Below the pieces are notes generated by a model that saw only the letters and a program-made list of their open reading frames with translations, ran no database searches and was not told the origin of the DNA. Below are positions 1 through 64,000 of a stretch of 64,000 bases of DNA, piece by piece. How positions within the stretch are numbered: the first letter of the stretch is position 1; each line of letters begins with the position of its first letter. The translations under genes and the position numbers were made by a program. The stretch comes from Candidatus Thorarchaeota archaeon (GTDB lineage: Archaea > Asgardarchaeota > Thorarchaeia > Thorarchaeales > Thorarchaeaceae): positions 46,896-110,895 of the forward strand of contig JBHLRP010000004.1 in NCBI GenBank assembly GCA_048882485.1, given 5' to 3'.

Positions 1-539
1 TTGCCTTCCAGGTACTCGCCAGCTCTTGCGCTTCCTCGACCAATTACTACTGCCAAATATCCCCAATAAGTGCCCACTGGATCAGTCACATAAAGGCGTG
101 GCGTATCATCATGATCTGCTGAGCCAATAATCATAGCAACACCGTAGGGTCTTGCTCCGCCCCCCTGAGTAAACTGGGCTTTCACATCACATATATGCTC
201 AGCTAGAACTTCTCCAGGAATTGGCTCCTCGTAGGTCAGCCAATATGATTGCGCCTTGATTCTGGCCTCCTGAATCAGTTTTCGCGCATCTGCCATGAGT
301 CCAGATGTCGCTACACCGATGTGTTCATCGATCTTTGAAATCTTCTCTATGCTGTCTGGCTCTTGAAGATCCTTGATGTTCTTCTCTGCGAGCAGCACAA
401 TTCCTTCATTCACAAGGATTCCAATCGATGTAGCTCCTTGTTCGACTGCTTTCTTGGCATATTCTGCCGCGAAAATGCGTCCTTCAGGGCTGAAGATGCT
501 GGTTGACATATCATACCCCGCACCAGATATCCCAAACAC
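1..539 (-). CDS. psmA: Proteasome subunit alpha (3' end runs off the window)
   Basis: Not in the ORF track. Manual translation from GTG at 539 gives MFGISGAGYDMSTSIFSPEGRIFAAEYAKKAVEQGATSIGI, matching the proteasome alpha N-terminal signature YDxxxxxFSPxGR. GGAGG SD just upstream. Confidence 0.95.
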   Translation of the reverse strand, partial: MFGISGAGYDMSTSIFSPEGRIFAAEYAKKAVEQGATSIGILVNEGIVLLAEKNIKDLQEPDSIEKISKIDEHIGVATSGLMADARKLIQEARIKAQSYWLTYEEPIPGEVLAEHICDVKAQFTQGGGARPYGVAMIIGSADHDDTPRLYVTDPVGTYWGYLAVVIGRGSARAGEYLEG

Positions 540-740
540 GGTGTTTTCCTCCAAGTAGTCAACCTGTCTCTATCCGGAAGCCAGAGCCTCACAGTGGGCA
601 ACGCCTGACAATTCCGAATAGTTACTGTCAAACTCCTTTGTTTTACCAGCCCTCGGCATTTCTGCATCCTAGGCTCAAATGGCCTTCGTTGACCTAGACT
701 CATAAAGCTTCTGGTGTGAATGTAGAAACTTTGTAATCAA

Positions 741-1139
741 TCACTCTTGCAGCATGTATAGATACACAATAATCGCCAATGAAAGCAACAGCGTGACTAT
801 GGCCACACCAGATTCAAACATCAGGAAGGTCATCACAAAGACTACGATGGTGAGGAGAATTAGCTCCACCCATCCTGCTCGAATCTGAGTCATATAGAGG
901 CGAATATTGACCACCGTGATTGTGAGAAAGAGAAACATCCCTGACATGACCAGTATCTCGATTATGAGAGCAAGAAATGGATTCATGTCATTCAGCGCGC
1001 CAACGGGACTTGTATTAATGACATCTGGAGCAGACCATGCCCAAAGTGCCAATCCGAGGCTCAAGAGAACCACTGTAAGAATAACCGTGATGATAGTGGA
1101 CCGTATAATTTCGCTTCTTTCAGGAATCTCGTCGCTCAA
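741..1139 (-). CDS. Small hypothetical membrane protein (about 4 TM)
   Basis: 132 aa, four hydrophobic segments, no recognisable motif. Confidence 0.75.
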   Translation of the reverse strand: MSDEIPERSEIIRSTIITVILTVVLLSLGLALWAWSAPDVINTSPVGALNDMNPFLALIIEILVMSGMFLFLTITVVNIRLYMTQIRAGWVELILLTIVVFVMTFLMFESGVAIVTLLLSLAIIVYLYMLQE

Positions 1140-1293
1140 TGTCTCTCACACCGGGCCTTGGAGTCCGAGATGTTTCCGTGTCACACTTAAAGATACCGAC
1201 CGATTAAAGGTCGTTCCCCTTTTGAGAACATGAATGAATGTAGGTGCTTGATGTGAAATGAATTTAAGAGAGGCCCCTGCCTGACAAAGCGCG

Positions 1294-2754
1294 GTGCATG
1301 GCGTGGGCAGAATCACATCGTACTTCGGTCTACCTGAAGACAAACCACATGTGATTAGACTCACCAGTATTGCGCTATCACTGAGTACGTTCATGGAAGC
1401 CACAATTACAATCTCAACGACGTTCTATCTCATTTTTGTTGCAGAGGCTCTAGGACAAGGAGATTTCATAGCTGGCATGACCCTAGTTGCTGTTCTGGTG
1501 ATAATACAAATGGCTGTTCAAACCATTTTCGACTATCCAACAGGAGTCATTGGCGACTGGATAGGTCAACGTTACATCCTAGCCACATCATACTTCACAT
1601 ACGCAGCTGCATTCTACGTTGTGTCGCTAGTGACAAGCACGACTCCAATTATATTGCTTGTCCTCGTCTACATTCTAATGGGCTTCGCTGGATCGCAACA
1701 GAGCGGAGCGCTCGGCAGTTGGTTTGATAACAATTGGAGAGTCGCAATGCCTGAAGATGAAGGACGCAAGCAGTATGGGGTGCTTCAAGGCAAGTGGGGA
1801 ATGATATCTTGGCTAGCAAATGTCCTCATTCTCATTCCAGGAGGCATTCTGGCTACACTGTTTGCTCGTGCATGGGTATTTCAAGCGCAATCAGTGCTTT
1901 GTATCGTCATAGCCCTTGCATCATGGAGATTAGTACGGAATCTTCCTGAAGCTGATCAGAACAGGCAGACAAAGCCAGACTTGGGCGAATATATCTCGCT
2001 ATTGAAAGAAGGTGTAACATATCTGTTCAGCAGTCAGTACGTGAAGTATCTCTTACTTGGTTCAATGCTTGTCAACAGCGTTATTGCAGTATGGAGCAAC
2101 CTCATCCTATTCCCGATGTACTACACATACTTGGTATCCGACGTGGCTGTGGCTAGCTTCCGTACGATTGTCATGGTTCCTCTTGTGGTATATAGCGAGA
2201 GAAGTGGAAACTGGGCAAAGAAATACGATCCGGAGAGGTGGATACCTCGTTTCAGATTCATTCAGACGTGCGGGGCTGTGTTCTTCTGGGTGTTCGCAGT
2301 ATTGATGATTGTGTTTCAACCGCCTCCTGCGAGCTCACCAATGATAGACTACATCCTGCCGGGTACGGACATTCTATTGCTTAGAGTCCCTATAGCATCA
2401 CTAGTGCCAGTGTTCCTAATGATTGCTATGTTCTTTGTCTGTGGCGCTTTCCTACAACTTGGAGGAGTTCTGACTGCACGTGTCTTCGTTGATGCGATTC
2501 CAAACAGAGTGAGGAACGGCGTTTACTCTTTGTTCCCAACTGTGGTGTTGATTTTCGCAATACCTCAGATTGCGTTCTTTGGATGGTTGATTCCATTACT
2601 GGGAATTTCAGCCACTCTTTTCCTATGTGGATGCATATCGACAATAGGCGTGTTGATGATTCGTAGGGGTCTAAGCTATCCGAAACCATGGATTCAAGAC
2701 CCTGAATATCATCTAGAACAAGAGCCTGACCGTCAGGCCGAGGAGGAGTTTTAG
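1294..2754 (+). CDS. MFS transporter
   Basis: About 12 hydrophobic helices; MFS motif A-like PTGVIGDWIGQR. Confidence 0.85.
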   Translation: MHGVGRITSYFGLPEDKPHVIRLTSIALSLSTFMEATITISTTFYLIFVAEALGQGDFIAGMTLVAVLVIIQMAVQTIFDYPTGVIGDWIGQRYILATSYFTYAAAFYVVSLVTSTTPIILLVLVYILMGFAGSQQSGALGSWFDNNWRVAMPEDEGRKQYGVLQGKWGMISWLANVLILIPGGILATLFARAWVFQAQSVLCIVIALASWRLVRNLPEADQNRQTKPDLGEYISLLKEGVTYLFSSQYVKYLLLGSMLVNSVIAVWSNLILFPMYYTYLVSDVAVASFRTIVMVPLVVYSERSGNWAKKYDPERWIPRFRFIQTCGAVFFWVFAVLMIVFQPPPASSPMIDYILPGTDILLLRVPIASLVPVFLMIAMFFVCGAFLQLGGVLTARVFVDAIPNRVRNGVYSLFPTVVLIFAIPQIAFFGWLIPLLGISATLFLCGCISTIGVLMIRRGLSYPKPWIQDPEYHLEQEPDRQAEEEF

Positions 2755-3071
2755 AACTCGACAGAGGTCCCAAGTCGCATGTTATAGACTTGGAACTCTA
2801 GTTCAGTCAGTTCATCCTGAAGCTTGCGATATTTCTTATCGAATTCATCTTGACCGATGGTTCCAGCCTTCTTCTCCATCACAAGTCTCTTTAGCTCGCT
2901 TTGACGCTCTCTTATCTTCTCCTTGATCTCTTCCCAGTGACTACGGTGGGTGGATACCGATTTGCCCCAGCTCTCACTCGACTTAGAATCCTGCTCGAGC
3001 TTGTCAACTACTTCATCGAGAGAGCTCTTAATCTTCTCAGCATCTTTGCTGTCCTCTTTCAGGCTCAACAC
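2751..3071 (-). CDS. Small coiled-coil protein with a SHOCT/CdvA-like C-terminal motif
   Basis: Charged helical sequence with KKAGTIGQDEFDKKYRKL; start moved to GTG/TTG (3071/3068) behind a GAGGTGA SD. Confidence 0.6.
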   Translation of the reverse strand: MLSLKEDSKDAEKIKSSLDEVVDKLEQDSKSSESWGKSVSTHRSHWEEIKEKIRERQSELKRLVMEKKAGTIGQDEFDKKYRKLQDELTELEFQVYNMRLGTSVEF

Positions 3072-3126
3072 CACCTTCACCTCGATTTTGATTCGATATA
3101 TGCGTTGAGATGAGGCTGTAAACGGT

Positions 3127-4053
3127 CTATCCAAGCAAGAAGGGTAGTATCGGCACCACAGGGAGAAGTAGAAGGGTCCCTATTGTAACCGCCGTTGCTG
3201 CTGATTCTGTGTCCAGCTTTAGACCACCAGCGAATACTACAGTGAACACTGCAGGTGGCATGAGCGCCTCAATGAAAACGACCTTCGTCGCCAAATCTGA
3301 TAGGGCAAAAAGGAACAGCAGAATAACAATCATGATTGGAACAATCAATTGCCGGACTGCAGCCACTTCCAGACCGCCTATTACATCAACCCTGGAGAAT
3401 CGTGTGCCAATGCCAAGTCCAACAGTGACTAACGAGAGGTAGGTTGTGATGGTTCCGTTGAATGAGAGGATGGAAACGACTTCTGACGGCAATGTAACTC
3501 CGACAAGCAATAGCAAAATCGCGAGCAGGACAGCGATGAATGGAGGGAACTTTAGCCATTGTTCTGTCATGCTCCTCCAATTGGTGCCAGTATCACTATA
3601 TCTCGAACCAATCATCGATCCCAAGCTGACTAGGAGAAGCATCTGTGTCAGCGAGAACATGATAACAAAAGGCACCGCCTGTTCCCCAATGAATAAAATT
3701 GCCAATGGGAGAGGGATGAACAGAGCATTTTGAAATGTGGAGCAGAGCAGCAGAACCCCTTTTCTCCTGTTCTCAATTGTGCTGTTTCTGAGCCGAATAT
3801 ACATGATTAGCGTGCCAGAGAGATGCACAATCAGTGCAGCTAAGAGAACCAGAGGAATTTCAACCAAGGTTTCTAGAGAAGAGGTGAGTAGTGAGTAAAT
3901 GACAAGAATGGGTACCAGTAGGTTCACAAGAAGCGCTATCAGGTATTTGTTTACCTCTTGCCCCCGACCTGAAATCTTGGCGATGGCATAACCTATGACA
4001 ATCGAACCGTAGAAGGAGCCCAAGTTCAAGACGGGGTCCATTACCTGCAGCAC
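3127..4053 (-). CDS. AEC (auxin efflux carrier) family transporter
   Basis: About 10 TM; motifs FQNALFIPLP and EALMPPA typical of the AEC family. Confidence 0.85.
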   Translation of the reverse strand: MLQVMDPVLNLGSFYGSIVIGYAIAKISGRGQEVNKYLIALLVNLLVPILVIYSLLTSSLETLVEIPLVLLAALIVHLSGTLIMYIRLRNSTIENRRKGVLLLCSTFQNALFIPLPLAILFIGEQAVPFVIMFSLTQMLLLVSLGSMIGSRYSDTGTNWRSMTEQWLKFPPFIAVLLAILLLLVGVTLPSEVVSILSFNGTITTYLSLVTVGLGIGTRFSRVDVIGGLEVAAVRQLIVPIMIVILLFLFALSDLATKVVFIEALMPPAVFTVVFAGGLKLDTESAATAVTIGTLLLLPVVPILPFLLG

Positions 4054-4076
4054 TAACCACCAGCCTGTTACATCGT

Positions 4077-5855
4077 CTAGAGACCTAATCGCTCAAGTGT
4101 TTCAGAAGTGGGCGTTCCCGTTGTCCGATCCCATTCTCGATATTCATAGTAATCGTTCAGTTGTATTTCCATATCTGGTACAAAATCATCAGTAGCATAG
4201 TCAGGCAGTGGTTTTAGGAGTGGAGCAGGAAGACAGTCGTCTTCTGGCTTGAAACCACACTTGAGATTGAACAGCCGCTTCATTGTGACGGCTCGTGAAC
4301 CAATCAATAACACATCATTGCTAGTGAGTGACATACCTGTTGCTTTAGTCACAAGTTCCAGTATTGTATCAAGTGGTACTTGGGCAAAGTGGCACATCAT
4401 GATGGAGTCAAAAAATGCTCTGAAATCTTGGGCGCGGGCAGCAATATTCCCCTTTCCTTCATTCTCCAATCGATCTCCGGAGTAGATTCCTATCGATCGC
4501 TCTTCCATTCCGCCCATGTCAACACTATACATGTCGCCCTCCATGTGGCTTGCACCTCTTGATGCAGTTGCATATACAGTACCCATCCCTGCGAATGCTC
4601 TAGGGTCATGGTTTGGCACTTCTTGGCCTTTAACATGAATGACTAAGTCCGATGCATTGTGCCTTTTCGCAAAGCGAAAGGAACCCTCAGCCAGCTCATT
4701 ACCAATGCCTGACCGTGTCCCGATAGCATGGATAAGCTCAATGGCTCTATCTGCATCTCCCCACTCAAGACCGATATCCAGCTGTCCGAGATCACATAGG
4801 TGTGCAGCAAATGCTATTGTACTACCGCAACTAATGGTGTCCAGTCCGTACTGGTTGCAAAGATTGTTGATGACTGACACCTTCTTCAGATCAGAAACCA
4901 TCAGATTGGACCCAAATGCTGCAATTGTCTGGAACTCAGGTCCTGCCACCTTTTTGAGGCCATGCTCTGGCAAGGTAATCACTCGTCCGCATGCGATAGG
5001 ACACGAATAGCAGGCTGTTCTGCCAGTCAGGAACTCTTTCATCGCCGTAGAAGTCAATGAATCGTATTCAAACTCAGTTTCCTGAAAATACTTGATGGGC
5101 ATGTCATTGAACATCATCCCGACTTCAACATACATAGAAGTGCCTGAATCGCGAAGATGATGCATAACTTCACCCAGAATCTTTGATGATTCTCTGGCAA
5201 GACTCGTGAAGCCCTCAGGATCAGCCACTTGTACTCTCTTCGAGCCTGCAATTGTGATTGCTTTCAATTTCTTCGAGCCCATCACTGCTCCCAATCCACA
5301 TCTAGCTGCAGCTCTCTCATCCGTCAAGATGGCTGCGAATTTGACGAGATTCTCTCCTGCAGGGCCTATGCAGGCTACACGAACGCGTCCGAGTTTTTTC
5401 TTCAGAGCCTTCTGAACTTCATCCGTCTTCATGCCCCATAGTTCTTCGCCAGAAACGATTCCAGCTTCACCTTCATTGATGCGTACAACAACGGGGTCGT
5501 CAGACCTTCCCTTGATGAGGATTCCATCGAAACCAGAGAATTTCAGATTCGCACCAAAATGCCCGCCCACATGTGCTTCACCCCAGATACCAGTCAAAGG
5601 GGACTTCCCGCAGACTACAAGCCGGCCGGTGCTTGGAGCCAAGGTGCCTGTCAAAGGTCCAGTCATAAATAATAACATGTTATCTGGACCTAGAGGATCT
5701 ACAGAAGGATCCATGATATCATGCAGGAGCTTGCTTGCATAGCCACTACCACCAATGAATTTTGAGGCAATCTGCTCGTCGATGGGAAGAAGGGATGTCG
5801 TCTTTTCCGTAAGGTCAACTACAAGTATTTGACCCATATACCCATGCATGTTCAT
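4077..5855 (-). CDS. aor: Aldehyde:ferredoxin oxidoreductase family (tungstopterin)
   Basis: KSPLTG, IGPAGENLV, GAVMGSKKLKA, CYSCPIAC and GLDTIS motifs. Start taken at the ATG behind a GGAG SD. Confidence 0.95.
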   Translation of the reverse strand: MNMHGYMGQILVVDLTEKTTSLLPIDEQIASKFIGGSGYASKLLHDIMDPSVDPLGPDNMLLFMTGPLTGTLAPSTGRLVVCGKSPLTGIWGEAHVGGHFGANLKFSGFDGILIKGRSDDPVVVRINEGEAGIVSGEELWGMKTDEVQKALKKKLGRVRVACIGPAGENLVKFAAILTDERAAARCGLGAVMGSKKLKAITIAGSKRVQVADPEGFTSLARESSKILGEVMHHLRDSGTSMYVEVGMMFNDMPIKYFQETEFEYDSLTSTAMKEFLTGRTACYSCPIACGRVITLPEHGLKKVAGPEFQTIAAFGSNLMVSDLKKVSVINNLCNQYGLDTISCGSTIAFAAHLCDLGQLDIGLEWGDADRAIELIHAIGTRSGIGNELAEGSFRFAKRHNASDLVIHVKGQEVPNHDPRAFAGMGTVYATASRGASHMEGDMYSVDMGGMEERSIGIYSGDRLENEGKGNIAARAQDFRAFFDSIMMCHFAQVPLDTILELVTKATGMSLTSNDVLLIGSRAVTMKRLFNLKCGFKPEDDCLPAPLLKPLPDYATDDFVPDMEIQLNDYYEYREWDRTTGTPTSETLERLGL

Positions 5856-5860
5856 TTCTC

Positions 5861-6499
5861 CTAGAAATCCCTCATGATTTCCCACAGGTCTTCCTCATCC
5901 TCAACAACATCCTCAGGAAGAGGAATGGGGTCGCCAGCCCGCAGCGCCAGCAGATAAATCCGGCAGGTTCTCTCGAGAAGGATGGCATTGTCAAGAGCCT
6001 TTCTGATATTGTTCCCACAAGTCACGGCACCATGATTAGCAATAAGCACCGCACTTCTCCTGTCCATGGCCTCAACGACATTCTTAGCCAAGTCCTTTGT
6101 CCCTGGCATCGCATAGGAAGTGACGCGAATCTCACCACCCAGCTTTGGAACTACCTCATCCAGTATTGGAGGAAGAGGCTTTTGGAGAACAGCTAGGGCT
6201 GTGGCATATACGCTGTGAGAATGAACAACTGCGTTTGCATCGTTTCGCTGCCTGTATATCTCTAGATGCGTTGGGATTTCGACACTAGCATTCCGATCAG
6301 CTTCAATGACATCACCCTCCATATTTACCACGACTATATCGTCTATAGACATATTGGCGTAGGGGACTGAGCTTGGTGTGATAACTGCATGCTCATCATT
6401 CACTCGGATGCTCGCGTTGCCAGCTGAGATGATGACTAGGTCCTTTCTAATCATCTCACCACAAGCTGTTAGAAGTTCCTCTTTCTCAGTTTCATACAT
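5861..6499 (-). CDS. Class II aldolase/adducin family (L-fuculose-phosphate aldolase-like)
   Basis: AGNASIR, ITPSS, ASVE, VVHSHS and IANHGA Zn-binding motifs. Confidence 0.92.
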   Translation of the reverse strand: MYETEKEELLTACGEMIRKDLVIISAGNASIRVNDEHAVITPSSVPYANMSIDDIVVVNMEGDVIEADRNASVEIPTHLEIYRQRNDANAVVHSHSVYATALAVLQKPLPPILDEVVPKLGGEIRVTSYAMPGTKDLAKNVVEAMDRRSAVLIANHGAVTCGNNIRKALDNAILLERTCRIYLLALRAGDPIPLPEDVVEDEEDLWEIMRDF

Positions 6500-8004
6500 T
6501 ATTCGTCACTTCCTAAGGACCATATCTCTTTCCAGCGAGAGTAGTAGAAATCATACTCAGACGCCCGCTCATCTGGTATCAGTGTTGGTTGCCATGACAC
6601 CATTGCTTCTGAAGCCTTCCTGAGATCAGTATACCAGCCTGCTCCAACTGCAGCGCAGATAGAGGCTCCGATGAGGCTGCCTTCGAACTCCTTGGGATTC
6701 ATCACTGGCTTTCGTATGGCATTACTAAGAATCTGTCGCCAGACCTGCGATCTTGAGATACCACCAATTGCTTTTACAACTGGAGGGTTCTCATACTCTT
6801 GTAATTGCTCTATATTTCCCCGTACTGCAAACGCTATATTCTCAAGAACTGCATGAATCAGACTGGCTGAGTCGAGAGGTCTGACCTGGGGCAATGCCGG
6901 CTGTGGAAAATGAAGCCGAGCCAGGGGTATGTCAGCCATTCTAGTTGAGTCCATGATTCTGGGTCCTAGACCAGCAAAAGCCTCGTTGCTTCCCGGGGGA
7001 ACATCCTTGAGAAGCTCTGGCAATCTGTCAAATGTCTTCTCTCTGCATCTAGCAGGATTCTCAGAGAGCTCGCATAATAGCCCTATGACCCATTCGATAT
7101 ATGCCCCAGTGAGCATTGCATTACTCTCTAATGTCCACATGCCTGGGACCATATGACAGGAAGACCATAGTGTCTGTTCAGAGGAGCAGACATGATTGTC
7201 CAATGTGAGCATCACAGGAGTTGTACTGCCTGCAATGACTGTGATTTCTCCAGGACTAGCTTGCGCGGCAAGGAGAGCACAATGTGTGTCAGTGCCACCT
7301 TGGATGACAGGTGTACCCTCAGGAAGTCCTGAGTCCTTAGCTGCATTGGGTGTGATACTTCCAACAACCTCACCAGCCTTTCGCAGGCTGGGAAAAATGG
7401 CTTTGTCAATACCCAACGCCGAGAGTATCTCCTCACCCCAATTCCGAGCCTTAATGTCGTAACATCCAGTAGCACTGGCAGAGGCTGGCTCTGTGACATA
7501 CTCACCGCTGAGCCTAAAAGTAATCCAGTCGTTGATTGGAAGAACGTGGGCCACAGCCTCACGAATCTCAGGCTCCTCCTCCTCAAACCAAGCCATTCTC
7601 GCAGGAGTAAACATCAGGGGGGGCCAGCAACCTGTGACCTCCAAGAACTTCTTTCCTAGAGCTTCTTCGACTACATATTGGGACATAGCGCCCCGTGCAT
7701 CGATATTTGGACCACTATAAAGCTCTTTTCCATCAGCATCTAGAAATACTACTCCATGACGCTGACTCGTGGTGGCCACGCTTTCAATCTTTGAAGAGGG
7801 CAGTCCAGAGACCTTCACTGCCTCCTTGGTCACAGTGCATATCAAATCCCAGAAGTGAGAAGGGTCGAACTCTTTTGCTATCTCAAGAAATTCAGGGGTT
7901 TCATATCCCCACGTCCTCCTTCCAAGACCTAGAACCTCTCCTCGTTTTCCAACAATCATGCAACGAACGCCAGTCGTACCAGCATCTATCGCAGCAACAG
8001 GCAC
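6499..8004 (-). CDS. FGGY-family carbohydrate kinase (LsrK/xylulokinase-like)
   Basis: AIDAGTTGVRC, TSQRHG, NIDAR, GGTD, IGGISRSQVW motifs. Confidence 0.92.
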   Translation of the reverse strand: MPVAAIDAGTTGVRCMIVGKRGEVLGLGRRTWGYETPEFLEIAKEFDPSHFWDLICTVTKEAVKVSGLPSSKIESVATTSQRHGVVFLDADGKELYSGPNIDARGAMSQYVVEEALGKKFLEVTGCWPPLMFTPARMAWFEEEEPEIREAVAHVLPINDWITFRLSGEYVTEPASASATGCYDIKARNWGEEILSALGIDKAIFPSLRKAGEVVGSITPNAAKDSGLPEGTPVIQGGTDTHCALLAAQASPGEITVIAGSTTPVMLTLDNHVCSSEQTLWSSCHMVPGMWTLESNAMLTGAYIEWVIGLLCELSENPARCREKTFDRLPELLKDVPPGSNEAFAGLGPRIMDSTRMADIPLARLHFPQPALPQVRPLDSASLIHAVLENIAFAVRGNIEQLQEYENPPVVKAIGGISRSQVWRQILSNAIRKPVMNPKEFEGSLIGASICAAVGAGWYTDLRKASEAMVSWQPTLIPDERASEYDFYYSRWKEIWSLGSDE

Positions 8005-8005
8005 T

Positions 8006-9022
8006 CTAGATCACCCCCTTCTTCAGGACTTCAGGATTTAGCACATTCTCTGGACGATCACCGTTGAGGATTGCTCTAATGTCCCTTGCAATCATCATGG
8101 ACTGTCGCTCAATCGTGTCAACAGTATTGCCTCCAATATGCGGAGTCACAATAACATTTTCCAATTCCAGAAACTCATTATCACAGTCCACTGGCTCCAT
8201 TGAGAATACATCGAGACCAGCACCTGCAATTGATCCTGACTCTAATGCTTGACGAAGTGCATGCTCATCTGTAATTGATGCACGGGCAGTGTTGATGAAG
8301 ATCGCACTCTTCTTCATCATTCCAAACTGCTCAGCTCCAAGCATTCCTTTGGTCTCATCTGTCGGTGGGCAGTGGACTGTCACTATGTCTGAATTCCTCA
8401 GAAGCTCCTCCAAAGAAACTTGCTTTGCATCCACTTCATTTAGTTTCTCTTGAAACACATAGGGATCAAAGACTAGAATTTCAACACCAAAAGCTTGCAG
8501 TCGCTTTGCAACTTCGTGTCCGATTTTTCCTAGACCAATGATTCCAACAGTCCTGCCATGCAGTTCGAAACCTGTTGTGGTCATGTACATGCGTGCAAAG
8601 TCAGAATAGTCATCAACCATGAAGTCATTCTTCAGTAGACGGTCCGCTGTCACGATTCGACGTGCTTGACTTAACATCAGAGTGATGGTCAGCTCGGCTA
8701 CCGCAATTGTGTTTCTGCCTGGTGCTCCAATCACTGGTATGTTCTTGGCTGTAGCTGCAGAAATCGAAACATTGTTGGGATTGTCTCTTGCTGAAGCTAT
8801 AATCTTCAAATCAGATTCCTCAATGACCTCTTCCTTAACCTCATCACCCTCAACAATTACAATGTCATAGCCACCGTCTTTGATGACGGGAAGGAGCTTG
8901 TCCCCGAGGTAGAGCTTGCCAGTCTCAAGCCAACTCTCATGTTGAACCTCTAGTCCTGCATCCTCAAGCAGTTTCAACCCCGACTCTGAGAAGGGCGCGG
9001 TGATTAGCACCTTCATGGTCAT
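8006..9022 (-). CDS. D-isomer-specific 2-hydroxyacid dehydrogenase (SerA-like)
   Basis: GIIGLGKIG Rossmann motif, INTARA, GLDVF, TPHIGG. Confidence 0.92.
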   Translation of the reverse strand: MTMKVLITAPFSESGLKLLEDAGLEVQHESWLETGKLYLGDKLLPVIKDGGYDIVIVEGDEVKEEVIEESDLKIIASARDNPNNVSISAATAKNIPVIGAPGRNTIAVAELTITLMLSQARRIVTADRLLKNDFMVDDYSDFARMYMTTTGFELHGRTVGIIGLGKIGHEVAKRLQAFGVEILVFDPYVFQEKLNEVDAKQVSLEELLRNSDIVTVHCPPTDETKGMLGAEQFGMMKKSAIFINTARASITDEHALRQALESGSIAGAGLDVFSMEPVDCDNEFLELENVIVTPHIGGNTVDTIERQSMMIARDIRAILNGDRPENVLNPEVLKKGVI

Positions 9023-9058
9023 AGTCCCCTAGATATCCAGCAGAGAGAGCGGTCCTAG

Positions 9059-9391
9059 CTACAGCATCAGCTTCTGTAGCTTGAGAAGGTCTGGAACCTC
9101 TCCCTTGGTCTTGAGCTTCCCAGCCTGATAGGCAGCCATAGGACTCTCACTCTTGTCCATAATCTTGAGAAAGACTATCGAGTCCATAGTCACAGTCATC
9201 TCAGCTTCTACGGTTCCCTCGGCAAGCTCCACTAGCTCGGCATCGCCTATCTTCATGTACATCTGAACATCAATGTCGGGGAAGATGAACTGGAGAGTCT
9301 TATGGAAATCCTTGAAACGCCGCTGAATCTTGGGATCTTCAAACCGCGTTCCCAGTTCTTTCAATTGCGCCAAAATCTCATCCTTAGTCAT
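9059..9391 (-). CDS. SCP2 sterol/lipid-binding domain protein
   Basis: 110 aa ending in the SCP2 pattern PMAAYQAGKLKTKGEVPDLLKL. Confidence 0.85.
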   Translation of the reverse strand: MTKDEILAQLKELGTRFEDPKIQRRFKDFHKTLQFIFPDIDVQMYMKIGDAELVELAEGTVEAEMTVTMDSIVFLKIMDKSESPMAAYQAGKLKTKGEVPDLLKLQKLML

Positions 9392-9540
9392 TCAAGCACC
9401 ACCCAGAATCGCGTGCATTATGCGATATATCTTGTGCGTATATGGACTGGATTTGGACGAAAAGTGAGTTTGCCGCACAAACTGCTTTGACCGACAAAAA
9501 GATTCCATATATTATATGCATTCTATGCGCGTGTTTATCC

Positions 9541-10299
9541 ATGTCAATTACAAAATCTGAACATGCGATAAAGATAGAGAACCTGACCAAGAGGTTTGAG
9601 GAAGTCACTGCGGTTGATGGACTTAACCTTGAGATTGGTTGGGGCGAACTGTTTGGCTTGCTTGGACCAAACGGTGCAGGCAAGACCACCGTAATCAATG
9701 TCCTCTGTACCATTCTTGAACCTACTGAAGGAGTTGCAGCCGTAGATGGTCACGATGTGGTGTTTGATGCAAATGCAGTTCGAGAGATAATCGGAGTCTG
9801 TCCTCAGGAACCAGCATTCTATGAGCACCTCACTGGGAGGGAGAACATCGAGCTCTTTGGAGACCTCCATGATGTACCAAGAGAAGTCCTAAAGGACCGA
9901 GTCGAGGACATGCTTGAAAAGATCGGGATGGTGGGAGATGCGGACAGACGTGCTGGTCAATACAGCGGTGGAATGATTCGCCGTGTCAGTACAGTGATGG
10001 CCCTCATTAATGATCCCCGAGTTGCACTGCTTGATGAGCCTACAGTAGCCATGGATCCTGTTTCGAGGCGTGCGGTGTGGGACTTCATCCGCGAGCTGCA
10101 AAACAACGGGAAAGCCATCATCCTGACGACTCACTATATGGAAGAAGCTGAAGAACTCTGTGACAGGGTTGGAATCATTGACCAAGGAAAGCTCATCGCC
10201 TTGGGCACTCCAAATGAGCTGATGGAGCAGCACAATGCTGAGGATCTCGAAGAGGTCTTCATCAAACTCACTGGAAAGCAACTTAGGGCGGTGGTCTAA
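9541..10299 (+). CDS. ABC-2 exporter ATP-binding subunit
   Basis: Walker A GPNGAGKT, signature YSGGM, Walker B LLDEPT, H-loop TTHYM; start moved to ATG 9541. Confidence 0.95.
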   Translation: MSITKSEHAIKIENLTKRFEEVTAVDGLNLEIGWGELFGLLGPNGAGKTTVINVLCTILEPTEGVAAVDGHDVVFDANAVREIIGVCPQEPAFYEHLTGRENIELFGDLHDVPREVLKDRVEDMLEKIGMVGDADRRAGQYSGGMIRRVSTVMALINDPRVALLDEPTVAMDPVSRRAVWDFIRELQNNGKAIILTTHYMEEAEELCDRVGIIDQGKLIALGTPNELMEQHNAEDLEEVFIKLTGKQLRAVV

Positions 10300-11460
10300 A
10301 TGGGTCTACGACGCATAACCGCCCTTACGAAGAAGAACTTGAAGATGTTCACAAGACAGCCTGCGGTTCTCTTCCTTCTCCTCCTGTTCCCCCTAATTGT
10401 CACAGCAACCTTTGGATTGGCCTTTGGTGGCATGGGTGAAGGGGGAGTGACCAACTTTGATGTGGGATTGCTGAATCTAGACACTGCCACAACAGATCCT
10501 CAATGGGCTGACAGCTTCGAAGGGAATCTTTCAGAACTTGAGGGGATCACAGTCATTCATTACGACGCCAACGAAACTGGTCAAGCAGAGCTACTTCAAG
10601 GAAATCTTGATGCATTCATTATCATTCCCGGAGGCTTTGGTGACAGCTGCACGTCATACTGGGGCTCGCCATTCGACGGAAGCTCTTGGACCAATACAAC
10701 TGTCGAGCTCTATGTGGACAGTGGTTCTATGATTGCAAGTAGTGCAATTCCGCCGCTTGTGCAACAGGTTGTCTTGACAACTATGTTTGGAAGCGAAGCA
10801 ACCACTCTGGACCTGCCTGTGGGAATAGGGAGCCCCTCCATGGTAGACGCAAGCACCTTCTCGCAGTGGGACTTCATGGCTCCTGGGATATTTGCCTTTG
10901 CTAGCATCTTCATGATAATGATAGTTGCACAGTCATTGACGGGAGAACGAGATGGTGGACTGCTGAAGAGGATGGGTACGACTCCACTAAAGTCACATGA
11001 GTTCATGTTGAGTTATGTGATTTCGTACATGATTATTGCAGTCATCCAAGTTCTCCTTGTGTTCACCGCGTCATATGCAATAGGCTATCGACCTGCCACT
11101 GATGTCAGTGGATTGGCATTTGCTTTTGCGATGTTGCTCGCTTTCTCTCTTGTAAACGTCGGCTTTGGCCTGATTGCAGCCACAATCTCCAAGTCAGCAG
11201 AAATAGCCTCTGGTATATCGTTCGTCTTCATCATGCCACAGATGTTTCTGGGCACTTTCATGCCTCTTGGTGGAGCGACTGAAGTCATTGCACAGTTCAT
11301 GCCAAGCAATTATGTGACTGAGGCCTTGACGACCTTGTTCCTACGTGGAGCTTCTATAACGACTGTTTCTATCTGGACGGATCTGGCTCTGGTGTCAGTC
11401 ATTGGCGTTGTGCTCCTTCTTATCGGTATAGCCCTCTTTCGTCGATTTGGAACAAGGTAG
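10300..11460 (+). CDS. ABC-2 exporter permease
   Basis: N-terminal TM, extracellular domain, five to six C-terminal TM, ERDGGLLKRMGTTP motif; abuts the ATPase gene. Confidence 0.92.
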   Translation: MGLRRITALTKKNLKMFTRQPAVLFLLLLFPLIVTATFGLAFGGMGEGGVTNFDVGLLNLDTATTDPQWADSFEGNLSELEGITVIHYDANETGQAELLQGNLDAFIIIPGGFGDSCTSYWGSPFDGSSWTNTTVELYVDSGSMIASSAIPPLVQQVVLTTMFGSEATTLDLPVGIGSPSMVDASTFSQWDFMAPGIFAFASIFMIMIVAQSLTGERDGGLLKRMGTTPLKSHEFMLSYVISYMIIAVIQVLLVFTASYAIGYRPATDVSGLAFAFAMLLAFSLVNVGFGLIAATISKSAEIASGISFVFIMPQMFLGTFMPLGGATEVIAQFMPSNYVTEALTTLFLRGASITTVSIWTDLALVSVIGVVLLLIGIALFRRFGTR

Positions 11461-11471
11461 ACAACTGGTTA

Positions 11472-11510
11472 GAGAAGGGAGTATAGTCCCTTCTCATTCC
11501 TTTTTTCTTA
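11472..11510 (+). terminator. Hairpin + T-tract terminator
   Basis: Perfect 9-bp stem GAGAAGGGA/TCCCTTCTC followed by ATTCCTTTTTTCTT, 11 nt after the stop codon. Confidence 0.7.
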
Positions 11511-11583
11511 TTTCCCGCAATCAAAGAGTAGTCTTTATCAGGAAGAAGTCGGGAGTGCGTTCTTTGTAGAGAGGATGTGAAAA

Positions 11584-12660
11584 ATGGCTTCTGAAGACCA
11601 ATCAATGAAAACTGAACCTGCCCCAACCGAAAGGAAATCTAGAGCGGCATCCATCCTTTGGGTTGGCGGAATCGCATTCGCATTTGGATTCACTTTTCTA
11701 ATCTGGTTCTTTGGTCCTCTGCTTGATCGATTTGTATTGGGTCCAGACCAAGGTCCTGCATGGTACTACTGGCAGCTCCCCTCCCCTGATGTAATTGCCC
11801 AGTTCATAGTATGGACCTTCTATCTTGCCCATCAGTTTGTTGTGTGGTTTACGATTTATTGGGCGCAGAAAAACCTGATAGAACAGAAGACAAGGCCCAC
11901 AACATCATTGACCAGGTACAACTGGGCCATGGTTGTCATCAGTGTCTTCTTTGTAATACTGCATCTTATTCAAACCCATATTTGGTTCGATGGACTAGCC
12001 CAGGACGTTCCCATTTGGACCAGTCAGGGTTCAGTCATTATAATGCTAATTCTCATCCTCGTAATTGAGAATCCCAGACGAGGCCTATTTCTTGGAAAAA
12101 GGGCTGGGAAGCCATTTACTGCACGTGTGTCAGGTCTTGTGCGGCGCATACACATGTACCCAATTGCATGGGCGCTTGTTTACACATTCTGGTTCCATCC
12201 AATGTTCTATGACCCACAGCTATTAACAGGCTTCTTCTACATGTTCCTTCTGTTCACACAGATGACGGTGGCCTACACATCTGTGCATATTGATAAGAGG
12301 TGGGTTATCACTGTTGAGGGCTTTGTTGGCGTCCATGCTTTGGTAGTCGCCATATTCAACACATTGGACCACGGAAGCACAGACATGTGGGCAATGTTCC
12401 TGTCTGGATTCGTGTTCATGTGGGTCTTCACGTACATGTATGCTCTGAATGTTAGAAGAGAAATGAAAGCTCTTGTCACACTGCTTTACTTCGTATTCCT
12501 AGCTTGGATCTACATCCCCACACCATTTGGATATGGAAGAGACATTTCGTATCTGTTGCGATTTGAGATGCTTTGGATACCTATCATCTTGTATCTCCTA
12601 GCTGCGGTTGTGGCAGGAATTGGCTATGTATACCTGAAGGCTACCAAAAAGACGGAATAA
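11584..12660 (+). CDS. Polytopic membrane protein of unknown function
   Basis: 358 aa, about 9-10 TM, several His residues in or near TM segments (HQF, HLIQTH, HMY, FHP). Confidence 0.8.
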   Translation: MASEDQSMKTEPAPTERKSRAASILWVGGIAFAFGFTFLIWFFGPLLDRFVLGPDQGPAWYYWQLPSPDVIAQFIVWTFYLAHQFVVWFTIYWAQKNLIEQKTRPTTSLTRYNWAMVVISVFFVILHLIQTHIWFDGLAQDVPIWTSQGSVIIMLILILVIENPRRGLFLGKRAGKPFTARVSGLVRRIHMYPIAWALVYTFWFHPMFYDPQLLTGFFYMFLLFTQMTVAYTSVHIDKRWVITVEGFVGVHALVVAIFNTLDHGSTDMWAMFLSGFVFMWVFTYMYALNVRREMKALVTLLYFVFLAWIYIPTPFGYGRDISYLLRFEMLWIPIILYLLAAVVAGIGYVYLKATKKTE

Positions 12661-12678
12661 GGAACCTCCCGCTACAAT

Positions 12679-13839
12679 ATGATTCGTCCATTCCATTCAA
12701 TAACACAAGAATCTACTGCCTGCTATGTGGGTGGTAGAGTGGAAAGGCCGAGGTTGAGATTGAAGCTTGGGAATGCAAAGCTCGTTGGAATGGCATTAAT
12801 CCTGATCATAATAGGTTCACTCTTTATAGTCATTAGTCCTCGTCCACACTACTCTGTTCCACGTGAACAAACACCGCGCACTCACCCTGTTTCTTTCAAC
12901 GTGTCATTAGATGACTCTGAGCGATATTATCCAATTGAACCACTTTCCTACGCTGGCATGATTAGTCGAGTCGGAATTACTGACATGGAAACAAATGGGA
13001 CTTCGGTTGGACTTTCCATCCAGAATAGGAACAATGTCACGGTTTTTGCAATATCTAGTGTTAGTCTGATTTCCAATAGCTCTCTGGTTGTTCAAGCTTC
13101 AGAAGACTCTAGAGTCATTCTGACCAGAGAAACTGGAGACGCCAATGGTAGTTTCGTGATATTGATATGGGAAATAATGCCCCCGCCACCCATTGATCCT
13201 GCGGTCATTGGCGTCTATATTAACACCTTTCCCCTCCTAGCATTTGCAGCGTATGTTTTTTGGAAAATAGTCACAATGAAGACAGCCCGTAGAAGCATTA
13301 GACCAGCCTGGGTAGCTGTCCTAGTGTTAACTGGCCTCGTACTAGTGACTCCATACATTTCCGGATCTCTGGGGGGTTTCTTTACTCCCACAGCTATGAC
13401 AGAACAGGTCTATTCTGATACGAGAACTTTGGAATTGAATGATTCAAACCCCAACAGGCTTTTGCCCTTTGGCAGTGAAATCTCAAATAACACAGAATCA
13501 TTCAGAATACATTCGTTCGAAGATGATAACAAGAGGTATCATTTTGAACTGCTTGGTGTCGCTGGTGAGGTGGTTCTCTCTGCAACTCATGAAAACTCGT
13601 CTATAGCGTGGGAGATTATTGGGGGATCCGTAATTGAGAACCATAGTCTGAGTCTTTATAGAGCGGATAGCAATGTTGAAGTTAGCCTCACCATTGAAGC
13701 TAGTGCCACAATTGTAAGAGTCCCAGTCGATCCATTACCAGACTCAATTCTAGCAATCATCGGGTTCATTGCACTAATCCTGGCAGTGGCAGCAAGCCTC
13801 GCGGTTCAAACGGTGGAAAAAGTGGGACAAAACTGGTGA
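12679..13839 (+). CDS. Hypothetical membrane protein with two extracellular beta-rich domains
   Basis: TM - domain - 2 TM - domain - TM layout with N-glycosylation sequons; true start may be slightly downstream. Confidence 0.65.
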   Translation: MIRPFHSITQESTACYVGGRVERPRLRLKLGNAKLVGMALILIIIGSLFIVISPRPHYSVPREQTPRTHPVSFNVSLDDSERYYPIEPLSYAGMISRVGITDMETNGTSVGLSIQNRNNVTVFAISSVSLISNSSLVVQASEDSRVILTRETGDANGSFVILIWEIMPPPPIDPAVIGVYINTFPLLAFAAYVFWKIVTMKTARRSIRPAWVAVLVLTGLVLVTPYISGSLGGFFTPTAMTEQVYSDTRTLELNDSNPNRLLPFGSEISNNTESFRIHSFEDDNKRYHFELLGVAGEVVLSATHENSSIAWEIIGGSVIENHSLSLYRADSNVEVSLTIEASATIVRVPVDPLPDSILAIIGFIALILAVAASLAVQTVEKVGQNW

Positions 13840-14001
13840 ATGGCATTCCTAGACGTCAAAATTCGAAACTTTGAATCTGAAAACATCAAGAGATTGCGGT
13901 CACAAATATCGAGCGAGATTGATTAGAGCCTAGTTGGACAACATCTTGACGTCTATGTAATCTGCGAGGACTGCAAGAAATGACTAATGGTACATGACAG
14001 A

Positions 14002-14012
14002 AAGGTTATATC
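14002..14012 (+). promoter_or_regulatory. Putative BRE/TATA promoter of hdrA
   Basis: AAGGTTATATC about 50 nt upstream of the ATG; TTATAT also occurs upstream of 31688, 39580 and 44568. Confidence 0.4.
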
Positions 14013-14060
14013 GCCAGTCCGTTGAGGCCCCCAGTACAACTGCAGCTTGGGGACTTAAAG

Positions 14061-17000
14061 ATGGCCACAACATCATCAAAGAAGTCGACGCCTGCAACCA
14101 AGCCAACTGACGTCCTTGTCATTGGCGCCGGAATGGCTGGTATCAATGCAGCTCTTTCTCTAGCTGAAGGAGGACACCATGCGCATGTCATTGAGAAATC
14201 GGTGAACATTGGCGGCAACTATGTGGCAGTGTACAAGATATTCCCAATGTTAGAATGCAGTGCATGCGTAATGACCCCACTGACCTCCTATGTAGGCAAA
14301 CACCCCAACATCTCCGTTCATGCTCTTTCAACAGTTGAGAAAGTCACAGGCTCGCAGGGCAATTTCACAGTCACGGTGAGAAAGAAGGCACGCTATGTCA
14401 ATGAGGAAACCTGCACAGGATGTCAGAAGTGCATTGCAAACTGTCCTGTCGAGGTGCCATCAGAGTACGACCACGGTCTTTCTCTGCGAAAGGCCATCTA
14501 CATGAACTTCCCTCAGCAGGTCCCTCTCGTCGCAACGATTGACAGGGAGAATTGTATTGGTTGTGGAACTTGCGCAGCGGTTTGTCCACAGGACTGCATC
14601 AGCTACGATGATGAGGACAGGGTATTCGATATTAATGTGGGTTCGATTGTTGTTGCCACAGGATTTCAAGAATACAAGCCAGAAGACTATAGTGAGTATG
14701 GCTATGGTGTCTTTCCGAACGTTGTCACAAGTCTGGAATATGATCGGATGACCCATCCGACAGGGCCTACTGACGCACATATGATTCGGCCGTCTGACGG
14801 GAAAGAGCCTGAGAAGATTCTGTTCATCAACTGTGTGGGAAGCAGGGATGTCCGTGAGAACATCGGAGGATACAGTAAGCACTGCAACAAGGTCTGCTGT
14901 TCATTTGGCCTTAAACTAGCTCAAGTCACACGGATGCATTATCCAGAGGACCACTGTGAGATAATCTACACCTACATGGACATGCGGACTGCTGGAAAGG
15001 CCCTAGAGGAGTTCCTATGGGACTCAGAACGAAATCATGCCATCAACTTCGTCCGAGGTCGAGTTGCAGAAGTTTCTGAAGACCCAGACACTCGCGACCT
15101 CTATGTCAAAATGGAGGATACTGAGAAAGGGGAAATCATCGAGATTGACAAAATCTCAATGGTCGTACTTAATGCAAGCTTCAGACCAAATAATGGACAA
15201 GAGGAACTCGCAAAGATTCTGAAGATTGACATAGACGAGAATGGGTGGGTGAAGACTGCCCATGCGAACTCAGGCGGAGTAGAAACCACCAGAAAAGGAA
15301 TCTTTGTTGCTGGCTGTGCAACGGGACCGAAGGATGGTACTGATAGTGTGAATGAAGGTAAAGGCGCGGGCATGGCATCTCACTCTCTTCTGCCGATACC
15401 AACGCCTGCAATACCTGAAGAGATTCCTCCAGCTGAACTTGGTGATGAGCCCCGTGTAGGCGTATTCATCTGTCATTGTGGCGGTATCATTGGCAATGTC
15501 ATAGATTCACCCCGACTGGCTGACTGGGCAAAGGAAATGCCAAATGTGGCGTATGCGACCGATTATCTATTCATGTGTTCAGACCCGGGACAGGAGTTGA
15601 TTGTTGAAGCCATAAAAGAACACAAGTTGAACCGGATTGTGGTCGGATCATGTTCTCCGCTTCAACACCAGGAAACATTCAGAAGAGCCTTAATTGCCGC
15701 CGGTCTTTCACCCTATTACTTTGTTGGACCTGTTGGCCTTAGAGAACAGCTTTCTCTTGTAAATGCCAATGCACCTCTTGAGGAGCGTCAGGAAAAAGCT
15801 CAGGACATGATTCGTAGTGCAGTGGCTCAGGCAGTGAATTCTGAAGTGGTTCCTGTCAAGGAGGTTGAGGTTACCCGAGTAAGCATGGTAGTCGGAGGCG
15901 GAGTATCCGGAATGACTGCTGCACTGGACCTTGCTCGAAAAGGCTTTGATGTCATACTAGTGGAGAAACAAGACAAGCTTGGCGGTCGGTTAAACGACCT
16001 CCACCATCTCTTCCCTAAAATGGAATCGGCAAAAGAGATTGTTGACAGATTGGTTGCAGAGGTAGAGAATGAGAAACGGATTAAGATCATACTCAACTCC
16101 AAGGTTGTGAGCCGTGATGGCTCATATGGCAATTATGACATCGAGGTCGAGCATGTAGAATCAGGTGAGAAGAATAACTATCGAATTGGATCGATGGTGG
16201 TGGCAATTGGCACCGAAACCTATACTCCGAAGGATGGAGAGTATGGTTATGGCGAGGTCCCAGCTGTCATATCTACACTTGACCTTGAAAGAAAACTCAG
16301 AAATGGCGAACTCAAGAAAGCTCCAAAGAATCCTGTCTTCATTCACTGTGTGGGCTCCAGACAGAATCCAGGCGAAGGTTTCAGGCATTGCTCAAGAGTC
16401 TGCTGCTCAGCAATCGTCACCATGCAGCACGAGTTGAAGGAGCTGTTCCCTGAGATTAAGATCTTTTCAGCTTACAAGGAACATATTCGTCCGTACGCAA
16501 ATGGAATGGAAGAGATGTGGCGCGAAAACAGGCAGATGGGCGTATCCTATCTTCGTTGGGTCAGAGATAGACCAGTTACTGTTGAGAATGACCCAGGAAG
16601 CGGCGATGCTATTGTCACAATCTATGACACCTTGGCGCAGGAAACCTTCAAGATAAAGTCAGACATGGTCGTCCTCGCTCTAGGCCTTCATGCTCCAGAT
16701 GATGTTAATGAGCTGGCAAAGGCACTTGGGATAAATCGTGGAGCTGATGGATTCCTAGCAGAAATGCACATGAAATACCGTCCAGTAGAAACCACCGTGC
16801 CGGGAGTGTTTCTAGGTGTTACCTACGCTAAGAATGTTGCAGACTCGATAAACCAGGCCAGAGGTGCCGCAAGCGAAGCAGCAGTCCCGTTGAACCTAGG
16901 TACTGTGGGAATCGAGCTTGAAACTGCAGAGGTGGACCAAGACCTATGTGTGGGGTGTGACCTCTGTCACTATTCGGACATCTGCCCCTATGACGCAGTC

Positions 17001-17165
17001 TCAATGATTGAGATTGAGCCAGGAGTCAAGAAGAGTGTCACTGATGAGATGCGCTGTGAAGGTTGTGGTGCCTGTACTGCAATCTGTCCTACTGGAGCTC
17101 GCGACCTACGATGGTGGCGTGAGGGCAGCTTCATGGAACAGATTGAAGAGATGCTCAAGGAGTGA
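14061..17165 (+). CDS. hdrA: Heterodisulfide reductase subunit A-like protein with two FAD modules
   Basis: Two GxGxxG FAD motifs, KIFPMLECSAC, CVGSR...CNKVCC, RVGVFICHCGG, and inserted plus C-terminal 2x[4Fe-4S] ferredoxin motifs. Confidence 0.92.
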   Translation: MATTSSKKSTPATKPTDVLVIGAGMAGINAALSLAEGGHHAHVIEKSVNIGGNYVAVYKIFPMLECSACVMTPLTSYVGKHPNISVHALSTVEKVTGSQGNFTVTVRKKARYVNEETCTGCQKCIANCPVEVPSEYDHGLSLRKAIYMNFPQQVPLVATIDRENCIGCGTCAAVCPQDCISYDDEDRVFDINVGSIVVATGFQEYKPEDYSEYGYGVFPNVVTSLEYDRMTHPTGPTDAHMIRPSDGKEPEKILFINCVGSRDVRENIGGYSKHCNKVCCSFGLKLAQVTRMHYPEDHCEIIYTYMDMRTAGKALEEFLWDSERNHAINFVRGRVAEVSEDPDTRDLYVKMEDTEKGEIIEIDKISMVVLNASFRPNNGQEELAKILKIDIDENGWVKTAHANSGGVETTRKGIFVAGCATGPKDGTDSVNEGKGAGMASHSLLPIPTPAIPEEIPPAELGDEPRVGVFICHCGGIIGNVIDSPRLADWAKEMPNVAYATDYLFMCSDPGQELIVEAIKEHKLNRIVVGSCSPLQHQETFRRALIAAGLSPYYFVGPVGLREQLSLVNANAPLEERQEKAQDMIRSAVAQAVNSEVVPVKEVEVTRVSMVVGGGVSGMTAALDLARKGFDVILVEKQDKLGGRLNDLHHLFPKMESAKEIVDRLVAEVENEKRIKIILNSKVVSRDGSYGNYDIEVEHVESGEKNNYRIGSMVVAIGTETYTPKDGEYGYGEVPAVISTLDLERKLRNGELKKAPKNPVFIHCVGSRQNPGEGFRHCSRVCCSAIVTMQHELKELFPEIKIFSAYKEHIRPYANGMEEMWRENRQMGVSYLRWVRDRPVTVENDPGSGDAIVTIYDTLAQETFKIKSDMVVLALGLHAPDDVNELAKALGINRGADGFLAEMHMKYRPVETTVPGVFLGVTYAKNVADSINQARGAASEAAVPLNLGTVGIELETAEVDQDLCVGCDLCHYSDICPYDAVSMIEIEPGVKKSVTDEMRCEGCGACTAICPTGARDLRWWREGSFMEQIEEMLKE

Positions 17166-17737
17166 GCACCTTGGTGAATATTGACGGCCTTCGTGCAGGA
17201 TGGACCGTGTTGAATGACCTTCTGGGAGAGCTCAGAGCAAAGCATGTGTTCATCCCAGACCTCACCTATGCAGACCTGCGTAACTCAAAGATGGTGATAG
17301 AGTATCTCTCAAGTTTTGAAGGCGACCTCAGAAGCTCAGACCATGCAGATGAGAAACTCAGGGTCGAGATGGAAACAAAGATCATGAGCCTTCGTGAAAC
17401 CCTGATGGTGTGGGCTGAAGAGAGGGATGGCGTCGGATATAGACAGGTCTGGGAAGACAAATTTCAGCGTGCCTTGGATGGGAAAGCCGAGTATGTTGAG
17501 GAGGAGAAGACTCCAATCTCCGATATACCTAGGGAGAAGGATATAGGCTTCTTTAGAATCAGACTTCCAGATGAGATTCCAGTTGAAATCATATCAGAAT
17601 TGGCTGAAGACTGCGGAGTACTCATATCCCTAGACGGCGATAGACATCTGCAGGTTAGTGGAAAGAAAGACTGTGTCAGGGATGCGATGAAACGACTTGG
17701 TGAAATATTCTATGGAGATAGTAAGCTGAGGAAATAG
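17162..17737 (+). CDS. DUF2096-like protein
   Basis: N-terminal WTVLNDLLGELR and overall layout resemble archaeal DUF2096; GTGA overlap with hdrA. Confidence 0.7.
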   Translation: MSTLVNIDGLRAGWTVLNDLLGELRAKHVFIPDLTYADLRNSKMVIEYLSSFEGDLRSSDHADEKLRVEMETKIMSLRETLMVWAEERDGVGYRQVWEDKFQRALDGKAEYVEEEKTPISDIPREKDIGFFRIRLPDEIPVEIISELAEDCGVLISLDGDRHLQVSGKKDCVRDAMKRLGEIFYGDSKLRK

Positions 17738-17789
17738 CATCTCCTCAAATGTCACTCTTTATCTGTTCGCTCATCCTCGGATAATTTGT

Positions 17790-18695
17790 ATGGCCATTGA
17801 ACACTCGGATAGATTGGAGCGCGCGAAGCTCTCACTCATTGGATTATCAGTTGGAGATGCCTTTGGAGAGAGTTTCTTCGACTCTCACCCTCAATTGGTG
17901 AATCGGATAGCTGAACGCAGGATTCCGCCGGGTAGATGGCCATTTACTGATGATACGATGATGGCTTTATCGATAGTTTCTGTTCTGAAGGAATACAAGG
18001 AGATTAACCAAGACGCGCTAGCGGCAAGCTTTGCGAGAAACTTCGATCCAGTTCGGGGCTATGGCCTGGCAATGCATCATGCACTGCCGAGGATGGCTGC
18101 TGGAGAGAGATGGTCCTCCGTGGCATCCAACCTGTTTGGTGGAGAGGGCTCTTTCGGGAATGGAGCGTCAATGCGAGTGGCACCAGTGGGTGGATATTTC
18201 GCTGATGACATTCTTGAGGCAAGAAGGAATGCAGCCTTGTCCGCGGAGGTCACACATACACATCCTGAAGCTGCAGCAGGTGCTATAGCAGTTGGACTAG
18301 CTGCTGCTTGGGCTGCCAGAATGAGCAATACCGAAGTCCCAACACCTGGCGAATTCATTGAAAAAGTAGTGAAGGGAGTACCTGATAGTATGACTAGGAG
18401 AGGAATTCTGAAAGCACAGGAAGTTCCTCCTCTTGCTACCCCTTCTGATGCTGCCGCCATTCTGGGGTGTGGGCAACAGATTACGACTCAGGACACTGTC
18501 CCATTTGTCATTTGGTGCGCTGCACATTATTTGGAAGACTATGAAAATGCCCTCTGGAACACTGTAAGTGCGTTTGGGGATATGGATACGACATGTGCAA
18601 TGGTTGGTGGTATTGTAGTTCTGTATTCTGGAATAGAAGGCATACCTAAGCAATGGCTGGTACAGCGAGAAGCCCTTCCAGATCTGCCAATCTAG
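17790..18695 (+). CDS. ADP-ribosylglycohydrolase (DraG/ARH family)
   Basis: GDAFG, TDDT, GNGASMR and GDMDT motifs. Confidence 0.93.
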   Translation: MAIEHSDRLERAKLSLIGLSVGDAFGESFFDSHPQLVNRIAERRIPPGRWPFTDDTMMALSIVSVLKEYKEINQDALAASFARNFDPVRGYGLAMHHALPRMAAGERWSSVASNLFGGEGSFGNGASMRVAPVGGYFADDILEARRNAALSAEVTHTHPEAAAGAIAVGLAAAWAARMSNTEVPTPGEFIEKVVKGVPDSMTRRGILKAQEVPPLATPSDAAAILGCGQQITTQDTVPFVIWCAAHYLEDYENALWNTVSAFGDMDTTCAMVGGIVVLYSGIEGIPKQWLVQREALPDLPI

Positions 18696-19576
18696 ATGCC
18701 AAGAATGCCACTAATCGGGTCCAAAGAGATTCTATTCAGCTCAAGGCCCAGCTGTTCCTGATCAAGACCCATCGCTAGCCCGAGAATCTGAGTGACAAAC
18801 ATGGCTGGGAGTTCGAGCGACTCGCCATTATCATCCTTCACCCCAATCAACTGCACATCAAACTGTGTATGGCACGCTGGACAGTTGGTCACGAGAACAT
18901 TGGCTTGGCTTTCTTTCGCCGAGATCATCTTGTCCTTCAGAACATCTGTAGCTACTTCTTCACTTGCAATCAAAAGAGGGGAACCACAGCAGTTGATCTT
19001 TGCACCCCAAGGAACGCTTTGTGCACCAGTGAGTTCAAGGAGTTCGTCTACCTTTCTTGGGAGTTCTGGATCATCGAAACCTGCAACATTTGATGGACGA
19101 ATGAGATGACATCCGGGGTGAAATGCAATTCTGAGCCCAGTGAGGGGTTTCACAATCCTTGACTTGATATCATCTTTCATGTCATAGAGGACCTCTACAA
19201 AATGGCGTATCTTGGTCTTTCCTGTGTACTCGAGCCCCAGAGTCTTTAGGGCGCCATTGACTTTCTTTCGATAGGTTTCGTCATCATGCAATACATGGTC
19301 CGTGTCTTTTAGTGAACCAAAACATCCGTTGCAGGGAGTGACGATATCATGACCTCTGCTCTCTGCTAGAGCAATGTTCCTGCCCGACATAGAGAGCCAA
19401 CTAGTTTCATCAATTGACTTCAGGACAACCGTACCGCAGCAGGATGCGCCTTCGAAGTCAATGAGTTTCACACCGAGTTCCTTGGCTACTGCACGCATCG
19501 AGGCCTCATAGTTGTTGAAGCGGTTGGGGATTGCGCACCCTAGGAATACTTCGTAGGTCTGGGCCATCTCACTCAC
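18692..19576 (-). CDS. hdrB: Heterodisulfide reductase subunit B (CCG domains)
   Basis: FLGC, SCCG, CNGC, HPGCH, CCGS and CPAC motifs. Confidence 0.92.
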   Translation of the reverse strand: MSEMAQTYEVFLGCAIPNRFNNYEASMRAVAKELGVKLIDFEGASCCGTVVLKSIDETSWLSMSGRNIALAESRGHDIVTPCNGCFGSLKDTDHVLHDDETYRKKVNGALKTLGLEYTGKTKIRHFVEVLYDMKDDIKSRIVKPLTGLRIAFHPGCHLIRPSNVAGFDDPELPRKVDELLELTGAQSVPWGAKINCCGSPLLIASEEVATDVLKDKMISAKESQANVLVTNCPACHTQFDVQLIGVKDDNGESLELPAMFVTQILGLAMGLDQEQLGLELNRISLDPISGILGI

Positions 19577-20087
19577 TCTCCTCCAACTTCATTAGACCCA
19601 TTTTGTCCAAGACTTTACGTGTGTCCTCGACATTCAGCTCTGGCACGTCATCGAGCTCTAGGTCCTCACGTTCCCATTCAGTAGGTTCGTACAGTTTGCC
19701 AGTGTCATAGAGTGACTTTCTTGCAGCGACATAGCCAGGTGGTGCCATTTTCTTCTTGAATGCCATGTTCTTTAGGCCAAAGATGATGTCAGTGATGTCT
19801 ATGCCTTGAGGGCATCGCTCCTGACAGGTATAACAGGTCGTGCACAACCATACCATGTCGGTTTCTAGGACTTCTTTTAGTCCAAAGAGAAGCATCCGCA
19901 TCAACTCGTGCACTTGGATGTTCACCTTGTCACTCACTGGACAGCCAGCACTGCACTTGGCGCACTGGAAGCATGCGGTGAGGTCTTTTCCACCAAGCAG
20001 TCCGGAGACCTCCTTTGTAAACTCCGCATCTAGAGCCTCGAACTTCTTTCCCTCAAAAGACTTGAACTGGCCCCACGACTCTGTCAT
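19569..20087 (-). CDS. hdrC: Heterodisulfide reductase subunit C
   Basis: CFQCAKCSAGCP and WLCTTCYTCQERCP. Confidence 0.92.
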   Translation of the reverse strand: MTESWGQFKSFEGKKFEALDAEFTKEVSGLLGGKDLTACFQCAKCSAGCPVSDKVNIQVHELMRMLLFGLKEVLETDMVWLCTTCYTCQERCPQGIDITDIIFGLKNMAFKKKMAPPGYVAARKSLYDTGKLYEPTEWEREDLELDDVPELNVEDTRKVLDKMGLMKLEESE

Positions 20088-20090
20088 ATC

Positions 20091-23000
20091 TTATCGCCTC
20101 CTAGGTCTGAGCGGGCTTGGGCCCAGTTTATCAGCGACTTCAGTCAGCTTCTTCACAGTTTCCGCCCAGATTGGGCCTTCGCTGGCACTTATTTGGGTGA
20201 ACTGGAGCCTCTCAGGCTCGAGACCTGCTTTCTCAAGAATCTTCCTTGCAATGGCAAACCTTCGCTCAAAGGACACGTTCCCATCGACATAGTGACAGTC
20301 CCCGAAGTGGCAGCCCGAAACCCACACCATGTCAGCTCCCATTCTGAAAGCCTCCAGCATGTGAGTCACGCTGACTCGGCCTGTGCACATCACCCGGATG
20401 TCACGGACCGTGGTCGGCTGTTGGAACCTTGAAACACCTGCACTGTCAGCACCTGCATACGAACACCAATTACAGAGGATCGTCACTATCCTCGACTCAG
20501 TGGCTGGCATGTCCTCCAAAGATGAACGAATCTGAGCCAGTATCTGGTCGTCAGTGAAGTGCTTCATTGTGATGGCTCCGGCGGGGCATCCGGCAGCGCA
20601 TTTACCGCATCCAGCACAGAGAACCGGATTGGAAACTGCATAATCAGAGCCGCCGTCACCAGGCACGACCTCAATTGCATTGTAAGCACAGTTTATCTCA
20701 CACGTACCGCAACCAACGCAGACTTCAGGGTCAACAACAGAAACGATAGCTTCAGCCTTCCGGATGCCGCTGGCTAGAGGTATTAGTGCTCTTGATGCAG
20801 CACCTCGACCTTGAGCTACGGATTCAGCAATTGTCTTTGGAGCAGTAGCAGTCCCAGCGACATAAACACCATCTGTCTGGAAATCTACTGGTCTGAGCTT
20901 TGGATGCGCCTCCATGAAGAACCCAGACATATTGAGTGGGACCTTGAATAGCTCAGAGATCTCCTTGTTCTTCTCCCGTGGAATCATAGCAGTTGAGAGA
21001 ACAACATGGTCAACATCAAATGCCACCTCAGCACCGAAGACTTGGTCCATGACCTCTACACGTAGCGCCTTGTCCTTGCCTTTCTTCACGCTGGGTGGAC
21101 TAGCCTGATCAAACCTGAGAAATACAACTCCCTTCTCTCGAGCCTCTCTGTATTTGTCCTCGTCCTCATAGGACACCCTGATGTCACGATAGAGATGGAA
21201 GACTCTCGAGTTGGGATACTTATCAAGCAGTTCTAGTGTGTGCTCTAGGGCGATTTTACAGCATATTCCTGAACACCAGGTCCGGCCACCTTCGAGGGAC
21301 TCCTCTTCGCGAGAACCTGCACAATGAATGACCGCAAAGGTCTGACCGTCCTCGATTCCTTCACCGTCTGCTGTCTTGTGATTGAACTCGACCTCCGTGA
21401 TAACATTGTCCAGCTTCTTCAGGCCGTAAAGACCCTTTTCAGTGAGTTCAGTGGCACCTGTGGCAACAATGACAACTCCGACCTTGACCTCTTGCTTCTC
21501 CTTTCCTGTCTTTATAGTGATATCAAAATCACCAATTGAGCCCTTAGCATCAGTCACTTCGGAGTTCATCATCAACTGGATGTTCGGATTGCCTGTGACG
21601 GCCGCCTCGAACTCCTTCACTATCTCTGCGCTTGGTCTGTGATCAAAATTGACTGTTCGGAGCTCATTCAGAAAGCCTCCGACCTTGTCCTCCTTCTCGA
21701 CAAGAACCACCTTGAATCCCTTCTGAGCGATAAGGTCGGCTGCAGCCATTCCAGATACTCCGGCACCAATGACCAGGACAGTTGGTTCAATCTGGGTGAC
21801 TGCTTCTTCCTGAGCCTCCAGAAGTCTTGCTCGTGCCACGGACATTCGTACAAGGTCGTTTGCCTTGGATGTTGCCTCATCCTTTGCAGCCTGATGCACC
21901 CATGAACAGTGTTCTCTGATGTTTGCGAGCTCAAACAGATACTTGTTGAGGCCAGCTTCTTCGATTGTGGCACGGAACAGAGGCTCATGCGTTCGGGGCG
22001 TGCAAGAGGCGACAACCAAGCGGTTCAGGTTATGTTCCTTGATAGCTTCCTTGATTACATCTTGAGCGTCTGATGAACATGAGTAGAGAAGGTTCTCTGA
22101 ATAGACTACACCGGGGAGAGTACTTGCGTACTCTGTGACTTCTGCAACATCAACAGTTCCAGCGATGTTGATTCCACACGAGCAAATGATCACGCCAATC
22201 CGCGGCTCTGCAGCTATGAGTTCGAAGTCTGCTTCAGTAAGGGCTTCGCTCTCTGACGCTTCAGGCAAGACAATATCCATTGCAGCCATTGCCGCTGCTG
22301 CGCTCCCCTGAGCTACAGAGTCAGGGATATCCTTGGGGAAATTGCATGCTCCACACATGTGCACACCAGGAACGCCTGTCTGAACCGAATCGACTCCATC
22401 TCCCTTGCCTTTGATGAACCCATACTGATCTAGTTCAATCCCCAGCTTCTCCATTAATTCTGAATTCTTGTTTGGCACCATAGCAGGGCAAAGGACCACA
22501 AGGTCGTAACTGTCCTTCAAGATCTCGTGTCCCTTTGCATCACTGTGACGGACGATTAGGTTCTGGGTTTCAGGCTCCTCAGTGATGTAGCTGGGCAGGC
22601 CCTTGACATAGTTTATCCCATACTCTGTTTCTCCTCTAACCACAAACTCTTCGAAACCCTTTCCAAAAGCTCTCATGTCATTGTATAGGATGTCAATATG
22701 TACCTCAGGAGTATGCTCTTTGGTGATGATCGCTTCTTTGGTAGCATACGTACAACATATTCTCGAACAATATGCGCAGTGGTTTGCATCTCGGCTACCG
22801 ACGCATTGAATAAACGCAATATGATGAGGCTCCTTTCCGTCGGAGGGGCGCATAACAATCCCTTTTGTGGGACCACTGGCTGAGACCATTCGTTCATACT
22901 CAAGTGCGGTCACAACATTTGGAAATCGACCATACCCATACTCCGGGACTGAGGATGCATCAAGTAGGTCATACCCCGTGGCAACAATTATCGACCCTGC

Positions 23001-23549
23001 ATTGATATTCACAATCTCATCAGGAATCTCAAAATCAATGGCCTCTGCCTTGCAGGTCTTAACGCAGGTCATGCACTCAATACAGTTCTCCATATCAATA
23101 GTAGCAATGTTAGGTACGGCTTGAGGAAACGGAATATAGGCCGCCTTTCTCATCTTCAGACCCATGTCATACTCGTTTCTCACTTCGATAGGACAGACAC
23201 GCTCGCAGTCACCGCACCCAGTGCACTTGTCCAAGTCCACCCTTCTTGTGTGCTTCATAACCTTGACCATGAAATTACCAGGCTCTCCAGAAACATCAGT
23301 GACTTCCGAATATGCTAGTAGCTCAATATTGCGATGACGAGAACAATCAACCATCCATGGACCTTGAATGCACATTGAACAGTCAAGTGTGGGGAATGTC
23401 TTGTCCAGTTGGGACATATGACCTCCAATTGAGGGATTCTTCTCGACCATATAGACTTGGACGCCCATTTCAGCGAGGTCAAGTGCAGCTCGCATTCCTG
23501 CAATACCCGCGCCGATGATGACAACTGGCTTTGTAGCAGACTCGGCCAT
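20091..23549 (-). CDS. hdrA: HdrA (two FAD modules) fused to MvhD
   Basis: DKTFPTLDCSMC, two FAD motifs, IGVIICSCG, ferredoxin motifs; C-terminal MvhD [2Fe-2S] motifs CNWCSYAGAD, RVMCTGR and GCHFGDCHY. Confidence 0.95.
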   Translation of the reverse strand: MAESATKPVVIIGAGIAGMRAALDLAEMGVQVYMVEKNPSIGGHMSQLDKTFPTLDCSMCIQGPWMVDCSRHRNIELLAYSEVTDVSGEPGNFMVKVMKHTRRVDLDKCTGCGDCERVCPIEVRNEYDMGLKMRKAAYIPFPQAVPNIATIDMENCIECMTCVKTCKAEAIDFEIPDEIVNINAGSIIVATGYDLLDASSVPEYGYGRFPNVVTALEYERMVSASGPTKGIVMRPSDGKEPHHIAFIQCVGSRDANHCAYCSRICCTYATKEAIITKEHTPEVHIDILYNDMRAFGKGFEEFVVRGETEYGINYVKGLPSYITEEPETQNLIVRHSDAKGHEILKDSYDLVVLCPAMVPNKNSELMEKLGIELDQYGFIKGKGDGVDSVQTGVPGVHMCGACNFPKDIPDSVAQGSAAAAMAAMDIVLPEASESEALTEADFELIAAEPRIGVIICSCGINIAGTVDVAEVTEYASTLPGVVYSENLLYSCSSDAQDVIKEAIKEHNLNRLVVASCTPRTHEPLFRATIEEAGLNKYLFELANIREHCSWVHQAAKDEATSKANDLVRMSVARARLLEAQEEAVTQIEPTVLVIGAGVSGMAAADLIAQKGFKVVLVEKEDKVGGFLNELRTVNFDHRPSAEIVKEFEAAVTGNPNIQLMMNSEVTDAKGSIGDFDITIKTGKEKQEVKVGVVIVATGATELTEKGLYGLKKLDNVITEVEFNHKTADGEGIEDGQTFAVIHCAGSREEESLEGGRTWCSGICCKIALEHTLELLDKYPNSRVFHLYRDIRVSYEDEDKYREAREKGVVFLRFDQASPPSVKKGKDKALRVEVMDQVFGAEVAFDVDHVVLSTAMIPREKNKEISELFKVPLNMSGFFMEAHPKLRPVDFQTDGVYVAGTATAPKTIAESVAQGRGAASRALIPLASGIRKAEAIVSVVDPEVCVGCGTCEINCAYNAIEVVPGDGGSDYAVSNPVLCAGCGKCAAGCPAGAITMKHFTDDQILAQIRSSLEDMPATESRIVTILCNWCSYAGADSAGVSRFQQPTTVRDIRVMCTGRVSVTHMLEAFRMGADMVWVSGCHFGDCHYVDGNVSFERRFAIARKILEKAGLEPERLQFTQISASEGPIWAETVKKLTEVADKLGPSPLRPRRR

Positions 23550-23650
23550 TCGTTAGTCCACTCCGACGTAACAATGCGCATCGGTTCAATGGCATGATAA
23601 AATGTTTGTTATCGGACGATGAAATCAGACCCATAGGTTTCGAGCCCAGG

Positions 23651-23875
23651 CTATTCGAGTAGTCCTATGATTTGTGGACTCTTTGGAATGAGGGCTCTCT
23701 GAATCCTGATGGCACGCACTGGGCATTGAAACTCACAAGAGGTGCAATCAATGCATCTTTTCGCATTTACAAGCTCAGCCTTCCTTTTACTCTGGCTGAA
23801 CCCCCAGACTCCTCTTGGGCACACCTTCAAGCAGTCTTGGCAACCGGAACAGGCCTCATAGTCATAAATTATCAT
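23651..23875 (-). CDS. 2x[4Fe-4S] ferredoxin (HgcB-like position)
   Basis: CSGCQDCLKVCP and CIDCTSCEFQCP; ATG 23875 behind a GAGGTGA SD, 10 nt after the HgcA-like stop. Confidence 0.88.
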   Translation of the reverse strand: MIIYDYEACSGCQDCLKVCPRGVWGFSQSKRKAELVNAKRCIDCTSCEFQCPVRAIRIQRALIPKSPQIIGLLE

Positions 23876-23885
23876 GTCATTCACC

Positions 23886-24881
23886 TCAAATGATGCCCGA
23901 AGGATAGTAGAATCCCAGGACAAAGATAACAATCAACGACCCAATACCCGCGATTATATCACGGATCATCTGGTCCTCTCCTAACTGAGGAGTAGAGCCT
24001 CCCCAATTGAATCCCACAAACAACGACAGTCCGATTATCGCGAGACCACTTGTATCTAGCCATGCCCATTCGGTGAGTACAGCCAGGTATGTGTCTGAGA
24101 GAAACGCGACGATTAGCCAAATGATTTTCCATACGAATAGCGCGATTACTCCAGTTATCGCACCCCTCATATAACCCGAGGAAGTTGGCATCTTTGAATC
24201 GACCATGGCCATAAACGTGCCCAGAGTCCATGCTCCACAAATGATTAGCAAGAGGTTTGCCATCCAGAAGCTGGACCATGACCGGAAGACTCCACCCATT
24301 AGCCCGAGTGCCCAGAAGATTGGTGTCATCATCAGGAACATTGTGGTTTCAAAGAAGAGATGGGCAAGATTGCATTCCATTCGCCTGTAGAAGCCGAACT
24401 TTACAATGCTCTGGTCGAGGGTCTTCTTGTTTCCATTTTTGATGAACCTGCCTACGTCCTCAATCTCTACGGGTCCGAAGACAGCGTTCCATCCATTGTC
24501 TGATAATACAGCCTTTGAGATTGAGCTCGCAGCAAGTTGAGGGAGTATTAGATTCCTGTGAGAAACTACGCTCTCCAATTTGGTTGAGCTGATTGCGGTT
24601 AGTACAGAGTCAGTGTTTACATGGCCGCCTCTGCTGCCACACCAGACATTGATTCCATGACCATCAACAACCAGAAGATGACAGCTCAAGTGCTGTTTTT
24701 CAATCTCCTCAGTCACTTTGAACACAGTCATGTAATAGTCTGTTGTGACAATCACTGGTGATTCATGATCCGCTCCATTGAATGAGAACAAACCTTGGGC
24801 TGACTTGATGGCCAATGCGGGCCACATCCATTGCGAGCCTAACAGACATGCAAAGTACTTCCAGCCTTTCTTCATAGTCAT
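23886..24881 (-). CDS. HgcA-like membrane-anchored corrinoid protein (CdhD/HgcA family)
   Basis: SPVIVTTDY, LLVVDGHGINVWCGSRGG (cap helix), LILPQLAA and FGPV, followed by about 5 TM helices. Confidence 0.85.
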   Translation of the reverse strand: MTMKKGWKYFACLLGSQWMWPALAIKSAQGLFSFNGADHESPVIVTTDYYMTVFKVTEEIEKQHLSCHLLVVDGHGINVWCGSRGGHVNTDSVLTAISSTKLESVVSHRNLILPQLAASSISKAVLSDNGWNAVFGPVEIEDVGRFIKNGNKKTLDQSIVKFGFYRRMECNLAHLFFETTMFLMMTPIFWALGLMGGVFRSWSSFWMANLLLIICGAWTLGTFMAMVDSKMPTSSGYMRGAITGVIALFVWKIIWLIVAFLSDTYLAVLTEWAWLDTSGLAIIGLSLFVGFNWGGSTPQLGEDQMIRDIIAGIGSLIVIFVLGFYYPSGII

Positions 24882-25528
24882 GCCTCCGCTACAAATAACT
24901 CATAGAGACCTCCCATTAGAGTCACTCTATACCTGGGGCTCAGGCCAGCAGATCTCATTGAAGCAGGAATATTGTGATGAGTGTGTGACACAACATTACT
25001 CAATCGAGAAACTAGTCTGAAGCTCAATCTTCGAATCAGCCCAAAGAAAGGTGCAATGAGTCTACTCTGTGGAATACCCTCTCCGCCAACTACCACTTGC
25101 CCGCCTCGGACAACTACTCTCGCTGCTTCGTTCAGGAAAGCCTTCAGTTGTTTCGGCTGTAGCTCGCTCACCATTAGGGTGCTCACAACCACGTCAAAGA
25201 CACCATCATCGAAATCAAGCGCAGTGGCATCTCCATATCTGACATCTATGCGTCTTGTCAGGTTGTGCTTCTTGACATGCTCTTCAGCAATTTGAAGCAT
25301 TTCCTTATTGGTGTCTACTCCAATCCCACGGATGCCTCGCCTTCCAGCTTCGATTAGGAGTTTCCCAGTGCCACAACCAATGTCAAGCAATTTACCTTTC
25401 CTTGGTAAGAGATTATCAACGATATAGTTCCGGAGGGCGCTGTCCTGTTTGAATGTGAGAAGAGATATCCACCTATCATACTGAGTTGCTGCTCTATCCT
25501 CTGATAGCTTCATCAGGATGGTTGCCAT
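24878..25528 (-). CDS. Class I SAM-dependent methyltransferase (corrinoid-protein-associated)
   Basis: Motif I LLDIGCGTG, GDATALDFDDGVFDVVVS; ATGA overlap with the HgcA-like gene. Confidence 0.9.
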   Translation of the reverse strand: MATILMKLSEDRAATQYDRWISLLTFKQDSALRNYIVDNLLPRKGKLLDIGCGTGKLLIEAGRRGIRGIGVDTNKEMLQIAEEHVKKHNLTRRIDVRYGDATALDFDDGVFDVVVSTLMVSELQPKQLKAFLNEAARVVVRGGQVVVGGEGIPQSRLIAPFFGLIRRLSFRLVSRLSNVVSHTHHNIPASMRSAGLSPRYRVTLMGGLYELFVAEA

Positions 25529-25594
25529 TGTGGATACGCCACATGTACTTAGGACAGTTCAGCTATATCAGGATGCTGTACTTCCAAGCGGGCT

Positions 25595-25969
25595 TCAGCC
25601 TTTGATAATCATGGGTGTGACAAACGTCCAGAAACCTACACCGAGCAGGACTATGTAGTTCAGGTCTCCCAGACTAATGGCCAATATTCTGATGCTTGCT
25701 AAAATGATGTAAAGCATTGATGTCACAAATGCAACAACAAGTTGGGGCCGAAGGTCAACCTTCTAATCTCGAATCTCAAAATGCCAAAACAGTACAATGG
25801 CAGCAATAAGGACCATCACGACTGCTGCGACTTGAAAGGGAACGTTCAGTGTGGCAAATGGGGTCAAAAGTCCCTCTACGGTTGTCATGAGCGCAATAAT
25901 GTAGATTGGCGTCAGTTTGCCAAGCCTGTGAAGATAACTATCATCTGCATCAATATTTGTCAATCTCAT
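25595..25969 (-). pseudogene. Small 4-TM membrane protein gene with one in-frame TAG (pseudogene or readthrough)
   Basis: AGGAGG SD + ATG 25969; TAG at 25763-25765; the frame stays open for 55 more, mostly hydrophobic codons (KVDLRPQLVVAFVTSMLYIILASIRILAISLGDLNYIVLLGVGFWTFVTPMIIKG) to TGA at 25595. Confidence 0.7.
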
Positions 25970-26539
25970 TTCCTCCTGACCAGACTTGTTTCAGTCTGGA
26001 CTTGTCTTTCATCTCTTCAAGCGCAAGTAGGCTGCACTTGGTTGGCAATTAGTTATCGCTAGAGGACGAAACATGCTACTGCCTATGTTCGAGGGGGTTT
26101 CGTGGGCATTGATTGGCGCCAAACCATTTTCGAGTGTTTGACTTAACTATTTCAAATAGGTGACCTCATATATTACAGGGATAACGTCCGATTCGGGAGA
26201 CGCAGATGAAGTGCAGGCGGTTATACACGCGGGCATATCTTACGCGGATGAAGTCAAGAGATTATGTCGATAGGACCCATGATCTCTCCAAGATCGAGAT
26301 TGTTCTACCGCAGCGAATCAAGAGTTAGTCTGCACCGAGATGTTTCATTTTGATAGTGCCACGATAGGGTGTTCTCTAGACGCCTGTCAGACTTGGCTAT
26401 CGTACCCACATGGAACAATTTGAAGCATTATGAAGGTTCTAGTAGCGCTAGAAGGGATATGGGGTCTTCTAGCAGGCAGAATTCAGTACTCTTGTTCATC
26501 TTTATTATATATGCTCGATTTAAGACGCATCTTGGTGAT

Positions 26540-27778
26540 ATGGTGAAACATCCCAAACTTCTGAGATATGCAGCTGTGCTCGCATTTCTAGTTTTGCTGC
26601 TCTCGCCAATGAGCGTACTTGCCCAAAGTGATGACGGCGATGAGCATGAAGAAGAACATGAGCCTGAATATTCTAGAGATAGCGATGGTACAGCTTGGAT
26701 ACAGACCGATATAGTCACCGTACGGCTTGATGGTGAACAGCCTATTTTCCAGTTCTGGTACTCATCCGATAGCAATGGAAGCCACGCCAGATTCCTTGTG
26801 AGCTATCTGATGATTGTTGAGTTTGAAGATCTCAATGGTGATGGAGTCTACCAGGTTAATGAAACGTTAGACTTCGCTCCGCTCGACGCCTTTGAGTGGG
26901 CCCTTCAGACTGGAGCGGTCACTGATGAACATGGACATAACACAGAGGTCTATGCATCGTATACAAAAGGCGGACTAAGTGAAGATTGGGAAGATGATTG
27001 GTTTGAGGATTGGATGCCCGGCTATAAGGAAGTGGATGAGCCCGAAGAGCCGTTCATCCTGAGTAGCGACAGTGACATCAACTTCACTCGTTTCGAAGGA
27101 ATGACCCTTCAATTCTACGCCCATATGTACCTAGATGACTACAATGGGACGGTGAGTGATGATGAAGGGGTCAAAGCCAATTACACTGTGCTCGGCGGAG
27201 TCGAGTTGAAAATTGACATCGAAATCGGGAACTTCCCATATCTCTCTGAAACATCTCATGTCGCGATACTGAACTTCCTCCAAGAGGACGTCGCTTCCGA
27301 AGATGACTCTGATCACCACTTCAGACTTCATGAAGATGATGAGGATGAGGACCGTGACTCTGAGGATCTAATGCCGGAGGAGGAGTGGGGAAAGAAATTC
27401 GAGGATGCGGATGAGGATGATGATGGGCATGAGGATGATGTTCAAGAACTCTCCTTGGTTGAAGCTTCAACTGATACAACACGCGGATTCTATCGCTGGC
27501 TGGACAAAGCTGTCATGACTCTTCCCGGGGGAAGCCAGGAGGCAGTTGATGTCGAGGCGTCCTACTGGACTAACGGAAACGCCCTACTGCTATTCTTCTC
27601 CTACCCCAACTTTGACGGGGGATCTCTCTTACACGACCCATCTATGAGGTTTGCAGAGCTTGCAGCACCTCTCGGGAATGGTGGACTCATTATTCCGGAG
27701 GGCATTGTACTCCCGGCAATTGCTGCTATCGCGCTTGTTGCAGTAGTTGGCCTAGGAATAGCAATTAAAAAACGTTAG
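26540..27778 (+). CDS. Secreted, C-terminally anchored Asp/Glu/His-rich surface protein
   Basis: Signal peptide from ATG 26540, DLNGDG motif, long acidic tracts, C-terminal TM followed by IKKR. Confidence 0.8.
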   Translation: MVKHPKLLRYAAVLAFLVLLLSPMSVLAQSDDGDEHEEEHEPEYSRDSDGTAWIQTDIVTVRLDGEQPIFQFWYSSDSNGSHARFLVSYLMIVEFEDLNGDGVYQVNETLDFAPLDAFEWALQTGAVTDEHGHNTEVYASYTKGGLSEDWEDDWFEDWMPGYKEVDEPEEPFILSSDSDINFTRFEGMTLQFYAHMYLDDYNGTVSDDEGVKANYTVLGGVELKIDIEIGNFPYLSETSHVAILNFLQEDVASEDDSDHHFRLHEDDEDEDRDSEDLMPEEEWGKKFEDADEDDDGHEDDVQELSLVEASTDTTRGFYRWLDKAVMTLPGGSQEAVDVEASYWTNGNALLLFFSYPNFDGGSLLHDPSMRFAELAAPLGNGGLIIPEGIVLPAIAAIALVAVVGLGIAIKKR

Positions 27779-27785
27779 TCAAAAC

Positions 27786-27818
27786 TGGAGGGGGACAATT
27801 CTCCCTCCAACCATTTAG
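27786..27818 (+). terminator. Hairpin terminator
   Basis: 10-bp stem TGGAGGGGGA/TCTCCCTCCA (one G-U pair), loop CAAT, then ACCATTTAG. Confidence 0.55.
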
Positions 27819-27859
27819 TTTCACACCACAACCTTATTGGATGAATTGATACTACAGAC

Positions 27860-28882
27860 ATGACAGGATTGCTAATGATGGCCACCAAGAGCACAAAGAT
27901 ATTCGCACTAACAACCGGCTTTCTTGTGATGCTAATTGTGATAGGATTTCCCATTCCAGTCCATGGTCAGACCCAAGATTTCGTCCTGTCCAATGTGGTG
28001 ATAGATGCCATTCTAAATCAGAATTGCACTACAAGCATCTCAATTGAAGCGGATATTGTGAATAATGGGTCAGTCGATTTGAGCTTCATCGACCTAAGGC
28101 TAGATATTCGGAGTTTGAATGTGACAAATAGTGTTCTTGGAGGCGGGCATGCTGAAACGGTTCTTGAACCCAAGGAGCGATATTCTATGGTCAGAGTTTC
28201 TTCAGCATCTTTGATACCGCTCAATAGTACAAGCCATCTCTCGCTCATGCTGACAACTAATGAACTACAACAACGACAAGATCCCTCTCCAACTGGACCA
28301 TTATGTACAAATCATTTCATCTATTACATACGGCCCTTGAATGAGATACAGGGCCTCACCTTTAGGACTCACCTCCCTGCTCATGCTACATTGGAAGCGG
28401 ATGCACCAGCACCACTATTCCCCGTACCAACAAGCAATTTCACCGATGGAAATAGGATGGTCTTCACCTGGGAAACCGCCGTTCTACGTCCAGGGGAAGA
28501 ACAAGCCTTCATCGTGAAGTATCAGCTGCCTACTGGGCTTTTACAAACCGACTCTTCAGAACCTGTTAATCTTCTCCTCTTTGCGGGAGTAGGTGTAGCA
28601 ATTGGTGCGGTTGCTGCATTATCGATTGAAAGACTGCCTACAGCGATTAGACAGCTCCGGACAAAGAGAGAGAGCACAATCAGTGTTGTTTCAAGTCAAG
28701 AGCAGCAGGTCCTAGCTTTGCTGGATGGCAAGGGAGGATCATGTCTTCAGAGAGAAATCTATGAAGAGCTGAACATGTCTCAATCAATGGCAAGCATGCT
28801 GCTGAACTCGCTTGAAGAGAGAGGCTTAATAAAGCGATTTAGAGATGGCCGCGAGAACATGGTCCACAAGATGGAAACTTGA
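27860..28882 (+). CDS. Membrane-anchored winged-helix transcriptional regulator
   Basis: Signal/TM, extracellular beta domain, TM, then C-terminal wHTH (QREIYEELNMSQSMASMLLNSLEERGLIKRFRDGREN). Confidence 0.82.
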   Translation: MTGLLMMATKSTKIFALTTGFLVMLIVIGFPIPVHGQTQDFVLSNVVIDAILNQNCTTSISIEADIVNNGSVDLSFIDLRLDIRSLNVTNSVLGGGHAETVLEPKERYSMVRVSSASLIPLNSTSHLSLMLTTNELQQRQDPSPTGPLCTNHFIYYIRPLNEIQGLTFRTHLPAHATLEADAPAPLFPVPTSNFTDGNRMVFTWETAVLRPGEEQAFIVKYQLPTGLLQTDSSEPVNLLLFAGVGVAIGAVAALSIERLPTAIRQLRTKRESTISVVSSQEQQVLALLDGKGGSCLQREIYEELNMSQSMASMLLNSLEERGLIKRFRDGRENMVHKMET

Positions 28883-28899
28883 GAAGTGATATTGCCGCC

Positions 28900-29847
28900 T
28901 TATTCAGAGGCTGCCGCATCTTGAGACGTTTCAATCTCAATACCAAGATTCTGCCAATTTGGCTGGTTCTTTCTTTGCAGATACTGCAAGTGGGTAGTAA
29001 GACCAAACTCATCAGGCTCATGTCCAAACGCCAGAGCGAGTAGCTCCATGACATGCATGAGATCGAAATGATACTCCGCCTCAAAGTGTTTCTGAATTTC
29101 AACCTGTCCAAGGTCCAGTTGTAGTTCACAGAATGGACACGGAGTAACAATGATGTCAGCTCCTCCCGCGGCTAAGAGACTTTCAAACTTCTGTCTTGTA
29201 AAGTCAAGGGCGGTCTTGACATCTGCTGTTCTAACTGCTCCTCCAGCGCCACAGCAAATTAGCTCATCTTTGTATGGCACATATGTTGCACCGGATGCCT
29301 CACAGAGTTCTCGGAATATATGAGGCCGCTCTGAATCATCTTTCTTCTTGATCAGCTTGGGCCGCATCCAATGACATCCGGGATGAAGAGCCATTCGTAC
29401 ACCTTCGAGTGGGCGTGTAACACGTTTTCGAATCTTGTCCAGCCCTGCCGTATTGTAGAGCGCATCAACATAATGAGTGACCTCTATTGTACCTTTGAAC
29501 TCGCGCCCAATCTCAGCGAGATTCTCATTAACCGCAGTTCTAAGCTCTTCGTCATGTTTGAGCTCATGGTCAGCATCCCAAAGACTCGCAAAGCACCCAT
29601 TGCATCCAGTAGTGATATTCGTGCCTGCCTCTTCAGCTATTGTAAGGTTTCGTGCTGCTATTGATGCCCAGGTCACTTTATCAAATGATCCAAAGACTCC
29701 GGGGGCCGGACAACAGGTAGCTTTCTCCATAGGTAGAAGATCCATGTCAAGGTCTTCGAACACAAGCTCAGCAGCTTTCTGTACGCTAGGATATCTATGG
29801 GGAATTATGCAGCCTAGGAAATGTAAGAACTTTGGTCTCTTTGCCAT
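28900..29847 (-). CDS. hdrB: Heterodisulfide reductase subunit B (CCPAPG type)
   Basis: FLGC, TCCPAPG, GCNGC, HPGCH, CCGAGG and CPFC. Confidence 0.93.
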   Translation of the reverse strand: MAKRPKFLHFLGCIIPHRYPSVQKAAELVFEDLDMDLLPMEKATCCPAPGVFGSFDKVTWASIAARNLTIAEEAGTNITTGCNGCFASLWDADHELKHDEELRTAVNENLAEIGREFKGTIEVTHYVDALYNTAGLDKIRKRVTRPLEGVRMALHPGCHWMRPKLIKKKDDSERPHIFRELCEASGATYVPYKDELICCGAGGAVRTADVKTALDFTRQKFESLLAAGGADIIVTPCPFCELQLDLGQVEIQKHFEAEYHFDLMHVMELLALAFGHEPDEFGLTTHLQYLQRKNQPNWQNLGIEIETSQDAAASE

Positions 29848-29853
29848 ATTGTT

Positions 29854-30405
29854 TTACTCCTCCTTCTCTTCCTTCTCAGCAACAAGCTTGTCGAAACCAC
29901 TCTTCTTTGCGATCTTGACAACTTCCTCAATGGCTTCAGGGTAACTGCTTGCGTTTGGTGGCTTCTCATCAAGGCCAACCTTCTTTCTTAGGCCTTCCCA
30001 AGTTTCACCACCCAGAGGAACTGCATGTCCCGTGTTGAGCACATTCATCCCCACCTTTCGATGGGGCTCAAGCATATATCCCTCAGCGACTGCGACATTT
30101 CGGATAGCCTTGATGACCTCTGTTGGCTGAACGTCCTGAGGGCATCGATCAGTACAGGTATAGCATGTCGTGCAGTACCATAGCTCCATGCTAGAGATCA
30201 CTTCTTCCTTTAGACCAAGTAGGGCCTTTCTGATGATACCTCGCACCAGGTAGTTTGTGCGAGCCCCTGCAGGACAACTCCCGCTACATGTACCACACTG
30301 ATAGCAGCTCTGAATGTTAGGACCGCCTATTCTCTTGATCATGTCAACAAATTCTGTGTCGACCTCATCAATCATATGGATGCCCGGCTGGTCTGCACTA
30401 GTCAT
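29854..30405 (-). CDS. hdrC: Heterodisulfide reductase subunit C
   Basis: CYQCGTCSGSCP, WYCTTCYTCTDRCP, TGHAVP. Confidence 0.93.
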   Translation of the reverse strand: MTSADQPGIHMIDEVDTEFVDMIKRIGGPNIQSCYQCGTCSGSCPAGARTNYLVRGIIRKALLGLKEEVISSMELWYCTTCYTCTDRCPQDVQPTEVIKAIRNVAVAEGYMLEPHRKVGMNVLNTGHAVPLGGETWEGLRKKVGLDEKPPNASSYPEAIEEVVKIAKKSGFDKLVAEKEEKEE

Positions 30406-30514
30406 AGTGATGCACCGACTACCCGCGGTGCTTAGATTCCGGCCTTAAATCCATTGTCAAAAGGACGTTTCGCGAGAAGCAAAGACTCATTCCCTTTTGC
30501 GTCCATCATGAGCC

Positions 30515-31597
30515 ATGCTCTGTCCAAATCATGAGTATGAAGGCAGAATCGCATCCAAATCAATAGGACACTGTTCAATCTGCTTGGGTACTGATGATAG
30601 TGCTATTCATGCTGCCAAGGACAAGCACAAACAGCTCAGATTCAATCAAAACTTGGTTCCCAAAATACCTGAAAGCGGGAACATAGTATGTCCTGACTGC
30701 GGAAACCATTGCAGACTCATTGAGGGGGAGATTGGTTACTGCAACCTCCGTGTCGTAGAGCATGGAGCGGTCACTCATCGATTTCAAGGAAAGGCGATAG
30801 TTTCATGGTATTTTGACCCACTTCCAACCAATTGCGTGGCTGATTGGGTGTGTCCGGTCACAAAGGGCGATCCAACTTTTACGTACGCCAGACGATTCAA
30901 CAATCTTGCAGTATTCTATGGGTCATGCAATTCTGATTGCCTATTCTGCCAGAATGACAGTTTCAGAGAGATGATGGCTAAGGGAGAACCCTTGATGACG
31001 CCTAGAGAATTGGCTGCAGTAGCAAACGACAGGACTGCTTGTGTTTGCTATTTCGGTGGCGATCCAGCGTGCAATCCGGTTCATTCCTTGGAAACCTCAA
31101 AGATAATCTATGAGGAACGCCAGGCCCGAGTATGCTATGAAACCAACGGTAACATGTCACGTAAGTGGCTCGCTCGGACTGCTGAAATAGTCATGAAATC
31201 AGGGGGAACTTTCAAGTTCGACCTTAAGGCAGTGTCTCCTCGATTGTACACATCGCTCACAAGCATGACCAATACAACCGTTCTCAACAATTTCAGATTC
31301 CTCGCAAAGAAGGGATTGGAACGTGATGGAGAGTTTCTTGTAGCCAGCATTTTGCTGGTTCCTGGATATGTGGGTGTAAGTGAGGTAAGGAAGCTGTGCG
31401 AATTCATAATGAAATGCGATTCAACGATTCCAACTGCGCTTCTTGGTTTCCATCCACATCACGCCATGTCTGATCTCCCCCGAACAAGCAGGGCTCATGC
31501 GAAGGCTGCAATAGATACAGCTGAAGATGTTGGGCTGGCAAATGTGAGAATAGGAAACATGGGTCTACTCTCGACAAATGAATACTCGTTCGACTAA
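30515..31597 (+). CDS. Radical SAM protein, PFL-activating-enzyme-like
   Basis: CNSDCLFC radical SAM motif, FGGDP, ETNG, DLKA; extra N-terminal Cys clusters. Confidence 0.9.
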   Translation: MLCPNHEYEGRIASKSIGHCSICLGTDDSAIHAAKDKHKQLRFNQNLVPKIPESGNIVCPDCGNHCRLIEGEIGYCNLRVVEHGAVTHRFQGKAIVSWYFDPLPTNCVADWVCPVTKGDPTFTYARRFNNLAVFYGSCNSDCLFCQNDSFREMMAKGEPLMTPRELAAVANDRTACVCYFGGDPACNPVHSLETSKIIYEERQARVCYETNGNMSRKWLARTAEIVMKSGGTFKFDLKAVSPRLYTSLTSMTNTTVLNNFRFLAKKGLERDGEFLVASILLVPGYVGVSEVRKLCEFIMKCDSTIPTALLGFHPHHAMSDLPRTSRAHAKAAIDTAEDVGLANVRIGNMGLLSTNEYSFD

Positions 31598-31687
31598 TGC
31601 TTTCCAAAAATCTAGACGCAAAACCAATCCTTATATCTCCAAATACTCGGCGTCCTAACGGAATCCAGATTTGCGAAGGTAACCCTA

Positions 31688-32236
31688 ATGGAGAAAAGCT
31701 TCTCGGGCGAACGAATCGAGTCTGAAGACATCGACCCGCAATTCACTGAGAAAATCATTGAGGCAGGGGCTGACAGAATTCGGACTTGTATTCAGTGCGG
31801 AACATGTTCCAGTGTTTGCCCGAGTGGACGTCGGACTGCCTTCAGGACACGTGAACTGATGAGAAAGGCGGTTCTTGGTCTCAAGGATGAAGTTCTAGCC
31901 AGTCCAGATCTTTGGCTCTGTGCGACTTGTTACACATGTCTTGAGAGATGCCCTAGAGAAATCAGGGTGACGGATGCAATAATCATCATGAGGAACATGG
32001 CTGTTGAAGAGGGGTTCATGCTTCCTCAACACAGGAAAGCCTCACAGAAGCTCATCTCAACTGGCCATGCTGTTCCAATCGATGAAGAAAATCGCGAATT
32101 GCGAAAAGACCTCGGTCTAGAGGAATTGCCACCCACTACGCACTCAAAGAAGAAGGCTCTAAAAGATGTTCAGAAGATATTGAGGAAGACTGGATTCAAG
32201 AGCCTCATTGATAGGCAGACCAAGGAGGGAGAATGA
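31688..32236 (+). CDS. hdrC: Heterodisulfide reductase subunit C
   Basis: CIQCGTCSSVCP, WLCATCYTCLERCP, TGHAVP. Confidence 0.93.
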   Translation: MEKSFSGERIESEDIDPQFTEKIIEAGADRIRTCIQCGTCSSVCPSGRRTAFRTRELMRKAVLGLKDEVLASPDLWLCATCYTCLERCPREIRVTDAIIIMRNMAVEEGFMLPQHRKASQKLISTGHAVPIDEENRELRKDLGLEELPPTTHSKKKALKDVQKILRKTGFKSLIDRQTKEGE

Positions 32237-32237
32237 T

Positions 32238-33140
32238 GTGACAGAAACAGAGGGTCAGAAGTACTCGCTCTTCCTTGGTTGCGTCATGCCAAATCGATTC
32301 CCTAATCTGGAGAAGAGCATCAGAGTCGTGCTCCCCCTGCTTGGAGTTGAACTCGAGGATTTGGAAGGGGCTAGTTGCTGTCCTGCACCGGGGGTAGTTC
32401 GATCATTCGATGAACCTACATGGCTTGCTCTCGCGGCCCGGAACCTCGCCCTTGCGGAAATGGCTGGAAACGATATAATCACAGGATGCAATGGTTGCTA
32501 TGGGACGTTCAAGGAGGCACTCTCAGAGGTTCACGACCATCCTGAGAGACTGAAACAGGTGCAAGACGTCTTTGATGGAATGAATATCACTTTCAATGCA
32601 GAGGTCGATGCAAAGCACGTCATAGAGGTCATTTCCAATATGGGCGCTGAACGAATCAGGGAGCTTGTTACACATCCACTAGAGGGGATTAGGATCGCAG
32701 TTCACTATGGGTGTCATCTCCTTAAACCAAGCAAGAACAAGCCTTGGAGAAAGACTCAGAACCATACATTTCTTGATGAATTGGTTGAAGCGACGGGTGC
32801 AGAGAGCGTAAGATACAAGGACAAGTCGCTTTGCTGTGGCGCGGGAGGAGGCATGAGGGGAGGCAATGTGGCAATCAGCGTTGATATTGCCAAAGAGAAG
32901 CTAGACAATATGTTGGCAGCCGGAGTTGACTGTGTTCTCAATGTCTGTTCATTTTGTCATCTCCAGTATGAGCTGGCTCAACCTCAGCTGAACAAGGAGA
33001 TCGGAGAGGAAAGATATCAGATACCGGTGATTTACTACACACAGCTCCTAGGCCTGGCTCTTGGTCTGGACCCAAGCGAATTGGGGCTTGACAAGCATGT
33101 TGTTAGCACAAAGCCATTATTGAACAAGATATTCAGATGA
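32238..33140 (+). CDS. hdrB: Heterodisulfide reductase subunit B (CCPAPG type)
   Basis: FLGC, SCCPAPG, GCNGC, HYGCH, CCGAGG and CSFC; GTG 32238 directly after the hdrC stop. Confidence 0.93.
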   Translation: MTETEGQKYSLFLGCVMPNRFPNLEKSIRVVLPLLGVELEDLEGASCCPAPGVVRSFDEPTWLALAARNLALAEMAGNDIITGCNGCYGTFKEALSEVHDHPERLKQVQDVFDGMNITFNAEVDAKHVIEVISNMGAERIRELVTHPLEGIRIAVHYGCHLLKPSKNKPWRKTQNHTFLDELVEATGAESVRYKDKSLCCGAGGGMRGGNVAISVDIAKEKLDNMLAAGVDCVLNVCSFCHLQYELAQPQLNKEIGEERYQIPVIYYTQLLGLALGLDPSELGLDKHVVSTKPLLNKIFR

Positions 33141-33151
33141 CTGGCGAGGCT

Positions 33152-34096
33152 TCAGAACCATTTCTTTGCGATATAATACACGATAAGCGCCATGACTCCA
33201 CTAGTGACCAAGAATAGCACCAGGAATGTGAAAATCCGAGGATCAACGGGAGGGGGTGGTGTGGTGGTCGATGTTGTATTGGGAGATGTAGTTGGCGACG
33301 CCGGTCCACCAGCAGTGAAAGTGGCATCAGATCTATCCGATATGTGATATATTCCGTCAGTGGCTGAAACTTGAATTAGGTATGTGCTAAGAACAGGACA
33401 GGCACCACAGTCCCACATTAGCCATGTCCTATTCAAATCGGAAGCAATTGACTGGAATGTTGCGCCTGAATTAGAGGAGAAGAAGACCTCGTAGGTTAGA
33501 GTTTCATCTTGATTTATGTCCCATGCCTTCCAAGTAATGTTATTCGTGCCAGTCCAGGTTTCACCACCATTCGGAGTAAGAACTGTTAACCTGGGAATGA
33601 AGAAATTTCCAATGTAGACATTCTCGACTATTTTACTATATGCTGATCCATTCAGTAGCCACACGGTGGAGTTTATTGTGCAGGTCGCGTTATTACCAAG
33701 TCCGCGTGTGTCTATTATAACAGAATTCGTTGTGGAGCTATTTGATATCGCGGACGGGATTGCAGGTGCAGTCACCTCAATTCCTGCATGATCAACTAGG
33801 GATGATGGAGTCCAAATTGCATTCAGAGTGACGTGATCGCCTCCGATTCTGTCACCTGAATTCACAAAACCTATGTTCGGGTTGGTTCGAGACCAATATG
33901 TCAAATTCAGGTCAACATCTTCCGCAGACGGATATGCAAATTCATTTACATACCCCTCAAGAGATACATCAGGCAGTTTTTGCTTCTGTAGAGGCAATGG
34001 TGAAACTAACAGAACTAATAGGAGAAGAGAAATCATCTCCATCACTATGATTCTCTTCGCAATTGTTCGCTTCTGTTGATTCTCTCTTGATCTCAT
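33152..34096 (-). CDS. Cell-surface glycoprotein with Ig/FN3-like domain, Thr/Pro linker and C-terminal TM
   Basis: N-terminal hydrophobic segment, many NxS/T sequons, PNGGETW motif, SPTTSPNTTSTTTPPPP linker; ATGA overlap with the upstream gene sets the start at 34096. Confidence 0.75.
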   Translation of the reverse strand: MRSRENQQKRTIAKRIIVMEMISLLLLVLLVSPLPLQKQKLPDVSLEGYVNEFAYPSAEDVDLNLTYWSRTNPNIGFVNSGDRIGGDHVTLNAIWTPSSLVDHAGIEVTAPAIPSAISNSSTTNSVIIDTRGLGNNATCTINSTVWLLNGSAYSKIVENVYIGNFFIPRLTVLTPNGGETWTGTNNITWKAWDINQDETLTYEVFFSSNSGATFQSIASDLNRTWLMWDCGACPVLSTYLIQVSATDGIYHISDRSDATFTAGGPASPTTSPNTTSTTTPPPPVDPRIFTFLVLFLVTSGVMALIVYYIAKKWF

Positions 34097-34599
34097 TCGG
34101 TCTGTTCTGGAAATGGCTGTTCCCTCCAAATGCTGAATGCCTCGTACCATAATACCACACACGCCGATGCTAGCAGAAGAATCAGGGTTATAGAGTACCA
34201 GTTACTAAATAGGTACAACATTGTCATTAGAGCTGCAGTAAGCGAAGTATAGAAGGTAGCATAGAAAAGATAGCGAGGCACCATTGCTCTTCCTCGACCA
34301 ATGAAGAGTCGAAGAAAGCCAACACGTACGTCACGCTTCACCTCGTATTCACCATGAGCGTTCTTCTCGACAAGTCCAAATTGACGCAGCTTCTCGAGAT
34401 GGTGAAGTGAAAGAGAGGGGCTAGAGAGTTCTGTTCCACGTTGGACTTCTCGCGCAGTCAAAGGTGTAGGATGCCGTAAGAGGTACCAGTAGACCTGTAG
34501 GGTCTTGCCTTTAATTTGTTCAGCCAATTCTTCCGCAGTTGGCTCGTTATCAGGCAACGCCCACAGCTCCTTTTGGTAATCGATAGAATGTAGAGACAT
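34093..34599 (-). CDS. ArsR-like wHTH regulator with two C-terminal TM helices
   Basis: AREVQRGTELSSPSLSLHHLEKLRQFGLVEK HTH followed by two hydrophobic helices. Confidence 0.8.
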   Translation of the reverse strand: MSLHSIDYQKELWALPDNEPTAEELAEQIKGKTLQVYWYLLRHPTPLTAREVQRGTELSSPSLSLHHLEKLRQFGLVEKNAHGEYEVKRDVRVGFLRLFIGRGRAMVPRYLFYATFYTSLTAALMTMLYLFSNWYSITLILLLASACVVLWYEAFSIWREQPFPEQTE

Positions 34600-34744
34600 G
34601 CTTTAAACTCTGGCCCTTTGCTCATCCAATATATAGTCCGCCAAGGTAAGGCTCATATAGCTCGACAGTTCGCCCATGCGCAGGGCAGTCGAGGAACTGT
34701 CTCAGTCAATCCTCTGATAACTGACAGGAAGGCATCAGGAGAAT

Positions 34745-35095
34745 ATGGTTGTGTCAGCCGTTCGAAAACCAATAACACCAAAACCCGCAAGAGAAAGGGA
34801 GAAAGTCTTGGTGATATTAGAGGAACAGTGCAAGCAGTGTGGCCTCTGCATCGAGTTTTGTCCTAAGAATGTTCTCTGCTTTGACACGTCCAAGTACAAT
34901 CGGAAGGGTTACCACCCAGTGACTGCATGCGATATCGATGCATGTGTGAACTGCGAATTCTGTGAACGAATATGCCCAGACATGGCGATATTCTTGGCAA
35001 AGAAGGATGAGGCACGGAAGGCCTACAAAACGGGAGCAATGGAGGAGAACACTGCAATTCCCGAGTTTGACCGAGAGTCCAAGGAGGAGAACTAG
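34745..35095 (+). CDS. korD: 2-oxoacid:ferredoxin oxidoreductase delta (ferredoxin) subunit
   Basis: CKQCGLCIEFCP and CVNCEFCERICPDMAI; abuts the alpha subunit. Confidence 0.85.
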   Translation: MVVSAVRKPITPKPAREREKVLVILEEQCKQCGLCIEFCPKNVLCFDTSKYNRKGYHPVTACDIDACVNCEFCERICPDMAIFLAKKDEARKAYKTGAMEENTAIPEFDRESKEEN

Positions 35096-36232
35096 ATGCC
35101 TGAGAGGATCATGTTCACAATGGGAGATATCGCCTGTGCAGAAGGAGCTCTCAGTGCCGGCTGCAGATATTTCGGAGGATACCCTATCACGCCAGCAACT
35201 GAGATTGCAGAGTGGATGTCAATCAGAATGCCAGAGGTTGGCGGAGCCTATGTCCAATATGAGGATGAGATTGCGTCAATTACAAGTGTGATTGGCGCAT
35301 CGTGGACAGGTACGAAATCTATGACTGCGACATCAGGACCTGGTGTTAGCCTGATGTTGGAGGCCATCGGCTTGGCAGTTATGACTGAAACTCCACTCGT
35401 ATTGGTCAACATCATGAGAGGCGGTCCAAGTACAGGACAACCTACCAAGGGCCAGCAGGGCGACGTGATGCAACCGAAATGGGGGAGCCATGGAGACTAT
35501 CAGATCATTGCCCTCACACCAGCATCCGTTCAAGAGATGTTCGATCAGACGGTTCAAGCCTTCAATCTCTCTGAGAGATATAGAACACCAGTTTTTGTCC
35601 TGGCAGATGAAACTGTAGGTCATATGAGAGAACGTCTTGTCATACCTGATGAGAAAGACCTTAAACTCGAATACAGGAAACTGGCCTCAGGGCCACCCGA
35701 GGATTACCTTCCATTCAAGCCAGACGATGACCTCGTACCACCCATGGCACTACTTGGTTCGAAATATCAATTCTATGCAACAGGTCTGACGCATGATGAG
35801 CGAGGATATCCGAGTGACAAGGAGAAGGTCCAGATTGAATTGATTACTCGGCTAAATGACAAGATTATCCACAATGCTGACAAGATAATCGATGTTGAAG
35901 AGTTCATGCTTGATGACGCCAAAATAGCAGTTGTCGCCTACGGCACGCCATCCAGAAGTGCGAAGAGAGCAATCAAAGACGCCAGGGAACAAGGAATCAA
36001 AGCAGGGATGCTTCGTCTGAAGACTGTGTGGCCATTTCCAGAAAGGCAGGTAGCGGAACTTGCCTCTCAAGTCGACCATATCATTGTTGCGGAACAGAAT
36101 CTTGGTCAAATGTATCACATGATTAGGGCTGGGGCTGCTCCGACTCCAGTTCACTTGATGGCCAAACCTGCTGGCATGCCACAGATTCCAAGCGAGATTC
36201 TCGCTAAGATAAAGGAAGTCAAGGCTCTCTGA
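35096..36232 (+). CDS. korA: 2-oxoacid:ferredoxin oxidoreductase alpha subunit
   Basis: GYPITP, EDEIAS, TATSGPG, RGGPSTG. Confidence 0.93.
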   Translation: MPERIMFTMGDIACAEGALSAGCRYFGGYPITPATEIAEWMSIRMPEVGGAYVQYEDEIASITSVIGASWTGTKSMTATSGPGVSLMLEAIGLAVMTETPLVLVNIMRGGPSTGQPTKGQQGDVMQPKWGSHGDYQIIALTPASVQEMFDQTVQAFNLSERYRTPVFVLADETVGHMRERLVIPDEKDLKLEYRKLASGPPEDYLPFKPDDDLVPPMALLGSKYQFYATGLTHDERGYPSDKEKVQIELITRLNDKIIHNADKIIDVEEFMLDDAKIAVVAYGTPSRSAKRAIKDAREQGIKAGMLRLKTVWPFPERQVAELASQVDHIIVAEQNLGQMYHMIRAGAAPTPVHLMAKPAGMPQIPSEILAKIKEVKAL

Positions 36233-36279
36233 TAGTTCATGGGCCAAATGCTTAAAATACGCTCAAAATTGGCTGGAGC

Positions 36280-37251
36280 ATGTTCGTTCTATTGACTGGG
36301 GCATTTGGTAATATTGGCGAAAGCACATTAATTGCGCTTCTTGAGAGAAATCATCATGTTCGGTGCTTCGATCTTCAGACAAAGAGTAATGAGAAGAAGC
36401 TGAAGCAACTTCAACGCATAGGTGAGTTTGATACAGTATGGGGAGATATCCTAGACTCGGAAATCATGAACGATGTCATAAAAGACATAGAGTGCATCAT
36501 TCATCTGGCTGCGATTATCCCGCCCATGAGTGACCAGAACCCGGACCTTGCATTTCGCGTGAACGTCGATGGAACGAGAAACATCATCAATGCAGCTGAA
36601 GTAAGCTTGAAAAAGCCCAAGCTCATCATTGCGAGTTCAGTGTCAATATTCGGGCCAACAATGCATCTTCAGCCTCCCCGTAGAGCATCTGATCCAGTAA
36701 ATCCAACCGACATCTATACTCAGACGAAGATGAAATGTGAAACAATGATTCGGGAGAGTACGATTCCGTGGACGATTCTGAGACTGGCTGCAGTCCCACC
36801 ACTTGATGTAAATAGCGACATAGCTGTAATGTTTGAGATACCTTTTGACCAACGGATAGAGTTCGTTCATACTCGAGATGTTGGTGTTGCTTTTGCGAAT
36901 TCAGTGACGGCTGAAACCCAAGGAAAGACTCTGCTAATCGGAGGAGGAAAGGATAGCCAAATGCTTCAGGTTGATTTCATTAGAAGAATACTGGAAGCTT
37001 CCGGACTTGATTTGCCCCCTGAGGAGGCCTTTAGAGCTCCGTCTAGGCCAGAAGAGTACTTCTACACAGACTGGTTAGACACGGAAGAATCGCAGAGACT
37101 GCTTCAATATCAGATTAGAACATTTGACGAATACCTAGAGGAAATCAAGAGATCCTTGGGAATCAAGCGGGTTCTTGCGAAGCTGTTCAGGGGTCTGGCT
37201 ATGAGGAAAATCGTTGCGTCGTCGCCATATATCCGCAAGAAAGAGGATTGA
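36280..37251 (+). CDS. NAD-dependent epimerase/dehydratase (extended SDR)
   Basis: TGAFGNIG, HLAA, NVDGT, YTQTK catalytic motif. Confidence 0.9.
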   Translation: MFVLLTGAFGNIGESTLIALLERNHHVRCFDLQTKSNEKKLKQLQRIGEFDTVWGDILDSEIMNDVIKDIECIIHLAAIIPPMSDQNPDLAFRVNVDGTRNIINAAEVSLKKPKLIIASSVSIFGPTMHLQPPRRASDPVNPTDIYTQTKMKCETMIRESTIPWTILRLAAVPPLDVNSDIAVMFEIPFDQRIEFVHTRDVGVAFANSVTAETQGKTLLIGGGKDSQMLQVDFIRRILEASGLDLPPEEAFRAPSRPEEYFYTDWLDTEESQRLLQYQIRTFDEYLEEIKRSLGIKRVLAKLFRGLAMRKIVASSPYIRKKED

Positions 37252-37259
37252 CTCCGCTA

Positions 37260-37775
37260 TCAGAAGAGCCAGTCATGGACGCTTCGAGCAATCAGTTCAA
37301 AGGCCCGATTGACATTCTTGTCAAGTGCGACCGAGCTTTCTATGTAATTCATGCCAAGCCTTGTGGCTGTATTCTGGCCTTCTTCTGTAGATACCACGCG
37401 GTCATCAATTAAATCCGTCTTGTTGCCGACTAATAGCGCTTGGTATTCTTCTACATTCTTATCAACTTCAAGCTTCCAATCTGAAATCGCGGTTAATGAT
37501 TCCCAAGAAGTCACATCATACATGAAAATGACTCCCTGTGTTCCTCCGTAATAATTTGCACGAACTCGCTCAAGGAAGCCTTGGGATCCAAGATCCCATA
37601 TCTGAAGGTTCACTGTGTTGTTGTCAATACGCATCTTCTTGTAGGCAAATCCAGTTCCCAGTGTCGGTGAATAATGCTCACGAAAGACTCCCGTGGAGTA
37701 GCGGATGATAAGACTGGTCTTACCAACTGATGGAGCTCCAACGGTAACCACCTTGAAGAGATAAGTCGGACTCAT
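37260..37775 (-). CDS. Rab-like small GTPase
   Basis: G1 GAPSVGKT, G2 YSPTLG, G3 WDLGSQ, G4 NKTD, G5 ESSVA; no C-terminal prenylation Cys. Confidence 0.93.
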   Translation of the reverse strand: MSPTYLFKVVTVGAPSVGKTSLIIRYSTGVFREHYSPTLGTGFAYKKMRIDNNTVNLQIWDLGSQGFLERVRANYYGGTQGVIFMYDVTSWESLTAISDWKLEVDKNVEEYQALLVGNKTDLIDDRVVSTEEGQNTATRLGMNYIESSVALDKNVNRAFELIARSVHDWLF

Positions 37776-37876
37776 AATCAGACTTCCCACGGATTAATGA
37801 TATTCTTTGAACAGATTTTTAGTTAATAATTGTCCTGACATATCCCGATTCTAATCTTGATGTCCTATTTGATTGC

Positions 37877-39535
37877 TTATCGAAAAATCCCTCTTGGTAG
37901 CGCGACACCTAGTTGTCTTGATAGAATAAGCAGAGTGAGCTTCGCAGCATTGCCCAGCTTCCCATACTCAACTAGGAAGCGCTCAAGGCTCTGTGTTTTT
38001 TGCCATCCTACCCAGAAATCCGGGGGAACATCAGCTAGAGGTATTCCAACTGCAGTGCATATCCGAGAGATGCGTTCAGGACCATAGATCACCTGTCCTC
38101 TAGTCACAAGAATATAGACCATTTCTTCCACAGCCTCAACTTTTGTGGGCTGCAATGACCCAGTTTTTATCACCTTGACCTGAGACCATCGATCTGCACT
38201 GAGCTGCTCAAGCCAGAAGGTGAACTCCTCAAATCCTCTAAGATCATAGGAGGCATAACGGTCAAGGATGCGATGATAAAAAGTCTGGGTTAAACCAGCG
38301 ATAAACCCATCCAGCCGATCTCTATCCAATTCTCCAACAAACTGGGCTAGCATCTTCATCCATTCGCCATATAGAAGCATGAGTCTTTGATGGTTTAGAC
38401 CTTCCAATATTTTGAAGTCAAAGTCAACTGTCCAGCTCTCATCCACGAATCGAAGCTGTCCTAGAGTTTCGGGAGTGTCACTCCGGTTCATTACGCTTCT
38501 TAGTGCTTCTGTTGCCTGTCTCTGATAATGCTCCTCGCCAACACGAAGCGCAGACTCTAGGGCTTCCTTAACCAACAGAATACGCCTCTTCTCAGGGGAC
38601 AAGGCCTCGATGACATCGTTCTCAAGCAAATAGTCCATCACTCGAAGAATCTCACGCTCATCATAAGACCCACCTAGCTCAGCTAGGGTTTCTCGAACAG
38701 TTCGACGGCCATCCATAAGCCCGGCTAGTCTTGGAATGACACCCACCATCTCTGGGTGCAGATTGCGCAGGTCTGCTGTTTCCTTAGATGTCGACTGTAC
38801 ATATCTTAGGAATGAGGTGCGTGATGTCACGAAGTCATTGAAACTGAGTGTGTTGCGGAATCGAATGACACGATGTGCCCATAGTGTTGAGGTTTCAACA
38901 ATCATCTCTTCTTCAGTTGTCCCACTTACCTCGCGAATCTCTCTCACGTTTCTCGAACCATCAATGAAGGGGGCTATCACACTATCAACAAGTGCAATTG
39001 CATCTGGCTTGATGGTGAAATATGGCACCCAGTTATCAGAGAGTTCCTCAAAGGAGAGCTTCTTCATCACACTCTCTCCGAAGGACTCCAAGTAGGCATC
39101 AACAAAGGAGGTGCCTAGCTCAACGGATTTGCATGCTGGAAGCCATTCTAGTTCAAACTCCGCTAGGAGGGAGTCCAACACCTCCGTAGTATCATGTGTA
39201 AGGCGATGCACACCAACTGAGATGAGATTGGTCTGCACACCGCTTATGACTGTGAATATTCTTGTACCATAATCAATCTGGAATTGTGGCGCAGTCTGCT
39301 CAAAGACTTCCTTTGAGAACATATCAATAGCTGCGAAAAAGCTTGATGCCATCACAGGGTCCATTCCAAATGCACGCGGATCGAGCTGCATATAGAATCG
39401 AGGGCTGCCACTCTTGTCTGTGATGAGAATGGCCTCGATGGAATGTCCTGTAATTTCAGCCCACCTCGCTCCAAAAACTAACGGTGAATGAATATTAGCA
39501 TTCTTCGGAGAGCTTTGACAGGTCCTCATCAACAA
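37877..39535 (-). CDS. Longin domain + tandem winged-helix protein (NPRL2-like)
   Basis: N-terminal longin pattern ILITDKSG...ASSFFAAIDMFSKE; two repeats PFIDGSRNVREI and GLMDGRRTVRET; the true start may be ATT at 39454. Confidence 0.75.
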   Translation of the reverse strand: MLMRTCQSSPKNANIHSPLVFGARWAEITGHSIEAILITDKSGSPRFYMQLDPRAFGMDPVMASSFFAAIDMFSKEVFEQTAPQFQIDYGTRIFTVISGVQTNLISVGVHRLTHDTTEVLDSLLAEFELEWLPACKSVELGTSFVDAYLESFGESVMKKLSFEELSDNWVPYFTIKPDAIALVDSVIAPFIDGSRNVREIREVSGTTEEEMIVETSTLWAHRVIRFRNTLSFNDFVTSRTSFLRYVQSTSKETADLRNLHPEMVGVIPRLAGLMDGRRTVRETLAELGGSYDEREILRVMDYLLENDVIEALSPEKRRILLVKEALESALRVGEEHYQRQATEALRSVMNRSDTPETLGQLRFVDESWTVDFDFKILEGLNHQRLMLLYGEWMKMLAQFVGELDRDRLDGFIAGLTQTFYHRILDRYASYDLRGFEEFTFWLEQLSADRWSQVKVIKTGSLQPTKVEAVEEMVYILVTRGQVIYGPERISRICTAVGIPLADVPPDFWVGWQKTQSLERFLVEYGKLGNAAKLTLLILSRQLGVALPRGIFR

Positions 39536-39579
39536 CTGTTATATCTGGAAGGCGTAGAAACCGCACTTGTGGCCTCATC

Positions 39580-40428
39580 ATGACCGAGTCAGACTCAATA
39601 TTGCGACATCCAATGGCGAAGTATGTCAGAGATGACCGCCAACCATGGATCTACTGTTCTGGCTGTTCCATTGGGGTAGTCACACAGATGATAGCACGCG
39701 CTATTGACAACTTGGGTCTTGACTTCTCAAAGGTGGTTGTTATTTCGGGGATTGGTTGCACTGGCAGAACCTCTGGCTACTTCAAGACCGGGACGTATCA
39801 TACAACGCATGGAAGAGCAATTGCCTTCGCTGAAGGTGTTAAGATTGCAAATCCCGAACTAGAGGTCATAGTAGTCAGTGGTGATGGGGACCTTGCTGCT
39901 ATCGGAGGCAATCACCTCATTCATGCCTGCAGACGGAATATCGACATGACGATTATTTGTGTGAACAACTTCAACTATGGAATGACAGGGGGGCAATTCG
40001 GCCCAACAACGGAACATGAGAGGTATTCTCAAACAAGTCCGAGACCAATTGGCAATGTAGAGCATCCCTTCAACCTCGTGAAACTTGCTGCATCATCGGG
40101 AGCCACATTCGTAGCCAGGTGGACCGCTGTGCAGGCGAGGAGAGCGACCAAATCCATTGAGAAAGGCCTCAAGAAGAAGGGCTTGTCCTTCATCGAGATT
40201 ATTGGTGCATGTCCTACTGAATTCGGTAGGATGAACAGACTCGGTGATGGTGTTGAAATGCATCAACACTTGCTTGAAGTTGCCGAAATTCAAAATGGCC
40301 TTCCACCTCATGAAGCTGAACTTGAATATGATACACGAATAGTATGCGGCGAGTTCGTAGACATCGAGAAGCCGGAATACACCTCTGTTCTGAAACAAAT
40401 GAATGAGAAGTTAAAGAAGAAAGGGTGA
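39580..40428 (+). CDS. korB: 2-oxoacid:ferredoxin oxidoreductase beta subunit
   Basis: CSGC, SGIGC, HGRA, GDGD TPP-binding motif, NNFNYGMTGGQ. Confidence 0.93.
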   Translation: MTESDSILRHPMAKYVRDDRQPWIYCSGCSIGVVTQMIARAIDNLGLDFSKVVVISGIGCTGRTSGYFKTGTYHTTHGRAIAFAEGVKIANPELEVIVVSGDGDLAAIGGNHLIHACRRNIDMTIICVNNFNYGMTGGQFGPTTEHERYSQTSPRPIGNVEHPFNLVKLAASSGATFVARWTAVQARRATKSIEKGLKKKGLSFIEIIGACPTEFGRMNRLGDGVEMHQHLLEVAEIQNGLPPHEAELEYDTRIVCGEFVDIEKPEYTSVLKQMNEKLKKKG

Positions 40429-40991
40429 TCTCAGTGAGTAGGTATGAGATCCGAATTGGTGGGTTTGGCGGACAAGGAGTAGTCACCATGGCTGTGGTGA
40501 TGGGAGAAACTGCATCGCTATATGACAAGATGTTCGTTGTCCAGACTCAGTCATACGGCCCTGAGGCACGCGGGGGAGCCAGCAAGAGCGAGCTTGTCAT
40601 CGGTGATGAAGAGATCGACTATCCCAAGGTTCAGGAACCAGATGTGTTCATTGCCATGAGCAGGGCAGCCTACCTAGAGTACGTCGACGGTCTCAAGGAT
40701 GATGGGATTCTCATAATCGATGAAGACCTCGTGACAATTGAAGGGGACCTTCCGGAGGGAGTGACTCTCTACAAGATACCAGCCACTAGGATTGCTGATG
40801 AAGAGGTTGGAACAAAACAGGCCACAAATGTTGTAATGATTGGGGCTTTCACAGCTATAACAGGAAAACTCTCGGTCAAGGGTCTCAAGAAGCGTATTGA
40901 AGAAAGGTGGCCGCGATTTGTGGACACGAACCTCAAGGCGCTCGACCTGGGAATGAAAGCAGGAAAGGCAGCACTGGCTGCCAAAAAGTAG
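40425..40991 (+). CDS. korC: 2-oxoacid:ferredoxin oxidoreductase gamma subunit
   Basis: GFGGQG and SYGPEARGG. Confidence 0.92.
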   Translation: MISVSRYEIRIGGFGGQGVVTMAVVMGETASLYDKMFVVQTQSYGPEARGGASKSELVIGDEEIDYPKVQEPDVFIAMSRAAYLEYVDGLKDDGILIIDEDLVTIEGDLPEGVTLYKIPATRIADEEVGTKQATNVVMIGAFTAITGKLSVKGLKKRIEERWPRFVDTNLKALDLGMKAGKAALAAKK

Positions 40992-41076
40992 CTCAGACGA
41001 AGAGTCCCAAGAGAATCTCTAGAGAAGATTTCATACTGTGCGGTGAAGATGTAATGAAGCGAGTGAGATAGTAAAG

Positions 41077-41865
41077 CTATGCTTCCGCATCTTTCAAGGC
41101 AATAATTGCTGCACCAAGAGCTCCCGTGAGTTGAGGAATTTCCGGCATCCAGAGTTCCGTCTTCAGGACTTCTGAAAGGTAATGACGAAAAGCAGGATTC
41201 AATGCAACACCTCCGGTCACCCCTATGGGAGTGGCAACTCCTACCCTCTTAGATAGCGACCCTATCTTTGAGGCCATTGACTGATGAACACCTGCAGCTA
41301 TGTCAGCCGGGGAATCGCCAGAACCTATACGACCAATTACCTCGCTCTCAGCAAATACTGTGCATGTGCTGCTGATTGTACAAGGTGACTTGGACTCAAG
41401 AGCCAAAGGTCCCAATTCATCCATTGACACCTCTAACACACGTGCCATCACTTCTAGGAATCTGCCTGTACCGGCGCTACATTTGTCATTTAGTTCAAAG
41501 TCTTCAGGTCGACCATTAGACCCTATTCGAATCACCTTGGAGTCTTGGCCACCCACATCGATTAATAGGCGAATGTCAGGATTGAGGGCATTAACACCTA
41601 CACTATGACAGGTGATTTCTGTCACGGTCTTATGAGCCATATCGACTATGTTTCTACCGTATCCAGTACCTATGATGCGACAGTCATCCCTGGTCTTTCC
41701 AGATGCAGTGAATAGAGTTCCCAAGACATGTGCAACTGCGGATGCCGCTGAGGCTCCAGTGCCTTGGAGATGACTCGCGAGGATAGATCCATTTCTGTCT
41801 ACCATGACCCCCTTTGTCGTTGTTGACCCAACATCAAGTCCAATTGCAAATGCTTTCTTTGTCAC
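41077..41865 (-). CDS. CoA-substrate-specific enzyme activase (HgdC/BcrD-like ATPase)
   Basis: GLDVGSTTTK, TGYGR, DVGGQDSK, NDKCSAGTG, CTVFAESE. Confidence 0.93.
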   Translation of the reverse strand: MTKKAFAIGLDVGSTTTKGVMVDRNGSILASHLQGTGASAASAVAHVLGTLFTASGKTRDDCRIIGTGYGRNIVDMAHKTVTEITCHSVGVNALNPDIRLLIDVGGQDSKVIRIGSNGRPEDFELNDKCSAGTGRFLEVMARVLEVSMDELGPLALESKSPCTISSTCTVFAESEVIGRIGSGDSPADIAAGVHQSMASKIGSLSKRVGVATPIGVTGGVALNPAFRHYLSEVLKTELWMPEIPQLTGALGAAIIALKDAEA

Positions 41866-41877
41866 AGTCTTAACATC

Positions 41878-43092
41878 CTAGATGAACATCTCAAGAAGAG
41901 CATCGACACGAGTCTGAATCTGAGCCTCGTTGAAGAGCCGGCTGTCCACCATGTCACCCTCAATCACAACACCTGGGACTCCAGTTCTTTCAGTCACAAT
42001 CTCCTTTGACACAAGCTGACCAAGTGAATAGCGCTTGCAGGACCGGACGGAGAACATGACAAATCCATCCAGATCGAAGTCCTTTATCAGCTGGACCATC
42101 TTGTCGACCTTGGCATCGAGGTTCTTATTGAGATAGACATTCGAATAGATGTCAACGATGCCATCAAGAAGTGAGCTGGTGTCTGTTCCCTCAACGGCGC
42201 CACACCATGCATGAGTGTAGGTATCTGCAGGAAACACGACGCCTCGAGCAGCTAGCTTATTGAAGAATTTGAGAATGAACCATGGAGGAATATTGTCCCA
42301 CAATAGCCTGATCTTCTCCTCTCGTATTGCACCTATACCCTGTTTGACACGGTCCTCAACCTCCGCCAAAAGAACTTCGTAGAACTCCGTACAATGCTCC
42401 ATGCCGCGACTTGAAACGACTGGGGCCATTGTCAGAAAACGATCAGCGCAATTGAGCGGACTCGGCTTATTCTGGCAGGCCTTGAGTGATTGAGTCCAGA
42501 GCTTGATAGCTCTGCTTGAGAGGTCCGAAACTTCTCTAAATCTGTCCTCTTCCAGTGTTGTGTTGAAGGTCTTCGCTAAGAAATCAATGAGCCGCATTAG
42601 ACCCTGTTTTACGTAAGCTCGATGGTGGGGCTTCTGCTCTTCTTCCAGCGGTGGTGTGTCAAGCAGAAACACAGGAGCACCGGTCTGTTCGGAATTTGCA
42701 TCGTACCACTTCAGAATTGTGCCGCAGATGTTATTGCAACCAAGAAGAGCCTGCGGCCTTGGTAATGCCCCCATCGTTACGTCATCGGGCCTGTCTGTTG
42801 ATCCAATGCTCGCCCGGGCATAGGAGCACAACTCCTGCGAGTATCCCAAGTCCTCGGCAAATCCACAGACTTCCGGTCCTATCTTTGTTGCACCAATAAT
42901 CGCTCCAGCCTGCTCAGGATAGGTTGGAAATACATTCATGGCAACTGGAATCTCAACAGGGAATCCAGATGACACCCATGCCAAATTGCCCTCTTCTGAG
43001 GCCGCCATGGCTTCCATTCCGTGACGGAAGGCTATCTGCTGGAGTAGGGCTTGGGTTTCTAGTTTTCTATAGGGCTTCTCGTCGTTACTCAT
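41878..43092 (-). CDS. 2-hydroxyacyl-CoA dehydratase subunit (HgdA/FldB/BcrB-like)
   Basis: ELCSYAR, NNICGT, RSCK cluster ligands, IEGDMVD. Confidence 0.88.
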   Translation of the reverse strand: MSNDEKPYRKLETQALLQQIAFRHGMEAMAASEEGNLAWVSSGFPVEIPVAMNVFPTYPEQAGAIIGATKIGPEVCGFAEDLGYSQELCSYARASIGSTDRPDDVTMGALPRPQALLGCNNICGTILKWYDANSEQTGAPVFLLDTPPLEEEQKPHHRAYVKQGLMRLIDFLAKTFNTTLEEDRFREVSDLSSRAIKLWTQSLKACQNKPSPLNCADRFLTMAPVVSSRGMEHCTEFYEVLLAEVEDRVKQGIGAIREEKIRLLWDNIPPWFILKFFNKLAARGVVFPADTYTHAWCGAVEGTDTSSLLDGIVDIYSNVYLNKNLDAKVDKMVQLIKDFDLDGFVMFSVRSCKRYSLGQLVSKEIVTERTGVPGVVIEGDMVDSRLFNEAQIQTRVDALLEMFI

Positions 43093-43105
43093 TCTTTTCA
43101 CTCCT

Positions 43106-44308
43106 TCAATTGGCATCAATGGTTTCTAAAAAGGTCTGAATTCTGCCTTCAATTCGGGCACGGTCAGAGAGTTCAGAGTCAAGAGGAAGTTTCACAGTTG
43201 GTACACCAACTTCTTCTGCAGCCTTTTCCAAGGACGGTGCTTCAAACTCATCTGGATCACAGAAAGACTGCTCACATACTATCAGTCCCTGGATTGATAG
43301 CTTCGTAAGTACATCTTTGAGGAATGCGACACGTTTCGGCAAGCCTTCCTGAGTTGGCTCACTATGGGCTCCAAGAATCGATCGCGCTGATTCTTGGAAA
43401 GGTTCGCCCTCGGCATTCACTTGGGGTGTGAAAACTGTCTTGAATCCAAAGGACAACATATCGAGCACAAGGGTTGTATCAGTGACCCCGGGAATATTCT
43501 CGATAAGTCCAGCAAACGTTCTTGGTTCTACCATTCCTCCAATCACAGCAATTCTTGGGCTAGATGTATTGATATCTACCTCATAGCCTGATAGATCTTG
43601 GTTTAGCAGAGAATCGCGAAGCTGTTCTACCTTATTCATCTGATTATCATTCTCGAAACTCTCCTCAACCTCCTCCCACTTTCCGTTCATTCGTTCTGAA
43701 ACCTCTTGTGTAGGAGCTGTGAGAAACTCTCCAACAAAATGAGAGAGTTCATTGTATGAAATCAGAGAGGGGTAGAGAAGCCGAGTACAATACATCAACT
43801 GCAACATATCTCGTATCTCATGAAGAAGTAATGCTGCGGTCTTGAAAATCGATTCTGAAAAACCATTGCCGTATATGGTGGCTAGATTGTCAGAGAAAGC
43901 CTTGATCTCCATGGCCAGGAAGTCAACACTTGATTCACCTGCGTCGCCAACTGGATACGTGAGACGAAACACCTTGTCTTCAGGGAATCGCTTCCGCCAG
44001 ACATCGCCTACATTCTGGAGTGCATCACACGTGTTCCCTGAGAAGAGTATGCCAGCCAGTTGAGGGAAGCTGTCATTGATTCTTTGACTGAACAGGTTTC
44101 GAGTCAAGGAACAAGCAAATGTCTGTAGACTTGCCTCATATGCCCCCACTACTGCTGGGTTAGTACGGACAAGAGAGGGTTTGAGTCCGTGAGCTATGAT
44201 CAATTCGTGTGGAGGATGTGGATATATGTAGCCAAGAACTTGCTCACCAGCATCAACAAGCGCTTTCAGGACTTGATTGGATTGTTCGATAACTGTCGGG
44301 TAGCTCAC
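43106..44308 (-). CDS. 2-hydroxyacyl-CoA dehydratase subunit (HgdB/FldC/BcrC-like)
   Basis: QTFACS, NTCD, FCDP, RIQTFLE. Confidence 0.85.
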   Translation of the reverse strand: MSYPTVIEQSNQVLKALVDAGEQVLGYIYPHPPHELIIAHGLKPSLVRTNPAVVGAYEASLQTFACSLTRNLFSQRINDSFPQLAGILFSGNTCDALQNVGDVWRKRFPEDKVFRLTYPVGDAGESSVDFLAMEIKAFSDNLATIYGNGFSESIFKTAALLLHEIRDMLQLMYCTRLLYPSLISYNELSHFVGEFLTAPTQEVSERMNGKWEEVEESFENDNQMNKVEQLRDSLLNQDLSGYEVDINTSSPRIAVIGGMVEPRTFAGLIENIPGVTDTTLVLDMLSFGFKTVFTPQVNAEGEPFQESARSILGAHSEPTQEGLPKRVAFLKDVLTKLSIQGLIVCEQSFCDPDEFEAPSLEKAAEEVGVPTVKLPLDSELSDRARIEGRIQTFLETIDAN

Positions 44309-44567
44309 TGGTACACCTCATCTTTCAGTCGTTGATACTATCAACAATAGCGAACAATCTCCCCTCTACTTTCTTATTTCTTGTGCTACAACTCAACTTG
44401 GAACGAATTTTGATGAAAGCGAGCAATTCCATGGTGCAGATAGTCCATCAGAGGTGAGCAGAAGATTATATCAAGCAGTGTTTTTGTAGAATTTTGTAAT
44501 GCCAGTCGCAAAAGCTAAGGCATTTTGCGCCTGATAAATTGTGAGAGAGAACGGAGTGAACAAATCT

Positions 44568-46313
44568 ATGGAAGAAATGATTTGGCATAAGCATAGGTGG
44601 CCTGAAACCGTCAAGAAGTCATTAGACTATCCTGAAGAGCCACTCTTTGCGATATTGGACAGGACTGCTGCGGAACATCCAGATGCGCCTTCCACCCTAT
44701 ATCAGGGGATTGCGCATCCATTCGCAGAGGTGAAGGATCACGCGGATCGGATTGCTAATTTCCTTTCAAGTAGAGGCATTGGGAAAGGTGACAAAGTTGC
44801 GATTTTCATGCCGAACGTGCCCATGTATCCGCCTGTATTCTTTGGAATCCTTAAGGCTGGAGCAACATGTGTGACCTGTAATCCATCGTATAAAACAGGT
44901 GAACTGAACTTCCAGCTAAAAGACTCGGGTGCGAAGGCTGTGTTTACTTTTGACCATTCCGTCTTCACACCAACAACATATGCCGCGACTAAAGGAACTG
45001 ACGTTGAAACTATAGTGATCTGTAATATCAAGAGCTTTCTACCAAAAATCAAGGCTATTATTGGTGGACTGATAGGAAGGGTGCCCAAGGGCGATTCATA
45101 CGAGGAAGGAACTGTATTCTATGATGACATCATAGAGCAATATGAACCAAAGGCACCAGACGTAAGTATCGATGTTAAAGAAGATCTTGGATTGATTCTC
45201 TATACTGGCGGAACGACTGGTACGCCTAAAGGAGCAATGCTCACTCATTACAACCTTTACAGCAATGTCATGCAGTTTGATGAGTGGGTCCAGCTTGAGC
45301 CTGAGGAGGGAGGACCACCAAAGAAACTCAAACCTGGTGTGGAAATCTTCGTTGGAGCGCTTCCATGGTATCACAGCTATGGTCTAACTCTCACGATGTT
45401 GGCCTCCTATTACATGGGTAGTGCTGTTATTTGCATTCCAGACCCAAGAGCTGGGAAGCCTCCGATGAGTGAAATGTTAGCAGATATTCAGAAGTACAAG
45501 GGGTCAATCCTTCACTGTGTGCCGGCACTATACGCTGGAATGATTAACAACCCAGACGTTGGCAAGTACAACCTGTCATCTCTCAAAGCCTGTGGGTCAG
45601 GTGCCGCACCCCTGCCTCCAGAAGTTGCTAAGGTCTTTGAGAGCACAACCGGAGCCACACTCTTTGAGGGCTATGGTCTGACTGAAACATCTCCAATGAC
45701 ACATGCCAATCCTTCAATCAAGTCTTTGCGAAAGTTTGGCTCAATTGGAGTTCCTATTCCTGACACATATGCAACAATTGTTGACATTGAAACTGGAAAG
45801 AAGGAATTGGAGCAGGGAGAAACCGGAGAGATAGCCATCAGTGGGCCGCAAGTCATGAAAGGATATTGGAACAAACCTGATGAAACTGCGGAGGTGATGC
45901 GAGAAATCAAAGGAAAGCGCTACTTCCTAACTGGTGATATTGGTCATATTGACGAGGATGGATTCTTCGTCATTTCTGACAGGAAGAAGGACATGATCAA
46001 TGTAGGTGGTCTCAAGGCGTATCCGAGAGAGATTGAAGACCTCTTCTTTGAACATCCAAAGGTGCAGATGGCGGCTGTCATCGGTATACCCAGAGAGGAC
46101 GACCCGAGCAATGAGTATGTCAAGGCATATGTCATCCTGAAAGAGGGAGTAACTGCGACTGAAGACGAGTTCATCGCATGGGCCAAGGAAAACATGGCGG
46201 GCTATAAGCGACCCAAAGAAGTGGAATTTGTCGATACTCTTCCAATGACTGCAGTTGGAAAAGTCCTTCGTCGAGAACTTCGTGATGCCGAACTCGCCAA
46301 AATGAAGAAGTAG
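44568..46313 (+). CDS. Long-chain acyl-CoA ligase (AMP-forming)
   Basis: YTGGTTGTPKG, EGYGLTE, TGDIG, DRKKDMI, GKVLRR. Confidence 0.95.
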   Translation: MEEMIWHKHRWPETVKKSLDYPEEPLFAILDRTAAEHPDAPSTLYQGIAHPFAEVKDHADRIANFLSSRGIGKGDKVAIFMPNVPMYPPVFFGILKAGATCVTCNPSYKTGELNFQLKDSGAKAVFTFDHSVFTPTTYAATKGTDVETIVICNIKSFLPKIKAIIGGLIGRVPKGDSYEEGTVFYDDIIEQYEPKAPDVSIDVKEDLGLILYTGGTTGTPKGAMLTHYNLYSNVMQFDEWVQLEPEEGGPPKKLKPGVEIFVGALPWYHSYGLTLTMLASYYMGSAVICIPDPRAGKPPMSEMLADIQKYKGSILHCVPALYAGMINNPDVGKYNLSSLKACGSGAAPLPPEVAKVFESTTGATLFEGYGLTETSPMTHANPSIKSLRKFGSIGVPIPDTYATIVDIETGKKELEQGETGEIAISGPQVMKGYWNKPDETAEVMREIKGKRYFLTGDIGHIDEDGFFVISDRKKDMINVGGLKAYPREIEDLFFEHPKVQMAAVIGIPREDDPSNEYVKAYVILKEGVTATEDEFIAWAKENMAGYKRPKEVEFVDTLPMTAVGKVLRRELRDAELAKMKK

Positions 46314-46322
46314 AACATCAAT

Positions 46323-46354
46323 AGGGGGGATTTCCCCCTCTTTCCTATTTTTCC
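46323..46354 (+). terminator. Hairpin + pyrimidine-tract terminator
   Basis: AGGGGG/CCCCCT stem followed by CTTTCCTATTTTTCC. Confidence 0.5.
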
Positions 46355-46422
46355 CTAACAAATATGAGTAGGCAATGCGATAGCGAGCAGATAGTCTGTA
46401 ATATTGTATTAGGAGTAGATTA

Positions 46423-48177
46423 GTGATGGACGAACTATATTGGCAGAAAGGCCCAAGGTGGCCACCTACTGCAAGAACGACATTGGAATATCCAAAGGAA
46501 CCACTGTATACCATGCTTGACAGGACCGCTGAGAAAAGCGGAGATCTGCCCTTTACATGGTTTATGGGAAAGACAGAATCCTTTGCTGAGGTTCGAGATC
46601 ATGCTGATAGGATAGCAAACTTCCTATCTACTCAAGGAATCAAACCGGGTGATCGAGTAGCGGTTTTCCTGCCTAATGTACCGCACTTTCCACCGGTGTT
46701 CTTTGGAGCACTGAAAGCAGGAGCGAAGGTTGTGACCTGCAACCCCATGTATAAAGCAGGAGAGCTAAACTATCAACTCACGGACACGGGAGCTGTAGCT
46801 GTCTTTGTGTTGGACCACCCAACTTTCACGCCGACTTGCTATGAGGCTATCAAGAGTACAGATATTGAAACAGTAGTGGTCTGCAGTCTGAAGTCATTCA
46901 TACCAACAGTCAAGGCATTCCTAGGAGGTCTTACGGGTAGGATTCCAAAGAGCGGGTACTATGAAGAGGACAAGACTTTCTTCTACGATGACATTATTGC
47001 TGAATATGAACCTAAGTCACCTCAAGCAGACTTGGACCCCGATGATACTGCAGTTCTCATCTATACGGGAGGGACCACGGGAACTCCGAAGGGAGCTGAG
47101 TTAACTCATGTCAATTTGGTATCGAATATTCTGCAAATCTGTGAGTGGGTCTATCTTGAACCTCCGGATGTTGAGGATGCGGGAGGAATCAGATACGAAG
47201 AGGAGGTCTTTGTTGGAGCAGTTCCGTGGTATCACAGCTACGGACTTACTACAACTCTATTGTTGGCAGTATGGAATGCAGGCCAACTTGTGTGTATCCC
47301 AGATCCTAGGGCAGGTAAACCCCCTCTATCAGACTTGCTCAAGGATTTGGAGAAGAGCAAAGGAACGTCATTGAATTGTGTGCCAGCCCTATATGCAGGC
47401 ATTGCTACCCATCCCGAAGTGGGCAAATACGACTTGACCAATGTAAGGATATGCAGCTCTGGAGCTGCGCCATTACCGCCTGAGCTAGCCAATGCGTTCG
47501 AAGCAGTGACTGGAGCCCTTCTTTTCGAGGGCTATGGTCTGACTGAAACATCCCCAGTGACTCATATGAACCCGTTTAACTCACGGAACCGCAGGTTTGG
47601 CTCTATTGGACTCCCAATTCCAGACACAATATGCAAGATAGTGGATCTTGAAACTGGGACTAAGGAGATGCCTATTGGGGAGATAGGAGAGATAGCTATT
47701 CATGGCCCCCAGGTAATGAAAGGATACTATGGGAAACCCGAGGAAACTGATAACGTGATGCGCAACATCAATGGCAAGCGTTTCTTCCTAACTGGAGATG
47801 TGGGACACATGGATGAAGAGGGCTACACCTACATCAGTGACAGGAAGAAGCAGATGATCAATGTTGGTGGTCTGAAGGCATACCCGAGAGAGATAGAAGA
47901 CATCTTGTTCACGCATCCGAAAATTCAGCTGGCTGCTGCAGTGGGAATTCCGAGAGATGATGACCCAAGCAACGAGTTCGTCAAGGCGTATATAGTCTTG
48001 AAAGAGGGCGAGTCTGCGACAGAGCAGGAGTTCATCGATTGGGCGAGGGAGAAGATGGCGGGGTATAAGAGACCCAAGGAAGTTGACATTGTCGACTCGC
48101 TACCCCTTAGCAACGTAGGGAAAGTCTTGCGCCGAGTACTGAGAGAAGAGGAAATCAAGAAGCGCAGTGGCAAATAG
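46423..48177 (+). CDS. Long-chain acyl-CoA ligase, tandem paralog
   Basis: Same motifs as the upstream ligase and collinear with it. Confidence 0.95.
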   Translation: MMDELYWQKGPRWPPTARTTLEYPKEPLYTMLDRTAEKSGDLPFTWFMGKTESFAEVRDHADRIANFLSTQGIKPGDRVAVFLPNVPHFPPVFFGALKAGAKVVTCNPMYKAGELNYQLTDTGAVAVFVLDHPTFTPTCYEAIKSTDIETVVVCSLKSFIPTVKAFLGGLTGRIPKSGYYEEDKTFFYDDIIAEYEPKSPQADLDPDDTAVLIYTGGTTGTPKGAELTHVNLVSNILQICEWVYLEPPDVEDAGGIRYEEEVFVGAVPWYHSYGLTTTLLLAVWNAGQLVCIPDPRAGKPPLSDLLKDLEKSKGTSLNCVPALYAGIATHPEVGKYDLTNVRICSSGAAPLPPELANAFEAVTGALLFEGYGLTETSPVTHMNPFNSRNRRFGSIGLPIPDTICKIVDLETGTKEMPIGEIGEIAIHGPQVMKGYYGKPEETDNVMRNINGKRFFLTGDVGHMDEEGYTYISDRKKQMINVGGLKAYPREIEDILFTHPKIQLAAAVGIPRDDDPSNEFVKAYIVLKEGESATEQEFIDWAREKMAGYKRPKEVDIVDSLPLSNVGKVLRRVLREEEIKKRSGK

Positions 48178-48795
48178 GTGCTAGACTTGAATTGGAGGAA
48201 AATTGGGGCAATTTGTGGGATTCTTGCCGGGCTGCAGTTTGTTGTCCTATCGTTTGCTGACATGCTGATCTACCCGGGTGGATACAACTTCTTTGAGAAT
48301 TACTTTAGCCAGCTGGGTCTGTCAGTGATAAACAGTGTCGATACTCCACTCAATTGGTTCCTGTTCGCCACGGCAACAACTCTCGGAGGAATATTCACTG
48401 TTCCATTCTATCTGTCAATCAGAACTGTGTTCACGGAAACAGGAGTGCAGAAAGCCCTCAGCGGACTGGGAACAGCACTTGGCGTTTTGGCTGCACCATG
48501 TCTAGCAGGAATTGGGATCTTTGCAGCTGACCTATTTCTCTTTGAACATGCATGGTCAACCATCATATTCTTTGTACTCACTGCGATTGCCATTGCCACG
48601 TACTCAATAGCAATTCTCCTGAAGAGCGATTATCATAACCTGTATTCCCTAATTGGAATCATTGTCGCAATCATATGCTTGTTGCATATCTACGGTCCAG
48701 GATTTGGCACTGCAATCATGCAGAAGGCTGCGGTCTATGCGCTAGTGTCATGGTCTGCGTTCCAAGGATATGAGCTAGGGAAAATGGTCCAGTAG
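48178..48795 (+). CDS. DUF998-like membrane protein
   Basis: YPGGYNFFENYFSQLG motif, about 6 TM; starts immediately after the ligase stop. Confidence 0.7.
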   Translation: MLDLNWRKIGAICGILAGLQFVVLSFADMLIYPGGYNFFENYFSQLGLSVINSVDTPLNWFLFATATTLGGIFTVPFYLSIRTVFTETGVQKALSGLGTALGVLAAPCLAGIGIFAADLFLFEHAWSTIIFFVLTAIAIATYSIAILLKSDYHNLYSLIGIIVAIICLLHIYGPGFGTAIMQKAAVYALVSWSAFQGYELGKMVQ

Positions 48796-48806
48796 CGATA
48801 GTCTGA

Positions 48807-49787
48807 TTACCTCTGAATCTCTCCGGGAAGGATGTAGGCATAGTACCTTCTAAGAATCTTAGTGCGAATAAAACGATGTAGTCTTCGCATACGAAGGTAG
48901 AGCTTCCAGGTAGATGCATCATCCTTGTAGTAGTCCTCTACCTCTTCGTAGACAATAGGAGCAATATTGAGGGTACTAGCTTCGGTAGATAGAAATTCAT
49001 TGGCAACCTCTATGAGTAACGGAACGAGCTCTGGTCTTTGTTCCTTGAAGAAGTTGGCAACAAGGTCAATGATTACCTTCCGAAAGTCGTAGTATCTGTT
49101 CACGATGTCATCAAGGTAGAACTTCTTCAAGATGTATCGAACACCCGGTGGTGTCGGTCTAAGGAACAACTCTACATCCAGTTGCTCAACCTCATTCTCT
49201 CTGAAGAGCGGCGTGCTGGTATCTACGTAGACCAGGTCGACTCCTTCACGTATGCCCTCTGAGATAACACGTGGGTCCTTGACTGCCCAGTTGGAAACCT
49301 GACCATCAATTGCCACCTCGACAACCGACTTCTGTCTTTCATTGAACTCCCACACCTTGAGGAGCTGACGTAGAATAGTCTTGACTAAAGCCATGATCTC
49401 CTCCTCAGAAACGGTCTGGATGATTTTATCACCAATTGACTCTGCAGCTAGTTTTCGTTGCCAAAGATATAGCACCAACCTCTTGTCATCGGTCGTCACG
49501 GTAGTTGCACCGAATTCAGGCAACTCGATTCCAATCTCCTGCAATCGCTCATGATACCTGAAGTAAACGTCTGAATACTGCTCAATCTGCTTATGAGTGT
49601 CGAACAGTGGCATTCGCTTGAATGCAATATCTGATTGGGACTCATGATGAATCTCAAAGACGGTGCTAATCTCTCCATATCCAAGGACTCCAGCTGGGAT
49701 AGGTGATTCCTCAGGCTTGGCTGGATTCAGCTTTTCTTCAAACTCTTTCAAAAGAGCCAAATCAATCTCTATTGTCATATCCATCAT
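48807..49787 (-). CDS. DUF6206-like protein, probable protein-kinase-like fold
   Basis: LGYGEISTVF, IAFKRM, IDGQVSNW, VYVDT in kinase-like order. Confidence 0.65.
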   Translation of the reverse strand: MMDMTIEIDLALLKEFEEKLNPAKPEESPIPAGVLGYGEISTVFEIHHESQSDIAFKRMPLFDTHKQIEQYSDVYFRYHERLQEIGIELPEFGATTVTTDDKRLVLYLWQRKLAAESIGDKIIQTVSEEEIMALVKTILRQLLKVWEFNERQKSVVEVAIDGQVSNWAVKDPRVISEGIREGVDLVYVDTSTPLFRENEVEQLDVELFLRPTPPGVRYILKKFYLDDIVNRYYDFRKVIIDLVANFFKEQRPELVPLLIEVANEFLSTEASTLNIAPIVYEEVEDYYKDDASTWKLYLRMRRLHRFIRTKILRRYYAYILPGEIQR

Positions 49788-49791
49788 CCTT

Positions 49792-51084
49792 CTACATAGC
49801 TAGGTTTCTAGCCAACTCTAGGTAGTCGGGACGCTCCTTTGCATATGCATAGGCCTTGTCCATTGCATCAACGATATACTCCACTTCCTCGTTCACCATT
49901 ATTAGGGGTGGGAGGAACTGCAGGACTGAGCGGTCATTGTCAGCATAGACAGCAAATACTCCGCAGTTGTAACCTGCGATACTCATCAATGGACCATACC
50001 CTATATCACTCATCTTGAGCCCCATGAATAGGCCCTTTCTCCTTATCTCAATAAGAATCTCCGAGTATCGCTCCATGACAGATTCTAGACCAGAAACCAG
50101 ACTATCGCTCACTCGATTGACATTGTCAAGGAATTTAGCTTGGGATGTGATATCAAGCACTTTGGCAGCCACAGGACAGCCTATCTCAGCCCCTCCGAAA
50201 GTTGAAACATGGATGAAAGGATGTTCGTTCATGAATGGGTCCAGATCTTCTCTATAACAGGTGGCAGTTATTGGATAAACCCCTCCCGCAAGTCCCTTTC
50301 CTATCGCAAAGATATCTGGAACAACATCATAGTGTTCATAGCCCCACAGCTTGCCAGTCCGACCGAGGCCTGTCTGAATCTCATCAAGAATCAGTAGCAC
50401 ATCATTTTCATCGCAAATCTCCCGAATCCTCTTATAGAAATCGTCTGGCGGAAGTGGCACCCCAAGAGTAGCGGGAATGGTTTCAAACAGTACGGCAGCT
50501 GTTTCGCAGTCTATAGCTTTGGCGACAGCATCAGCATCGCCGAATGGAACATCTACAAATCCGGGAGCCAGAGGCTCGAATGGTGCCTTGAAATGAACAT
50601 CTCCTGCTGCTAAAGCAAGTCCGGTGTGCCCGTGATATGCAGAGGTCGCATAGACAATTTTGTGCTTCTTGGAATGGCCTCTAGCTAGCTTTATTGCGAA
50701 GTCAATCGCCTCGCCACCCCCCACACCAAAGACGGTCCTAGTAATCTCTGGTGGAGTGTGTTCAGCAAGCTTCTTTCCCAGCATTGCACGCTGTTCACTC
50801 ATTAAATGGTGATTCCCAATATCAAGTTCCTCTAGAGCTGCTCTCATGGCTTTCAAAATCTCAGGGTGACGATGCCCTAGATTGAAAACCCCACCGTTGC
50901 AATGACAGTTGATGAGCTTCTTCTCACCAGTGACATCCCACATCCAAGGCCCTTCTCTTTTGCCAAGAACGAAGTTTAGATCTACCATGCCATAGAAGTC
51001 AGCCTTACCTGATGACACGTGTGCTGCAAAGTCTCTGATAATCTGTTCCTTTGGTGTCCCACCTGTATGCACCATTTGCATCAC
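49792..51084 (-). CDS. Class III PLP-dependent aminotransferase
   Basis: GGGEAID, AYHG, LDEIQTGLGRTG, GKGLAGG (PLP lysine), STFGG. Confidence 0.93.
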   Translation of the reverse strand: MMQMVHTGGTPKEQIIRDFAAHVSSGKADFYGMVDLNFVLGKREGPWMWDVTGEKKLINCHCNGGVFNLGHRHPEILKAMRAALEELDIGNHHLMSEQRAMLGKKLAEHTPPEITRTVFGVGGGEAIDFAIKLARGHSKKHKIVYATSAYHGHTGLALAAGDVHFKAPFEPLAPGFVDVPFGDADAVAKAIDCETAAVLFETIPATLGVPLPPDDFYKRIREICDENDVLLILDEIQTGLGRTGKLWGYEHYDVVPDIFAIGKGLAGGVYPITATCYREDLDPFMNEHPFIHVSTFGGAEIGCPVAAKVLDITSQAKFLDNVNRVSDSLVSGLESVMERYSEILIEIRRKGLFMGLKMSDIGYGPLMSIAGYNCGVFAVYADNDRSVLQFLPPLIMVNEEVEYIVDAMDKAYAYAKERPDYLELARNLAM

Positions 51085-51145
51085 TCTGACAAATGGTGTC
51101 CTACGTGATAGTCACGTATCTTTCTTTCTGTCAATAAAATGCAGA

Positions 51146-51910
51146 CTATATTCTCTCAAAGGTAGCGTGGATTGTGGCACCGCAATAGTTACATCTGGCC
51201 TCAAGTGGCCCTGTCCATTCCAGTGTGCTTTGTGATAGAGCTGCACTGCAGTTTGGACACTTGCTTGGCACACGGACAGTTGTAAGGTCACTTCCATCGG
51301 CTCTCGTACTTCCTCGGTGTTCATCAGGAATGGCAAAGGGAGGCGCACTTATGGTAAACGACCTTCGACGGCGGTAATACTGCTGAGCTCCAGGGCCTCT
51401 GCCACGTCTTGCCGCGAATATGCATGGGAAGATGATGAAGATGAAAGGTACGGTGAACAGCAGAATCATCCAATTGGCTGAAAGGAAAGAACCAACTCTC
51501 GCGCCAAGAACATGTCCTTCATCGTATACACCAATGTCATAGAAGCCAGACGTGTCGCCATAGACCGAGTTCTCCTCGAGCCTGATATAGACTGTCGCAT
51601 CTGATAATAGGTCAAACCCTATTTCTGGAAAATTGCCCGCGGTCAGACCATTCTCCGCTATGATATCAGTGAAAGAACTGTCAGTGGCAACATCGATTCT
51701 GACTTGAAGCCCCCAGAAGGCATCCGAAGTGACAATGACTGTCCATTGGCCTGCAGTCAGACTCGCCATATAAGTCACAGACTCTTCGCCCAAAAGATGC
51801 TCCATTGTTCTAGCGACATTTGGTTCAAGATTTGATTGCGCTGTGACTGGACTGATAAAAACTAAGGCCAATAAGGCACAGGTGAATAGAAGGACTGGTA
51901 CTCTTCGCAA
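51146..51910 (-). CDS. Single-pass membrane protein with cytoplasmic zinc ribbon
   Basis: Signal peptide, beta-rich ectodomain, TM, Arg-rich linker, CPNC...CNYC. Confidence 0.75.
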   Translation of the reverse strand: MRRVPVLLFTCALLALVFISPVTAQSNLEPNVARTMEHLLGEESVTYMASLTAGQWTVIVTSDAFWGLQVRIDVATDSSFTDIIAENGLTAGNFPEIGFDLLSDATVYIRLEENSVYGDTSGFYDIGVYDEGHVLGARVGSFLSANWMILLFTVPFIFIIFPCIFAARRGRGPGAQQYYRRRRSFTISAPPFAIPDEHRGSTRADGSDLTTVRVPSKCPNCSAALSQSTLEWTGPLEARCNYCGATIHATFERI

Positions 51911-51949
51911 TTTTCCGTCTCCAGTGAACTGTCCTGAAATAATAGGCCC

Positions 51950-52480
51950 TTAAGATTTGTTGGCGTCTTTTGTTGTTTTTTTGTGCCTTCGACCCAGCTC
52001 TACATACATCTCGGCTCCAATCATGAAGGCTTCTTTCATCCCCTCGGAGACCTCCTTCACCACCTTCCCAGGAACTCCTAGAACTAGGCTGTTGTCTGGA
52101 ATCACCTTGTTTTCAGTCACAACCGATCCCGCACCTATCACACAGTCGGCTCCAACTTTGGCACCTGTTAGAACCACGGCACCCATTCCAATAGCTGTGC
52201 GATCGCCAATCTCACATGCATGAATCACGCTGTTGTGCCCAACTGTTACATATTCTCCAATCGTTGTGGGATTGAAGGGAGTGACATGAACTGTGCAATT
52301 GTCTTGGATAGACGATCCCTTTCCAATCATAGCTTTGTTGAAGTCTCCTCGAATTACTGCAAACTCCCATATGCTACAATCCTCGGCTATCTCAACATCG
52401 CCTATCACTGAGGCACGAGGGGATACATATGCTCGTTCATCGACTGATGGTGTCTTGCCTTCAAACTCATAGAATCCCAT
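51950..52480 (-). CDS. Gamma carbonic anhydrase family (hexapeptide repeat) protein
   Basis: VIRGD, IQDNCTVH, TVGHNSVIHAC, LGVPGK. Confidence 0.92.
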   Translation of the reverse strand: MGFYEFEGKTPSVDERAYVSPRASVIGDVEIAEDCSIWEFAVIRGDFNKAMIGKGSSIQDNCTVHVTPFNPTTIGEYVTVGHNSVIHACEIGDRTAIGMGAVVLTGAKVGADCVIGAGSVVTENKVIPDNSLVLGVPGKVVKEVSEGMKEAFMIGAEMYVELGRRHKKTTKDANKS

Positions 52481-52545
52481 TAGATGCACCTTAGAGCGGC
52501 AGTACACCCCTTGGTCTTTAAGCATATTGAAAAGGTGTAGCTGAT

Positions 52546-53187
52546 ATGCGGTCCAGGATACAAATGCCTGTTACGCCACTGCATTATCCCGCAGGATACA
52601 TTCTCTCCAAGACTAACAAGGGGCTCTCATTGCCGGGGCTTTTGGTGGGATCAGTTATTCCTGACATCGAAGTGCCTCTCATGTGGATCTTATTTCCAGG
52701 GGTCTGGGACCATTTGTTCTTTCATAGCCTGATTGGAGTATTCACAGTATGTACCGTGCTTGCTGTGGCAATCACACGGTTCATCTATCCCCCGGTCATC
52801 TCCTTGATTTTTGGAGTGGATCAAAGAGAATTGAAAGAAGCTTGTCAAGTCACTCCGGCTTTGATAGTTTCTTGCATGCTAGGCGCGCTATTTCATGTTC
52901 TGGTTGACATACCTATGCATCCGTTCAATCCAACGCTTTGGCCATGGGTGCCACCCAACGAGATTGTAGGCTCGGTAGTACTTTTCTTCGGAGAGGGCAG
53001 TATGCTTCTAGGATTTTCCAGAGCAAACATGCTCTTCTCGGTCATCATGGGTGCCCTTGGAGTTCTCATACTCATTGCGAACATCAACAAGAATCTCTGG
53101 GATGAAATCTGGCTCGGCTATAGCACATCGGGCGAGGACTATAACCGAACAGGTACAAACCACTCCTCCAGCGAGATTTGGGATTGA
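52546..53187 (+). CDS. DUF4184 / membrane metal-dependent hydrolase
   Basis: PVTPLH, GSVIPD, HS and HVLVD motifs. Confidence 0.8.
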   Translation: MRSRIQMPVTPLHYPAGYILSKTNKGLSLPGLLVGSVIPDIEVPLMWILFPGVWDHLFFHSLIGVFTVCTVLAVAITRFIYPPVISLIFGVDQRELKEACQVTPALIVSCMLGALFHVLVDIPMHPFNPTLWPWVPPNEIVGSVVLFFGEGSMLLGFSRANMLFSVIMGALGVLILIANINKNLWDEIWLGYSTSGEDYNRTGTNHSSSEIWD

Positions 53188-54077
53188 GTATCAAGAACGT
53201 CTTCATTCATGTAAAGCCTTCTTAGGAACTGATTATATCCTTCAACACTGTCTGTTCGTACCGTGGCAAAGAGACTGTAATCTTCGCTGGTTCGATGGAG
53301 GTCCCAAACTTCGTTCATCTTGCTCACTTTCTGAGCTGTCTGGGCAATCGTGCCAGGAGTTGGCTTAATTTGAAGAAAGAACTTGATTGGCAAGCCAATG
53401 TCTGTGAATTTGATATCGGCTGAATAGCCAACTATAGCTCCCCGATCTTCCAATCGTCGTATTGCCTTGGAAACTGCGGGTTGACTTAGACATGGTTCCA
53501 TCCTGTCACCAATCTCACTCTGAGATAGAGGGAACGGATTATCCTCAGTGGGAGCTTGGCGATAGATTATGCGCAACAAATCCCAGTCTTTTGATGACAC
53601 AAGTTTCGGTTGCACGGGTTGACTGTTCAATATATACCCATGAGTCTTGTAGGTTGTGAGGACTTGCACAAGCTGATATTTGTCGGCTTTGGCCTTTGCA
53701 ACAACATGGTCTACATTGTCAAGGAATTGAACAAAAGAACCGGATCCCCGGAATCGAAATAGGCCAAGGAGAGAGTGATCGCCAGAGATTCCATCCAAGG
53801 ACTCGAGCTCTGGCATATCGAGAAGGCCTGCACTTACATCAAGCTCTCGTGGATTGGTCTTCAAGAGGAGTATTGTATTGCGTTCTGCATAGACTTGAGC
53901 AGGATCAAACACAGTCACGTATGCCAAGATGACACGATTTCGTACGAGCTTCTTTATGGTTCGAGCAATCCAGTTTCTGCCCTTCCCTACCTTTTCACTC
54001 AAATCAGCAAGGCTTGACCTTGAGTTTCGCATCAAGTCCCATAGGACTTTTTGCTCGCTTTCCGTAATGTCTTGCAC
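53139..54077 (-). CDS. Lrp/AsnC family regulator with duplicated HTH-RAM unit
   Basis: Two HTH segments, each followed by a RAM-like domain (ISGDHSL; TSEDYSL). Confidence 0.85.
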   Translation of the reverse strand: MQDITESEQKVLWDLMRNSRSSLADLSEKVGKGRNWIARTIKKLVRNRVILAYVTVFDPAQVYAERNTILLLKTNPRELDVSAGLLDMPELESLDGISGDHSLLGLFRFRGSGSFVQFLDNVDHVVAKAKADKYQLVQVLTTYKTHGYILNSQPVQPKLVSSKDWDLLRIIYRQAPTEDNPFPLSQSEIGDRMEPCLSQPAVSKAIRRLEDRGAIVGYSADIKFTDIGLPIKFFLQIKPTPGTIAQTAQKVSKMNEVWDLHRTSEDYSLFATVRTDSVEGYNQFLRRLYMNEDVLDTQSQISLEEWFVPVRL

Positions 54078-54165
54078 TCTTCATGCCTCGATTCTGTGCA
54101 ATCTATTCCTTGCCAATATGATGGATTCATATATGTCCTCCTCTCCGCTTCCATCTGTGATTTAG

Positions 54166-55425
54166 ATGACTGACTATAAGGTCAAGGATATTGGTCTTGC
54201 CGAAGAAGGCCGGATGTTAATCGAATACGCTGAGAAGCACATGCCTGTATTGATGCATCTCAGGAAGAAGTACTCTGAAAGCAAGCCCCTGAAGGGAATG
54301 AGAATAGCTGGATGCCTCCATGTGACCAAAGAGACCGCTGTACTGGTTGAAACTCTTCGAGCAGCAGGCGCCGAAGTCGCGTGGTCTGGATGTAATCCAT
54401 TGTCCACCAACGACAAGGTGGCTGCTGGACTCGCCGCGAACAATGTGCCAGTCTATGCTTGGCACAACCTGAACAACGAGGAGTACTACTGGTGTATTGA
54501 GCAGACACTCAAGACCGAGCCTACCCTCACACTCGATGATGGTGCAGACCTCATCTTCACTCTTCACACAAAGCACCAAGAACTGATACCTAACCTCTAC
54601 GGGGGTTCGGAGGAAACCACCACTGGCGTGATTCGCGTCCGTGCGATGGCTGATGATGGCGCTTTGAAGTATCCGATTATGGCTGTCAACGACGCAGACA
54701 CCAAACACTTGTTCGACAACGTGTACGGAACAGGACAGAGCGTCTTTGATGGTGTCATGAGAGCTTCTGCCATACTGATTGCTGGCAAGACCGTGGTTAT
54801 TGGTGGCTATGGGTACTGCGGCCGCGGAATGGCTGAGCGTGCAAGAGGTCTTGGAGCAAACGTGATAGTGACTGAAGTGGATCCTATTCGTGCGTTACAG
54901 GCGCGGATGGATGGATTCAGAGTCATGCCTATGAATGATGCTGCTCCTGAAGGCGACCTGTTTCTGACCGCTACTGGTATGAAGGACATTATAACAAAGG
55001 ACCACTTCAAAGTCATGAAGGACGGTGCGATGTTTGGGAACGCAGGTCATTATAACGTCGAGATTAACGAACCAGACCTAATTGCGCTGAGTAAAGGTCC
55101 AAAGAGGCGAGTTCGCCATGCTCTTGATGAGTATGAGTTGAAAGATAGTCGTCGACTCTATATGCTGGGTGAAGGCCGACTAGTCAATCTTGCCGCTGCG
55201 GAAGGTCATCCCTCGGAGGTCATGGATCTCAGCTTCGCTAGTCAACTCAACGCCATGATGTGGATGACCAAGAATGGCAAGGATCTCAAGCCAGCGGTCT
55301 ACGAATTTCCGAAGGAACTCGATCAACAGACTGCCTTGGCGAAATTGGAAACTATGGGAATTAAGATCGACAAGTGGACTCCTGAGCAAGAAGCCTATGC
55401 CAAGGCTTATGCTGAAGGAACCTAG
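54166..55425 (+). CDS. ahcY: Adenosylhomocysteinase
   Basis: CLHVTKET, CNPLST, DDGAD, EETTTG, KHLFDNVYGTGQS, GYGYCGRG, GHPSEVMDLSF. Confidence 0.98.
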   Translation: MTDYKVKDIGLAEEGRMLIEYAEKHMPVLMHLRKKYSESKPLKGMRIAGCLHVTKETAVLVETLRAAGAEVAWSGCNPLSTNDKVAAGLAANNVPVYAWHNLNNEEYYWCIEQTLKTEPTLTLDDGADLIFTLHTKHQELIPNLYGGSEETTTGVIRVRAMADDGALKYPIMAVNDADTKHLFDNVYGTGQSVFDGVMRASAILIAGKTVVIGGYGYCGRGMAERARGLGANVIVTEVDPIRALQARMDGFRVMPMNDAAPEGDLFLTATGMKDIITKDHFKVMKDGAMFGNAGHYNVEINEPDLIALSKGPKRRVRHALDEYELKDSRRLYMLGEGRLVNLAAAEGHPSEVMDLSFASQLNAMMWMTKNGKDLKPAVYEFPKELDQQTALAKLETMGIKIDKWTPEQEAYAKAYAEGT

Positions 55426-55430
55426 ACGTC

Positions 55431-55466
55431 AGGGCAGGCATGTCCTGTCCTCCCCTCCATTTTCTT
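55431..55466 (+). terminator. Hairpin terminator after ahcY
   Basis: AGGGCAGG/CCTGTCCT stem followed by CCCCTCCATTTTCTT. Confidence 0.55.
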
Positions 55467-55469
55467 AAG

Positions 55470-56540
55470 CAACTGATGATCCTCCTTCTTAGTCTTGAAT
55501 CGATTTTATCGATTCCGAGGCATGATTCAATTTCATAGGCGCTCTAGAAACAACGATTGGGCTTTGAACCATCCAATCTTGGAGCTTCTTTCTCTGCTTG
55601 TTATCAGATAGCGGAGCCAAGAAATTCTATACTGCAACATCTTCTCGACTATATGTACATGCACTCCATCTCAACGAAATCCTGCCAGTTTGTATTGAGA
55701 GCGTAAGATATGACGAAATCAAGTTTGTCTGTTCAGGGAAATATCAACTGCTTCTTCATTTTGCTCAGAATCATCGTCATGTCGGAGCCTGAGTTGAGGA
55801 TTGTTGTCACCAATATCAAACAGATAAATGCAATCTTAGTGAATCTTCTACTGGAAAGCTGGCTCCACTTGTTGCAGGGAAGAAAGCTATTAATCTTTCG
55901 TTTGAACTGCAAGCTGACACAATGTCGATTGAAGTATTGCTGGGCGTTTCAGTGAATTCTGCTGCAATCCTCCTAAACTCAATAGGTTCAGAAGTTCGAG
56001 CAAAATGACCTTTTCAGAGAAGAATGTTCTACATTCCCTCGGGGGCCCCTGCAATAACATACCTTGAAACCCGTGGGAAAAGTCCAATACATCCTCGAAT
56101 TTGTCGTCCAATTCGGCGCTGACCTGAGTTAGCTGATCTTGAATCTCAAGGAGATCTTCCTCTCTGGCTCGCCTCAGCTGAATGAGCAGTTTCTTCTCTC
56201 AAAGGGAGTGTTTCGGTGGCACCCAGCTCAGGCGACTTTAATCATCCAGGGCTTCCAACTTCTGACTCAATTCATCAGCAAAGATCTGTGGATCCATTGC
56301 GCCTTCAAATGGGTTAAGAGATAATCCAGAATCGATTCCAGCGAACATGTCTTCCAACTTCTCAAATTTAGAGGTTTTAAACTCGAAAGAGAGGATGCAT
56401 GTACCCAGCCTCATTATCGAAGGCTGGCAAGGTCCGTTCGGAGTTTGATTCATCTGATCCTGACACCGATGCCATGATGCTATCGTTATAATATAGCAGG
56501 TTTTTTATCAAAGGATTGTCATAGAATTTGGACATCCTCG
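55470..56540 (-). pseudogene. Decayed gene of unknown function
   Basis: ORFs 56238-56453 and 55890-56111 lie in one frame, joined by protein-like sequence with TAA (56238) and TGA (56199) stops; further fragments occur in neighbouring frames. Boundaries approximate. Confidence 0.5.
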
Positions 56541-56596
56541 TGGTGCACAGGAGTGTGCAGAGGAAATAAGCCATCCTAAATACGGGGTGAAGATTA

Positions 56597-56788
56597 GTGT
56601 CAAAAAAGAAAGGTGATGTGAAGAAGAGAGAGAAGACGAAAGGTGGTCTAGTCGTCCTTAGGAAAGCGGAAGTCGAAGCGGCTATGAAAAGACACGATGA
56701 AGAGATGATGAAGACTGATACTGGAAAGCGGTTGCTTCTGGAGGAGAAGGAGCTGCTGAAGCGAATCCAGGAAGGTGGTATGGAATGA
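56597..56788 (+). CDS. Small charged hypothetical protein
   Basis: GGGGTGA SD + GTG; 63 aa, Lys/Glu-rich, helical; ATGA overlap with the next ORF. Confidence 0.6.
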   Translation: MSKKKGDVKKREKTKGGLVVLRKAEVEAAMKRHDEEMMKTDTGKRLLLEEKELLKRIQEGGME

Positions 56789-57258
56789 ATTCATTTAAGC
56801 TGTCCCCAATGCGTCCTTATGTCGCCAAGGTAACGACTTCAGGACAGTTCTTCTATTATGGCTTTTATCACTCATGCGGTGGAAGAACAAATCCCTTCCC
56901 CTATGGCAGATTGCAAGACCACTGCAACAAGGATAGATTGATTGTTCGTGGCGACCGTGATTGGGGTGACACTTTGGATGACTGGTACAATGGGGCTTGC
57001 CATTTGGTACACCTCGTACTCTCAATGACAAATCTCGGAAGAAATCGCCAGATTCTAGTAATATTGGAGATTGAAACTGAAAGAGACCCTACCGTGCAGG
57101 TCTTTGTTGGATATGATTTGGTAAGAGAGGAAGATATCTTTGAACAAGACAATATAGCACTTCTTCTTGATATGACTAATCCAGTTAAAATATACGTCAG
57201 GCCCAAGAATCAGGATGGAATACTTGCCTTCTACAAAGCAAGTGTTTTCGTGATTTAG
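56785..57258 (+). CDS. Hypothetical protein
   Basis: 157 aa, translationally coupled to the upstream small ORF, GGTGGT SD-like sequence. Confidence 0.55.
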   Translation: MNSFKLSPMRPYVAKVTTSGQFFYYGFYHSCGGRTNPFPYGRLQDHCNKDRLIVRGDRDWGDTLDDWYNGACHLVHLVLSMTNLGRNRQILVILEIETERDPTVQVFVGYDLVREEDIFEQDNIALLLDMTNPVKIYVRPKNQDGILAFYKASVFVI

Positions 57259-57515
57259 TCAAGTTGCATGCAAGACAAAGTGCACTATGAGACAAAGCGT
57301 TAAGATACCTCCATTAGAATTCATATCAGGAAGAGGAAAGGATTCCATTCAGGTCAATCCGAGTAGACATAATCAATTTCTACTAATTAGGTATCAAGAT
57401 ACTAATGGAAAGAGGCATAATGGACCTGCCAAGGAACGAGATTGCCTAGTAGGTTTTGAGGGTGAGTGGTTGTTAACTCTGGAAACTTGACGCTGACTTC
57501 AATGACCCAAGCTCC

Positions 57516-57722
57516 GTGATGGCCCTTTCATTCGCAAGTCAGTTCAACGCCATGATATGGACGAAGAAACATGGGAAGGGTTTCAAGCCTGGAGTGTATG
57601 AATTCCCAAAGGAGCTAGACAGGGAAACTACAATGCTGAAACTTGAAACAATGGGAATAAGAATCGACAAATGGACTCCCGAGCAAGAGGCTTACGCAAA
57701 ATCCTATTCTGAAGGAACCTAG
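57516..57722 (+). pseudogene. ahcY: Orphan 3' fragment of ahcY
   Basis: VMALSFASQFNAMIW...KWTPEQEAYAKSYSEGT aligns without gaps to the AhcY C-terminus. Confidence 0.9.
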
Positions 57723-57726
57723 AAGC

Positions 57727-57760
57727 GACTGGGGGTTTTCTCTCACTCCAGTCCTTTTTT
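57727..57760 (+). terminator. Hairpin + T6 terminator
   Basis: GACTGGGG/CTCCAGTC stem followed by CTTTTTT. Confidence 0.65.
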
Positions 57761-57820
57761 GCATACCCCTTCATTGCGCACTTCGATACGTCTTATTAAT
57801 GGCCTTTCATCTGATTTGGC

Positions 57821-58393
57821 ATGGTCAAAATCAAGGTTGACCAGAGATACTCTCCCTATCAAATGCCAAGTGTGATTATTGGAACAATAGTTGATGATAG
57901 ACCTAATTTCATGATGTGTACTTGGGTTAGCCGAGTAAATCGGAATCCTCCTACCTGGATGGCATCAATCAATAGGAAACACTACACAATGAATGGGATT
58001 CGTGAGAAGAAGGTCTTCAGTATGAACCTGCCACCAGTCAATCTCATACAGCTAGCTGATTACATAGGGACTAACTCAGGAAGAGAAGTAGACAAGTCTA
58101 CATTGTTCACTATATTCTATGGTGAAACCGAGGCTCCAATGATTATGGAGTGTATTCTCAACATGGAACTCGAAGTGAAAGAGATAATCGAATTGCCGGA
58201 TCATTTCGTAGTTTTTGGAGATGCTGTGACGACCTATGTTGATGAAGAGAATATGTCTGATAACAAACCCGACATGAAAAAGATGAACCCAGTCATATAC
58301 ACGGGTGCTGAAAAGCAACCGACATATTGGAAATTGGGAGAAAAGCTTGGAGATGCATTTCAAATAGGGAAAGAATACAATAACCTCAGTTGA
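57821..58393 (+). CDS. Flavin reductase-like (flavoredoxin) family protein
   Basis: PNFMMCTW, HYTMNGI, FSMNLP, GTNSGREVDK, APMIMEC. Confidence 0.9.
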   Translation: MVKIKVDQRYSPYQMPSVIIGTIVDDRPNFMMCTWVSRVNRNPPTWMASINRKHYTMNGIREKKVFSMNLPPVNLIQLADYIGTNSGREVDKSTLFTIFYGETEAPMIMECILNMELEVKEIIELPDHFVVFGDAVTTYVDEENMSDNKPDMKKMNPVIYTGAEKQPTYWKLGEKLGDAFQIGKEYNNLS

Positions 58394-58554
58394 TGCACAT
58401 TATCATATCTGAATAGGAACATCTTTGAAAGCCGAAGTGTCCTAAGTCTGCTACATCATCTTCTTAGCCTCCAGTAAATCTGCATCCAAAGTAAACCAGG
58501 TTGGATGCAAGGATTCTTACCTGCTGGGAACCATATTACATTGAAGAGATTGCT

Positions 58555-58950
58555 ATGAAGATTATTGGATACTTTGATGGAACAGACTCTATTCTATTGA
58601 CTAATCTAGTGGCACGAGGTTATGGAACAATACCAATTGCCAATGACTGGGATGGTGCAGGAAAGCTTGCATCTCTCATCGAACCAGGAGATGTCGATCT
58701 TCTCGTGGGATACTTGCACAAGGTTATAGCTCCCGAGAGCGAATCAGGAGGAGATATGACGATGCATCGAGGGCTAACTCCATACGATTTACTTTATCGC
58801 GCAAAGGCGTTTGACATCCCAGCCCTCATTATTGCTCCGAAGGAAACTCACAAGGCTGCAAAGAAAGCACTTGGCAAAGCTGCCAAATTCGTTACGCTTG
58901 TCACTCCAGAGGATGTTGAAGAGAAGATTTTGGGAATTCTAACATCTTAG
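58555..58950 (+). CDS. Conserved hypothetical alpha/beta protein
   Basis: Clean 131 aa ORF from ATG 58555, followed by a terminator-like hairpin. Confidence 0.7.
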   Translation: MKIIGYFDGTDSILLTNLVARGYGTIPIANDWDGAGKLASLIEPGDVDLLVGYLHKVIAPESESGGDMTMHRGLTPYDLLYRAKAFDIPALIIAPKETHKAAKKALGKAAKFVTLVTPEDVEEKILGILTS

Positions 58951-58967
58951 AACGGAATACGAATCAG

Positions 58968-58996
58968 GTCGGGAATCCCCCCGACTCCCATTTTCT
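58968..58996 (+). terminator. Hairpin terminator
   Basis: GTCGGG/CCCGAC stem followed by TCCCATTTTCT. Confidence 0.5.
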
Positions 58997-59087
58997 GACC
59001 AGATCAACCTTCTATCTCTGCCTGAAAGCAATCCATCCAAAGCGTAATGCCATAACTTATGAAGCAGAAAGATTTCTTGAGATTCCG

Positions 59088-59522
59088 GTGATTTCTTCTT
59101 TGGAGATTGAAGGATTCCTATTTCCGGATGAGCTCTACTACCACCCGGATCATACTTGGGCAAAGATTGAGGGAAGTAAAGTTCGTACAGGAATAACTCC
59201 ATATGCAGTGCATCTTGCTGGAGATATTAAGGCGATTACGCCCCGCCCCGTAGGAAAAGAAGTCATGATTGGAGGGCCGATTGCTACACTCGAGAGCAAC
59301 AAGTGGGTCGGGCCCATGAGGAATCCCGTGTCTGGAGTTGTTGTTGAATCAAACTCTGCCTTGGAAGATGACTTTAGTGCTCTTGTGAGTGATCCCTATG
59401 GTGAGGGGTGGATTTGTGTTCTTGAACCCACTAGTCTTGAAGAAGACTTGAAACAGCTCTTTCATGGGGAGAAAGCGGTGAATGAGTGGATCATCATGGA
59501 GATTCGAGGAAAGGGTGGTTGA
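59088..59522 (+). CDS. gcvH: Glycine cleavage H-like lipoyl carrier protein
   Basis: LYYHPDHTW, GIT, LESNKWVGP (lipoyl Lys), PVSG, DPYGEGW. Confidence 0.88.
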   Translation: MISSLEIEGFLFPDELYYHPDHTWAKIEGSKVRTGITPYAVHLAGDIKAITPRPVGKEVMIGGPIATLESNKWVGPMRNPVSGVVVESNSALEDDFSALVSDPYGEGWICVLEPTSLEEDLKQLFHGEKAVNEWIIMEIRGKGG

Positions 59523-59525
59523 AGC

Positions 59526-60482
59526 TCAAATCAACTCTCTCTCCAATATGCCAGTCAGACAACCTATTCCTCCAGCTGCTTTTGTCACCTCACGTATATC
59601 AACCAGTTGACACTTCAATCCTAGGTCTTCATAGAACGCCTGTGTCTTTGGATTGCCATCTGCAGTCAGAATTTGTTTGGGTCCCAATGTTACGAAGTTC
59701 ATTGATAGACCAAGAGATATCTCGGACTCGTCAGGTGCAAAATGCGTGGAGAATCCATGTTCATGTAGCGCTTCTAGTGTTTTTCCAGAAACTCTGCTAG
59801 GTCTACATATTGCAAGATCGCGGTCTGCAAAGCGAAGGTTTCCCATGAGATGCATTGAGCCTGGTAGAAGCTCGGCTTCAACGGTTTCAATCCCCATCTC
59901 CCTCAGAAGGCTTGACACCTGCGAAGCTCCCTCACTGTTAGTGCGAAAACCGACTCCGATCATGACCGTGTCAGGATTGAGCCATGCTGCATCAGCACCT
60001 TCGAATGTGCCATTCCCACGGATACTTCTCAGGACAGGAATGCCCAGTCTAGACAACGACTCAGCAACAAATCTCTCCTCACCAGCTCGTACTGATGAGG
60101 CTGGGCGAGCGAGGATAACTCCCTCAGGTGTCGTATAGAGTAAGTCTGCCACGAACATTAGATTGGGAGGCGGCCTAGCTGAAGGTTCCAAGTAGGACAC
60201 CGCTACGCGTGCTTTCCTGAATGCTGCTGCAATATCATCATGCTGCTTCGTGATGACTTCTATAAAGGGAACCTCAATCATCTGCACCTTGTCGGGGTCT
60301 GAGATGCCGGTGAGCTCTATTCCTGGGCAATGAAGAAGTACTCTCTTGAGACGAGCCCATTCCGTGTTTACTCCACAAGAACTCCAGATGGTTCCAATCT
60401 CCTCCTTCATCGATTCCTTCCGTGGGGACCATCCTTCACCCCCATATGGAGAGGTCTTTGACCGGTCTTTCATCTGCAGCAC
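59526..60482 (-). CDS. Amidinotransferase / dimethylarginine dimethylaminohydrolase family
   Basis: RAGE, FEGAD, RTNSEG, MHL, GGIGCLT (catalytic Cys). Confidence 0.88.
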   Translation of the reverse strand: MLQMKDRSKTSPYGGEGWSPRKESMKEEIGTIWSSCGVNTEWARLKRVLLHCPGIELTGISDPDKVQMIEVPFIEVITKQHDDIAAAFRKARVAVSYLEPSARPPPNLMFVADLLYTTPEGVILARPASSVRAGEERFVAESLSRLGIPVLRSIRGNGTFEGADAAWLNPDTVMIGVGFRTNSEGASQVSSLLREMGIETVEAELLPGSMHLMGNLRFADRDLAICRPSRVSGKTLEALHEHGFSTHFAPDESEISLGLSMNFVTLGPKQILTADGNPKTQAFYEDLGLKCQLVDIREVTKAAGGIGCLTGILERELI

Positions 60483-60495
60483 CCAAGTGGCTTCT

Positions 60496-60533
60496 AAGAA
60501 AATGTGATGGCAAGGGAGCCAACCCCCTCGCCA
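60496..60533 (-). terminator. Hairpin terminator after dodecin
   Basis: Minus strand: TGGCGAGGGGG/CTCCCTTGCCA 11-bp stem (two G-U pairs), then TCACATTTTCTT. Confidence 0.6.
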
Positions 60534-60553
60534 CTCTCTACTAGTAATCGAGT

Positions 60554-60769
60554 CTATTCCTTCTCATACTTGAAACTTAATGCAATTCGAGCTCGATAGG
60601 CAACAACCTTGCCATCCTCGATCTTAACATCAAGGTCCTTTACCTCAGCAATCCTAAGATCGCGCAAGTTCTTGGCAGCCTGGGCTACAGCAGTAGCTAC
60701 CGCATCCTCCCAGCTCTTAGGGCTAGTGCCTACTAGGTCGATTATCTTGTATACGCTTCCGTCTTCCAT
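60554..60769 (-). CDS. Dodecin (flavin-binding)
   Basis: VYKIIDLVGTSPKSWEDA...YRARIALSFKYE. Confidence 0.93.
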   Translation of the reverse strand: MEDGSVYKIIDLVGTSPKSWEDAVATAVAQAAKNLRDLRIAEVKDLDVKIEDGKVVAYRARIALSFKYEKE

Positions 60770-60848
60770 GTCTCTCACTCCGAAAAGAGTATGATATTCT
60801 CTATGCAATCTTGGACAAAAGGATTACTGGACATGGATGCTGTCCGGT

Positions 60849-61094
60849 CTAGGTTCTCGTTTGCTGTATTTCTGCACTTATGACGCTGTCACAGTTCGCA
60901 CAGACAAGCATATTGACAAGTGGGGGATTCTCTCTTAGCCTTCCAAACTGCGACCTGACAACCCCTCTTGCCATTCTAGACATTCTACCTGCAAAAGCAT
61001 CCAGCTTGGAAAAGAACTCCTCATCAAATTCAGAGATGAATTCAGCTGCAAGCTTCATTCGTAATTCCTCAGAACAAAACGGGCATTTTGGCAT
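60849..61094 (-). CDS. Small zinc-finger protein
   Basis: MPKCPFC...CANCDSVIS; start moved to ATG 61094. Confidence 0.7.
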   Translation of the reverse strand: MPKCPFCSEELRMKLAAEFISEFDEEFFSKLDAFAGRMSRMARGVVRSQFGRLRENPPLVNMLVCANCDSVISAEIQQTRT

Positions 61095-61173
61095 GTTCTT
61101 ATTGCTCAAGAACGCATATGTACCCTTGCGAGCCAAGTCTATACATGGGCCACTTATAGTGAGAGGATGTAGG

Positions 61174-61497
61174 TTGAAACTGAATCCATGCGGCCATGTC
61201 TGTGACATCTGCCCAAGCTATCAAGGGAAAAGTGACCGTCAGTGTTTGGGATGCCTAGACTCAAAGGGAAACCCATGGTGGGGTAGCTGCAAGCTGTTTG
61301 AATGTACTGTTGACAAGGGAGTGAGTCACTGTGGAATTTGTGCAGAGTTCCCATGTGACATGCAAGTCGGACATTTCGATCCATCCAATCCTAAAGGTCA
61401 ACGGAATGCGGTCCTGCGAACTGGTGTGCTTGCTTTTTGGGCGAAGCATGGTGAAGACAAGACAGTCGAATTAGTCAAGAGAGTTCATGGAATCTGA
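61174..61497 (+). CDS. DUF3795-like Cys-rich protein
   Basis: PCGHVCDICP, CLGC, CKLFEC, HCGICAEFPC; TTG 61174 behind a GAGGA SD. Confidence 0.8.
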   Translation: MKLNPCGHVCDICPSYQGKSDRQCLGCLDSKGNPWWGSCKLFECTVDKGVSHCGICAEFPCDMQVGHFDPSNPKGQRNAVLRTGVLAFWAKHGEDKTVELVKRVHGI

Positions 61498-61588
61498 ACC
61501 TGTACTCCGCTTCTTGCGATTGCATATCTGTTTCAATTTAAGAACAGATAATAATAGGCGAATATTATCCTGATGAGGAGATTGTGAT

Positions 61589-63007
61589 ATGGGAAGCTCG
61601 GAAACGCTCAGTCGGAAAAACCTCTGGGGTTATGCATTTGGTGCAATTCCCACTGGACTCTTGGGATTCGTTTTTAGCTTCAAGTACATCGAGTTTTTCT
61701 TCGACGACCTTGCACTTCTCCCTTCGTTTTTCATTCTTGGGCAGATTATCTACATGACCATCAACTCGCTGAACGATCCGCTATCTGGGCAGCTATCTGA
61801 TAGAACTGACAGGGAACGATGGGGGAGCAGGCGTCTAATCTACATCAAATACGGCGGCCCAATCTGGGCACTCACCTTCCTGCTTGTGTGGTTCCCATGG
61901 AATCTTGCAAATCAGGTTATAATCTTTCTACACTATGTCGTGACAATCTGTCTCTTTGACACGATGTACACTCTGGTCATTCTTCTCTGGCTTGCCCTGC
62001 TTCCCGAGATGACCATGGACATTGATGAGCGCAATAAGGCTCAGTTCTTCGCAACGATTTTGGGCACCGTAGTGACTCTACCTGTCTTTGTAATAATTGC
62101 AGATATTCCGCCTAATTCAGATCAGTTCAGGGCAATAATGTTCATTCTAGCCGCAATTTCTACGGTTTTCATTCTACTTACAGCCTCTATGTGCGAGGAG
62201 CGTCCCGAGTTCCAGAGTGACAAGGTCTTCACTCTAAAGGAGTCAATCATTGCCACATTTCGATCAAGGACATTTCTTGTCTATGCGGGATTCTATCTCT
62301 GTCAGAATATGCTGGGAAGCTTGGGCTTGAGTTACTTCTTTGTATACCTGCTTCTCTTGGAGGGGATAACGCCGGGACTAGATGCCATTCTCCTATTCTT
62401 TGTCGTCTACTTCATAGTCGGATATTTGGGAAACATCATAGCAATCCGACTCCAGTCGAGATGGGGAATGAGAAGAATCATGCTTAGGTTCGGGATTGTT
62501 AGAGTCATAGGTTCGTTGGTCCTTTTCCTCATCATACTTGTACCATCTCTCGAATGGACAATATGGTTCGGACTCATTGTGATCACTCTTGCATCTGGTT
62601 ACGGTATTTTCCACATTCCAATGCAGTACCTGGCAATAGATGAGGATGAGGTGCTTCATGGCTCACGGAGAGAGGGTATGTTCATCGGAGTAATGGCCCT
62701 GTTGACTCGTCCAGGGACTAGTCTTGGCCCCATAGTAGCCACGTTTGTGCTTACAGCTTTTGGCTACATTCAAGGTGGTTTGCCTGCGGATCAGCCTGCA
62801 TCCGCTCTACTTGGAATCAAGATTCTCTGGCTGCTGGTACCAGCAATAGTGGCGGGATTAAGTCTAGTCTTCATCTACTTCTATCCGTTGCATGATGAGG
62901 CGTTAGCAGAGATGCAGGAAAAACTGCAGGGGCTTCATGAGGAAAAGAGAGCCGCTCTTCTTGAAGGGGATCAAGAAACCTCAGACTTTGCATCAACAGC
63001 TAATTAG
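61589..63007 (+). CDS. MFS transporter, GPH (glycoside-pentoside-hexuronide) type
   Basis: NDPLSGQLSDRT...WGSRR, ALLPEMT...ER, DEDEVLHGSRREG, FYPL. Confidence 0.9.
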   Translation: MGSSETLSRKNLWGYAFGAIPTGLLGFVFSFKYIEFFFDDLALLPSFFILGQIIYMTINSLNDPLSGQLSDRTDRERWGSRRLIYIKYGGPIWALTFLLVWFPWNLANQVIIFLHYVVTICLFDTMYTLVILLWLALLPEMTMDIDERNKAQFFATILGTVVTLPVFVIIADIPPNSDQFRAIMFILAAISTVFILLTASMCEERPEFQSDKVFTLKESIIATFRSRTFLVYAGFYLCQNMLGSLGLSYFFVYLLLLEGITPGLDAILLFFVVYFIVGYLGNIIAIRLQSRWGMRRIMLRFGIVRVIGSLVLFLIILVPSLEWTIWFGLIVITLASGYGIFHIPMQYLAIDEDEVLHGSRREGMFIGVMALLTRPGTSLGPIVATFVLTAFGYIQGGLPADQPASALLGIKILWLLVPAIVAGLSLVFIYFYPLHDEALAEMQEKLQGLHEEKRAALLEGDQETSDFASTAN

Positions 63008-64000
63008 GAACGTCTATGGGATAAGAGCTGTATTTCTCCCGAACCTCCATAACTGCTTCCCATCTGTCAATAGTCACAGATGGAACAATGCTGTGCCCAC
63101 TGCTGAATAGATATCCTCCTCCAGGAGCTATTTCTCGAATCAACTTCATACTATATTCCTTAATCTCAGAGATGTTTCCAGTAGCCAACATGACAGGACT
63201 GATGTTCCCTACGAAAGTAAGCCTGTCACCATATTTCTCAGCGAGATTGAAAATATCATAGTCAGGATTTGCAGTTGTGGGTTCAATTGGATGAATTGCG
63301 TCTACGCCACAATTCACGATATCATCAAATATCATTGACAAATCCCCATCTGAATGTAGCAGAATCTTGCAATCCCTTTTATGCGCAGCATCACAGATTC
63401 GATTGAGCCAAGGAAAGACATATGTTTTGAAGTTCCGTGGACTCATGAATAGCCCATTTTTAAAGCCATAGTCATCCCAGATTAGGACAACCTCAGCACC
63501 GTTCTCTGCAAGGATATTGACCAGTTCAAGTGCCAGATTCCCTCTGTCATCAAAGATCTTCTTTGCCTGTTTGGGCTTTGCCAAGATGCGTGAGAATACC
63601 TCAATTCCAAAAGGTTCCCAAGCAGGTTCGAACATTCCACCAATCGCAGGGACAGACAGGATTTCATTGTTCATCTGTTCTTGAACCTGTTTGCCAGCCC
63701 GGAAAGCAGCAAGTCGCCGTTTCTCATGTGGGCTTGGTTGTTTCCATTTCTCATAATCTTCGAAGTTCTTTAGATATCCTCCACGATAACCAAGAATCAG
63801 AGTTCCATCCTCATAGTAATCAACGTTCATTACTCTTCCAAACTCGTCAATGTAACCCCCCTCGATGCCTTTGCGATACGTATGTGTTACATAACTGAGA
63901 CCAATATCAATCTTGAGACGTCTGAGAAGCTCATAGCCATCGACCAAACCTTGGGCAAGCCATTTTTGATTTGAGAATGCCCAGTTTGCAATACGGTCCT
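63000..64000 (-). CDS. Uroporphyrinogen decarboxylase / MtaA-like family protein (5' end outside the window)
   Basis: WDDYG, FMSP, LHSDG, GNISP, PGGGYLFSSGHSI; the frame stays open from 63947 to the window edge. Confidence 0.88.
   Translation of the reverse strand, partial: DRIANWAFSNQKWLAQGLVDGYELLRRLKIDIGLSYVTHTYRKGIEGGYIDEFGRVMNVDYYEDGTLILGYRGGYLKNFEDYEKWKQPSPHEKRRLAAFRAGKQVQEQMNNEILSVPAIGGMFEPAWEPFGIEVFSRILAKPKQAKKIFDDRGNLALELVNILAENGAEVVLIWDDYGFKNGLFMSPRNFKTYVFPWLNRICDAAHKRDCKILLHSDGDLSMIFDDIVNCGVDAIHPIEPTTANPDYDIFNLAEKYGDRLTFVGNISPVMLATGNISEIKEYSMKLIREIAPGGGYLFSSGHSIVPSVTIDRWEAVMEVREKYSSYPIDVPN

Follow-up and report, generated by a model that had tools for sequence, protein, structure and literature searches.

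An unfused CpaM/HgcAB-like gene trio in Thorarchaeota and its relationship to the mercury-methylating HgcAB proteins

A 64,000-nucleotide stretch of contig JBHLRP010000004.1 from a Candidatus Thorarchaeota archaeon (assembly GCA_048882485.1; the whole stretch is here called the window) carries adjoining genes for a SAM-dependent methyltransferase, a corrinoid membrane protein resembling HgcA, and a small ferredoxin. The initial annotation, made from the letters of the sequence, had proposed an undescribed system in which the methyltransferase loads the corrinoid, the ferredoxin re-reduces cobalt and the methyl group is passed to something other than mercury. The locus therefore raises the question of whether these genes are a form of hgcAB, a relative of it or a system of another kind, and which acceptor they might serve.

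The three-gene unit and its surroundings

All three genes lie on the minus strand, in the order methyltransferase, corrinoid protein, ferredoxin. The first (24878..25528) encodes a CpaM-type class I SAM methyltransferase of 216 aa with NF043040 as its best NCBIfam match, the second (23886..24881) an HgcA-like corrinoid membrane protein of 331 aa (329 if translation starts at Met3) with a PF03599 domain, and the third (23651..23875) a 2[4Fe-4S] ferredoxin of 74 aa with Fer4 matches. The coupling described in the initial annotation was seen as reported: the ATG of the corrinoid gene overlaps the TGA of the methyltransferase gene as ATGA, and the ATG of the ferredoxin gene, at 23875, lies 10 nt past the stop of the corrinoid gene. 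Synteny, which had been proposed as a check, is kept, with the full trio present in 13 other genomes of the host genus. An ortholog of the corrinoid gene was found in 15 of the 16 other congeneric genomes, and the two loci among these 15 that do not show the full trio end at a contig edge. A crude estimate of dN/dS gave about 0.04-0.14 for each of the three genes, and most of the homologs that carry a name (60-99% identity) are from Thorarchaeota, as is the host MAG. Purifying selection together with conservation of the trio rules out a pseudogene or chance open reading frames, and confirms that the three-gene unit is real, conserved and intact. Upstream of the methyltransferase gene there is a 124-codon gene for a small membrane protein (25595-25969, minus strand), which is found only in part of the genus; its codon 69 (25763-25765) is an in-frame TAG, whereas eight relatives encode Gln there. 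Recoding of this TAG was considered and rejected, given the CAG/Gln of the relatives and the fact that TAG is the commonest stop of the host genome; it is a nonsense change or a sequence error.

On the downstream side an hdrA2-mvhD fusion, followed by hdrC and hdrB (18692..23549, minus strand; NF040770 over its cut-off, with HdrC and HdrB matches), starts 102 nt from the trio on the same strand, an arrangement found throughout the genus. More widely, hdr genes were near the trio in eight of 14 Thorarchaeota loci, many of which are closely related, and in none of the seven loci of the Hodarchaeales-type sister clade described below. Hdr is a plausible source of low-potential electrons for the trio. 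An obligate link was rejected, given its absence from the Hodarchaeales-type and several Thorarchaeota loci and the conserved upstream element that hdrA has of its own. This element, a BRE/TATA-like sequence with an imperfect GATAA-N8-TTATC palindrome (23590..23612, minus strand), was recognized by its conservation between the ferredoxin gene and hdrA: it is nearly invariant in 10 genomes, and the DNA just past the ferredoxin stop varies in length. Because a nearly invariant TATA-like element sits in the gap, it is probably the promoter of hdrA itself and a candidate regulator site, and would hence mark the boundary of the trio. The hdr genes of the window form a larger hub (14022-23549 and 28900-33140) with two double-module HdrA proteins, one of them MvhD-fused, and three hdrC/hdrB pairs. 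An AmmeMemoRadiSam-like radical SAM gene (30515-31597) is also part of this hub, and near CpaM in another Asgard family there is a homolog of it (loci L086, L087, L091, and L092).

Relationship of the three proteins to HgcAB and CFeSP

Within the corrinoid protein PF03599 covers residues 24-143 (E 2e-17). The AF2 model (pLDDT 93.7) shows a domain like that of CFeSP, to which it aligns with an rmsd of 1.3-1.6 A across about 125 columns, and five long C-terminal helices (164-193, 198-230, 236-261, 277-296, and 302-325), four of which were called by a crude hydropathy scan. This bears out the HgcA layout of a corrinoid domain and about five transmembrane segments that had been read from the sequence. 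The best structural matches in Foldseek were the HgcAB model 9a0b (top) and CFeSP; an ESM Atlas search matched only CdhD-family look-alikes. The cysteine annotated as the predicted cobalt ligand is present as Cys81, which aligns with Cys93 of HgcA and with the Thr of the CFeSP cap helix; together with G76, N78, and W80 it is invariant across 121 homologs. By analogy Cys81 is a putative Co ligand, and modelled fold and motif are compatible with the binding of a cobamide. The cap helix itself, GINVWCGSRGG, had been singled out as non-canonical. The reading is correct, but what is peculiar to Thorarchaeota shrinks to G82, S83, and R84, since the HgcA Lys has been lost throughout the CpaM-linked paralogs, where Gly replaces it in 97-100% of every group, as it does in the window's protein (NVWCGSRG). 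It should be noted that the 39 HgcA-type rows in which the Lys is 100% conserved were selected by the cap-helix motif itself.

The best NCBIfam match of the corrinoid protein was NF043039, the HgcAB-like fusion protein, at 174 bits for a cut-off of 285; fused controls reached 457-458 bits on this model, as against 174 and 55 bits for the separate corrinoid and ferredoxin genes of the window. On the HgcA model NF040863 (cut-off 275) the protein scored 144 bits and true HgcA controls 434-508 bits. The score on CdhE/AcsC (NF003195) was 87 of 306 bits, confined to the corrinoid domain, and the host genome's own CdhE is found on contig C28; a CdhE fragment was ruled out. The CFeSP large subunit of the Wood-Ljungdahl pathway shares the corrinoid-binding fold at the rmsd given above, but it has Thr in place of Cys81, lacks a membrane domain and takes its methyl group from CH3-H4F/H4MPT. 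The traits that define it, a soluble protein of about 450 aa with an N-terminal Fe-S domain and a Thr cap helix, are not those of the window's protein.

A tree of 44 corrinoid sequences (IQ-TREE, LG+G4 without a mixture model, rooted on CdhE) recovered HgcA as monophyletic (100/100) with the window's protein outside, and forcing the Thorarchaeota proteins together with HgcA was rejected (AU p=0.014). The scoring and phylogeny that had been proposed as checks therefore agree with the earlier reading of the trio as an unfused paralog of HgcAB, and place the corrinoid protein apart from HgcA itself. The Thorarchaeota proteins with the WCGSRG motif form a clade (100/100) which is joined at 99/97 by an unfused clade (99/94) of another Asgard family, characterized by the motif WCSAAG and with one member named Hodarchaeales. 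Most loci of this Hodarchaeales-like clade have the three-gene layout, with an occasional gene or gap between the methyltransferase and corrinoid genes. Grouping of the Thorarchaeota alone with the fused clade was likewise rejected (AU p=0.03), which speaks against the view that a fused gene was simply split in the host lineage. The deeper placements compatible with the AU test were Thorarchaeota plus Hodarchaeales-like proteins as sister to HgcA (p=0.077), the same two together with the fused clade (p=0.24), and HgcA as sister to all paralogs (p=0.37). The methyltransferase tree recovers the groups of the corrinoid tree with weaker support.

The ferredoxin has two CxxCxxCxxxCP motifs, the second of which reads CIDCTSC, and no cysteines beyond the eight cluster ligands. 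HgcB (NF040864) was its best NCBIfam match with 57 bits for a cut-off of 99, and it also matches the C-terminal part of NF043039. The earlier observation that CIDCTSC stands in place of C(M/I)ECGAC and that the C-terminal cysteines of HgcB are missing was confirmed, and can be extended in that the C(M/I)ECGA motif, Cys73 (which aligns with Pro64) and the C-terminal Cys are all absent. In HgcB, Cys73 is essential to mercury methylation and the tail pair Cys94/95 nearly so (PMC7305189). Because the residues with which HgcB handles mercury are all missing, mercury is, as far as residues can tell, an unlikely acceptor, in agreement with the original proposal.

The methyltransferase scored 145 bits on the CpaM model (cut-off 180), which is below the cut-off but twice the 72 bits of the next NCBIfam family, and falls into a distinct 130-155 bit band common to the split and the MT-fused clades. 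All ten CpaM-invariant residues are present (M6, E10, Y17, G51, G53, G55, D72, S121, E122, and E150). By these residues and by its adjacency to an HgcA-like corrinoid gene the protein is a member of the CpaM family. Identity with ArsM was ruled out: the score was 38 of 263 bits, and the catalytic Cys of ArsM after beta-4 aligns with Leu118, the single Cys of the methyltransferase being located in motif I. The solved structures nearest to the CpaM model were AtmM, RebM, GPP methyltransferase, Coq5 (TM 0.78), and PE N-methyltransferase, i.e., enzymes acting on small-molecule or lipophilic substrates, and this resemblance of the model suggests that CpaM may have a substrate pocket of its own.

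Distribution of the CpaM-corrinoid partnership

The partnership between methyltransferase and corrinoid protein was addressed by a scan of GTDB genomes for CpaM, with a query assembled from corrinoid-linked methyltransferases; loci were retrieved by the methyltransferase and nothing else. This yielded 80 loci, distributed over Chloroflexota, Myxococcota, Gemmatimonadota, Acidobacteriota, Bacteroidota, Thermococcaceae, Methanohalophilus, Asgard archaea, and others, and in 76 of them an HgcA-like corrinoid gene is located directly downstream. Of the other four, three end at a contig edge, and in one the next ORF downstream is transposase-like. This makes CpaM and the corrinoid gene near-obligate partners, and the dedicated methyltransferase posited for the trio is supported by this adjacency, by the congruent trees and by a second paralog in the host genome (contig C128), in which CpaM and the corrinoid domain are fused into a protein of 571 aa with a WCAARG motif. 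The host has only these two CpaM-like genes, both tied to corrinoid genes. The ferredoxin of the C128 paralog keeps GCGC, ends in a Cys pair and is closer to HgcB than the ferredoxin of the window.

Across the loci the modules occur as MT + COR-Fd, MT-COR + Fd, MT-COR-Fd, or as the split trio, and the ferredoxin module is always present and usually fused. CpaM was above its cut-off in 66 of 301 Asgard genomes, and true HgcA in one of 201 (L214, G060:C110; 436 bits, in a MAG with 9% contamination). The WCGSRG motif occurs in 22 of the 86 genomes of the host family, in four of its 16 genera. At the one true hgcAB locus checked (L208) there was no CpaM. A long-branch corrinoid-ferredoxin fusion of 478 aa (P0074, locus L210), with the motif WCSTLSG and an N-terminal extension, likewise has no CpaM upstream. 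Clustering of 122 loci found no further gene common across clades; the commonest was a regulator of the TetR family, which accompanies cpaM at about 12 bacterial loci (including L103, L142, L147, L150, L154, L183, and L184), several of which have RND/LolA-like genes, so named by sequence appearance, nearby. Asgard MT-COR fusions at L101, L102, and L095 adjoin acr3, DUF166, and arsR, and those at L102 and L095 also arsM-like genes, the ArsM of L102 being above its cut-off.

The term "undescribed system" has to be given up in the light of these families. NCBIfam already names both partners, CpaM (NF043040, corrinoid protein-associated methyltransferase) and the HgcAB-like fusion protein (NF043039), and fused HgcAB was described by Podar 2015 (PMC4646819); Lin 2023 (PMC10083202) reported it from both Thorarchaeota and Lokiarchaeota. 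Among the papers listed in our literature search none discusses the methyltransferase partner or uses the term "corrinoid protein-associated" or the NF numbers, and none assays CpaM or the HgcAB-like protein. The trio is an unfused Asgard branch of this catalogued sister system of HgcAB, to which it belongs by its partner gene, its residues and its position in the trees, although it scores under the cut-offs and lacks the defining fusion of NF043039; what is new is the unfused variant in Thorarchaeota and the Hodarchaeales-like clade, which falls below every NCBIfam cut-off.

With CpaM plus NF043039 (the fused HgcAB of Podar 2015, Gilmour 2018, and Lin 2023) the trio shares three translationally coupled modules in identical order, the invariant GxNxWC with Gly at the HgcA Lys position, a ferredoxin lacking the Cys tail and the full set of CpaM-invariant residues. 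It differs in its separate ferredoxin gene, its sub-cut-off scores, Arg84 in the cap helix, its position in a clade of its own and the hdrA-mvhD genes downstream in the genus. HgcA and HgcB of Pseudodesulfovibrio mercurii ND132 (NF040863/NF040864) have in common with it the CFeSP-like corrinoid domain, a Cys-on-type cap helix, the five-helix membrane domain and a separate 2[4Fe-4S] ferredoxin gene downstream, but identity is 22-26%, the cap helix is WCAAGKG and not WCGSRGG, the HgcB cysteine features are missing from the trio, and the trio has CpaM coupled upstream. The Asgard WCAARG fusions are built of like modules and have Arg at the residue-84 position; unlike the trio they have the methyltransferase fused to the corrinoid domain (37% identity over that domain), a ferredoxin which keeps GCGC and a Cys-rich tail, and some members within ars clusters. 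By analogy the trio may work like HgcAB, yet it stands outside the HgcA and HgcB families.

Proposed chemistry and its alternatives

In HgcAB, SAM is the methyl donor, the clusters of HgcB generate Co(I) and a Cys-on methyl-Co species is the intermediate; methylation of Co(I) by SAM is irreversible (KD 33 uM), and the methyl group departs as a radical or carbanion (PMC11588087). Our preferred reading, to which we assign a probability of about 0.5, is that the trio is an unfused CpaM/HgcAB-like reductive methyltransferase of the polarity-reversing kind, passing methyl groups from SAM to cobalt by way of CpaM and from there to a soft electrophile other than mercury. By analogy with HgcAB, the 2[4Fe-4S] ferredoxin would reduce the membrane-anchored cobamide to Co(I); SAM-bound CpaM would methylate it with release of SAH; the resulting methyl-Co(III) would be ligated by Cys81; and the methyl group would then be transferred as a radical or carbanion to an electrophile at the membrane, with two electrons spent per turnover. 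SAM can methylate nucleophiles directly, and therefore a corrinoid relay with a constant ferredoxin would pay only where polarity is reversed for an electrophile. The constant, usually fused ferredoxin fits such a stoichiometric use of electrons. On the same reasoning the thiols and lipids that had been suggested as acceptors are a poor fit, as these nucleophiles could be methylated by SAM without a relay. Because the ferredoxin lacks a Cys tail and arsenic genes are not found nearby in the clade, the favored acceptor would be an electrophile of sulfur (disulfide or sulfane sulfur) or an organic one rather than a thiolate-bound metalloid. Against this reading stand the absence of CpaM from P0074, the missing cobS and neighborhoods which name no acceptor. 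It should be noted that cobS was not found in a host genome that is 90.5% complete; since this genome nevertheless has 14 B12-binding domains, reliance on cobamide salvage is suggested.

Purified HgcAB methylates its own cobalamin from SAM without a separate methyltransferase (PMC11588087), and for this reason we only infer that CpaM loads the cobalt. The same observation is the starting point of the one serious alternative, although we consider it less probable than the preferred reading: the pathway would have two steps, CpaM methylating a small or lipophilic substrate of its own, while the corrinoid protein and ferredoxin either self-methylate from SAM or act as a Co(I) reductase, for dehalogenation or for reduction of the methylated product. 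Dechlorination of CCl4 and trihalomethanes by HgcAB has been reported (bioRxiv 10.64898/2026.04.26.720869, preprint), the CpaM fold resembles that of Coq5, PmtA-type, and RebM enzymes, and the TetR regulators near 12 bacterial loci are typical of small-molecule handling. The tight and often fused partnership and the congruent trees, however, fit direct hand-over just as well, and there is no conserved transporter or pathway gene beside the pair.

If the relay of the preferred reading is retained and only its acceptor changed to As(III), Sb, Se, or Te, the trio would be a metalloid methylase or detoxifier, which we regard as doubtful. A link between hgcAB and arsenic resistance has been examined (bioRxiv 10.1101/2022.10.17.512643), and the ars neighborhoods of some MT-COR (WCAARG) paralogs in Asgard genomes speak for this reading. 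That clade, however, keeps the HgcB-like GCGC and Cys-rich tail which the window's ferredoxin lacks. None of 21 split-clade loci had acr3, arsM, or arsC within about 6-8 kb, with an ArsR-family gene at one edge-truncated locus; the arsM and acr3 of the host are on other contigs (C13 and C15), and the methyltransferase is without the catalytic Cys of ArsM. Judging from these gene neighborhoods and residues, arsenic is a less likely acceptor in the split clade.

Reductive methylation with SAM rescues oxidised Co(II) in methionine synthase, and the host genome has many B12-binding proteins. A comparable reactivation, in which the ferredoxin and SAM/CpaM would rescue Co(II) and the corrinoid protein would shuttle methyl groups between other, unlinked methyltransferases, is nevertheless very unlikely: there is no recurrent methyltransferase I/II partner near the system, and in HgcAB SAM is the catalytic donor and not a mere activator (PMC11588087). 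Least probable of all is a divergent but real mercury methylase, for which the unfused gene order, Cys81, the five helices and the AU-compatible grouping of Thorarchaeota and Hodarchaeales-like proteins with HgcA can be cited, against the low HgcA score, the position outside the HgcA clade, the missing cap-helix Lys, Cys73, and C-terminal Cys, and the fact that two cultured carriers of fused paralogs made no methylmercury (PMC4646819, PMC5893877), a finding which, as Podar pointed out, does not prove the enzyme incapable (PMC4646819).

To return to the preferred reading, a bolder version of it would make the CpaM-coupled system ancestral, HgcAB being an offshoot which lost CpaM and gained the mercury-handling cysteines, and would have the Thorarchaeota trio methylate disulfide or sulfane sulfur with electrons from HdrA-MvhD; we offer this as speculation to which we give little weight. 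On the ancestry the tree is neutral, HgcA as sister to all paralogs being compatible with the AU test (p=0.37). tRNA-Sec was also detected in the host genome.

The trio bears on the question of which native role HgcAB has; the CpaM-bearing sister system is far commoner than HgcAB in Asgard archaea and is present in many bacterial phyla as well. The trio provides a natural control, in effect HgcAB minus its mercury-handling cysteines, and its split form is convenient experimentally, since methylation of cobalt by CpaM can be probed by adding or omitting each module. Mercury surveys should take note that an hgcA-like gene with a separate ferredoxin gene behind it can resemble hgcAB, and ought not to be scored as a methylator. 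If the trio does methylate sulfur, Asgard archaea would have a hitherto unknown way of making methylated sulfur compounds.
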